Made by a program: the position numbers and the translations under genes
Part shown: in pieces, positions 1 through 49,666 of the stretch
How the letters are laid out: the number at the start of each line of letters is the position of its first letter
Numbering within the stretch: the first letter of the stretch is position 1
Notes under the pieces: generated by a model
Databases searched by the model: none
What the model saw: the letters and a program-made list of their open reading frames with translations, nothing else
What the model was told of the DNA's origin: nothing
Source: Chiloscyllium plagiosum
Lineage: Eukaryota
Reading direction: 5' to 3'
DNA length: 49,666 nucleotides
Assembly (NCBI RefSeq): GCF_004010195.1
Contig: NC_057749.1
Location: forward strand, 13,077,276 to 13,126,941

Positions 1-271
1 TGGTTGGTCCGGGTGTCCCAGAGGTGTTCTCTGAAACATTCCGCAAGTAGGCGGCCTGTCTTCCACCTATCGCATTTCCAACGCCCCTCCCCCAAGTCCC
101 TCCTCCCTACCTTTTATCTTAGCCTGCTGGACACACTTTCCTCATTCCTGAAGAAGGGCTTATGCCTGAAACGTCGATTCTCCTGTTCCTTGGATGCTGC
201 CTGACCTGCTGCGCTTTTCCAGCAATACATTTTCAGCTCTGATCTCCAGCATCTGCAGCCCTCACTTTCTC
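1..271. mobile_element. Penelope-like element end: inverted GIY-YIG fragment (1-60) plus forward pseudo-LTR with hammerhead core (148-175)
   Basis: 1-60 resembles the GIY-YIG region at about 2190-2250; CTGAAGAAGGGCTTATGCCTGAAACGTC is followed by the same tail as other copies. Confidence 0.8.
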
Positions 272-368
272 CTCGGTTTCATAAGCAGCCAATCAAACTG
301 TAAACCACTGTGATCGAAGGATTCTCAGTCACCAAAATAAAATCGACATTGGATTGAGCTATTATTAT

Positions 369-652
369 GGCACGGTGGCTCAGTGATTACCACTGCTGCC
401 TCGCAGCGCCAGGGACCCGGGTTCGATTCCAGCTTCAGGTGACCGTCTGTGTGGAGTTTGCACATTCTCCCTGTGTCTGCATGGGTTTCCTCCCACAGTC
501 CAAAGGTCAGGTGAATGGCCATGCTAAATTGCCCATAGTGATAGATGCATTCGTAGGGAGTAGGGGAATGGGTCTGGGTGGGTTGGAAAATTTGGTGTGG
601 ACTTGTTGGGCTGAAGGGCCTGTTTCCACACTGTAGGGAATCTAATCTAATC
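369..652 (+). mobile_element. HE1-type tRNA-derived SINE
   Basis: A box TGGCTCAGTG, B box GGTTCGATTCC, CR1-like 3' end, (TCTAA)n tail; several copies in window. Confidence 0.85.
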
Positions 653-979
653 ACACTGGCTTAAAATATCTACATTTTGGTCTGGAAGCCATAAACTTTC
701 CAAGTTGTCAAGACTCCATAAACTAACAGATTTTCTCCTTCAAGTTCAAACCTGACTGAGAATAAACATTGATATCTTGTGATTTACAGGCTTGGAATGA
801 TGCTGCCGAAACACCCTGGCTGTGGAGGTGAGATGAGTCCATTGCTAACACATGCATGCTGTATTGTGCCCAATAAAAAAAAAATTGCATTTATGTAAAA
901 CCTTTCATGATCCCAGGAAATTCCAAAGCAATAGTGAATAAGGTGAAGTCATGGTAGTGTGGGAAATATGGTGAAACAA

Positions 980-1196
980 TGTTAGGGGTAGATTCTTTAC
1001 TCAGCGAGTCGTGAGTTCATGGAATGCCCTGCCAGTAGCAGTGATGGACTCTCCCTCTTTATGGGCATTTAAACGGGCATTGGATAGGCATATGGAGGAT
1101 AGTGGGCTAGTGTAGGTTAGGTGGGCTTGGATCGGCGCAACATCGAGGGCCAAAGGGCCTGTACTGCGCTGTATTTTTCTATGTTCTATGTTCTAT
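980..1196 (+). mobile_element. CR1 LINE 3' end
   Basis: Near-identical to about 43745-43950; (TATGTTC)n tail. Confidence 0.8.
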
Positions 1197-1289
1197 TCTC
1201 TATGTGCCTATGCAGGTTTCCTCCCACAGTCCAAAGATTTGCAGCTTAAATAGGTTGTTGTACTTAAATGCATGCAGCATACAAAACAA

Positions 1290-1704
1290 GGTCAAATCAA
1301 GTTTGTAGCGGATCTCAAGAAAAGGAATTTGTCTACAAGATGGCTTTTTGGAGCACCTTGTGGTCGACCCTGCTGGGAACAGGCAATACTGGACATGATG
1401 ATGTGTAATGGGGCAGACTGGATTATGGAGCTTAAGGTGAAGGGACCCCTAGGAGCAGTGACTATAATATGATTGAATTCACCCTGCAGTTTGAGAGGGA
1501 GAAGCTGGAATCACTTGTAATGGTATTATAATTGAATAAAGGGAACAACAAAGGCATGAGGGAGGAGCTGGCCAGAGTTGATTGGAATGGGAGCTCAGCA
1601 GGGAAGGTGGTGGAGCAGCGATGGCAGGGGGTTTCTGGAGAAAACTCAGGAGCATAGCAGAGATTCATCCCGAGGAAGATGAGGCACACTGAAGGGAGGA
1701 TGAG
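1290..1704 (+). mobile_element. CR1 LINE endonuclease-region fragment, degenerate
   Basis: CLQDGFLEH..EQAILD..GPLG.SD.N motifs of the CR1 APE domain. Confidence 0.75.
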
Positions 1705-2815
1705 TCAAGAATGTGGTGCTGGAAAAGCACAGCAGATCAGGCAGCATCCGAGGACCAGGAGAATCGATGCTTTGGGCAAAAGCCCTTCATCAGGAATGAA
1801 GCTGGGAGCCTTGGGGGTGGAGAGATAAATGAGAGGGGGGTGAAGCTGGAGAGAAGATAGTTGAGAATGCGATAGGTAGATGAAGGTGAGGGAGAAGGTG
1901 ATAGGTTGGAGAGGAGGGGGGAAGGAAGATTGACAGGTAGGACAGGTCATGAGGATGGTGCTGGGTTGGAAGGTTGGAACTGAGATAAAGTGGGGGGAGG
2001 GGAAATGAGAAAACTGGCGAAATTCAGGTTGATGCCCTGGGGTTAGAGGGTCCCAAGGCAGAAGATGAAGCATTCTATCTCCAGGTGTTGGGTGGTAAAG
2101 GACTGGCAATGGAGGAGGCCCAGGACCTGCATGTATTTGGCGGAGTGGAAGGGGGAGTTGAAGTGTTCGGCCACAGGGCTGTGGGGTTGATTGGTGCGGG
2201 TGTCCCAGAGATGTTCTCTGAAATGCTCTGCGAGGAGGTGTCCAGTCTCCCCAGTGTAGAGGAGACCACATCGGGAGCAACGGATACAATAAATTATATT
2301 GGTGGATGAGCAGATGAAACTTTGATGGATGTGGAAGGCTCCTTTGGGGCCTTGGATGGAGGTGAGGGAGGAGGTGTGGGTGCAGGTTTTGCAATTCCTG
2401 CAGTGGCAGGGAAGGGTGCCAGGGGGGGAGGGTGGGTTGTTGGGGGCGTGGACCTGACGAGGTAGTTGTGGAAGGAACAATCTTTGTGGAAAGTGGATAG
2501 GGATGGGGAAGGAAATATATCCCTGGTGGTGGGGTTTGTGTGTAGGTGGCAGAAATGCACAGAATGATGCGACGTATATGGAGGTTGGTGAGGTGGATGG
2601 TCCGGGGATGGGGGGGGTTTCTGTCCTTGTTGTAGTTGGAAGGGTGGGGTTCGAGGATGGAGATACGGGACATGGATGAGATGCGCTGGAGGGCATTATT
2701 AACCATGTGGGAGGGGAAATTGCGGTTTCTGAAGATGTGTTCTGTGGTGGAACTGGTCCTCATGGGAGCAGATGCAGCAGAGGCAAAGGAGTTGACAATA
2801 AGAGATAGCATATTT
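1705..2815 (-). mobile_element. Penelope-like retroelement 3' part (GIY-YIG endonuclease plus pseudo-LTR)
   Basis: ORF 2043-2696: CHCRNCKTC...NIIYCIRCSRCGLLYTGET..LAEHFREH...PVAEHF...LGTL; degenerate hammerhead core at about 1764-1793. Confidence 0.92.
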
Positions 2816-2821
2816 ACAGGT

Positions 2822-3845
2822 GGATAGAATTCTTTGAGGAGGTAAGGAGCAAGTTAGACAAAGGAGGGCCAGTGGACATGACCTATCTGGATTTCCAGAA
2901 GGTCTTTGACAAAGTGCTACACAGGAGGCTGCTAAATAAGATAGGAGCCCACCGTGTTAGGGGCAAGGTACTGGAATGGGCAAAGGATTGGCTGACTGGC
3001 AGAAGGCAGAGAGTGGGGACAAAGAGGTCTTTTTCAGGATGGCAACCCATTGACTAGTGGAGTTCTGTAAGGGTCAGTATTGGGATCACAACTGTTCAAG
3101 TTATACATTAATGATCTGGACCAAGCAACTGGGGGCATTGTTGCTAAGTTTGCAGGTGGCAGAGAGATAGGTGGAGGGAGAGGTAGTGTTCAGGAAGTGG
3201 GGAGGTGCAGTAGGACTAGACAGGCTAGGAGAATGAGTTAAGAGGTACAGATGGCATACAACTTGGGGAAAGTGTGAGGTTATGCACATTGGTCGGAGGA
3301 ATAGAGGCATGGACTATTTTCTAATGGGGGAAAGGCTTCAGAAATATGAAACACAAAGGGATATGGGAGTTCTAGTTCAGGATTCTCTTGTGGTTAACAT
3401 ACAGGTTCAGTGGGCAGTAAAGGAGGCAAATACAATGTTGGCATTCATTTCAAGAAAGCTAGAATATAAGAGCAGAGATGAAGGGGGATCTGATTGAAAC
3501 TTACAGAATACTGGATAGAGTAGATGTTGGGAAGATGTTCCCTCTAGTATGACAGACCAGGATCTGAGGGCATAGCCTCAGAGTGAAGGGACAACCCTAT
3601 GGAACTGAAAATGAGGAGGAATTTCTTCGGCTAGAGGGTGGTGAATCTGTGAAACTCTTTGCAGTAAAGGCTGTGAAGGCCAAGTCATTGAGTGTATTTA
3701 AGACAGAGATAGATAGGGCCTTGATTGGTAAGGGGATTGAGACAGGACAGTGGGGTTGAGGAATATATCAGCCATGTTTGAACGGCGCAACAGACTCAAT
3801 GGACCGAATGGCCTAATTCTGCTCCAACATCTTATGGCTTTATGG
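2822..3845 (+). mobile_element. CR1 LINE RT and 3' end, degenerate
   Basis: YLDFQKVFDKVLHRRLLNK..., MHIGRRNRG..., 3' microsatellite tail. Confidence 0.9.
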
Positions 3846-3920
3846 TCAAAAGAAGCAAACATGAGGTTAGAACATATTTTTTCAGCCAGTGAGTAGTTAG
3901 AATGCACTGCCTTGAAACGA

Positions 3921-5025
3921 TGGTCACATGACACCAGGTTATGGTCCAACGGGTTTATTTGAAATCACAATCACACCTGTATCTCCAAGGACTAGGGCAG
4001 CAGATACATGGGAACACCAGTACCTGCAAGCTCCCTACCAAGCCATCCTGGCAAGAAAATGTATCACTGCTTCTTCACTGCCGCTGGGTCAAAACCCTGG
4101 AATTGCCTCCCTGATGGCATTGTGAGTTAACCTAGAGTGGGCGGACAGCAGCGTTTAAGAAGGCAGCTCACCACCACCTTCTCAAGGAAATGAGGAACAT
4201 GCAATAAATGCTGGCCAGTCAGCAACATCCACATCCCATGAATTAATTTTAAAAAAAATTATATCCACTGCTCCTTTGTCAGGTGGACGAAGAAAACAGT
4301 CAGCTACAGAATTTATAGGCAGACAGTTCAAAAGATCACATAAACGGTGTGAGTGAAGTGTTGACTGGCTGAATACTAAATCTCTGCAGGTGATCAAAAA
4401 TGTCAAATGGGGTGGGTAAAATGTCAGCAGCTGAATAGCAATTGAAGGGAGGGCTTATGATCTAATTATCGAGACAGGGAGATGGATGCAAAACAATTAA
4501 AAATAAGGTGGTGCTGGAGACGGTGAGGGAACAAATCTATCGGAGCTTTATTGGAGCCACATTCTCACACCATTCTTCTCCAGTCCCCAGGAGCTGGGTC
4601 AAGATGTAAAGCCCTTGAAATGTCCACATGGCTGGAATAAAATGATAGGTATAAGAATTGCATGCAGAGGATCTAACGAAAGTAACAAGTAATCCAAAAC
4701 TGTACAAACTGAGGTCGAGAGGTCATAACAAGTTATCAAGTGATGGTGTCTCAATAATTGGAATATAGGCCAACCTTTCACATCCTAGTCAGCTGCTGAC
4801 ATTTTACTTACCCCATCTGACAGTTTTGATCACCTGCAGAGATTTATTATTCAACCTATTGACAGTCCACTCACACCATTTGTATGATCGTCTGATCTCT
4901 CAGCCTATAAATTCTATGCCTATTTGCTTCTCTTCATTCTACTTGATAAAGGAGCAGTGCTCCAAAATCTTGTGATTTCAATACATCTGTTGGACTATAA
5001 CCTGGTGTCATGTGACTTCTGACCT
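3921..5025. mobile_element. Palindromic Penelope-like composite (second family) with a nested LINE tail (about 3971-4260) and a captured local sequence
   Basis: Inverted arms 4307-4437 vs 4785-4915 and 3921-3970 vs about 4970-5018; decayed hammerhead cores at about 4266-4285 (-) and 4940-4970 (+). Confidence 0.7.
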
Positions 5026-5499
5026 TGCTTTCCTGGCAACACCAAGGGCGAGGACAGTGTGGATGAGTCATGTTGGACGTTGGTGTCTGAATCACTGTTT
5101 TCCAGAAGGAGGAGGCAGAACGTTCAGGCCATGAGAGTGAATGGGGGGAATGTGGGCATTTCAAGGGCTTTGCACCTTGACTCAGCTCCTGGAGACTGGA
5201 GAAGAATGGTGTGAGAATGTGGCTCCAATAGATTTGTTCCCTCACACAGTTCAGCCAAGCTTGCATTGTCAACATCGAGATTAGAGATGGAGCTTTCAAA
5301 AGTTGACTTTCTTACATTGATGTCACAGTGTTTACAAAAACCAGGCAACTCAGCATTTCTTGTTGAGTAATTCTAATTTCTTCCTTGTGTATTTTGTTTG
5401 TGTCTTCTCTGGGAGAAGGGGGTTATCTTTTGTAAAATGGAGACTAAGAACAGCGGACAGTGCTCTGTGGTCGAACCAGGTTTACTTTTTTAACATCAT

Positions 5500-6735
5500 T
5501 CTCCTGCTGATTGTCACATACCGTCCCCCCTCAGATGCTGAATTGGTACTCCTCCATGTTAAACAACACCTACAGAAAGCACTGAGAATGGCAAGGGCAC
5601 AGAATGTCCTCTGGGTGGGGGATTTCAATGTCCACCATCAGGGGTGGCTCAGCAGCAGCGTTACTGATCGCGCTGGTTGGGTCCTACAGGACATCGCTGC
5701 TAGACTGGGTCTGTGGCAGGTGGGGGGGCAATCTACAAGAGGGAAAAACATACTTGCTCATCCTGACCAATCTGCCAGCTGCAGATGTATCTGTCCATGA
5801 CTGTATCAGTAACAGTGACCATCGCACAGTCCTTGTGGAGACAAAGTCCCACCTTCACATTGAGAATACCCTCCATCGTGCTGTGTGACACTATCACCGT
5901 GCTAAATGGGACAGACTTCAAACTGATCTAGCAACTCGAGACTGGGTATCCATGAGGCATTGTGGGCCATCAACAGCAGCAGAACTGTCCTCCAGCACGA
6001 TCTGTAACCTCATGGCCTGGCATATCCCCCACTCAACCATTACCATCAAGCCAGGGGATCAACCCTGGTTCAATGGAGAGTGCAGGAGGGCATGCCAGGA
6101 GCAGCACCAGGTATACCTGATGGTGAGGTGTCAACCTGGTGAAGCCCCCAAACAGGATTACTTACATGCCAAACAGCATAAACAGCAAGTGGTAGGCAGA
6201 GCTAAGTGATCCCACAACCAATGGATCAGGTCTAAGCTCTACAGTCCTGTCACATCCAGTCAAGAATGATGGTAGATGATTAAACAACTCATTAACTGAA
6301 ACAGACTGTGTCCATGTTCAGCAAAACCTGGACAATATCCAGGCTTGGGTTGCTTAGTACCATTCATGCCATGAAAGTGCCAGCCAGTGATCATCTCCAA
6401 TTGGAGACAATCAAACTATTGCTCCTTGATATTCAATGGCATTATCATCACTGAGCCTCCAGCATCCTGAGAGTTACCATTGACCAGAAGCGGAACAGGA
6501 GCAGACAATTAAATACAACCAAGAGCAGGTCAGAATCCTGCAGTGAGTAACTCACCTCCTGACTCCCCAAAACCTATCCATCCTCAAGGCACAAGTCAGG
6601 AATCTGATAGAATACTCCCCATTTGTCTTGTCACTCAGTCAAAATCCTAGAATTCCCTCACTAAGGGCATTGTGGGTCACCCTCCAATAGGACTGCAGTG
6701 GTTCAAGAAGGCAGCTCACCCCCACCTTCCCAAGG
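5500..6735 (+). mobile_element. Non-LTR retrotransposon (L2/CR1-group), APE endonuclease to 3' end, internally deleted
   Basis: TYRPPS...VGDFNVHH...SDHRTVLV...PWFNGEC; 3' end shared with about 4000-4250, 24860-25030 and 34900-35510. Confidence 0.85.
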
Positions 6736-6967
6736 CCAAGCTGATAGAAAAATCCTCACTGTTCTATATTTCAATATGAGCTGTAAACCAAGTCAACCAT
6801 ATCACATTGCCAGGCAACATTTCAGGAACATTCCCCGATTAATTTTGCTTGGAACACAAAGCTAAGAATCGTACATATAGAAAATCAGACACATCACATC
6901 CAGATCTGATTAACTCTGGTGGGTTTGCGTAAAGAATTTGAATTTGAATTTGAATCTAGATTGAAAT

Positions 6968-7150
6968 GAAAACAAAACCAGAAATAGCTGGAGAAATTCA
7001 GCAGGTCTGGCAGCATCTGTGAGGAGAAAGCAGAATTAATATTTTGACTCTGCTGCCTCTTTGTCAGAATACATTCTGAAATGCTTCCAGACCTGTTCAA
7101 TTTCTCCAACTATTCATTTCCGTTTCAGATTTCCAGCATTCTAGTTGTTC
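6968..7150. mobile_element. Old palindromic PLE-end element
   Basis: gctggagaaattcagcaggtctggcagcat ... atgcttccagacctgttcaatttctcc inverted arms. Confidence 0.6.
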
Positions 7151-7589
7151 ATTTTTTGAAAAAGTGTTTCCTCAATTTGGTTGTAGCTCATGAACAGAGA
7201 AAAATCGATAAAGATGACACTTGCTCAGAGAGGTGATATGATCCAAGAGAATTCGTCAGCGTTGGGGATAGTCCTTCTGGAAAGAGAAATGTGAGAGTGA
7301 CCTGATGGAGACCTTTCAGGTTGTACAAAGATGCAACAAAATGCTGCCACAAGTCTAGGTGCCGAGGCAATCAATATCAGGAAATCACCAAAATATCCAT
7401 CAGGATTTCAGGCAAGTGCCTTCACCCAGAGTGTGGTGAATAACGAGGTACATTTAGGGAGAACTAGGGCAGCACGAGGGAGAAAGGATGAGCAGGATCC
7501 AGTGATCCTGGAGGAACTAGGAGGTTAACCATGACTACAGACATTGGCAAGGACTAGATGAAGCAAATGGTTTACTTTTGTTCTGTGAA

Positions 7590-7759
7590 GAGAAAGTGAG
7601 GTCTGCAGACGCTGGAGATCAAAGTTGAAACTTTATTGCTGGAACAGCACAGCAGGTCAGGCAGCATCCAGGGAAGAAGGGCATGTGCCCGAAACGTCGA
7701 ATCTCCTGTTCCCTGGATGCTGCCTGACCTGCTGTGCTGTTCCAGCAATAAAGTTTCAA
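7590..7759. mobile_element. Palindromic PLE-end insertion with 14-bp TSD
   Basis: Inverted arms; TTTTGTTCTGTGAA at 7576-7589 and 7760-7773. Confidence 0.9.
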
Positions 7760-8232
7760 TTTTGTTCTGTGAACCCTTGGTAACACTCTGTAAATGATGC
7801 AGGATTTGCGAATTACTGGGGCTGGGAGATGTGTGTCTGTGAATACACTGCACACCCAGGTAAAGAGGAACCAAGAATTAGGTCCTTCCCAAAACCTTCC
7901 TTTCATCGAGGTAAGTGCCAAACAGAGACACAGGCTATGGTTCCTGCAGGAATTTCCATCTTTACCACAGTGTGGTGACTGACTGGGAATCTGGCAATCC
8001 AAACTAAACCAGGGAGAACTGAACTCTGATAGGTACAGGCTATAACAACACTGTGACTTTGGATAGCTTCAGTTTGGTGACCTTTCAGAATGCAATGATT
8101 GGAAACGTTCACACTGTCTCACCCTCCGCAGATATTGTCTGTGTATACCCAGCCTTTTGTGTTTTTGTTTTGAATGAAAAAGCATCAGGTTCATGGATTT
8201 ATTGACTGAGGTTTAGCTTCTTGAGATTTATA

Positions 8233-8356
8233 CTTTATTTTTGAGTTAACCTATTCAGAGATGCTATTCCACACCTCTGGAGCAGGTAGGACTTGAACCC
8301 AGGGCTCTTGGTTCAGGGAATAGAGACATAACCACTGCACCACAAGAGGGCCCTTA
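8233..8356 (-). mobile_element. Short tRNA-derived SINE with 12-bp TSD
   Basis: A box TGGTGCAGTGG, B box GGTTCAAGTCC; TTGAGATTTATA at 8221-8232 and 8357-8368. Confidence 0.7.
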
Positions 8357-10035
8357 TTGAGATTTATAAGGTTGGAAATAGCTTAGGTATCTGTAATTCA
8401 ATCTTGCACAGGAAATGGAAGAGTTTGGTCTTTTGGGATTGCACATTTCAATTAGATTTAATTAGAGATGGCAGTGGGTGTGTAATTATTCATTCAGATC
8501 TAAATTTTGAAAGCAGTATTACTGGGCTTGTTGCTCTTATTTATAAAATAAAGAATTGGATCATTCTTTAGTTCTTCAATCTGAAGGTTAATATTCTGAC
8601 TGTTTACACCTGTGATTACAGGGTCAACAGAGTGACCGTAACATGAAGGATATTAAGGCTTCTGGATTGGGGGAGGAATGGGTTTCAACACCCAACGAAG
8701 GGTTGCTCTTCCCAGTCTTCACTGAAGATTCCCTGCTATTCACAGTTCCCAGTGAAACAGAGAATCTTCAGCTAGACTGCAGAATCTTCTTGAACAATCA
8801 GTATGAGGGCAGCGTGTCAAACAGGACTGGAGAACATAACACTTAGAAAATGGTCCACAAGAGATTAATTTCCATTAAACCTTTTCTGGCAGTTTTTAAA
8901 AAAAATCTATGATGACTCAGAGTCATTGTAACTCTGTATTTTTAAACAGTTTCAATATTATGCAGCAAAAACCAGGATTCATTTGTTGATAGATATTATT
9001 ATTAACGCCCATGGCTGTGGTGAAATGAAGGGTGTCCCAGTCCCTTGCTCTGATTGGTTTAGTCACCAACATGAATAGTACAGTCTAGAACATCCTGAGA
9101 TGAGTTGCCTGAAGGCTGAGATATTTGATGAGCAGTTGAAGTTGTTCCAAGGATTGTGTCCTTCATTTGTGGACACACTAATCCCATGTCACCTCAGTCC
9201 TACTGGAACATAGGGCTGCTCTCTTATTAGAGAGAGAGATTGCTGGTAGTGAGTTTAACCTGAGGGTCACTGTGCCTCAGGCAAGGGGAGGTGTTGAGAA
9301 AGTGTATCTTTCAGGGTAACCACACTCTCAATATTTTGGACATGACTAATGTAATCCTAAAATCTGGATTAGAAAGTGGGCTCTTTCTTGGCTGCAGGAT
9401 ACAGAGAAATCTCAGGAGACTTATCAAGTCAGAAAAGAGGAGATTCCATATGGGATCATTCCAAACTTGACAAGAGTACTGATGGAGTTCACAGAGACAA
9501 AAGGATTTGTGACAAACTGTGTTCAAATGTCAGAAGATGCAGGTTAAATGTCAGGGCTTAGCAACAAGAAGACAGCTTTCTGATATTTTTCTCGGAATGA
9601 GTGAATGGAGAAATTTCAAGAGCCAGCTTCTCAGAATATCCTCCAAACCATTGACAGCCAATGAATAACTATGGAAATGTCGATACTTCTGTGTCCTATT
9701 CAAGCTTAACAGTCAATCAATGCACAGCAAGCTCACACGAAGAAAAGAGAAGGTACACATTTACAAACTGCACTGGCTCTTTCAGTCAGATATCAAATCA
9801 GTGACTCACTCACCACAGCAGGGCCACTTACAACAAACTTCCCGCTCTGAAAGCTGCTCTGCCAAAGTTGCATCTTTCTATAATAATGTCAATGTATCAT
9901 TTACTCCACAGTATTATTCAGTGCTCCATTAATCAATGATTCACTCAGATTTCCCCTAAACGTCAAAATGCCTTGTCCCACAATGTCACATCAACTAAAG
10001 AGGTGAAATTCCTGAGTTATTTCTTAATAACTCCC

Positions 10036-10380
10036 AGGACAGTGTAGAAGGAGCGTTACTCTGTATCCAACCCTATGCTGTCCCTGTCCTGGGAGTGTTT
10101 GATGGGGACAGTGCAGAGGGAGCTTTACTCTGTATCTAACCCCATGCAGTCCCTGTCCTGGGAGTGTTTGATGGGGGACAGTGTAGAGGGAGCTTTACTC
10201 TGTATCTAACCCCGTGCTGTCCCTGTCCAGGAATGGGAGTGGACAGTGTAGAGGGAGCTTTACTCTGTAACTAACCCCATGCTGTCCCTGTCCAGGGAGT
10301 GTTTGATATGTAACAGTGTAGAGGGAGCTTTCCTCTGTAACTAACCCCATGCTGTCCCTGCCCTGATAGAGACAGTGTGC
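10036..10380. repeat. Minisatellite of about 70 bp, about 5 copies
   Basis: Unit GGGACAGTGTAGAGGGAGCTTTACTCTGTATCTAACCCCGTGCTGTCCCTGTCCTGGGAGTGTTTGAT. Confidence 0.95.
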
Positions 10381-11661
10381 TGACTTTGCTGAAGTTAAAT
10401 CTATGAATTTTAATGGAAAGCAATGTTCAGCGTGATTCCTGTTGCGAATTTTCACTCACGACCTGCTCAGCAATGTATTAATTTGGAAAGAAACAAATTT
10501 GTTCAGAGGTTTGTTAAATCGATGGCGCTGGTTGAGTCTGAATTAATTGGTGCTCTCCAAACCAGGCTGAGCTATATGTCTCATTAGAGTAAGTCAGATA
10601 TTCAGGCCTTAATGTTACGAATATGACGAGGAAAGGGATAGGTCCCCAAAGACTTAATCGCCACTCAATTGAACAATTTGCTCTTTCCCACATACTCACA
10701 GAAGTTTGTTAGTGAGGTAAAGGATTTATTTAAAGAAAGGCAGAAGATTTCTCCTGAATAGTTCCAGCCAGTCTCTTGGCAACAACAATCCAAATTTAAA
10801 CAAATTACTGCTGCATTAGATACTGGGAACTAAATGTTTATTATATCACATTCAAACATTGAGGCATTGTGTGAAAAAAGGATTTCAATAGCGTAGGGCT
10901 TTTACTTTAAATAACTAGCCGGGGAGAGATGAGCAGAATATTTTTAAGTTGTTATGATCTAGAATGTTCTGCCTGAAAGGAAGTGGAAACAAATTCAATA
11001 ATAACTTTCGAAAGGGAATATGTTCAAAGGTGAATAATTTGCTGCTCTCCCAGAGAGAGCAACAGAGCAGAACTAATTTAATTGTACTTTCAATGAGCTG
11101 GCACAGACCCAATGGGCTGAATCGCCTCAGTCTGTATCATTCTACCTTCGCTTAATGGTATGGCATAGACAACAGAACAGGACGTCAATAGTGAAACTAA
11201 TTGGATCTCTGAACTCTCCCGAATTACGGAAAAACATTGACTCACAATTCACAGCAGATTTTCATCACCCACCTGACCAGAAAAATACTCCACAGCAATG
11301 GGGCTTCCCATTTTCTGTTGCTTTTTTCCTTTCTAACACTTTGAGGAAATGCTGAGTAGTTGAACATCTGAATACGAGACCCCAGCAAGATGGCAAACTG
11401 CAGTTTCTCAAGGAAGGAGTGAAAGGAGATGAGTTGGTGAGGGAGGCAACATGAGAAAAGAAGGCAAGAGAGGGAAGGGAATCTTAGTGAGAGGAGGAAA
11501 GGAGAGGGACATCAGGGAGGGTAGGTGGTGAGGGAAGAAGACAAGGCGTGACATTCACAATGAAACAATTCCAGGAAGGACTGTTTGGTGACATTGAGCT
11601 GTAACCATTGTCTGGGGGTTAGAGGAGGAATGAGCTGTCTCATATGAAGGAGACACAAGAC

Positions 11662-12716
11662 ACCCTAACCCTAACCCTAATCCAACCCGAATTCTAACCC
11701 GAACCCTAACCCGAACCCGAACCCAACCCTAATCCTAATCCCTAAACCTAATCCCAACCCAATCCCTAACCATGATATTAGCTCTAACCCGAACCTAAAC
11801 CCTAATCCCTAAACCAAACCCAAACCCTAGCCCTAACCTGAAACCCTAAATGTAATCCCTAACCCTAACCCTAACCCTGGCATTAACTCCAACCCTAACT
11901 CTAACCCGAAACCTAACCCTAACCCTGACATTAACTCTAATCCGAATCCTTACCCTAATCCCTACCCCTAATCCTAATCCCTAACACTAAACCTATCATT
12001 AATCATTAACCCTAATCCCTAAACATAGACTTAATTCCTAACCATAAATCCTAGCCCTTATTCCTAACCCTAATCCTAATCCTATTCTTAACCCTCACCC
12101 TAATATTAACACTAACCCTAATCCTAACCTTAACCCTAACCCTAACCTTAACATTAAACCTAACCTACCCTAACCCTAACATTATCCCTAACCCCACCCT
12201 AACCCTAACCCAACCCTAACCCTAACTCTTAGGGGAAAGATTTAAAAAGGATCAAAGGGACAACTTTTTCACGCAGAGGGTGGTGCGTGTATGGAGTGAG
12301 CTGTCAGAGGAAGTGGTGGAGGTTGGTACAATTGTAACATTTAAAAGGCAACTGGATGGGTTTATGAATAGGAAGGGTTTGGAGGGATTTGGGCCAAATG
12401 CTGGCAAAAGGGACCAAATTAGGTTAGGATATCTGGTCGGCATGGACGAGTTGGACCGAAGGGTCTGTTTCCATACTGTAAATCTCTATGACTCTTTGAC
12501 TAACCCTAACCCTAATCCGAACCTTGAATTCTAACGCTGACCCCTAACCCTTATGCTAACCATAGTCCTAACCTTACTGCCCTAATCCTAACCCCAATCC
12601 TAACCCTAACCCTAACCCAAACCCTAATCCTAACCGTAACTCTAATCTTAACCCTAACACTAACAATAAACCTAACCCTTACCCTAACTCTAACTATAGG
12701 TTAATCCTAATCCCAA
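11662..12716. repeat. Degenerate interstitial telomere-like (CCCTAA)n array, interrupted by a CR1 fragment; short remnant at 14335-14380
   Basis: Runs of CCCTAA/TCCTAA/CCCGAA/CTCTAA. Confidence 0.93.
12231..12498 (+). mobile_element. CR1 (HER1-like) LINE 3' end inside the telomere-like array
   Basis: [47 protein letters not shown] tail. Confidence 0.9.
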
Positions 12717-14330
12717 TTTCTGGATTAGTGGTGCTGGAAGAGCACAGCAGTTCAGGCAGCATCCAAGGAGCAGCAAAATCGACGTTTTGGGCAAAATCCC
12801 TTCATCAGGAATAAAGGCAGAGAGCCTGAAGCATGGAGAGATAAGCAAAAGGAGGGTGGGGGTGGGGAGAAAGTAGCATAGACTACAATGGGTGAGTGGG
12901 GGAGGGGATGAAGGTGATAGGTCATGGAGGAGAGGGTGGAGTGGATAGGTGGAAAAGGAGATAGACAGGTAGGACAAGTCATGGGGACAGTGCTGAGCTG
13001 GAAGTTTGGAACTAGGGTGAGGTGGGGAAAGGGGAAATGAGGAAACTGTTGAAGTCCACATTGATGCCCTGGGGTTGAAGTGTTCCGAGGCGGANNNNNN
13101 NNNNNNNNNNNNNNNNNNNNNNNNNNNNNNNNNNNNNNNNNNNNNNNNNNNNNNNNNNNNNNNNNNNNNNNNNNNNNNNNNNNNNNNNNNNNNNNNNNNN
13201 NNNNNNNNNNNNNNNNNNNNNNNNNNNNNNNNNNNNNNNNNNNNNNNNNNNNNNNNNNNNNNNNNNNNNNNNNNNNNNNNNNNNNNNNNNNNNNNNNNNN
13301 NNNNNNNNNNNNNNNNNNNNNNNNNNNNNNNNNNNNNNNNNNNNNNNNNNNNNNNNNNNNNNNNNNNNNNNNNNNNNNNNNNNNNNNNNNNNNNNNNNNN
13401 NNNNNNNNNNNNNNNNNNNNNNNNNNNNNNNNNNNNNNNNNNNNNNNNNNNNNNNNNNNNNNNNNNNNNNNNNNNNNNNNNNNNNNNNNNNNNNNNNNNN
13501 NNNNNNNNNNNNNNNNNNNNNNNNNNNNNNNNNNNNNNNNNNNNNNNNNNNNNNNNNNNNNNNNNNNNNNNNNNNNNNNNNNNNNNNNNNNNNNNNNNNN
13601 NNNNNNNNNNNNNNNNNNNNNNNNNNNNNNNNNNNNNNNNNNNNNNNNNNNNNNNNNNNNNNNNNNNNNNNNNNNNNNNNNNNNNNNNNNNNNNNNNNNN
13701 NNNNNNNNNNNNNNNNNNNNNNNNNNNNNNNNNNNNNNNNNNNNNNNNNNNNNNNNNNNNNNNNNNNNNNNNNNNNNNNNNNNNNNNNNNNNNNNNNNNN
13801 NNNNNNNNNNNNNNNNNNNNNNNNNNNNNNNNNNNNNCCCATACGTGTGCCCATGGCTACCCCTTTGGTCTGGAGGAAGTGGGAGGATTCAAAGGAGAAA
13901 TTGTTAAGGGTGAGGACCAGTTCGGCCAAACGAATGAGAGTGTCGGTGGAAGGGTACTGTTTGGGACGTCTGGAGATGAAAAAACGGAGGGCTTGGAGGC
14001 CCTGGTCATGGTGGATGGAGGTGTAGAGGGATTGGATATCCATGGTGAAGATGAGGCGTTGGGGGCCGGGGAAACGGAAGTCTTGGAGGAGGTGGAGGGT
14101 GTGGGTGGTGTCTCGAACGTATGTGGGGAGTTCCTGGACTAGGGGGGGTAGGCCAGTGTCGAGGTAGGTAGAGATGAGTTCAATGGGGCAGGAGCATGCT
14201 GAGACAATAGGTCGGCCAGGGTGGTCAGGCTTGTGGATCTTGGGAAGGAGGTAGAACCGGGCAGTGCGGGGTTCCTGGATTATGAGGTGGGAAGCTGTGG
14301 GTGGGAGATCCCCTGTGGTGATGAGGTTTT
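12717..14330 (-). mobile_element. Penelope-like retroelement (RT to 3' end, partly in gap)
   Basis: MDIQSLYTSI...LNNFSFESSHFLQTKGVAMGTRM (PLE RT), RLGTLQPQGIN (end of endonuclease), pseudo-LTR with hammerhead-like core at about 12781-12808. Confidence 0.93.
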
Positions 14331-14806
14331 GATTTTAACCCTAATCCCAAACCCAACCCCAGCGGTAAACCTCACCACAACTCTATCCTTACCCAGACAC
14401 AAACTTCAGATTAGCAGAAAGCACCACATATTTCAGTAAAACAGAAAGCAGGTTGGTGTTGGGGGGATGGGGAGAGAGAGCCACTTCATTCATTCAAACA
14501 GGAATCCCAGCTGAGCCTCTCGATGATGATGAAATGGGAATAAAAACTGACCAAAGTTTAATTCAGGACCCCATTTCCATAAATAATATTAGACCAAGAT
14601 ATTACTTACACTCCCACCTGTTTAGTCACATTAGAGCCTGCTTTCAATTTGCATAATAATAATTTATCTAATTGGAATAAGTCGTGTGGGATTTCTATTA
14701 TAATCAGTTTGATCTCAAGCAAAGCTATAATTATTGTCCCGTTAGCAATGGGGCCAGCCAGGAGTTTGTAAGTAATATGATTTTTTAATGATCTCATTTT
14801 AATCAA

Positions 14807-16392
14807 GTGAATAGTTTTTACAAATATGTTAAGGACAAAAGGGTAACTAGGGAGAAAATAGGGCCCCTCAAAGATCAGCAAGGCGGCCTTTGTATGGAGC
14901 CGCAGAAAATGGGGGAGATACTAAACAAGTATTTTGCATCAGTATTTACTTTGGAAAAGGATATGGAAGATATAGACTGTAGGGAAATAGATGGTGACAT
15001 CTTGCAAAATGTCCAGATTACAGAGGAGGAAGTGCTGGATGTCTTGAAATGCTTAAAGATGGATAAATCCCCAGGACCTGATCAGGTGTACCCAAGAACT
15101 CTGTGGGAAGCTAGAGAAGTGATTGCTGGGCCCCTTATTGAGATATTTGTATCATCGATCATCACAGGTGAGGTGCCGGAAGACTGGAGGTTAGCAAACG
15201 TGGTGCCACTGTTTAAGAAGGGCGGTAAAGACAAACCAGGGAACTATAGACCGGTGAGCCTGACCTCAGTGGTGGGCAAGTTGTTGGAGGGAATCCTGAG
15301 AGACAGGACGTACATGTATTTGGAAAGGCAAGGACTGATTCAGGATAGTCAACATGGCTTTGTGNNNNNNNNNNNNNNNNNNNNNNNNNNNNNNNNNNNN
15401 NNNNNNNNNNNNNNNNNNNNNNNNNNNNNNNNNNNNNNNNNNNNNNNNNNNNNNNNNNNNNNNNNNNNNNNNNNNNNNNNNNNNNNNNNNNNNNNNNNNN
15501 NNNNNNNNNNNNNNNNNNNNNNNNNNNNNNNNNNNNNNNNNNNNNNNNNNNNNNNNNNNNNNNNNNNNNNNNNNNNNNNNNNNNNNNNNNNNNNNNNNNN
15601 NNNNNNNNNNNNNNNNNNNNNNNNNNNNNNNNNNNNNNNNNNNNNNNNNNNNNNNNNNNNNNNNNNNNNNNNNNNNNNNNNNNNNNNNNNNNNNNNNNNN
15701 NNNNNNNNNNNNNNNNNNNNNNNNNNNNNNNNNNNNNNNNNNNNNNNNNNNNNNNNNNNNNNNNNNNNNNNNNNNNNNNNNNNNNNNNNNNNNNNNNNNN
15801 NNNNNNNNNNNNNNNNNNNNNNNNNNNNNNNNNNNNNNNNNNNNNNNNNNNNNNNNNNNNNNNNNNNNNNNNNNNNNNNNNNNNNNNNNNNNNNNNNNNN
15901 NNNNNNNNNNNNNNNNNNNNNNNNNNNNNNNNNTGTTGCCAGGGTTGGAGGATCTGAGCTATAGGGAGAGGCTGAACAGGCTGGGGCTGTTTTCCCTGGA
16001 GCGTCGGAGGCTGAGGGGTGACCTTATAGAGGTTTACAAAATTTTGAGGGGCATGGATAGGATAAATAGGCAAAGTCTTTTCCCTGGGGTAGGGGAGTCC
16101 AGAACTAGAGGTTTAGGATGAGAAGGGAAAGATATAAAAGAGACCTAAGGGGCAACTTTTTCACACAGAGGGTGGTGCGTGTATGGAATGAGCTGCCAGA
16201 GGAAGTGGTGGAGGCTGGTACAACTGCAACATTTAAGAGGCATCTGGATGGGTATATGAATAGGAAAGGTTTGGAGAGATATGGGCCGATTGCTGGCAGT
16301 TGAGACTGGATTGGGTTGGGATATCTGGTTGGCATGGACGGGTTGGTCCGAAGGGTCTGTTTCATGCTGTACATCTCTAGGACTCTATGACT
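14807..16392 (+). mobile_element. CR1 (HER1-like) LINE, 5'-truncated, with gap
   Basis: KSPGPDQVYPR...VPEDWRLANVVPLFKKG...NYRPVSLTSVVGKLLE...SQHGF; typical 3' end. Confidence 0.95.
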
Positions 16393-18126
16393 GGTCTGCA
16401 GCTCCCACAAATCTTCCACTGGGAGCTCATTCTCTAAGTGCAGCAGGGGAAACCTTTCTAACCTTGGAATGATTTGGAGGAAAAGTGTCAGATTTTCCAT
16501 AAAGAGTTCATAGAGCCCACAACCCCTCCTGGGGAGATTTATTCCAGTTCCTTTAAGTATTGCCTTGCACATGTGAGGGACTCCACATACTGTTCATTTC
16601 AGGTCATCGCTTTAACTTGACAGAAGCAAGTCTGATAACTGATGGATAATTGGGCTGAGAGACATTGCAGCCAGTGTTCTAGTTACTACCTTAGCATCCA
16701 CTCTCTGAGTACCAAACATGTTCAAGATTAAGCCAAAAGAATTTATAATCCTCCCTTCCAGTAACCGGCATCCTGCATCTGTTGATAGATGTTTGATGCC
16801 TCTGTTACAATAGCCACCACAAGTATATCATTAACGGTTATACACTTTGGGATCTCCTATGCTTCTCGCTCTGAAGAAGGGTCACTGGACATTGACTCTT
16901 TTTTTTCTCTGCCCAGATGCTGCCAGACCTGCTGAGTTTCTCCAACAACTTGTGTTCTTGTTCCTTTGAAAGGCCACTATTGCAATACAGTTCAGTCCTG
17001 TCATTTCACATCTGGTGATATGACACACCTGAGACAAAACGGAAATAACTGGGTAATTTTCTTGCCATCCAGGTCTGAATTAACATTATTATTATAATAT
17101 AATTGACCTCATGTTGCAGGAGAAATTGTCCTGCGTTTATCAGGAGACATTGATGTAGTTTTGTTGTGAATTGTTTACTGTGTTTAATGGAGACTCTGTT
17201 TAAACAGACTCTGTAGACTGTTTGCCTTTTGGCAAATGATAATAAACCCACAAATGGCATCACTGTGCACAAACACTGAAAGTAATATATTGATTCAAAC
17301 TCCAACTGGCTGTTTTTGGAGAGGAAGAGACTAAGGGATAAAAGTGAGAATGGTGGCAGCTACAAGGGACATCTATTGAAAAGCGAGGCTTGTATCTAAA
17401 TGGCTTTTCTAATCTTTAGTAAATCTAATCTTCTCAAGTCTTTCTGTTTTATTTATTTCACAGCTTCAGTAGAAATGAAACCCAAGCTCATTGTACAGAC
17501 AAGTCTCTCTGTATCAGATCATCTGATACAATCTGCTTCATATTTGTCTACCATTTACAGGTTCCTCCGGTATTTCCAGTGGTTAGGGAGCTAGTGGTGA
17601 GACATCATCAATTTCAAAGAGTGAGAAATGAGATTAAGAGAAATCTCTTTAAACCAGACCTTGCTGTAGTGTGGAACTCTTTACTGCTGAGAGTGGCTGA
17701 GGCAGAGAAATTGTAACTGGCCAAGGAAAATAGGATCTAGTTCAAGTTGAGATAAATAAAGAACTAAGACGAGAGAGCAGGGCATTGTGACAGTGAGGGA
17801 TTGATAAAGGGCTAAGGGGAGAGAAAGCCGGGCACTGGGATTCGTTTGGAGTTGCATGTTGGAGTGGCACACTGTGAGTAGGTTTGAATTTTTACAACAA
17901 ATTGGATATGTTATCGCTGACAGCATCCACATGTATTGACCATTCCTGGCTTCTCTGAATTTGGGAAACTGTGTGGTTTGCATACCCCCACCTGAGGTCA
18001 GTTAAGATTCACCATGTTGCTGTGGGATGGGAATCACATGTAGGCCAGACCATTTAAGGCTGGCAGCTGTCCTTACTCTAAAGACACACTGAACCCCATG
18101 GGTTTTTGCGATAATCAATGGGTTTT

Positions 18127-18432
18127 GGGCGGCACGGTGGCCCAGTGGTTAGCACTGCTGCCTCACAGCGCCTGTAGACCCGGGTTCAATTCCCGACTCA
18201 GGCGACTGACTGTGTGGAGTTTGCACATTCCTCCGGGTGCTCCGGTTTCCTCCCACAGTCCAAAGATGTGCGGGTCAGGTGAATTGGCCATGCTAAATTG
18301 CCCGTAGTGTTAGGTTAAAGGGGTAAAGGTAGGGGTAAGGGTGGGTTGCGCTTCGGCGGGTCGGTGTGGACTTGTTGGGCCGAAGGGCCTGTTTCCACAC
18401 TGTAAGTAATCTAATCTAATCTAATCTAATCT
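18127..18432 (+). mobile_element. HE1-type SINE
   Basis: GGGCGGCACGGTGGCCCAGTGGTTAGCACTGC, B box, (CTAAT)n tail. Confidence 0.88.
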
Positions 18433-18483
18433 GGCTGTTGTTACTTTTACTGTTTGCAGCTTTCACCCTCCACCTGGCTTTCA

Positions 18484-19912
18484 ACACACACACACATGCA
18501 CACACATATGTACATACACACACACACATACACGCATACATACACAGACATACGCACACACACATACACGCATACATACAAACACATACGCACACACATA
18601 CACACACACATACACACATACTCACACACATACTCACACACATACACACACACATACTCACACACACACACAAACACACACAGACACACACACAGTTACG
18701 TACACACACTCACACTCATACACACNNNNNNNNNNNNNNNNNNNNNNNNNNNNNNNNNNNNNNNNNNNNNNNNNNNNNNNNNNNNNNNNNNNNNNNNNNN
18801 NNNNNNNNNNNNNNNNNNNNNNNNNNNNNNNNNNNNNNNNNNNNNNNNNNNNNNNNNNNNNNNNNNNNNNNNNNNNNNNNNNNNNNNNNNNNNNNNNNNN
18901 NNNNNNNNNNNNNNNNNNNNNNNNNNNNNNNNNNNNNNNNNNNNNNNNNNNNNNNNNNNNNNNNNNNNNNNNNNNNNNNNNNNNNNNNNNNNNNNNNNNN
19001 NNNNNNNNNNNNNNNNNNNNNNNNNNNNNNNNNNNNNNNNNNNNNNNNNNNNNNNNNNNNNNNNNNNNNNNNNNNNNNNNNNNNNNNNNNNNNNNNNNNN
19101 NNNNNNNNNNNNNNNNNNNNNNNNNNNNNNNNNNNNNNNNNNNNNNNNNNNNNNNNNNNNNNNNNNNNNNNNNNNNNNNNNNNNNNNNNNNNNNNNNNNN
19201 NNNNNNNNNNNNNNNNNNNNNNNNNNNNNNNNNNNNNNNNNNNNNNNNNNNNNNNNNNNNNNNNNNNNNNNNNNNNNNNNNNNNNNNNNNNNNNNNNNNN
19301 NNNNNNNNNNNNNNNNNNNNNNNNNNNNNNNNNNNNNNNNNNNNNNNNNNNNNNNNNNNNNNNNNNNNNNNNNNNNNNNNNNNNNNNNNNNNNNNNNNNN
19401 NNNNNNNNNNNNNNNNNNNNNNNNNNNNNNNNNNNNNNNNNNNNNNNNNNNNNNNNNNNNNNNNNNNNNNNNNNNNNNNNNNNNNNNNNNNNNNNNNNNN
19501 NNNNNNNNNNNNNNNNNNNNNNNNNNNNNNNNNNNNNNNNNNNNNNNNNNNNNNNNNNNNNNNNNNNNNNNNNNNNNNNNNNNNNNNNNNNNNNNNNNNN
19601 NNNNNNNNNNNNNNNNNNNNNNNNNNNNNNNNNCACTCACACACACACACACACTCACACACGCATACACACACACATACTCACACACACACATACACAC
19701 ACATACTCACACACACAAATACACACATGCTCACAACACACACATACACATACACACGCAAATACACAGACACTCACACACACATACGCACATACATGCA
19801 CACACACATACACACACATGCAAATGCACACACACTCACACACACACACACACACACTCATACACACATATCCACACACACATACACACACATACACATA
19901 TACATACGCACA
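18484..19912. repeat. Compound (CA)n/(CATA)n microsatellite spanning a gap
   Basis: Direct observation. Confidence 0.97.
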
Positions 19913-20299
19913 CGGATTTGTAGATTGGATAGACCGAGGGTCATCAATCTCTAAGGCTTCTATATCCAAATACTGTTTGAATTGCTGAGTGTGTCCAGAA
20001 CTTTCTTATTAATTCAGATTTCCACTATTCAGAGCATTTTTCTTACTAATGAATGAACACCACTGATATATGGTCAGTAACAAGACACTATCAGGGCTAT
20101 TTACTTTCTCCAAAAGGAGAATGATATTCTAGATCAGATCTTCGATTTCCCAACTCTAACCTCAAACATTCAGCTATTTAGCGGTTCAGAGGTTAAACAG
20201 AGACACTGTCTGACCAGGGTTAGATGTGGAGAATCCCATAGCCATATTCCAAAGGGGAAATCATCCAAGATGACATGGCCAATAGTTATCCCTTAACCA

Positions 20300-20450
20300 A
20301 AGCAAATGACCTGTTTATTGTTGCATTTGGGATCTTGCTTTGTACAAACTGTCGTGCTGCATTTTTCGATATTACAATAGTGACCCCAGCCCAAAAACAC
20401 TTTACTGTCTGTGAGGCATTGGGGCATCACGGAGTTGTATAAAATTAAAT
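20300..20450 (+). mobile_element. Decayed Deu-domain (AmnSINE/SacSINE-like) SINE 3' part
   Basis: ttgggatcttgct.tgtacaaa...attacaatagtgac...gcattgggg; matched from memory of the consensus only. Confidence 0.45.
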
Positions 20451-20988
20451 ACCAAAGTGTGTCTTTCTGATCTCTATCCATTGCAGAGCCAGCTGAAGGA
20501 ACCCGAGCAGATTACTGAGAGTGAGCAGGGTGCAGAGCAGTGTTTCCATTTCTACCCACTGTCTACTGAGGAGCATGTGGGTGCAACCGATTGGAATCTC
20601 TGGCCCAGGAGAGGCTCAGCCATACCCCAGGGAGGGTCACTTGTTGAACATTGCCCTGTCTCCCCACCAGCAGGCACCCTGCTGGGAGCTCTACAAAACT
20701 GCACCGATTGTGACAAACACTTGGACACAGAGAAAATACAATTTGCTTTGGGTGCCAATTAATTTAAATGTGCAACTACATTTCAGACAATTAGTTTATG
20801 CTGAAAATGATCAGCGTGACAAATGGTGGGAATGAGTTGGATATCCTTCAGTTAATGGGAAATCTGGGAGAAGGCTGATGGATGTGATTGATGTTTGATG
20901 TAGTGAGCTGTGAAAGTGAGTGGTGAGGGGAGGACTGGGAATGTGTTTCAGATAAAGCTGGATAAACATGGAACTGATCAAAGGTCAG

Positions 20989-21160
20989 AGGTGAGGACTG
21001 CAGATGCTGAAAACCGGAATTTGGATCAGTGTGGTGCTGGAAAAGCACAGCCGGTCAGGCAGCATCCGAGGAGCAGGAAAATCGACGTTTCGGGCAAAAG
21101 CCCTTCATCAGGAAACTTGCCTGACTTGCTGTGCTTTTCCAGCACCACTCTAATCCAAAC
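20989..21160. mobile_element. Palindromic PLE-end insertion with 16-bp TSD and intact hammerhead core
   Basis: ACTGATCAAAGGTCAG at 20973-20988 and 21161-21176. Confidence 0.9.
21084..21111 (-). ncRNA. Minimal hammerhead ribozyme motif (PLE type)
   Basis: CUGAUGA-A-GGGC-UUUU-GCCC-GAAAC-GUC. Confidence 0.7.
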
Positions 21161-22204
21161 ACTGATCAAAGGTCAGCACATCCCAAAGTTCCTTCAACAC
21201 CATCTGAATTTGTGATCCCTCAAGGAACAATGGGAGACAATATCAGTCTGGATTTCACCGGAAAGTTCTGGAATGTCCCCTCCCACTGCCTTTGTTTCTG
21301 TCTCTTGGCACAACCACAGAAAAGTAACGATACACTGAAATCAAGCAGAAAATTCCATTCTGTAAATAAGACTCTGGAACAAATCGACTACAAGGCATTC
21401 CGATCCCCCTCTTTTATTAAACTCATAAATAATATGCAAATGATTGAGAATTTAATGAACTCAGCCTGACAACAGATGATCTATAGCCTTTAATCCAAAG
21501 CTCAGGGAGCTGTTGAAATTTGTGATTCTGTAAATTAAAGAGACCTGAGTTCTGCAACATGTTGTAATTATTTGCGTTCTGAAAAGCTGGTAATTGTGCA
21601 ATATTTAAAAATGATTTTAAACTTTCCTGCTTGTCTGTAGCTACCGTGGGAATTCCAATAACTGACATTGTTGAAATTGCTATCCAAATTCAGCACCTGC
21701 CACTGCAACAATTCAAACCCATTGTCACTCGATCGATGAGGAGAGGCAGGAAGTGGAGGATGAGTTGAGAGAGTGAGGTGAATAGAAGGTGGCTGGAGGC
21801 AGATGGGCTGAGTGGCCTGTTTCTGTGTTGTATGTTTCATATAGTTGTGAACTTTGATCCATAATAACTGAGCTAACACGTACAGATACTGCATTCAGCA
21901 CAAGTTGTGCTTGGATCTGGGATGTTACCCAATGACCATCTGGTGAGAGACTAGAGGAAAGCACAGAGATACTTGATGTGTTTTGTTGGCTGCTGTTCCC
22001 ATTGTTAAATCGGCTGGTAATTGCTCAGGGCTAGTTCTCACAGACAGATGCCTCTCTCTCATTTTGTCCCTGGGGTGAGCCTACAGTCTGCTTGGTGCCC
22101 GGGTGACTTTCTCGCACTGCCTTCTCTTCAACCTCATGCTGAGCCTTCTGCAGCAGCCAATAAAGTACAGAGGTGTCTGACGATACAGGCGAGGCTACTG
22201 GGAC

Positions 22205-22440
22205 TGAGGTGAGGCGATGTCTTCCCCCAGAGAGTGGTGAGCCTGAGGAATTCTCTACCACAGCAAGTGGTCAAGGACAAAGCATTTACTACTTTCAAGA
22301 AAGCGTTACATACAGGTTTTAGGGCTAAAGGGATCAGAGGTATGACGGAGAAAGCAGGAAGAGGGGACTGAGTTGGACAATCAGCCATGATCGTATTGAG
22401 TGCTTACTCCTGTTTCTATTTTTTTGTGTTTCTATGTTTC
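22205..22440 (+). mobile_element. CR1 3' fragment
   Basis: cagagagtggtgagcctg.ggaattctctaccacag...; (TTTCTATG)n tail. Confidence 0.7.
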
Positions 22441-22616
22441 CAAATATCTGGAATCATACACAGTCAAGAAGACCAGAGTTAGCATTTACACAAAACAGCA
22501 CGGTCCTTTTGTCACTGAGCTCACAATGGCTCACCTGATGGATTTGTCTCCATTTGAATGCACAGTTTGTGTTAATGTAACTGGGGATATATTAACACTA
22601 GTGAAATAATTCAACT

Positions 22617-23048
22617 GGGACAGTGTAGAGGGAGCTTTACTCTGTATCTAACCCCATACTGTCCCTGTCCTGGGAGTGCTTGATAGGGACAGTGTAGAGG
22701 GAGGTTTACTCTGTATCTAACCTCGTACTATCCCTGTGCTGGGTGTGTTTGATGGGGGAACAGTGTAGAGGGAGCTTTACTCTGTATCTAACCCCGTGTC
22801 CCTGTGCTGGGTGTGTTTGATGGGGGACAGTGTAGAGGGAGCTTTACTCTGTATCTAACCCCGTGCTGTCCCTGTGCTGGGTGTGTTTGATGGGGGAACA
22901 GTGTAGAGAGAGCTTTACTCTGTATCTAACCCCGTGCTGTGCCTGTGCTGGGTGTGTTTGTTGGGGGACAGTGTAGAGGGAGCTTTACTCTGTATCTAAC
23001 CCCGTGCTGTCCCTGTGCTGGGTGTGTTTGATGGGGGAACAGTGTAGC
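22617..23048. repeat. Minisatellite of about 70 bp, about 6 copies (same family as 10036-10380)
   Basis: CAGTGTAG recurs at about 22621, 22690, 22761, 22828, 22899, 22969 and 23040. Confidence 0.95.
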
Positions 23049-23914
23049 GAGTGTATTATGTTGCAGTGAGCATGTTGCTGTACAGATTATCCAGCGCTGG
23101 ATAAATCTGACCTCTGCATAAGTGACCACATCACTTTCACTTATTGGGATTTTAAACTGAAATGAAAATCAGAGTACGATAACTGGGAATCGAAAATTAA
23201 ATGTTGTATACTGTTGAGCTGTATGTTACATGTTGCTGTTTCGAAGCAGCTGGAAGGAAAATTATAGATCAAATAACACAGAGATTCTTATACATTAAAG
23301 AGATTCTGCCTGGCAACTGCCCTTTGATTGGTTAAGATGCAGAACATGTGAAAAGCTGGAAATTCCAAAAGCAGCAGAGAGTGGGACACAGCCAGTGCCA
23401 GAGACAGTCAGCACCCATCTGTCTCTCTCCGGCTTGGGAAAATGACAGAAAACTCAAAGAAAGCTTATAAGAAGAATTTATTCAAACAAAGGCCAAGGTT
23501 CATTGGATCAAACATTGAGCTGAATAATAATCGTATCTCTACAGTCAACATTTCTCATGATTGTAAAAATTAAAAGTGTGAAGAAAAAATATAACTTTTA
23601 TCCTGTGGTCTGGGCTTTTGGTCTCCAGAATCTTGTTTACCCTGACTATATTTTTTCTACCTTTAGTATTTATGTTAACTAATTGTCTTTTATTTACCTT
23701 AATCCTCATTGAGTGTGTGCGTGTCTGTTTGGGATTTTGAAGGACATAGTTAGTTGTGTAAATTAGAAATCTTTTCTTTTTGAAATTAAGTATATCATAA
23801 TATATATAGATATTTTTCTGCTTTTGAAGATATTTGGTGAGAATTGCTTTAATCCCTGAATAGTGGTCGTTTTGATTTTTGCATTGGGATTATACTGTCT
23901 GATAACTTGTAAAC

Positions 23915-24190
23915 AGCACAGCACTTCCTCAGTACTGACCCTCCGACAGTGCAGCACTTCATCAGTATTAACCCTCTGACAGTGTGGCATTCCCTTAATA
24001 CCGACCCTCCAACAGTGTAGCGCTACCTCAGCGCTGACCCTCCGACAGTGCGGCACTTCCTCAGCACTGACTGTCCGTCAGTGTGGCACTCCCTCAGCAC
24101 TGACCCTCGGACAATGCGGCACTTCCTCAGCACTGACCGTCCGTCAGTGTGGCACTCCCTCAGCACTGATCCTCTGTCAGCGCGGCACTC
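23915..24190. repeat. 33-bp tandem repeat, about 8 copies
   Basis: Unit CACTTCCTCAGTACTGACCCTCCGACAGTGCAG, starting at 23922, 23955 and onward. Confidence 0.93.
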
Positions 24191-24229
24191 TGAGGCTGTG
24201 CCCTCAGGTCCTAGTCTCTCCTACCAATA

Positions 24230-24860
24230 GACTCTTCCCAACATCCACTCTGTCCAGGCCATTCAGTATTCTGTATGTTTGAATTAGATCCCCCTCATCC
24301 TGCTAAACTCCATCGAGTATAAACCCACAGTCCTCAAACATTCCTCATATCTTAAGCTTTTCATTCCTGGGACCATTCTCATGAACTTCCTGTGAGCACA
24401 CTCCAGGGTCAGTACCTCCTTCTTGAGATATGGAGCCCAAAACTGCACATAATACTCTAATGTGGTCTGACCAGAGTCTTGCAGAGCCTCAGAAGTACAT
24501 CCCTGTTTTTATATTCAAGTCCCCTCAAAATAAATGCCATTATTGCATTTGCCTTCCTAACTACTGACTCAACCTGCGAGTTTACTTTGAGAGAATCCTG
24601 GACGAGAACTCTCAAGTCTCTTTGTGCTTCAGAATTCTGAATTTTCTCCCCATTTAGAAAATAGTCCAAGCCTCTATCCTTCCTACAAAAGTGCATGACT
24701 TTAGACTTTCCCACATTGTACTCCATCTACCAGTTCTTTGCCCACTCTCCTAACCTGCCCAAATCCTTCTGCAGCCTCCCCTCCTCCTCAATGCTACCTG
24801 CCCCTTTACCTATCCTTGTATCATTTGCAAACTTTGCCAGAATGCACCCAGTTCCTTCAT
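24230..24860 (-). mobile_element. CR1 RT C-terminal fragment
   Basis: MEYNVGKSKVMHF...QRDLRVLVQDSLKV...KTLVRPH. Confidence 0.88.
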
Positions 24861-26136
24861 TGTCATTGGGTCAAAATCCTGGAATTCCCTCCCTAAGGGC
24901 TTTGTGGGTCTACCCACAGCACATGGACTGCAGTGGTTCAAGAAGGCAGTTCACCCCCACCTTCTCAAGGGGCTACTAGGGACGGGGCAATAAATGCTGG
25001 ACCAGCCAGTGACACCCATGCCCCATGAGAGAAAGTAAAGTCTTATGTATGGAACATGAACTGAGGTAGACTGTCCAGTCCTGCTCCACTAGTCAATACG
25101 AACAGGACTGATCTGTCCATGGTTTAAAGTGCATCTTCATCTCACTCTGCTATCTCAGGCTCCGGTGTCTCTCCATCCTGTGAGAGAGAAATCAAAATCC
25201 TCTTTAAAAAGTGAGCTCTGAAAGCTGCATCTCTTACCTGGACTAATCCACAAGAGGAAACATCCTTTCCATGGTCACCTTGTCCAGACCATCAGGATCT
25301 TATCCACATCAATCAGTCCCCCCCCCCCCCCCCCCCCCCCCCCCAGTGGAAACAAGCCCAGTCTGTCCCCTCTTTCCCCATAACACAACCCACTCATTCC
25401 AGCTCTCCCCCTGGTAAACCTCCCCTGAACCAGCCTCCAATGTACTGGTATCCTTCTGTAAGTAAGAAGGTTGAATTGTCAGAATGGGAACGATGGTGAA
25501 ATGGGGTGATGGTGTCAATGTAGGTTCAATAGTCAGGGCAGTTTCAGGAGAAAGGGTGCAGCGATTGGGGATTAAACAAAAGGGACAATTAGGAAGTTGG
25601 AATACCCTCTGGATGTGCAGATACTGAAATGACTGANNNNNNNNNNNNNNNNNNNNNNNNNNNNNNNNNNNNNNNNNNNNNNNNNNNNNNNNNNNNNNNN
25701 NNNNNNNNNNNNNNNNNNNNNNNNNNNNNNNNNNNNNNNNNNNNNNNNNNNNNNNNNNNNNNNNNNNNNNNNNNNNNNNNNNNNNNNNNNNNNNNNNNNN
25801 NNNNNNNNNNNNNNNNNNNNNNNNNNNNNNNNNNNNNNNNNNNNNNNNNNNNNNNNNNNNNNNNNNNNNNNNNNNNNNNNNNNNNNNNNNNNNNNNNNNN
25901 NNNNNNNNNNNNNNNNNNNNNNNNNNNNNNNNNNNNNNNNNNNNNNNNNNNNNNNNNNNNNNNNNNNNNNNNNNNNNNNNNNNNNNNNNNNNNNNNNNNN
26001 NNNNNNNNNNNNNNNNNNNNNNNNNNNNNNNNNNNNNNNNNNNNNNNNNNNNNNNNNNNNNNNNNNNNNNNNNNNNNNNNNNNNNNNNNNNNNNNNNNNN
26101 NNNNNNNNNNNNNNNNNNNNNNNNNNNNNNNNNNNN

Positions 26137-26350
26137 GCCCCCCTCCCTCTCTCGGTGCTCGGCCCTTCCTCCCGGTTCCCTGGCTCCTCCCCCCCCGGTT
26201 CCCTCGCTCCGTTCGGCCCGCACATTGTGACCTGCCCCCGCCGCTGTCACCATCGTCTACTGTCGACAAGGTGCTCGGGCGCCACGCCTGGCCCCCGTTC
26301 GGGAGGAATAGAGCGCGACACCGCCGCCTAGAGGCTGGAAGACCTTCTCC
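26137..26350 (-). promoter_or_regulatory. CpG-rich island, probable promoter/5' UTR of an unidentified gene running into the N-gap
   Basis: Abrupt GC/CpG-rich unique sequence next to a gap; minus strand is purine-rich and 5'-UTR-like (GGAGCGAGGGAACCGGGG...). Confidence 0.5.
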
Positions 26351-26869
26351 CCTCTCAGAGGCGGCTATTCAACCCATCAAGTCTCTTCTGGCTCCTTGAA
26401 AAGACCATTCAAGTATTCCTACTTTCCCTCACTAGCTTTATTTTAAAAAGACGCCTTTCAAGCCTAGGTCCAATTCCTTTTAAAAGGACATGAAAATGGC
26501 CCAACCATTTATACAAATTATCCAGATTGTTTTAAAAGGTGGCATACGGCCTAAGGCCAAGCTTTTGAAAAAAAGCTTCAGCAGTCACATCCCTCTCTTC
26601 AGACATTTTCAAATCCAAGCTGCCACGCCACTATTGAACATTCAACGAATCCACCTCTGTTTTCCAAAGGCACAAGGGGTTTTTCAGCTCCTTCAGGCTG
26701 TTCAGTCCCATCCTCCCACTCTACCCAGATTTCTTTCTAGATCATTGATCATCTTCCCTTTCACTCTTTTCTTCCTCTCTGCGCGTGTGTGCAGGTGTAA
26801 GACACAGTAAAGAACAAGTGTGTAAATCTTTATTTATATTCCACCAGGAAGAAATATTTCTGAAGAAAT

Positions 26870-27152
26870 GGGCAGCACAGTGGCGCAATGGGTGGCACTG
26901 CTAGCCTAAAGCACCAGGGACCCCGGTCTGATTCCCACTTTGGGCGACTACTTGTGTGGAGTTTCTTCTGGGTGCTCCAGTTTCCTCCCACAATCCAAAA
27001 GATGTGCAGGTCAGGTGAGTGGGCCATGCTAAATTGCCCATTGCGTTAAGTGTATTAGTCAAGGGTAAATATCAGGTAGGAGAATGGGTCTGGGTGGATT
27101 ACTCTTCAGAGGGGCCGAAGGGCCTCCTTCCATACTGTTGGGAATCTAATCT
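26870..27152 (+). mobile_element. HE1-type SINE, diverged
   Basis: Similar to 369-652. Confidence 0.8.
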
Positions 27153-28528
27153 ATAAATAAAGGAAACACCAGAGTGGCCAGTGACAAGCAGTACCCTGCC
27201 TGATTAAAAATAAGTGAAGGGGAGGGCAGGGATTAAATCAAAATATTGTGATCATAGGCAACATCATCATTATTCATGCTTACATAATAAAAATATCTTC
27301 CTCACAATCCCTTTGTATCTTTCCTTTAAAATCTTAAATTTTTCCTGCCTGAGCTATAGTGCAATTAGCAATTGGACAGCCTTTCTTTATTTAACTTCTC
27401 TAAATCTCCTAAAATCTTCAGCACCATATCAGCCTTGTTCTACTTCTTCTCAGCAAGACATGTTTGAGGCATGCCTCACGTGTCTCCTACCAACATCCTG
27501 CTTTTCGTTTGATGACTGCCAGCTATTCTTTCCCTCATAGGCCATGAGGCTCAAGGCAAGGACAGGACAGGTTTCATTCAAGCAATAATCTGCTTCTTTC
27601 AAATGTTGACACACCCTTTCTTCTGAATATGCCTAATATAGTCATAATCCATATCTTTTCCAGATGATCTTTTATAAAAAAGATCTGTTGCGCACATCAA
27701 GTTTTCTGAGGCCACTAGTTTGTTAAAGGTCATGAGGAGAAAGAAAACATACTAACAGAAAAATAAAATCAAGTACACCTATGCAGATAGTGACAGGGTC
27801 AAAATGTACAAAGTACTTTCTACCAAAATCACTTGAGGGAGAATATTTACTACTTAGTGATAAATATCAGGGCAAAATAAGACAACTAGCTGGAGATATA
27901 CAGCGATCTACTAGCAATAGAGATGTTTCAGTTGAAGTCCATTCATCATAACTGATACAGATTCCAGAGTCCCTGACCAGTTGTCTCAGCAACATCCTCC
28001 TTTAAAAACAAATATCAAAGTCATTTGAGAGGAGGAAGGATCAGGAGAAATTCCAATCACAATATTTTTGGGTGTCCACTGAAGGCAACACTTTCTTAAA
28101 AAACGTATAAAACATAGGATCTTCCTCAAAATTACCTTTTCACTTCCAAGTGCTGGTAGATTTGCTATGCCTTTTTTGTCCACATCTCAGATTTCCAACA
28201 GTTTTTCTTCATCTATCAGTTTTATATTAGCTAGTGAATTAACAGTTGTGAAAAGGAAAACAGGGACACATGAAAATGTCATCCTGAATTTAATTTCAAA
28301 CGGCACATGTACATGAAAAACACTATGAAAGGATGTTGACTATTAATACCAATATGTATACCAATCTTCAGTTGAGTAAATAATTGAACATACTTTGTTC
28401 CAATTTGATCATTTTATCCTATTGTTTAGCGATCACCAAATTTTCTCCTGACACCAAAGGTCAGTCTAAACAACACCCTTCTCTTTCCCTCATGCCATTA
28501 ATGCATAATCAATGGTCTGCCTGGTATT

Positions 28529-28764
28529 ATTAGATTAGATTACTTACAGTGTGGAAACAGGCCCTTCGGCCCAACAAGTCCACACCGACCCACCGAAGCG
28601 CAACCTTTGGACTGTGGGAGGAAACCGGAGCACCCGGAGGAAACCCACGCAGACACGGGGAGAACGTGCAAACTCCACACAGTCAGTCGCCTGAGTCGGG
28701 AATTGAACCTGGGTCTCTGGCGCTGTGAGGCAGCAGTGCTAACCACTGTGCTACCGTGCCGCCC
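28529..28764 (-). mobile_element. HE1-type SINE, internally deleted
   Basis: Reverse complement of the 18127-type SINE. Confidence 0.88.
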
Positions 28765-30269
28765 TTAACCCATTCTAAGCCCTAAATACATTGCATGAGT
28801 TATAGGCAAAAAAACAAGTATTAATTTATGACTATAAGATACATTCTATCGTTAGTGCCTGGATTTGGGGATCTTGAAATGGTCAGCAGGCTTTGATAAC
28901 TAAATAAAATGGCTGCTCTGATTCTTTGCCTGTTTCTTCTTTCCTAAAGGTGTAAGTCTTCACTTTTTAATTCACTCTCTAGATGAGGAAGTCTCTGATG
29001 GCTGGCATTTATTGACCATTCTTTGCCATGGGAGGCAGTGGAGTGGTTTTAATATAGCCAAGTGCTTTTGCTAGACATTGGTATGGGCTATTAGAGTCTG
29101 TTTTTAATCATTTCATCTCATTGTATGCTGTTAACCAAATTTACCCCAAAACCAAATGTCTGTCTGAACAGCAAAAAATTTAGACCATTCAGCCCAAAAT
29201 TTCATACATTAAAATCGTTTTTCCATCTGCTCGCCATAGCCCTTAACTCCAGTGACTATCAAGAATGGATCTTGCTCCGCATTTAACAAATTCAGGGACC
29301 ACCAAATTTCCCAAGCTTTGCAGAAACAAAGCCCTTGAGAAGCACTCCATTTAATTTTCAGTTTTGGACTCTAAAACATTCAAGAGTAGAAACAACAATT
29401 AACCAAGGTTGGAGAAATAAACACGAGATACTGCACTGCAACTACACAGCAAACTACTGGGGTAAAATGACATCCAACCCTCGTAAAAGATTGCCAGTCT
29501 ACTAGAATATTGGAACTGCTTACTAATACTGGCAGTTCTGTTGCACTCCCTCAGGCTGGACTCCACTGACAACAAGCCAATTTAGAAATATACTAGTTCC
29601 AGTCACACAACACTGAACAGCAAACAAATGTTCATACTCCTGAGTGAAAGGTCAGGTAACTTGTGTTCCAGAGTGGTAGTTTTGCCAAAGGTGTGGGCAA
29701 TTATATTCATTACACTAGCTTTCTTTCGTGCGTCTCAGGAGCAAAAGGAAGTTTTCTTTTCCAGTCCACACCCTTTTACACACCTAATTCCTAACACATA
29801 CTTCAACTTTTTAATATTCCTTTCACTGCCTCATGAGACTTTTTTCCCAAAGCAGTTAGAATGTGCGACTTGCTACTGCAAGAAATTGTTCATGCAAATT
29901 CCAGAGATGCATTTAATGATAGGCTAAGTAAACAAGAGGAAGTAATCATCTGATCTATTTGTTCGATGGAAAGGTGTGAAGAGGCTTGTGCAAAGCACAA
30001 ACACCAGCATAGACTAGTTGAGTCTGACTGCCTGCTTCAGTCTTGTAAATACTGTGCAAAAGTAATACTAGTTCTTTCTTCCATGTTGATTAAGCTGTTC
30101 ATGCGTCAAAGTATTAACATCCTTTTGCCTCAGTGGCTGGACAATCCACCCTCATCCATTTGTTTCTACCAGGAATCGAAGGATGAACATATAAATTTCT
30201 ACTCGTTTGCATATTTTCTTTTCTGATGTCAACTGAACAAAAGTTCAGATTTTCCACCTTTATCATTTA

Positions 30270-30545
30270 GGGTGGCTTAGTTGTTAGCACTGCTGCCACA
30301 GACCCAGATTCGATTCCACCCTCAGATGACTGTGGGAAGTTTGCACATTTTCCCCATGTCTGCATGGGTTTCCTCCAAGACCTCCTGTTTCCCCTCTCAG
30401 TCCAAAGATGTGCAGGTTAGGTGAATTAGCACGGAGAATGTAGGGTTATTGGGATGGTACGGGTATGGGTCTGGGTGGAATGCTCTTTGGAGGGTCAGTG
30501 TGCACCCAATGGGCCAAATGACCTTCTTCCACACTGTCTGAATTC
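30270..30545 (+). mobile_element. HE1-type SINE, diverged
   Basis: gtggcttagttgttagcactgctgcc...tccaaagatgtgcaggttagg. Confidence 0.75.
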
Positions 30546-31996
30546 TTTGAATGCACTCTTAGCTATTTTCTTTTTATTTGCACCACCTTGAGGTATAAAC
30601 TGCAGTCACTGGTCAATAATTAATGTCAAATAATCAATACAGCTTAAGGACCCTGAGCTTCCAGCCTCTAAAGAGGACAACACTTCCAGATCACTATCTT
30701 GCACCTCAGCATCTAGTTTAGGGGCCTCTGGATTGCAGCAAGGTTCTGCTCCTACCACACAAGAGCACAGAATCCCTCTTCTAAATTGTAACTACACTCC
30801 CACCTATCTTTACAGAATCTTCAGCAGTTATATACATATTATGATGACCAGTTCAGTGACCTGACTCAGATCAGTTCAGCAGTTAACACTAAACTAAGTC
30901 CTATGCAGAAAAGAAACTAAACATTAAATAATATCTCAATGTGTTTAGTGGATGAAGAATTTCAAAATAATTTCCTGAAGCAACAAATTTTATGTTGTGC
31001 ACCATATTCCTTGATTGCTTGAGTTAGGTAAAGTTTAAATGAAATCAGCTTCATAAAATTATGAAGGAAAGAACCCAACAGTTTACCTTCATTAAGATAC
31101 CATTTCTCTCTTCCTCTCATTCTCATTTTGACTCAACTTCCAGACCACACAAAGAAGCCTCAGTTCATAGCAGCATATGTTTTAAGATATGGGGTAAACT
31201 TGCATTGTGTAATTAAAATGAGCAAACAAAACGCAAGACAACATGCCTTCAAAGCCATCTGTTCAGATATGTCTGCAGTATTCTCTCCTGGCCAGAACGT
31301 TGACAATACTGTTAATCCACAGATAGTGACTTGACACAATATGGGATAGGCAGGAGGAGTTAAATTGCCAGTCTGATGAGATAAGAATAATTCTTATCCC
31401 TGGCACTTATTTTGCAGCAGGGCACGGCCATCACCAGGCCAAGTTAAATTTTGAAACTCTGCAAGTGATTCTCGTACCTGAGGAACACAATGCTTCAGGT
31501 GGTCACTCCCTAAGCTGTAGTGGTGCGGGTACTATGCTTGAAATAGTAACAGACTGCTAAGGCAAACCAGAAACCAGCCAAATAATAGTACCATTCTTAT
31601 AGAGATTGTCAGAGAAAGGCATGGCCATAAGACATCACAGAAATATTTTTTCAACTTGTGATTCTAGCATCAGCTAAAATATCTAAAGTGCAAGGCATAT
31701 CTAAAGTATTTGAACAAGTCTTTCATACCATAGTCACAACAACATACCATGGTAGGATTTTAAATGACCAAAAACAAAACAACAGCACCACAATTACGAT
31801 CATCGAAATATTAAGAGGAAAAGTTTACAATTAAAAGATTAATCAGGTGTCTTTTTTACAAAGCCAGGATGGATTTGAGTATCTCTATGTGCTGTACGTT
31901 TCTGCGATATGTAACAGAATGGTAATCAGGATGCAAGTAACAAGATGAAGTTTTAAAAAACACAATTTATCTCATGGTTCAAAAAAAAAGTACTGG

Positions 31997-32710
31997 GAGA
32001 TGGTGGCCTAGTGGTATTATTACTGGACTGTTAATCCAGAGACCCAGGTAACGTTTTGGGGACCTGGGTTCAATAAATATCTGGAATTAAGAGTCTAATG
32101 GTGACCATGAATCTACCGATGATTGTCGAGAAACACCCATCTGGTTCACTAATGTCCTTTAGGGAAGGAAACTCCCATCCTTATTCGGTCTGGCCCACAT
32201 GTGACTCCAGATAGACAGCAATGTGGTTGGCTATTAACTGCCCTCTGGGCAATAAATGTTGGCAAAGACAGTGACACACACATCCTGTGATTAATTTTTA
32301 AAAATCCAGTTTAAATTTAAGGAGACAGCTAGGCCAGCAAAGGGATACTCACTGAAACTTAATGTCTTGGCAGTGGTCCAGTTGTATTGTCAGTAGGCTA
32401 ATAATCCAAAGGCCAGTAATGTTCCGGGGACCCGGGTTCAAATCCCACCACAGCAAATGATGGAATTCAATGAAAATCTAGAATTAATAGCTTAATAATA
32501 ACCATCGTCAGTTGTTGTAAAAACCAAGCTATTTCACTAATGTCCTTTAGGGAAGCAAACCCTTACCCTGGTTTAGCCTACGTGTCTCTCCAGACCCGCA
32601 GACTCTTAACTGCCACCTTAATCGGCCTAGCAAGCCACTCAGCTGTGTCAGACTAGTGATGGACATAAAAGCTGGCCTAGGCAGTAATGCCCACATTCCA
32701 CAGGCAAATC
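31997..32710 (+). mobile_element. Two adjacent copies of a second tRNA-derived SINE family (about 31997-32300 and 32367-32710)
   Basis: A/B boxes (TGGCCTAGTGG, GGTTCAAATCC); shared core TTCACTAATGTCCTTTAGGGAAG; 3' tail like the LINE family at 5500-6735. Confidence 0.75.
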
Positions 32711-33302
32711 TTTTTAAAAATTAAAGAAATGCTGGGATTTATAGTAACTTCCACTACTGGGTGAAGTCAACAGTCACAAAGTGAGGTATTAAATGCCAGG
32801 AGGTAGACCATTGGTCTTTAAACTTGGTCAAACAACGACTTTGGCTGCAACTCATGAAAAAAAAAGCAGTGACCTTTTGACTGTTTAAAAACATGCTCCT
32901 TTCCCCATCCACCAGGAGCTGGATACCTAGGTTCACCAACAAATGCAATGGCCCCTGACCACCAAGCATTAAGAGGGTACACTGTGATACAGCCAGGTAG
33001 CAAACTCTGAAGAGTGGAAGGGTGAGGAGCTCAGTGGTTCAAAAATTAAAACAGAAGCGTTATTATAGTAGAGAACAACCAAAAATAGATTATCTCAACA
33101 CAAATAAAGCCAGAGTAACATTAAAAAAGCATCAGCAAATACAATGTAATTGAACGAAAATTTGAAGTATAAATTTTGAGTTTCATCACAAATGCATAAT
33201 TGATTAACGTAGTGCACATTGCTCCAATCCAATCTATCCATTTGTCTACTATAATGTAGTCCATTTCTAATCCTAGGGATATGGAATCGATGTTGAGGCA
33301 GG

Positions 33303-33515
33303 TTACAGCATGCAGCATGCCCTGAAAAGCAGCATCCCATCCACTGAACGGATACACAAGCCAACCCCCTCGTTGGCTGCAATGAATAGCACAGATCCTC
33401 GCCGAATGTTGACTTCAGACGGGCTAGCTGTGCTTGTGGCTTCACCCCGAATGACCAGCAGGATACTTGCAGAATCAATGGAGGCTACCTTGTACCGTTT
33501 CACCGAACTTGGAAC
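33303..33515 (-). CDS. MPI: MPI exon 8 (coding part to stop)
   Basis: caatccag|[24 protein letters not shown]...[11 protein letters not shown]...[12 protein letters not shown]. Confidence 0.97.
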   Translation of the reverse strand, partial: VPSSVKRYKVASIDSASILLVIRGEATSTASPSEVNIRRGSVLFIAANEGVGLCIRSVDGMLLFRACCML

Positions 33516-36500
33516 CTGGATTGAAGAAATTTTATTTAGGATTATAAAATTATCAGGTGATTATCAAAACTAACAGATTCAGCTCTTTTCACAGTAGGTA
33601 TTGTTCAGGGAAGTTACAAACTTAGGTAGAATATAGCTCATCTCACAGTTTTGAATGTTTTGTATAATTCTGACCTCGACAATACACGGGGAACACAAAG
33701 TACTGGAGAAAGTACAATTAAGATTTACTAGAATAATATTTTAACTGAGGAGGTTTAACTATCAGAAAGGATGGAACAAGCTGGAAATATTTTCTCTAGA
33801 AACAGAGAACAGACCAGCTGGCGGGATTCAAAACGATGACAGGACTTGCTAAGGTAGATGTTTTGAGGGGGGGGGGGGGAGAAGAGGTGGATGGATAGAA
33901 AGAGAGTTGGGGAGAAACGAGGAAAGGGTAGGGGTGGGTAGAGGTAGGATACCAAAATCTAGGAGATCTAAATCATTGATAAATCCAGTATGGATCCAAG
34001 AGTAAATTCTTCAGTTGGGGAAATGTGAAACTCATCACATGGTGTATTTCAGCAGATCAGAATAACTACATTTAACTAGAATAGTACAGGAGGGAGAAAA
34101 GATTAGAATAGGTCAACAGATTGAAATAACTAGAATGGGAAGCAGCTGGTGTGGTGGATTAACATCTATACTGACCTGTTGGGCTGAATATTCTGTTTTG
34201 TGTCATAAATTCAATGTAATGCAAAGTGATCATTTCACTGCGGGCTCCCCTCTCATCCAACACCAGTGCATGCACCTGTACGAAGGTCTGCATTATGCAG
34301 CTTGTGTGGGAAGTCATCAGTTCCTTGTGGATCTACCGTGCAACTTGCTCTCAGCTCAAAACTGTCAGCATTTCTTTACACTCTCTCTTGGCTATCACAG
34401 CAAAATAGAAAGAGCATCTATGCAGAGCCAGAGCCAGAATGCAGATATATGCAAAGGTTCATCAATGAATGGCTGCAGAAGATCAAGCATCTGGCAATGG
34501 TACATTGACATTGATTGCAGCTTGAGCCATACCTCTATTTTTATCACTGTGAAATCGGGCACTGGAGGGTCATACAGAGAAACACATGGATCACAAGGAT
34601 CCCGAACAGATGGAAAGATCTTCTCCCTTGCTGGTGCAGGTGTGTAATTGAGCATTTCACAAAGGGTCTGAACATCAATGAATTTTGGAGTGAGCCCAGC
34701 TCGCACAGTATTATCAGAACATGCCATACATTCTATACAATCTAGAAAGGAAAATAAAGTTAATCAACACCTGCTCATTATTCACATGCTATCACTTACA
34801 TATCTCTCAGCAATTAGAGCCAGAATAGCTGATGTGTTAGTTGCAGAATTTGAAAAATGCATATTCGCACTATACAAGTGGTGGGTAATCCTCATCCCTC
34901 TGACATTTAATGGCATTCCAATGCTGAATCCTCCATCAACATCCTGGGGGTTATCACTGACCAGAAACTAAACTGAGCAAGCTATATAAATATAATGATT
35001 ATGATTAGGTTGGAGACTTGGAATTCTGTGGCAAGTCACCCATCCCCTAACTCTCCAAAGCCATCTATCATCTACAAGGTCAAAAGTCAGGAGTGCAATG
35101 GAATACTCATCACTTGCTTAGATGAATGCAGCTCTAACAACATTCAAGAATCTTAACGCTATACAGAACTATACTTCAACAGCTCTGCATGACTGGTTCT
35201 CATACACCAACTCCCCACATTCACACCCTCCAATACCAACTCAGTGGCAGCAGTGTGTACTATTTGCAGGAGCCATAGCAACACTCCTTTGACATCACCT
35301 GCCAGACCTACAAACCGAAAGGCCAAGAGCAAGTGATGCATGGGAGCGCCAGCATTTGCAAGATCTTCCACAGACTACAAAACATCCTCACATGGAACTA
35401 TATCAGTGTTTCTTCACTACCTCTTGGTCAAAATGCCGAATTCCATCCCTATCAGTACTGTAGGTGTATCAACACCACATAAATTGAGTAGTTCAAGGAG
35501 GCAACTCACCCACTGATAAGTGGCAGATGGAGTTTATATAAATGTGAGGTGCTGCTTTTTGGGACAGCAAACCTTAGCAGGACTTATACACTTAATGGTA
35601 AGGTCCTAGGGAGTGTTGCTGAACAAAGAGACCGTGGAGTGCAGGTTCATAGCTCCTTGAAAGTGTAGATAGGATGGATTAGACGGCATATGGTATGCTT
35701 TCCTTTATTGGTCAGAGTATCGAGAACAGGAGTTGGGAGGTCATGCTGCAGCTATACAGGACATTGGTTAGGCCACTGTTGGAATATCACGTGCAATTCT
35801 GGTCTCCTTCCTACCGGAAAGATGTTGCCAGGGTTGGAGGTTTTGAACTATAGGGAGAGGTTGAATAGGCTCGGGCTGTTTTCCCTGGAGCTTCAGAGAC
35901 TGAGGGGTGACTTTATAGAGGTGTATAAAATCATGAGGGGCATGGATAGGATAAATAGACAAAGTATTTTCCCTGGGGTGGGGGAGTTCAGAACAAGAGG
36001 GCATAGGTGAGAAGGGAAAGATATAAAACAGGCCTAAGGGGCAACTTTTTCACGCAGAGGGTGGTACGTGTATGGCATGAGCTGCCAGAGGAAGTGGTGG
36101 AGGAGGCCAGTACAATTGCAACATTTAAAAGGGATCTGGATGGGTATATGAATAGGAAGGGTTTGGAGGGATATGGGTTGGGTGCTGGCAGGTTGGGATA
36201 TCTGGTCGGCATGGACAGGTTGGACCAATGGGTCTGTTTCTGTGCTGTACATCTCTATGACTTTATGACTCTGTGACCCATATCTTCTCAATGACAAGTA
36301 GGAATGGGCAATAAATTCCAGCCTAGCCAGCCACGTTCACAATTTAATTCAAGAATTCAAGTAGTAGTACAGATGTCGACATAATCATTCTAAATGGTGC
36401 AAGTTACTAAAAATTGTTCACACTTCCAACTATCAAAAATTATTTCCCGCTATCACCTTATTAGTCAACACTTTTGCGTCAACATTTGACACGGTTGATT

Positions 36501-39500
36501 GCCAGGTCAAAAATAATAGGAACACAGCACAGGAAAAATACAATTTACAATATAATCTTCTGCAATGCTTAACTATTACTTGAAATTCTGCCCACTGGTC
36601 ACCCATACAAGTCAAAACAACTCTCCAAACCCAGTCCAAACAGAGGACATTTAAAAAATTCTGTTTTCTATATTTCCAGAGTTTAAATAAAGCCAAATGA
36701 CAACAATTATGTTTTTCTCAAAATGCGAGGGTAGAGTTTGACACCAATAATATAACAATGAAACATGAACCAATCAAATCATTAAACATAATTGAGTTAA
36801 TGGCACCACTCATCATTCCTGTCCTGCCAATTTGTAAAGAGGTCTTTAGTCTTACCTCCATAAAGGTAAGCATGGGGTTCATTGGCTCCCAGAAACATGG
36901 CTTCTCCAGGTTGCAGTTTCACTAGGTTTAGAAAGTAGATGACAAAACACCCAACATCCCCTGGAAACTGGGAGTGCAACCGTAGCAAGAGCTCACCATT
37001 ACTTCCTGTAGTGTCCTTTCCTGCATCATCTATAGAAGATGTCGCTGTTAGTTTTGAACTGTTGCATGCACTTCATTAATAATTAGAATGGCAAACACTA
37101 AAATCCGCAAACATAAAAATGTCACAAACATAAAGCACAATAAGCAGAGGTTAGTTTTTTTCAGTTGGCTGACTATCAGCCTTATTGAAGGACATGCCTG
37201 AAATAGTGACCAGTCTTTCTTTGCAAAGCTAATTCCCTATTGTACAATTGCAGCATTTCCCTAAATAAGTTTATTTTTAGCATCTGGAGCTTTATGCAGA
37301 ATTGCAACCACATGGAAGTCAGGATAGCTCTCCATTGACCAGAGAAGGTTAAAAGGAACTTTAAGAGATGCATTCAAAATCATGGACGGCTTTGAGAAGA
37401 GAAAAATGGTTTCTACCAGAGGAGTATCAGTAGTGACAATAAACAAATTTAAGAATAATTAATAAAAGTGCCAGATGGGTGATGTAGAGAATTTTTCTTC
37501 ATGCAGCAAATCATTATGAATTGCAATGCATTCTGAAACAATTTCAAAAAAGAATTGTATAAATATTGAAAAAGAACAAATATTGCAAGGATATGAAGAA
37601 AGATGACAGAGTGGGATTAACTTGATGATTCTTTCAGAGTCAGGGCAGGAACAACAGGTTCAATGGCACTAAATGGCAGCTTGGTTAACTTGGTAACACT
37701 TTCTGTTCAAGCCACATTTCAGGTTTAAGCTCAACTGCAATGCAATAGAGAGAGCAGGACTGTCACTACCTTGTGGGTAAGAGATTTAGGCACTGGTAAT
37801 CCTGTGAATGCAGATCACAGTGCATCACTTCAAGGGAAGGTTGCCTTCGTAGTGTCATAGATAATATCACTGTCTCACCAACATCCATCATTAATTCATC
37901 TTATTAATGTTGGTGGGATCTTACCATGAGAGGTTCTAAACAGAGGCAGTCCATTTAGGACAGAGATGAGGAGGAATTTCTTTACTCAGAGGGTTATGAA
38001 TCGTTGAAATTTTCTACCCTACAGGACGGTGGAGAGTTATTGAGAATGTTAATGATGGAGGTTGAGATATTTCTACACATTAAAAACACCAAGAGATTCA
38101 TGGAGAGTGCAGGAAATGATACTGAAGATCAGTCAAAATCTCATTGAATGGTGCAGCAGACTGAATGGCCTCCTTCTACTCCTATTTTATACGTTAAGTG
38201 CAGTAAAATGGCTATCACATACTTGCAAACCAGTAACTGCATTTCAAGTAATTGCCAGCAAGTCATTTCCGACAGCTGGGATTTGGTAGGTAAATGCAAA
38301 TATTTGTTTAAGAGTTCCATATGACGACAAGCTTACATAAAAATGTTTAAGAAATATTGCACAATAAACACTAGCTTAGTGAGTGCAAGCTAATTTACAT
38401 TTGACTTTAACTCTTTTCTTCAGGCGGATTATTAATGTAACAAACCTTCTTGCAACACCCTCTTCACCAACATGTTCAGCTGATCAATAAAGGTTTTTTT
38501 TTCACAGTTCATCATTCGGGTAAAGCATTTCTTCAAAGCATCAGATACGTGACGTGGGTCACCAGTGTTATTTTCAAGCACTTCGGCAGCTTCGTTGCCA
38601 ATGACTGTACGGAATTCCGGGACGTCTGCAACAAAGCAAAAGTGTCTCAAGAGAAGGGAACCAGTGCAGGTCAGACATTTGTTCAGTTTCCATCTGAAAG
38701 AGGAAGGCTAGATAATACTTCGGGTGTAACACTACAAAATGATGAAGATAGTTGGGACAAGGAATAGCAACTAAAATTCCTGCTTGTATTACCAATAATG
38801 ATCGAAATGCATAGCGCAACTCTTGATTGAGGAGGACAGACTTAAGAGGAAGGGCACACATTGTTGAGTATCTATATCTGAACTTTTAGAAGAGCATGTT
38901 ACACAAGGAAGTGGAGGTTGCTGTTTTAATGAGGAATCATGATCAATCCAAGATACTACCATTAGGAAAAGAGATGAAAGGACAATGCAAGTACACTATC
39001 TCAAATCCAGCTACCCCAAACTGACTTAATCTCAAATACTTTTTGAAAAAATATTTAAGATGAGAAAAATTTCTGACATAGGAAATGGGGACAAATAGGA
39101 AAGTGTTATTAAGTCCAATGCATTTAAAGTGAATCAATGTCAGCAACAACCTGGCAATTAAGATAAAGTGCTTTGCAATTACGTAACTGGTTTTCCTGCG
39201 TTCCTACTCGCTAGCTTAAGGTTTTCCAATATGAATTAACAAGGTCCAAACCTTTTGCTAAAAAAAACGCGTTCCAAAATCTATCACAGTTTTCAGGCTG
39301 AGGTCAAGTAAGTCTTGAGAGTGTCTACTTATATCAGAAGATAAGAAACAAGGGGCATTAAGTCATTTTTTAAAAGTTGGATTTAATCATTGACAAACCA
39401 ATGACTTTGGAAAATATTTGTGTTAATGTTATAAACAGATATCCCAGCTCTAAGGGTGCATTTTGATAATACAAAAGAACCTTTGGTTGTACAGGACCTC

Positions 39501-42500
39501 ACCACATCCTCAATTCATCATAAAGTTATTTACAGCTCAATGATGAGCACCCAGTATTTATGCAGATAAATTCAGCAATCAACTTGTCCTGTAATGTTTG
39601 ACAAGTAGCATAAACATTTTTTTCAAACAGTGAACAGGAAAATCATTGGTACATCAACAATGCAGCCTTTCCTTATTACTGCACTGATATAATAGCCCAT
39701 ATGTCCTCCAGACTTCTATGAACCTTGAACCACCACCTTTGGTCTTGAAAGTAAGAGTGCTACCAAATCAGATTACTAATAGCAACTTGTGGGAAATCTA
39801 CACATTAAACAGGAGGGCTGATCTTTCAATATTGCTCCATGAGATTCCACGGCAGAACAACAAGGTAGTGTGTCTAGAATATGGAAAACAGTGTATAATC
39901 CAGAGGTCTCTGATTGAGATTCCCTACAGTTCTTACCAATACATGTCAGAAATCCTCTTACTTTTCAGAAATCCAATAATTTCCTCCACTGGTCTAAATC
40001 CACACAGCCCTTCAAATGGAGTCAGTGCAATCGCCATTTCTGGTTTGTGATTTTTATCCGGATAGCGATCCGGAAACTGAGTGTGCAGTTTTACTGCTAA
40101 TTCCTGAAAAAGACACAAACTTTGTTAAACTGTGAATTATGCAGTGCTGAATGATCTAAGAGAAGATAGTATAAAACTCCCAACAATTCAGTGTAGAGTG
40201 CTAATTCCTGTAAAAACATGTTATGCATATATTTTTCAAATGCTTAAGCTTTGAGACACAGAACAGGAACAGGATGATGCGCTTCAGAGTCCATCAAAAT
40301 CTTATGATCAATCTCACTTTGACCAAACGGTGTGGAAACATAAATTTACCCCAATAACGTAGGTGGTGGTGTGCTTCAATATTTCAAGCAAATTCCGTAC
40401 TAAATGCATTTGCTACACATTCATGACTCTGTAAACAGTAAAAACAAAAGGACTTTTATTTAAATAATCTTTGACTGCCTTAACTCAAGGCTTAGGAGAG
40501 ACCATCTTGACATGCCCATGTAAATAAAAACCAGGTGTACTTGGAAGTTTGCAACAGTTAAGTTAATGATAGTTTAGTTTGGCAGAGATACAGTTGATCA
40601 GTCACCTTAGCTGGAATTAAAAGTACCAGGGATAAAAGAAGAGCTCGTCAACATTCAACGACTTTAAAAAAGGACTAAAATTTGAACCTTTTGCTCCATA
40701 TTAGGAAACACTAATTTCCGTGCTTAATCATTGTGAACTACAGCCCAACATATTCTCTTTCATTCCGAACCACTGATTTTGTCGAGGTAACAAATTAAGC
40801 AGCTCATTATTCTACAGAAATTACTTTTTCTAAATTTGTGTTCAGTGACTTGCCCCATCAAAATGTCCACAGTTGGATCCAATTAACAACGTTATCCAAG
40901 ACCAAACTGGGACCCATGACGGAATACTAGAATTCATTAGGTTTCTGTCAATCTTGAGCAGAACAAGCATCAGGTTTTGACAGTCGCTACTTTCTTATCG
41001 AAAGAACGTGTTTCTTCATTTTGCTGGATCCCAATAGAATAATTATTCTGAAACAAAAAAACCAGCTTCTCGTGGACAACTGCTCCCATCTTTAAAGGTC
41101 AGAAGGGGCATCTGCAAATGCATCAACACTTGGGGATGCAACTCACTGCTGAAGATAGTATGTTTTGTCTTCAACTCAATAACCTTTAAAATGACATTTA
41201 CGCTGCAAATTAGGTTTTCCTCTCAAATTCTGAACAAGACTGCATTTTTAAGATTCTGAGCGTACAAAAAAAAATTTCCGGATCAAACCAAGTGTAGAAT
41301 CTATGTAACATGATATATGTCCAGTTGACTAGAAACAGTTAACCGTTTCTTCACTTACTTTGGTTGGATGAGCTTGAATAGATAACGAAATGTTGACCGA
41401 AAGCACCTTGAACAGAAAGGGAAGCTGCCCTTGGAAAATATCTTTCACCTTTGACCCTAAACAGTCAGGATGCTTGGCAATCCATTCCCCAAGAGTCTTC
41501 TGAGGAATTCTGTTGTCGCAGATAATGGCATCCCCTTTGGGATGCGCTCCCATCCATAACTATTAGAAAATTATAACAAATTTTAAAAATTACTTTTCAG
41601 CTCATCATTCCTGTATTTTCCTTAATTATTTTACACATTTTAGTGTTCTTGTGCTGTCAATGCTATTCATTAACAAGGTAACACCACAAAAAAACTGCAA
41701 CATGTTGGGAATAATTTCATGTGAGCAGATTTATTTTATAAACGCTGCCATTTGAAATTAACAGCATTCCTTAATTCCCAAATGAACTGCAGGAGGCCCA
41801 GTGTTGGCCAAAGCAGGGAAGGAGGCTTTACCACACAACAGATTTGTTTGCTTCTCATATCTTAGTCATTCAGAACACCGAGTGCTGAATTAATATTTCA
41901 GCAGGAGGAATAATTCTTTTCTGTATCAGTCAATGAGTAAGTTAGCAAGTCGAGCAAACCGTTTTATGCTGGTATTTGTTGGGGTGCAGAATTGTTGGCC
42001 TGAGTACAAACTGAATTAAATTGAACCCTTTTGCCAAGATATTAGATAAATAAAGATTAGCAAGGCCAAATCATCAGCACACACCTACTTGAACAGGTCT
42101 GTTTAACATCTTGCAAAAAGATGACAATACAGCTTTTGTCACATAGCACAAAAGTGTCATCATAGATTAATCTTTGAAATTAACACAAAGGTCTGAAAGT
42201 GGAAATGCCTACTGCTGAATCATATTGATTTATTCTTGAGAGGGAGTTCCAAGCACAGCATCACAGAGTGGGACAGTGGCCTCATATGAATGACCCACGT
42301 TACCAAGCTTCTGATCTGCCCAACTTCCAAGCACAACTGCTGAGCGAAAAAATCTGAACACTCCACTGCACAATCGCTGGATACCTGGCTCAAAGCAGCG
42401 CTGATAGAGGCCAGACAGGCATCAGCATTACGATGCACAGCTGCCAAGGAGCAGGGAAATAAAGCTCACTCACACCAAAGAAGAGTTACTGACATCACAA

Positions 42501-45500
42501 CGCTCTCTGAAAGTTGACCCCATGTACCTCCACGTAAAAACAACCACCTTGGATTTTGTATGAAGTGAAGAAAACTAAAGTACCTCAGCATAGGGTTTCT
42601 CTTGCTCAATGGCTATAGAGGGATCATCACTTAAAGTGAGTTTTGCTACCTCACTCTCCAGGCCAACTTTCCCCCAGGCATAATGCTGCACGACACACTT
42701 CAGCGGGAACACTGAAGAAACAAAAAGATTGAAGATCGCTGTTGGTCTCTAAATTATAGTGCAACACTCAAGGTATGGTGATTGCTTGACACAGTGCATA
42801 TTAGAATTAAGATACTGAACTTGATTTTAACTTTCAAATCAATTAGGCAATAAAAAGCTGCAAATTGAGACAATTTTGTTTTAAAACAAAGAACACTTTG
42901 AAATCATGTAAAAGTCAAATGGGGTCTAAATCAATGTGTTTGTTGATAGAGTTCTGGTTGGGAGTGCCATGCTTCTATGAATTCTAGGAGACATGTCCAG
43001 TGTGGGCAACCCTTGTCCTAGGACTGATGTGTTGTCCCAGATTTTGAGCCCACATACAATCTTTCAAATCGCCAGGTTCATTTTCTAATCAGAGAAAATG
43101 AGGACTACAGATGCTGGAGATCAGAGTCAAAACGTGTGGTGCTGGAAAAGCACAGCCATTCAGGCAACATCCAAAGAGGAGAGTTGACATTTCAAGCATT
43201 CCTCATGAACAGCTTATGCTCAAAACATCAACTTTCTTGCTCCTCAACTGGCTGTGCTTTTCCAGTGTCACACTTTTTGACTTATTTTTCATTAGGGAGG
43301 AGAAAGTGAGGTCTGCAGATGCTGGAGATCAGAGCTGGAAATGTGTTGCTGGAAAAGCGCAGCAGGTCAGGCAGCATCCAGGGAACAGGAGAATCGACGT
43401 TTCGGGCATAAGGGCTTATGCCCGAAACGTCGATTCTCCTGTTCCCTGGATGCTGCCTGACCTGCTGCGCTTTTCCAGCAACACATTTCCAGCTTATTTT
43501 TCATTAGACCAACCAAGAGCAACGTGCATAAGACTAGAGTAGCTAATAGTTGGTGTGAACATTGCAATAAAGTAGGATGAGCACAAATCATTGGAGAAAA
43601 GGAGGTTCAGGGGTGACTTGATAGAGGTGTACAAGATGATTAGGGGTTTAGATAGGGTTGACAGTGAGAATCTTTTTCCACGTATGGAGTCAGCTATTAC
43701 AAGGGGGCATAGCTTTAAATTAAGGGGTGGTAGGTATAGGACAGATGTTAGGGGTTCTTTACTCAGCGAGTCGTGAGTTCATGGAATGCCCTGCCAGTAG
43801 CAGTGGTGGACTCTCCCTCATTATGGGCATTTAAGCAGGCATTGGATAGGCATATGGAGGATAGTGGGCTAGTGTAGGTTAGGTGGGCTTGGATCGGCGC
43901 AACATCGAGGGCCGAAGGGCCTGTACTGCGCTGTATTCTTCTATGTTCTAAATCAACTGGCAGCAGCACTGCCCATGATTAATTGATACATATCCCCTTA
44001 TAAAGTCCAATATAGTGGGAAAGGTGGGCAAGACGTTTTAGAAACAAAATCAAATGGTCAGAGCCTCCTCACTAAAGCAGAACTGCCTCATTAAATGGGA
44101 AGCTCTTTACAGCCACTTACTGAAGGAAATATTGACACATACTTCATCCAAAATACTGATAACAAGAAAGATTGGTAGTTCAGGAAGTGAGTGGCTTGTG
44201 CAAGGTTTCTGAGAAGGCATTTGTATTGCTTTTCCCAACAAAGCAGTAAAAATCCTGGAAGGCCAGCAAATTAAGAATGTTCTAAATGCATGTTTGCTCG
44301 CTGAGCAGGAAGATTCGTTTTCAGATGTTTCATCACCACATGAGGTAACATCATCAGTGAGCCTCTGGTGAATCGCTGATGTTGTGACCCACTTTCTATT
44401 TATATGTTTAGGTTTCCTTGGGTTGGTGATGTCATTTCCAGCTCTTTGTTTCAGAGGGTGGTAGAATAGGGTCTAAATCAATGTGTTTCATGATAGGGTT
44501 CTGTTGGAGTGCCATACTTCAAGGAATTCTAGGAAGCTTGTGCAGTGTGGGATCCCTTGTCAGAGGACTGATGTGTTGTCCCAGTCAAAATGTTGTCCTT
44601 CCTCATCTGTATATAAGGATACTAGTAAGAGTGGGTCATGTCTTTTTGTGGCAAGTTAACGTGCATGTATCCTGGTGGCTAGCTTCCTTGCTAAAACTGT
44701 AACAACATTACATTGGACAAACAGGCAGAAAGCTAGCCACCAGGATATTTAAATATCAACTAGTCACAAAAAGACATGACCCACTCTCACTAGTATCCTT
44801 ACATACAGATAAGGAAGGACACCACTTCGAGTGGGACAACAGATCCATCTTTGGACAAACCAAACAGAGACATGCACAAGAATTCCTAGAAGCATAGCAC
44901 TCAAACCAGAAGTCTATCAACAAACATTGATTTAGACCCCATCTACCACCCTCTGAGAAAAAGAACCAGAAGTGACATCAACAACCCAAGGAAACCTAAA
45001 CACAAATAGAAAGCAGGTCATAACACCTACGCTTCACCACAGGCTCACTGATGTTAGCTAATATGGTGAAGAAACATCTGAGTATAAACCTTCCAGCTCA
45101 GCAAGTAAACTTACATCCAGAACCTAACCTGAGCAACAAATCTTCTCAAAACTTACTAATTAAGAATGCTCTCAACTGGCTGTGAGAGGGTGGATAGGAT
45201 GGGAGGGGAGATGAGGAAGGATNNNNNNNNNNNNNNNNNNNNNNNNNNNNNNNNNNNNNNNNNNNNNNGGGGGCACTGGACAGGGGGGAGGGAGAGGGAG
45301 AGGGAGAGGGAGAGGGAGAGGGGGAGGGGGAGGGCCACCCCTGCCCCTGCCCCTGCCCCTGCCCCCGCCCCCCAAACACTGGACATGGCCCCCGCCGTGC
45401 CCCTACATACTGGACAGGGCCCCCCAGGCGGCAGGGAGGCAGCCCTTACTCTGACCTTTAAACCAACACAGCAGACCGCCCTCACTAAGGCCCGAATCCC

Positions 45501-45610
45501 ACACTCCGGCCCACGGGCCCCCTGAATGCTCTGTATGACCGTGACTCGGTGCCGCCAGTCCCCTGATATTAACCGAATTGAAATTCCGCCTCACCCTTCA
45601 CCGCCGCCAT
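33303..45610 (-). CDS. MPI: Mannose-6-phosphate isomerase, whole coding span (8 exons, 1263 nt, 420 aa)
   Basis: Spliced frame runs [20 protein letters not shown]...LWMGAHPKG...[10 protein letters not shown]...LSIQAHP...[20 protein letters not shown]...[31 protein letters not shown]...FRACCML*. All introns are GT-AG with compatible phases. Exon sizes are 16/128/201/142/180/174/209/213. Confidence 0.98.
34533..34741 (-). CDS. MPI: MPI exon 7
   Basis: ctttctag|[32 protein letters not shown]...[13 protein letters not shown]|gtatg, 209 nt. Confidence 0.98.
34890..36340 (+). mobile_element. LINE 3' part with a nested CR1 (about 35515-36275), in MPI intron 6
   Basis: CR1 RT C-terminus ([14 protein letters not shown]...[11 protein letters not shown]); the host LINE tail resumes at about 36280. 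Confidence 0.85.
36856..37029 (-). CDS. MPI: MPI exon 6
   Basis: ttctatag|...[47 protein letters not shown]|gtaag, 174 nt. Confidence 0.97.
38446..38625 (-). CDS. MPI: MPI exon 5
   Basis: ttgttgcag|[14 protein letters not shown]...[15 protein letters not shown]|gtttg, 180 nt. Confidence 0.96.
39962..40103 (-). CDS. MPI: MPI exon 4
   Basis: ttttcag|[47 protein letters not shown]|gtaag, 142 nt. Confidence 0.98.
41359..41559 (-). CDS. MPI: MPI exon 3
   Basis: ctaatag|[11 protein letters not shown]...[22 protein letters not shown]|gtaagt, 201 nt. Confidence 0.98.
42584..42711 (-). CDS. MPI: MPI exon 2
   Basis: tttcttcag|(V)[42 protein letters not shown]|gtac, 128 nt. Confidence 0.97.
43093..43494. 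mobile_element. Two adjacent palindromic PLE-end insertions (old 43093-43280; young 43296-43494 with 15-bp TSD)
   Basis: CTTATTTTTCATTAG at 43281-43295 and 43493-43507; perfect 80-bp inverted arms in the young copy. Confidence 0.9.
43591..43950 (+). mobile_element. CR1 3' end
   Basis: [23 protein letters not shown]...TRGHSFKL. Confidence 0.9.
44284..45157. mobile_element. Palindromic Penelope-like element (third family) with GIY-YIG remnant and 15-bp TSD
   Basis: [14 protein letters not shown] at about 44705; inverted arms of about 400 bp; AATTAAGAATG(T/C)TCT at 44269-44283 and 45158-45172; hammerhead-like core 44324-44357 (-). Confidence 0.85.
45283..45372. repeat. (GGGAGA)n and (CCCCTG)n simple repeats
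   Basis: Direct observation. Confidence 0.9.
45595..45610 (-). CDS. MPI: MPI exon 1 (coding part)
   Basis: ATG GCG GCG GTG AAG G|gtgag inside a CpG island; 16 nt, phase 1, joins exon 2 in frame. Confidence 0.93.
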
Positions 45611-45720
45611 CAGCCCGCTCCAGGCAACACGCGCCAAGCCGACGCGTCATCGCCGGGCCACGTAATCACGTGGAGGAGGGGCACGTGGCCGAGGTGGCTG
45701 CCGGGAATTGTAGTCCTTCC
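45611..45720 (-). promoter_or_regulatory. MPI 5' UTR / CpG-island proximal promoter with two E-boxes and a ZNF143/THAP11-type motif
   Basis: GC/CpG-rich sequence directly upstream of the ATG; CACGTG at 45667-45672 and 45682-45687; minus-strand GGACTACAATTCCCGGCAGCC at 45696-45716. Confidence 0.8.
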
Positions 45721-46113
45721 CTCAAAGTGGAGTTGGTTCTGGAGAACACAAAAACATAAACTGCTGGGAAAAAGAAACGGAGCAGTTTAGTCAGGCAACA
45801 TTGTACAAAGATAAGCAGCAATTGTACAAAGTTTGCAGCAATTTTCTATTTTTCTTTCAGATTTCCAGCATCCACGTTATTCTCCTTTCCGATTTCTGCT
45901 CTGGATGAAATTGCAGTTTGAACTGATATGCTTTGCTGACTCTTTGTGCTTTCGTCAAATATCCGTTGGAGTGTAGGTGATCCATAATAGTCAGTTTTCT
46001 CAAACTAATTTAAATTGTTAACTGAAAATGTTACATTTTTCATGTAATTTATCATATTCTCTGGACTTCTAAAGCACTGCAAATTCTCCTTTGCAATTCT
46101 ATATCTGTTATGC

Positions 46114-46314
46114 CAGAGACCAAAAAAACTGCAGATGCAAGAATCCAAGTTAGAGAAGCAGGAGACTGGAATAGCACAGCAAGCCAGGCAGCATCAACAG
46201 GTGAAGAAGTCAACATTTCTAGTGTATCCCAAAAGAAAGGTTACACCTGAAATGTTGACTTCTCCACCTCCTGATGCTGCCTGGGCTGCTGTGTTCTTCC
46301 AGCCTCCTGCTTGT
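46114..46314. mobile_element. Old palindromic PLE-end insertion with 15-bp TSD
   Basis: CTATATCTGTT(A/G)TGC at 46099-46113 and 46315-46329; inverted arms. Confidence 0.75.
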
Positions 46315-46736
46315 CTATATCTGTTGTGCAGGCAAACGTGACAACCAATCCATTTTTTAAAAAAAGCTTCTTTTTTAGGAAGACATGTTGGTCAAAATAT
46401 TCAGAAAGCTTTTTTTCCTGATTAGTAATTTTATTCTACCTGACGAGGCAAACAATGCCTTGTATTATCAGAGACTGGGATTGTCATAGTGTTGAGGGCT
46501 CAGACGGAGAGGAATTTGTTTAAATGTGTATAAAAAAATTTCAAAATTCAGTTTGTGGATGTACCTCCCAGAGAAACAGAAAAAACCTGACCTTCTCTTG
46601 GGAAATAAGGCAGGACAAGTGACTGAAGTATCAGTGGGGAAGCACTTTGAGGCCACTGATCATAATTCTGTTAGTTTTAAAATAATGGTGGAAAAGGATA
46701 GACTTGATCTAAAAGTTCAAGTTCTACATTGTAGGA

Positions 46737-47105
46737 AGCTGAAAATGTGTTGCTGGAAAAGCGCAGCAGGTCAGGCAGCATCCAGGGAACAGGAGAATCG
46801 ACGTTTCGGGCATAAGCCCTTCTTCAGGAAGGATTAATATCAGGGAACTGGCGGCACCGAGTCACGGTCATACAGAGCATTCAGGGAGCCCGTGGGCCAG
46901 AGTGTGAGATTCGGGCCTTAGTGAGGGCGGTCTGTTGTGTTGGTTTAAAGATCAGAGTAAGGGCTGCCTCCCTGCCATTCCTGAAGAAGGGCTTATGCCC
47001 GAAACGTCGATTCTCCTGTTCCCTGGATGCTGCCTGACCTGCTGCGCTTTTCCAGCAACACATTTTCAGCTCTGATCTCCAGCATCTGCAGTCCTCACTT
47101 TCTCC
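46737..47105. mobile_element. PLE inverted-arm cassette carrying a captured 143-bp MPI intron-1 fragment
   Basis: Identical 94-bp arms 46737-46830 and 46978-47071; filler 46834-46976 is the reverse complement of 45430-45572; TSD CTA(C/A)ATTGTAGGAAG at 46724-46738 and 47106-47120. Confidence 0.93.
46981..47008 (+). ncRNA. Minimal hammerhead ribozyme motif (mirror copy at 46800-46827 on minus)
   Basis: CUGAAGA-A-GGGC-UUAU-GCCC-GAAAC-GUC. Confidence 0.7.
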
Positions 47106-49026
47106 CTAAATTGTAGGAAGGCCAATTTTGTTGGTATTATGAGCTTTCAAACATTGATTGGGACAGGCTAGTCACAGGTAAAGGGATGTTGGAAAGTGGG
47201 AGGCCTTCAAAAATGAGATGAGATAGTATGTTCCTGTTAGGGCAAGGCTGGTACATGTTGGGAATGCTAAATGATTAGATAGATTGAGGTTATGGTCCAG
47301 GAAAAGGCGGAGGCATATGTCAGGTTGAGAAAGCTGGGATCAAGTGAATCCCTGGAGGAATACAAGGCAGTAGGAATATACTTAAGAGGGAAATAAGGAA
47401 GGCAAAAAGGGGACATTTGATAGCTTTGTCAAATAAAGTTAATGAGAATCCAAAGAGACTCTACAAATACATTAAGGGTAAAAGAGTAACCAGAGAAGGA
47501 ATAGGACCCCTTAAAAATCAACAAGGCCATATATGTGTGGAACCCCAGGAGACGAATACAATACTAAACAAATAATTTGCATCAATAATTACTGTGGAGA
47601 AAGACATGGAAGCTAGAAAACTTGGGAAATAAATAGTGCTATCTTGAAAAGTGCCCATATTAAGCTAGATGTCTTAAAATGCAATAAGGTGGATAAATCT
47701 CTGGGACCTAATCAGCCATACTGTAGAACTCTCTGGGAAGCGAGGGAAGTGATTTCTAGGCCCCTTGCTGAGATATTTGTATCATCAATAGCCACAGGTG
47801 AAGTGCCAGAAGACTAGAGGTTGGCCAACGTGGTGCCACTATTTAAGAAAAATGTTAATAAAAAGCCAGGGAACTATAAACCAGTGAGCCTGACTTTGGT
47901 GGTGGGTAAGTTGTTGGAGGCAATCCTGAGGGACAGGATTTACATGTATTTGGAAAGGCAAGGACTGTTTAGGAATAGTCAACATGGCTTTGTGCGTGGG
48001 AAATCATGTCTCACTAACTTCATGTCTCACTAACTTCAAAAAATAACAAAGACGATTGATGAGGGCAGAATGGTGGATGTGATCTATATGGACTTCAGTA
48101 AGGTGTTCAACAAGGTTCCTAATGTTAGCAAGGTTAGATCACATGGAATACAGGGAAAACCAGCTATGTGGATAAAGAACTGGCTTGAAGATAAAGAGTG
48201 GTGGTGAGAGTTGCTTTTCAGACTGGACGCCTGTGACCAGCAGTGTGCCACAAGAGATTAGCACTGGGTCCACTGTTTTTTGTTATTTATATAAATGATT
48301 TGGATGTGAACATAAGAGGTATGGTTAGTAAGTGTGCAGATGACAGTAAAATTGGAGGTGTAGTGGACAGCAAAGAAGGTTACCTCAGAGTACAATGGAA
48401 TCTTGGTCAGAGGGGCCAATGGGCTGAGGAGTGGCAAATGGAGTTCAATTTAGATAAATGTGAGCTGCAGCATTTTGGAAAGGCAAATCGGAGCAGGACT
48501 TATACACTTAATGGTAAGGGCCTGGGGAGTGTTGCTGAACAAAGAGACCTTTGTTCATAGTTCCTTGAAAGTGGAGTGACAGGTATATAGGATAGTGAAG
48601 GTGGTTGGTACGCTTTCCTTTATTAGTCAGTGCATTGAGTATAGGAGTTGGGAGGTCATGTTGCAGCTGTATAAGACATTGATGAGGCCACTTTTGGAGT
48701 ATTGCATGCAGTCTAGTCTCCCTCCTATAGGATGTTGTGAAACTTGAAAGGCTTCAGAAAACATTTACGAGGATGTTGCCAGGGTTGAAGGGTTTGAGCT
48801 ATAAGTGGCTGAATAGGCTGGGACTTTTTTCCCTGCAGCATTGGAGGCTGAGCTTAGAGGTGTTCATAAAATCATGGGAGCATGGTTAGGGTAAATAGGC
48901 AAACTAGAGGGCATAGGTTTAGGGTGAGAGGGGAAAGATTTAAAAGGGACCTGAGGGTCAACTTTTTCTTGCAGAAGGTGGTGTGTGTGGAATGAGCTGC
49001 CAGAGGAAGTAGTAATGGTTGGTACA

Positions 49027-49235
49027 GGATTGCACCTAAATTGGAAGGGGACTAATATACTGGCAGGGAAGTTTGCTAGAACTGCTTGGGAAGATTTAAA
49101 CTAGTAAGGTGGGGGGGTGGGACCCAGGAAGATAGTGAGGAAATAGATCGATGTGAGATGGGTACAGCTGAGAAGAGAAGTGAGTCAAATAGTCAGGGCA
49201 GGCAGGGACAAGGTAGGACTAATAAATTAAACTGA
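49027..49235 (+). mobile_element. CR1 ORF1 (SGNH esterase) C-terminus and inter-ORF fragment
   Basis: GLHLNWKGTNILAGKFARTAWEDLN* at 49027-49104. Confidence 0.7.
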
Positions 49236-49666
49236 CAATAGACAATAGGTGCAGGAGTAGGCCATTCTGCCCTTCGAGCCTGCACCATCATTCAATATGA
49301 CCGTGGCTGATCATTCTTAATCAGTATCCTGTTCCTGCCTTATCTCCATAACCCTTGATTCCACAATCCTTGAGAGCTCGATCCAACTCTTTCTTAAATG
49401 AATCCAGAGACTGGGCCTCCACTGCCCTCTGGGGCAGAGCATTCCACACAGCCACCACTCTCTGGGTGAAGAAGTTTCTCCTCATCTCTGTCCTAAATGG
49501 TCTACCACATATTTTTGAGCTATGTCCTCTGGTTCGGCACTCATCCATCAGCGGAAACATGTTTCCTGCCTCCAGAGTGTCCAATCCTTTAATAATCAGA
49601 TCCCTTCTCAGCCTTCTAAACTCAAGGGTATACAAGCCAGTCGCTCCAATCTTTCAGCGTAAGGTA
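49236..49666 (-). mobile_element. CR1 3' end
   Basis: YTLEFRRLR...TRGHS...[17 protein letters not shown]; (CTATTGT)n tail. Confidence 0.9.

Follow-up and report, generated by a model that had tools for sequence, protein, structure and literature searches.

The segment 4523–4629 of the window (the whole stretch of 49,666 nucleotides analysed here) is an inverted, one-off copy of a nearby segment, 5150–5245, by which it was templated locally. Most likely it is an ordinary repair scar belonging to a known type of event (MMBIR/SD-MMEJ-like), and not a trace of the integration of the PLE-like element in which it lies. In our opinion, the scar was formed by short-homology template switching long after integration, in an already dead element, and this reading is given a probability of about 0.8.

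The Inverted Copy and Its Source

Local alignment shows that 4523–4629 is the reverse complement of 5150–5245 over 96 columns, of which 91 are identical, and contains 11 extra bases; all five mismatches are transitions, and none of them is at CpG. The alignment score is 142, whereas none of 300 dinucleotide shuffles of the flank scored above 27, and blastn within the window gives E 7e-31 for the pair. The source begins 123 bases past the right end of the element (5027) and lies 520 bases from the copy. Thus, the inverted copy itself and the distance of about 125 bp beyond the right arm, both given in the preliminary description of this DNA, are borne out. The same description mentioned a few substitutions, which were found, and a short slippage duplication, which holds in part: the extra piece consists of 9 repeated bases, one of them mismatched, and two additional T, and it has an alternative template at 5288–5296. 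The features of the locus are collected in Table 1.

Table 1. Positions of the element, of the inverted copy within it and of the source.
Feature	Positions	Strand	Remarks
Left arm, outer part (3′ end of PLE-like element, end of hammerhead-bearing module)	3923–3970	-	Pairs with 4970–5016, 89.6%
High-copy SINE/LINE-tail-like repeat (putative name) within left arm	3971–4265	+	Family contigs skip from 3970 to 4266/4267
Left arm, inner part	4266–4476	-	43/211 differences from 4747–4959
Element body left of insert (unpaired part of long copy)	4477–4521	-	High family depth; paralog joints leave at 4518/4521
Templated insertion	4522–4629		4522 is a base of neither origin; then inverted copy of 5150–5245
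11-nt extra piece within copy	4538–4548		Slip duplication, or 9-nt excursion to 5288–5296
Element body right of insert, to 5′ truncation point	4630–4746	-	High family depth; paralog piece 4631–4740, ~90%
Right (inverted) arm	4747–5027	+	Alignment; family contigs end at 5023/5027
Source (donor), intact single-copy flank	5150–5245		Contig depth; no sign of coding constraint
Candidate second template for extra piece	5288–5296	+	Matches over 9 nt when 5288 is C, the base of organisms B and C

The Element Carrying the Copy

The family contigs terminate at 3923 and at 5023/5027, and the ends proposed earlier for the element (3921–5025) are corrected accordingly to 3923–5027. Its arms, 3923–4476 (minus a nested repeat) and 4747–5027, form an inverted terminal-repeat arrangement such as is described for Penelope elements (PMC3846280, in part), and the fold-back junction, 4746/4747, is bridged by contigs in organisms B and C. 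Past 3970, family contigs continue into a consensus whose reverse complement looks like a hammerhead core having a helix II of 5 pairs, as judged by eye against the relevant part of PMC4209133. A putative, decayed minimal-hammerhead motif is located in the right arm at ~4942–4970, and a motif scan of the 3923–5027 copy for a hammerhead gave no match. Rfam gave 0 matches to E = 5 in 3800–5600, and no remnant of RT or GIY-YIG was found in 3900–5500 when two pieces of PLE protein from the window were used in tblastn (nothing below E = 1.7). The copy is therefore filed as an end fragment that appears PLE-like by its architecture only, namely the inverted arms and the hammerhead-like core in the family end consensus. 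The only TSD candidate is a 5-base match, 3910/5023, which is not adjacent to the left end; a TSD of great age could have been lost by decay.

The repeat nested in the left arm (295 bases) took the place of ~10 element bases, is 69–78% like 6638–6735, 24855–25028 and 35319–35450, and its right junction is bridged in public contigs of organisms A, B and C. It shares ~100 bases at 78% with 6638–6735, which lies downstream of a LINE endonuclease remnant at ~5500–5800. Beyond the right arm, at 5052, organisms B and C carry 11 bases absent from the window.

Copy Number and Position against the Family

Public contigs of 4 out of 24 runs were compared with 3750–5600 at 85% likeness: X5 (organism A), X9 (organism B), and X17 and X18 (both organism C). 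Statements about individual pieces concern 32 of 89,751, and those about individual differences 40 of 195 rows. X5 has 7 differences from the window in 953 bases. Summed depth in the bin 4556–4617, inside the insert, is 10, 5.5, 0 and 6.4 in X5, X9, X17 and X18, respectively, and rises to 500–28,000 in the flanking bins 4432–4555 and 4618–4741. Over 5052–5485 it is 0–8, except for 29 in X17 from one contig; at the source it is 5–8 in X5, X9 and X18, with the same 29 in X17. Contig depth is not equal to copy number, but unique and repeated DNA can be told apart here because their depths differ by two to three orders of magnitude. The hole in X17, which is ~87% read, is not evidence of absence, and X18, from the same organism, bridges the place.

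Three of the 12 joints shown, out of 453, cross the insertion site: 4521→4628, 4521→4632 and 4518→4642, with 7, 11 and 25 letters between them, all in X17 and read as paralogs. In place of the 106 bases of the window they show 7, 7 and 8, so that the insert, 4522–4627, stands in for ~7 element bases. A further 117 bases of element body separate the insert from the fold-back junction. The stretch 4477–4746 had earlier been taken for a spacer between the arms, but outside the insert it is high-copy family sequence. Because these flanks are high-copy and paralogs read across the site, the supposed spacer is the unpaired part of a long element copy, interrupted by the insert.

These data bear on the possibility that the segment is a part of the element consensus, or a small independent repeat inserted twice, to which practically no probability can be assigned and in favour of which nothing was found. 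Depth is single-copy at both places in three of the four runs and at the source in all four, family copies are without the segment, and neither local alignment nor blastn found a third copy of the 96 bases in the window. An element-consensus or common-repeat origin, which the preliminary description had itself considered, is excluded in both forms, barring a low-copy subfamily that carries the insert. So is the case, raised there too, of a duplication older than the PLE, since an insert that interrupts the element body cannot predate the element.

Age of the Insert and Age of the Element

The two arms show 49 differences over 260 positions (18.8%, CI 14–24%; K2P of the inner arms 0.24), whereas copy and source show 5 over 96 (5.2%, CI 1.7–11.7%), i.e., about four times less. 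The difference is significant by Fisher's test (p = 0.0008), with only 96 copy/source sites, and it is also seen in transversions (19/260 against 0/96, p = 0.003). It persists at non-CpG sites (p = 0.003), by which the inflation of arm divergence through CpG decay is ruled out. The insert is accordingly younger than the element, provided that the arms were identical at insertion. Such initial identity seems probable because the arms of two young fold-backs in the window show no differences (94/94 and 80/80) and each arm of the present element carries private changes against 84–99% of family depth (4415 in the left arm, 4890 and 4892 in the right one). Thirteen paralog pieces differ from the 3923–5027 copy by 10–16.5%, under the cut-off of 85% likeness.

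The insert junctions are bridged by one contig in each of organisms A (3 differences), B (15 differences and 4 gap letters in 481 bases) and C (5 differences and no gap), and in C the 11-base piece is present too. Therefore, the insert, and judging from C also the 11-base piece, predates the split of these organisms. Bridging in three organisms also rules out an assembly artefact. The window differs from organism C at 62 of 1217 positions (5.1%) and from organism B at 51 of 1207 (4.2%). Both values come from pieces close to the locus or bridging its unique junctions (4 of the 16 listed for C and 4 of the 8 for B), to the exclusion of duplicates from X17 and of pieces resembling paralogs. The copy/source divergence of 5.2% equals this 4–5%. 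Of the five copy/source mismatches, four are among the 40 difference rows (of 195) covered: at three of these, both B and C have the base of the copy, and at the remaining one C has it. In these rows, the copy differs from the source alleles of the window, X5, B and C by 5, 4, 4 and 4 bases, as expected for copying just before the A/B/C split. At 5194 and 5201, copy and source of the window agree with each other against B and C, which fits a B + C clade, or also some conversion between copy and source that makes the copy look younger.

A constrained source that slows the clock was considered and ruled out. The source flank has 34 differences from organism C in 552 bases (6%) and so diverges at least as fast as the element. 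The 82-codon frame 5124–5372, which overlaps the source, has no Pfam match, and of 15 changes to C listed for it, 10 are non-synonymous. All three organisms carry the insert, no outgroup with the element and without the insert was found among them, and the metagenome scan gave 0 matches to an empty site; the order of insertions hence rests on divergence and nesting.

Proposed Capture during Integration

In the preliminary description, the insert was linked to PLE integration or its immediate repair. On this account, the PLE reverse transcriptase would leave its RNA, copy 96 bases of nearby DNA and return 7 bases further on, and later gene conversion would be needed to keep copy and source alike. 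The location of the insert between inverted arms agrees with such an origin, and there are parallels: Penelope repeats of Adineta enclose captured host DNA (PMC3846280, in part), L1 insertions can carry sequence templated near the site (PMC11702581, in part), and a junction capture inside a TSD exists at 46.7 kb of the window itself. Sites 5194 and 5201 could reflect the required conversion. However, 117 element bases separate the insert from the fold-back point, so it is not at the junction, and the fourfold lower divergence of copy and source would demand that conversion had swept nearly all of the 96 bases shortly before A, B and C split, had left the 11-base indel untouched, and had not homogenised the arms, which are longer. 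Taken together, capture at integration is very unlikely, and late repair is preferred.

The 46.7-kb cassette differs from the insert 4523–4629 in every respect tested. It has 143 captured bases at the arm junction and arms identical at 94 of 94 positions, and it is enclosed by a TSD of 10–11 bases (46728–46738 and 47110–47120); its anatomy is that of an integration product. The insert 4523–4629 cannot be counted with it, being inside the element body and less diverged than the arms. Thus, of the "two cases in 50 kb", from which it had been argued that inverted local templating recurs in PLE integration, one is left. Junction capture in PLEs may well recur, 4523–4629 not being an instance of it.

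As a separate observation on the cassette, its copy (46834–46976) and source (45430–45572) have 6 differences, in each of which the copy has A/T and the source G/C. On the + strand of the copy, these are five G→A and one C→T (sign test, p = 0.03), and the contrast of 0/94 differences in the arms with 6/143 between copy and source gives p = 0.08. The bias could be due to deamination during capture or to GC-biased change in a promoter-proximal source.

Junctions and Probable Mechanism

At the right junction, two bases (4628–4629, AT) are common to template and element, and with the second paralog joint the homology becomes 5/6 with one mismatch. A 2-base microhomology is expected by chance in ~7% of cases according to the part of PMC7165422 concerned and is hence weak. 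The left junction has 0 bases of homology in the window, B and C, where 4522 matches neither side; X5 has T at this position, which is the next base of the template. No TSD, no repeat of 3 or more bases and no poly(A) were found at the ends of the insert. An 8-base match of 4514–4521 to 5189–5196 was rejected as a priming site; it has the wrong orientation and needs a base at 5193 that is absent from X5, B and C.

Within the copy, the extra piece separates tracts of 81 nt and 15 nt. It matches the opposite strand of 5288–5296 at 9/9 bases, given the C at 5288 of the B and C allele; a match of this length was reached in 40 of 2000 shuffles, in a test chosen after the match had been seen. Either as a slip or as a jump, the piece represents a re-priming event, in agreement with the earlier view that the micro-duplication looks like re-priming by a polymerase.

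A snap-back geometry is proposed since an inverted copy of the right flank is what a resected right end would produce by folding back; such geometry gives inverted inserts in the systems treated in part of PMC5728401. The following course of events may be suggested. A PLE-like end would have integrated as the fold-back 3923–5027 with identical arms, which would then have decayed to ~15% apart before the insertion (19% now, less ~5% since). Shortly before the divergence of A, B and C, a germline break or a stalled fork would have occurred near 4521–4628. The right-hand end would have been resected, and by the most economical path its 3′ tail would have folded back and primed at 5150, 520 bases off, on the AT match (5/6 with one mismatch). 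Synthesis on what was probably a DNA, not RNA, template would have run for 81 bases, added the 11 extra ones in a single slip or jump, and continued for another 15 before its release. Finally, the product would have joined the left-hand end with 0–2 bases of homology and a loss of ~7 element bases.

Regarding the enzymes putatively involved, Pol theta inserts are 3–30 bp long, with first tracts rarely exceeding 10 bp (PMC7165422, in part). An 81-base tract taken from 520 bases off exceeds them, and for this reason we lean, if only slightly, to an MMBIR/fork-stalling type of repair. A long-tract Pol theta/SD-MMEJ process is a real but lesser possibility, and some other repair mechanism is improbable.

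An RNA-templated patch, that is, a class 2 templated sequence insertion (TSIP) in which a local transcript is reverse-transcribed into a break, should also be weighed. The absence of TSD and poly(A), the microdeletion, the one non-templated base, the intact donor and the size (73–414 bp in the experimental set) are like those of class 2 TSIP in the part of PMC5110952 covered, and the genome is rich in reverse transcriptases. On the other hand, the donors reported there are distant and thought to act via RNA, unlike the donor here, which is adjacent at 520 bases, and the inverted adjacent geometry is what DNA snap-back predicts. This origin therefore has little probability.

A further variant of late repair, not exclusive of the reading preferred here, is that the element itself provoked the break by hairpin extrusion or by re-nicking with the GIY-YIG endonuclease of its family. 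The fold-back still folds (-142 kcal/mol, z = -16.9 against 20 shuffles), and the break would be within its loop, of ~171 bases before the insertion. Also relevant is an anole PLE protein that in vitro introduces nicks into AT-rich DNA, with its own pLTR junction among the sites nicked (PMC11167929). In the parts of this paper covered, nicking on both strands and internal priming are described, and no excursions to neighbouring DNA are mentioned. Against such provocation, this is a single case, and of the 46,900 called bases of the window at least 3991 (8.5%) are PLE-derived, so that a random insertion will often land in them. Moreover, the arms were already ~15% diverged and 170 bases apart, and divergence and separation of arms weaken the fragility of hairpins. 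We consider provocation by the element unlikely. A repair patch within PLE DNA needs no special cause, given that such DNA occupies at least this share of the window.

Comparison with Known Templated Insertions

In the human germline, inverted, multi-template insertions are a common kind of variant and arise independently of any element. Per person, ~100 calls of 25 bp or more were obtained, including 10–11 classical and 26–33 complex ones (PMC8421209, in part). The insert resembles these germline MMB-TI in that a nearby intact template was copied in inverted orientation, with homology at the junctions that is at most short or imperfect, possibly with a second template switch, and was fixed as a harmless germline variant. 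Unlike them, it has a template 520 bases off, beyond the 100-bp search radius of that study, and it is not a polymorphism, being dated through three related organisms. It may be said to work like MMB-TI without being filed as such.

With Pol theta and snap-back SD-MMEJ products, as presented in parts of PMC7165422 and PMC5728401, the insert shares an inverted local template, homology of <3 bases, a small deletion and a sign of more than one round of synthesis; the length and distance of its 81-nt tract distinguish it from Pol theta TINS (3–30 bp). With the Penelope captures of Adineta vaga and the 46.7-kb cassette it shares host sequence between PLE terminal repeats. Those captures are located between the repeats or at their junction, in some cases within the TSD (PMC3846280, in part), unlike the present insert, which breaks into the body of the element and is of far more recent origin than the latter. 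In the literature searched, a scope that leaves out most subscription journals, no paper was found on local templated insertions in vertebrate PLE fold-backs.

Other Features of the Window

The window is eukaryotic and repeat-rich. An exon of mannose-6-phosphate isomerase (MPI) was found at 34395–34763 on the minus strand (E 1.5e-12), and a likely first MPI exon with a GC-rich promoter is read from the sequence at ~45595–45720, also on the minus strand. An old fold-back of a third repeat family (44557–44688/44727–44858) has arms 17% different and a 38-base centre. Another inverted pair, 18344–18420/28529–28605, comprises 77 bases at 99% identity, 10 kb apart. Degenerate telomere-like hexamer arrays, at 11662–12226 and 12500–12694, adjoin a PLE fragment (12728–14400).

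Conclusions

The insert 4523–4629, a well-dated example of what is probably an ordinary repair scar, can be used as a control: that DNA lies between PLE arms does not in itself show that the element captured it. Junction captures, such as that at 46.7 kb, can be told from later patches, such as 4523–4629, by their position relative to the family sequence and their age relative to the arms.

A more general idea, speculative and rather improbable on present data, is that fold-back PLEs remain prone to breaks over millions of years, whether by extrusion of hairpins or by renewed nicking with the endonuclease of their own family, and that repair copies neighbouring DNA into their loops. If this is true, the very abundant PLE fold-backs would gather inverted local duplications by a late route, beside junction capture at integration. 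Should such patches prove enriched in fold-back loops across the whole genome, PLE fold-backs would act in this lineage as a long-lived source of local rearrangements.

Follow-up and report, generated by a model that had tools for sequence, protein, structure and literature searches.

The purified protein of a Penelope-like element (PLE) cuts both strands of its target and extends each of them, without requiring hammerhead cleavage; reverse transcription begins at two internal positions, and the distance between them corresponds to the tail (PMC11167929). The steps that follow first-strand synthesis in PLE integration were called unvalidated in the same work. Inverted 5'-truncated copies with a one-sided tail of 30–40 bp are typical of PLEs (PMC8557442), the tail concept being found in both papers, and the conserved core of the PLE minimal hammerhead is CUGANGA..GAAA..GUC (PMC4209133). 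In rotifers, Penelope terminal repeats flanked by target duplications are described as enclosing captured sequence that is unrelated and non-coding, and spacers of host DNA are likewise described for the PLEs of these animals (PMC3846280).

We analyzed a cassette of this kind in Chiloscyllium plagiosum, within a stretch of 49,666 nt that is referred to as a whole as the window. The cassette lies approximately 1.1 kb upstream of exon 1 of MPI, inside a LINE (Table 1). An inverted-repeat search of the window identified its two 94-nt arms, which are 100% complementary and placed head to head, in agreement with the identical inverted PLE ends claimed by the first-pass annotation. The arms enclose a filler of 143 nt at the point where they meet; 3 nt separate it from the arm at the left junction, 1 nt is shared at the right junction (C at 46976), and neither junction displays microhomology of at least 2 nt or any N. 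The inner ends of both arms fall within 1–2 nt of the same element position, and the tail is carried by the right arm only. A target duplication encloses the whole unit; it had been annotated as a perfect 15-bp repeat and is indeed present, but its two copies agree at 14 of 15 positions. No ORF was found in the cassette itself.

Table 1. Coordinates of the cassette, its LINE flanks, the donor and MPI exon 1 in the window
Feature	Position	Strand	Basis or remark
Target-site duplication, left copy CTACATTGTAGGAAG	46724-46738	.	14/15 with 47106-47120
Left arm, PLE 3' end antisense on + strand, no tail; outer 2 nt overlap target duplication	46737-46830	-	repeat search, BLAST
Hammerhead-like core, left arm (CUGAAGA, 4-bp helix II, GAAAC GUC)	46800-46827	-	pattern search, folding
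GGA between left arm and filler; 2/3 nt fit PLE sequence beyond arm in longer copies	46831-46833	.	alignment
Filler, copy of donor, MPI sense on + strand	46834-46976	+	inverted-repeat search, alignment, BLAST
Single A matching PLE sequence directly upstream of arm (..YCATTCC..)	46977	+	C at 46976 fits PLE and donor alike; contig loose-end consensus at 46976
Right arm, PLE 3' end in sense	46978-47071	+	repeat search, BLAST
Hammerhead-like core, right arm	46981-47008	+	pattern search, folding
34-nt tail, one end only; element 3' end = 47105	47072-47105	+	>1100 contigs per run diverge after 47105
Target-site duplication, right copy CTAAATTGTAGGAAG	47106-47120	.	14/15 with 46724-46738
Left flank, degenerate LINE ORF2 upstream of RT domain	46496-46723	+	open frame ends ..KVQVLHCRK at target duplication
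Right flank, LINE continuing into RT domain	47121-48560	+	frame and Pfam
Donor, MPI intron 1, inferred +23 to +165 from exon-1 donor; sense strand G-rich, GC skew +0.26, GC 0.60	45430-45572	-	contigs of 4/4 runs cover donor
MPI exon 1 coding part, inferred by eye (ATG GCG GCG GTG AAG G; ATG 45610-45608, donor GT 45594-45593)	45595-45610	-	sequence reading

That the cassette interrupts a LINE, which the first-pass annotation had called an older CR1, was borne out, as the LINE reading frame continues across the target duplication and the flank carries RVT_1 matches on the + strand (47818–48030, E 2.5e-5, and 48237–48557, E 0.0085), both below the Pfam cut-off. A paralogous empty LINE site was not found within the window.

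The assignment of the arms to the 3' end of a PLE is supported by related copies in the window. A sister copy of the arm (1710–1796, approximately 87% identical) comes right after a degenerate frame that has a CxxC motif and a segment resembling GIY-YIG. This frame (2046–2498, - strand) has a Pfam GIY-YIG match below cut-off (E 0.024) and is 76% identical over 133 aa to protein P0002, in which RVT_1 (E 0.0077) is followed by GIY-YIG (E 2.5e-4; 21.7 bits versus a cut-off of 22.6). The search among longer proteins returned a single match. In addition, the window holds five other foldbacks of the arm family, all with spacers of at most 9 nt or with overlapping arms, and four of the five have flanking direct repeats of 14–16 nt and a tail at one end only. 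Given this common signature, the cassette is a standard PLE insertion product plus a long filler, and the Penelope-like identity and inverted arrangement proposed in the first pass are supported by the inverted pair, the one-sided tail and the target duplication. Head-to-head arms, one-sided tail, target duplication, hammerhead-like motif and extreme 5' truncation are all common to the PLE insertions described in PMC8557442, PMC3846280 and PMC11167929; what differs here is that each side retains only about 130 nt of the 5'-truncated element's 3' end and that a 143-nt host piece stands at the join.

The arms had also been described as hammerhead-bearing, and this holds at the level of the motif. 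The sequence CTGAAGA..GAAACGTC starts 3 nt from the inner end of each arm, and the pattern has four matches in the window versus 0 expected. The conserved core nucleotides CUGANGA, GAAA and the cleavage triplet UH are present (CUGAAGA .. GAAAC GUC), which is the core shared with the PLE minimal hammerheads of PMC4209133; here, however, helix II in the minimum-energy fold is the 4-bp GGGC/GCCC, helix I reaches three of six pairs, the monomer is without helix III, and Rfam hammerhead models gave no match at gathering score or at E ≤ 10. Only 3–4 nt of the helix I 5' strand are element sequence in the cassette, and an interrupted intermolecular helix is predicted by cofolding over GAAACGUCGAUUC. 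Judged from sequence, "hammerhead" is thus a motif-level match only. Rfam further returned sub-threshold miRNA-family matches on the old foldback 46151–46317 alone, which we took as spurious hairpin matches.

Alignment confirmed that the filler is, as first proposed, the reverse complement of a stretch of MPI intron 1 (137 of 143 positions, ungapped), and the inverted-repeat search recovered the same pair as 143-nt arms, 96% complementary and 1261 nt apart. When the filler was compared by BLAST to the whole window, it matched itself and the donor only (E 8.7e-64), the next best match having E 0.82. The claim that it is host sequence from outside the element, originating 1.26 kb away, is therefore supported. 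The identity of the neighboring gene is indicated by three - strand ORFs that match PMI_typeI_cat (Pfam, E 6e-11 to 3e-18) and two that match PMI_typeI_hel; exon 2 at 42578–42748 matches PMI_typeI_cat from profile position 1. The G-rich sense strand of the donor adjoins the GC-rich promoter. The filler is purely intronic and unspliced, without any RNA-processing mark, and is still compatible with nascent pre-mRNA. A small-RNA donor was rejected, as the filler has no fold signal (z -0.09) and its only Rfam match has E 2.9.

The filler reads in MPI sense, co-oriented with and upstream of the tail-bearing sense arm, all within the one 15-nt duplication. Such co-orientation is what a template switch in primary TPRT should yield, but the test is weak: with two opposite arms one must agree, and the result can shift the odds by no more than twofold.

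We compared contigs of four public runs, conspecific and from two other species, in which contig depth is not equivalent to copy number. Contigs covering the donor in runs X1, X10 and X12 continue through exon 1 and the promoter, and in the two other species contigs span the intron copy together with the flank at exon 1. The filler differs from the window's intron copy at six sites (five G-to-A and one C-to-T). At four of the five differing sites listed, the intron locus has the filler's letter in every conspecific run, and likewise in the two other species. The intron copy is the older copy, that is, the donor, and most of the six differences are changes that took place in the window's version of it. 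It follows from the letters of the other species that the filler lineage has only one visible change, a CpG transition. The inverted-pair PLE insertion is young, and the identity of its arms (0 of 94 differences) is no paradox, most of the changes being on the intron side. Editing of the filler by a deaminase or an ADAR-type enzyme was dropped as an explanation, since other species share the filler's letter at four of five sites and the arms have no such changes. Contig construction may account in part for the mixed letters of X1 and X2, and one X1 contig combines G at 45471 with T at 45499, which fits neither copy in the window.

The same contigs contain 2096 distinct arm-to-arm joints, of which 15 were listed, and many of the joints carry extra letters of 1–7 nt. 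Short extras at many arm joints indicate that fillers arise at such joints, and 143 nt would be the long extreme.

Several described systems share part of this arrangement. In the rotifer Adineta vaga, non-element DNA, including intron-containing host genes, lies within PLE repeats and a target duplication with its introns kept, as here; those captures, in the accessible text of PMC3846280, are between direct or solo repeats with no nearby donor reported, whereas in the cassette the arms are inverted and the donor is 1.26 kb away in cis. LINE-1 template-switch and twin-priming chimeras (PMC13174262, PMC4476161, PMC2837659) likewise carry, 5' of a truncated cDNA and enclosed by a single target duplication, sequence read from another template, and the orientation rule, same sense as the primary cDNA (PMC13174262), holds in our case too. 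LINE-1 partners, however, tend to be abundant small RNAs or mRNAs encoded elsewhere in the genome, as opposed to the unspliced intron start of a neighboring gene and another enzyme family. Templated sequence insertions at double-strand breaks (PMC5110952) also place a stretch templated elsewhere into a break and are described as having distant donors; in the cassette the donor is close by, and the break would be either an intermediate of retroelement integration or the centre of a palindrome. The filler is one more instance of capture between PLE repeats, with an identifiable donor in cis. The first-pass annotation knew of no such description for shark PLEs, and a literature search turned up neither a shark PLE cassette nor a filler derived in cis; as a claim of novelty this is nevertheless too strong, since capture as such between Penelope repeats is described in rotifers (PMC3846280).

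We propose, with moderate confidence, that the filler was copied from a local MPI-sense template, either nascent pre-mRNA or displaced promoter-proximal DNA, when the arms were joined during integration. A single PLE integration into the LINE would have produced two 5'-truncated 3'-end copies head to head, with the 34-nt tail and the 15-nt duplication. Both strands of the staggered cut would prime cDNA synthesis with PLE RNA as template, which would begin at the distal start site for the right arm and at the proximal one for the left. The two cDNAs would reach the same point of the template, perhaps the 5' end of a short transcript begun inside the terminal repeat. Before end joining, the polymerase on the tail-bearing cDNA would then move to the MPI-sense template, which may be MPI pre-mRNA still being transcribed or, near the promoter, the G-rich sense strand of displaced DNA, and copy it from +165 back to +23. 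Finally, the ends would be joined with 1–3 extra nt and no useful microhomology. That a single event took place, which polymerase acted and whether RNA or DNA served as template are parts of this scheme that we infer.

This reading draws on the signature shared with the other foldbacks, the short extras at other arm joints, the published PLE mechanism, the common end point of the two arms, the orientation of the filler and the age relation between filler and donor. Locality also counts in favor of it, the donor lying at such short distance, in a genome of this size, beside a GC-rich promoter. Against it, the case is a single instance, known from this assembly alone, and a junction overlap of 0–1 nt fits end joining after any synthesis. 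The letters of the filler are intron alleles in other individuals, which a misplaced alternative haplotype would also explain, and many copies of the element run upstream of the position at which the arms end.

The template switch onto a local host template that had been put forward in the first pass thus agrees with the observed orientation, but repair of the palindrome centre at a later time fits the anatomy equally well. In such a two-step history, which we consider rather unlikely, an ordinary near-perfect PLE foldback would have formed first; a break at its centre would later have been repaired by host DNA synthesis, with 143 nt copied inverted from the nearby intron, and by end joining. 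The filler indeed occupies the exact symmetry centre, the arms are complete within 1–2 nt of each other, as in the filler-less foldbacks 43333–43494 and 46151–46317, and no feature of the filler requires RNA. PMC9588063 names fold-back inversions that carry templated insertions. Template switching of the repair type gives a local, inverted donor, and where it is microhomology-mediated it uses some microhomology; the filler junctions, though, show none of at least 2 nt. Furthermore, short fillers are common at joints genome-wide, also in foldbacks whose target duplications are intact, and this points to the time of joining. An allele with the arms but no filler did not appear among the contig pieces listed, which could not have revealed one.

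An assembly artefact is quite improbable in our judgement. It would call for a heterozygous intron, with the short contig of the second haplotype placed inverted into the unresolved centre of a PLE palindrome. Since the conspecific runs carry the filler's letter at the intron locus at four of five listed sites, a haplotype equal to the filler is plausible; the window also has 2766 N in five runs, of which one lies 160 nt from the donor, and tandem and inverted PLE structures are reported to trouble short-read assemblies (PMC8557442). Among the 32 contig pieces listed, none bridges an arm/filler junction or an empty site. Yet the junctions are free of Ns, arms and filler have no overlap of the kind that joins contigs, and the filler reaches 25 nt and 12 nt beyond the outermost differing sites on its two sides, unlike a k-mer bubble. 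Its ends moreover coincide with the symmetric inner arm ends at the recurrent joint position of the family. Both conspecific runs have some contig cover in a bin wholly inside the filler, which an alternative intron allele could explain as well; in bin 46876–46943 the runs of the two other species have no contig cover, which is no evidence of absence.

It is very improbable that the filler is a dispersed repeat or belongs to the PLE, or that it was brought along by 5' transduction from a copy of the element in MPI intron 1, for although the arms are extremely abundant in the contigs and the diverged copy 1710–1796 shows a loose 10-nt resemblance reaching into the filler end, the filler has two copies in the window, PLE copies extending upstream of the arms carry other sequence there, the whole depth at the listed intron sites is one contig in every run, and transduction was rejected because no PLE sequence adjoins the donor at 45380–45429 or 45573–45620.

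Because its donor is identified in cis, the filler defines for one step of synthesis at a PLE join which strand was copied, in which direction and between which end points. As one locus it is at present an anecdote and changes nothing about MPI, and a genome-wide census of spacers could distinguish RNA from DNA templates. A broader version of the proposal, which we offer tentatively and regard as doubtful, is that at PLE head-to-head joins the polymerase runs off a short repeat-initiated transcript and jumps to an available single-stranded sense template, which near an active CpG-rich promoter would be nascent pre-mRNA or the displaced strand of an R-loop. If this were true, long spacers at PLE joins would be a genome-wide fossil record of germ-line open or transcribed loci beside integration sites, and would offer, for the first time, a natural read-out of the second half of PLE integration, which is unsolved.

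The position at which the arms end has features of its own. Copies of the element extend upstream of it in many cases (176 contigs in X1), and none of the eight foldback arms in the window exceeds it. In all three longer copies it corresponds to the A of a putatively initiator-like YYATTCC motif, and a conserved TTATCT lies about 30 nt upstream. A transcript may start within the terminal repeat at this position.

The 143-nt filler of the cassette is the reverse complement of 45430-45572, with 137/143 matches and no gaps by repeat search and ungapped alignment, which bears out the first-pass annotation in its derivation of this segment from MPI intron 1. In a BLAST search against the whole window, the filler matched only itself and 45430-45572 (E 8.7e-64); the next best match had an E of 0.82. 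The inverted arms that enclose it are, as also claimed, identical (100% complementary), and the right arm carries 34 nt that the left arm does not have. The 15-nt direct repeat bounding the cassette, first described as its target site duplication, is present, and its copies agree at 14 of 15 positions. Filler and arm overlap by 1 nt at the right junction, while at the left 3 nt can be assigned to neither side. The flanks belong to a single degenerate LINE on the + strand, whose frame continues across the target duplication and whose reverse transcriptase domain (47818-48557) gave two weak RVT_1 matches (E 2.5e-5 and 0.0085), both below the Pfam cut-off.

Coordinates of the cassette components and of the MPI exon 1 signals
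Feature	Position	Strand	Basis or remark
Filler	46834-46976	+	repeat search, alignment, BLAST
Left arm	46737-46830	-	94 nt, 100% complementary to right arm
Right arm	46978-47071	+	94 nt
One-sided extension (tail)	47072-47105	+	34 nt, at right arm only
Target duplication copies	46724-46738, 47106-47120		14/15 identical
MPI exon 1 start codon (ATG)	45610-45608	-	read by eye
MPI exon 1 donor	45594-45593	-	read by eye

Copies of the arm sequence occur elsewhere in the window at 145-238, 1710-1796 and 12728-12811, and in five more inverted pairs. The copy at 1710-1796 is immediately preceded by a degenerate frame that contains a CxxC motif and a GIY-YIG-like segment (Pfam E 0.024, below cut-off); this frame is 76% identical over 133 amino acids to P0002, a shark protein of 486 residues. 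In P0002, RVT_1 precedes GIY-YIG, both slightly below Pfam cut-offs; judged by sequence, this is the domain order of canonical endonuclease-bearing Penelope-like elements (PLEs). A firmer basis than domain matches for PLE membership of the arms is the insertion signature, since typical PLE insertions have, on their 5' side, a 5'-truncated copy in inverted orientation and, at one end only, a tail of 30–40 bp (PMC8557442; PMC3846280, both in part). Among the five other foldbacks in the window, four have 14–16-nt flanking repeats and a one-sided tail, and all have spacers of at most 9 nt or overlapping arms. Over 2000 distinct arm-to-arm joints occur in contigs of four public runs from three organisms, and many of these include 1–7 additional letters. 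On these grounds, the cassette is an ordinary product of its PLE family, and only its 143-nt spacer is unusual.

Several other copies deserve mention. On the - strand, 1708-2900 is a 5'-truncated, frameshifted PLE with the CxxC motif and GIY-YIG-like endonuclease segment, ending in the arm copy 1710-1796. Three young foldbacks (7575-7773, 20973-21176 and 43281-43507) each have a 14–16-nt target duplication and a one-sided tail; their arms differ clearly in length in two (53 vs 86 nt, 31 vs 85 nt) and only slightly in the third (80 vs 85 nt). At 46098-46329, 400 nt to the left of the cassette, an older foldback belongs to a related family; its 79-nt arms are 85% complementary, its spacer is 9 nt long, and a 16-nt repeat flanks it. 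The several sub-threshold Rfam miRNA-family matches to this foldback appear to be unspecific hits to a hairpin.

MPI lies on the - strand, where three ORFs match PMI_typeI_cat (E 6e-11 to 3e-18) and two further ORFs match the helical insertion domain. Exon 1, too short for an alignment test, was assigned by eye (ATG GCG GCG GTG AAG G, then GTGAGG); on that reading, the donor segment would span +23 to +165 of intron 1. It lies in a GC-rich promoter-proximal zone, with a sense strand rich in G (skew +0.26, GC 0.60). A hidden small-RNA gene in the donor was rejected (fold z-score -0.09, no RNA-family match). Just inside intron 1, 45223-45370 holds a gap of 46 N and then (GGGAGA)n and (CCCCTG)n microsatellites, 60–200 nt from the donor.

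Retroelement enzymes of other kinds are known to jump between templates on reaching a template end (cf. PMC8857657, in part). With purified PLE protein, both target strands are cleaved and extended, and reverse transcription starts at two internal sites whose spacing equals the tail (PMC11167929); by analogy, priming would have occurred at the distal site for the right arm and at the proximal one for the left. The inner ends of both arms fall, to within 1–2 nt, on a single element position, and none of the eight foldback arms in the window extends past it. In 3/3 longer copies this position is the A of an initiator-like YYATTCC, approximately 30 nt after a conserved TTATCT; in these three diverged copies the two motifs lie at 136-197, 1796-1846 and 12811-12861. 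TTATCT and YYATTCC may make up a core promoter within the terminal repeat, where foldback arms end, and the arms may be run-off copies of a short transcript started there. The filler reads in MPI sense, in the same orientation as the arm with the tail, so that it would continue that arm's cDNA on an MPI-sense template, copied backwards from +165 to +23. As template, nascent pre-mRNA would fit, and so would the sense strand displaced in a promoter-proximal R-loop; as polymerase, the element's enzyme and a host repair polymerase would be indistinguishable.

Both arms carry CUGAAGA, a helix II of 4 bp that has a bulged A, and GAAAC GUC, and this hammerhead core pattern occurs four times in the window against zero expected. 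Helix I has 3/6 pairs and helix III is absent in the monomer; cofolding of arm RNA predicted an intermolecular helix over the near-palindrome GAAACGUCGAUUC, which corresponds to the dimer logic described for minimal PLE hammerheads (PMC4209133, in part). Rfam hammerhead models gave no match, even at E<=10; of the hammerheads ascribed to both arms, what holds is a motif-level match. Since the whole motif is contained in the arms, the template had been left uncut at the ribozyme site, in agreement with the in vitro result that hammerhead cleavage is dispensable (PMC11167929).

Breakage of the palindrome centre at a later time, followed by repair that inserted a locally templated piece, would explain the central position and symmetric arms equally well, and we consider it unlikely but worth weighing. 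An assembly artefact ranks lower, as improbable: no N interrupts the flush joins, and the filler's uneven ends are unlike those of a bubble contig. The artefact is kept alive by the contig letters given below, since another haplotype of the intron segment would be indistinguishable from the filler. None of the contigs listed, a small share of the total, spans an arm/filler junction, and the loose-end consensus before 46976 is PLE sequence of the longer copies, not filler. Each of the four runs has contigs over the intron copy, and in three of them (X1, X10 and X12) these continue through exon 1 and the promoter, which makes the intron copy the older one. At its listed places the whole depth in each run is that of one contig; depth over arm bins sums to 10^6-10^7, and depths are not copy numbers. 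That the filler is a dispersed repeat, PLE-internal sequence or a 5' transduction is very improbable and was rejected.

Filler and intron copy differ at six places, with contig letters listed for five (45455 left out). The filler's letter is present in 4/4 runs at 45499 and 45519, in 3/4 at 45560 and 45471, and in the two conspecific runs only at 45507, a CpG. The two other species share it at four of the five listed places, and most of the 4% 'divergence' thus lies in the window's intron copy as change, polymorphism or error, always towards G/C. A single visible change falls in the filler lineage, which does not conflict with arms at 0/94 differences and indicates a young event. The intron copy is G/C at 6/6 differing places (45455-45560), and X1 has no listed difference in the flank 45573-45872; the cluster could consist of weak-to-strong changes, or stem from gene conversion involving the inverted copy or from assembly error.

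In Adineta vaga, unrelated non-coding sequences captured between Penelope terminal repeats within target duplications have been described, together with host-DNA spacers, retained introns and a tendency to self-priming (PMC3846280, in part), and L1 chimeras formed via template switching and twin priming have been catalogued (PMC13174262, in part). The novelty claimed for shark PLEs is narrowed by this earlier capture; in the literature searched we found no description of a shark host, head-to-head position or cis donor. The cassette, a single locus known from one assembly, is real-looking and mechanistically suggestive, and what is new in it is the shark host, the position at the head-to-head join and the donor identified in cis.
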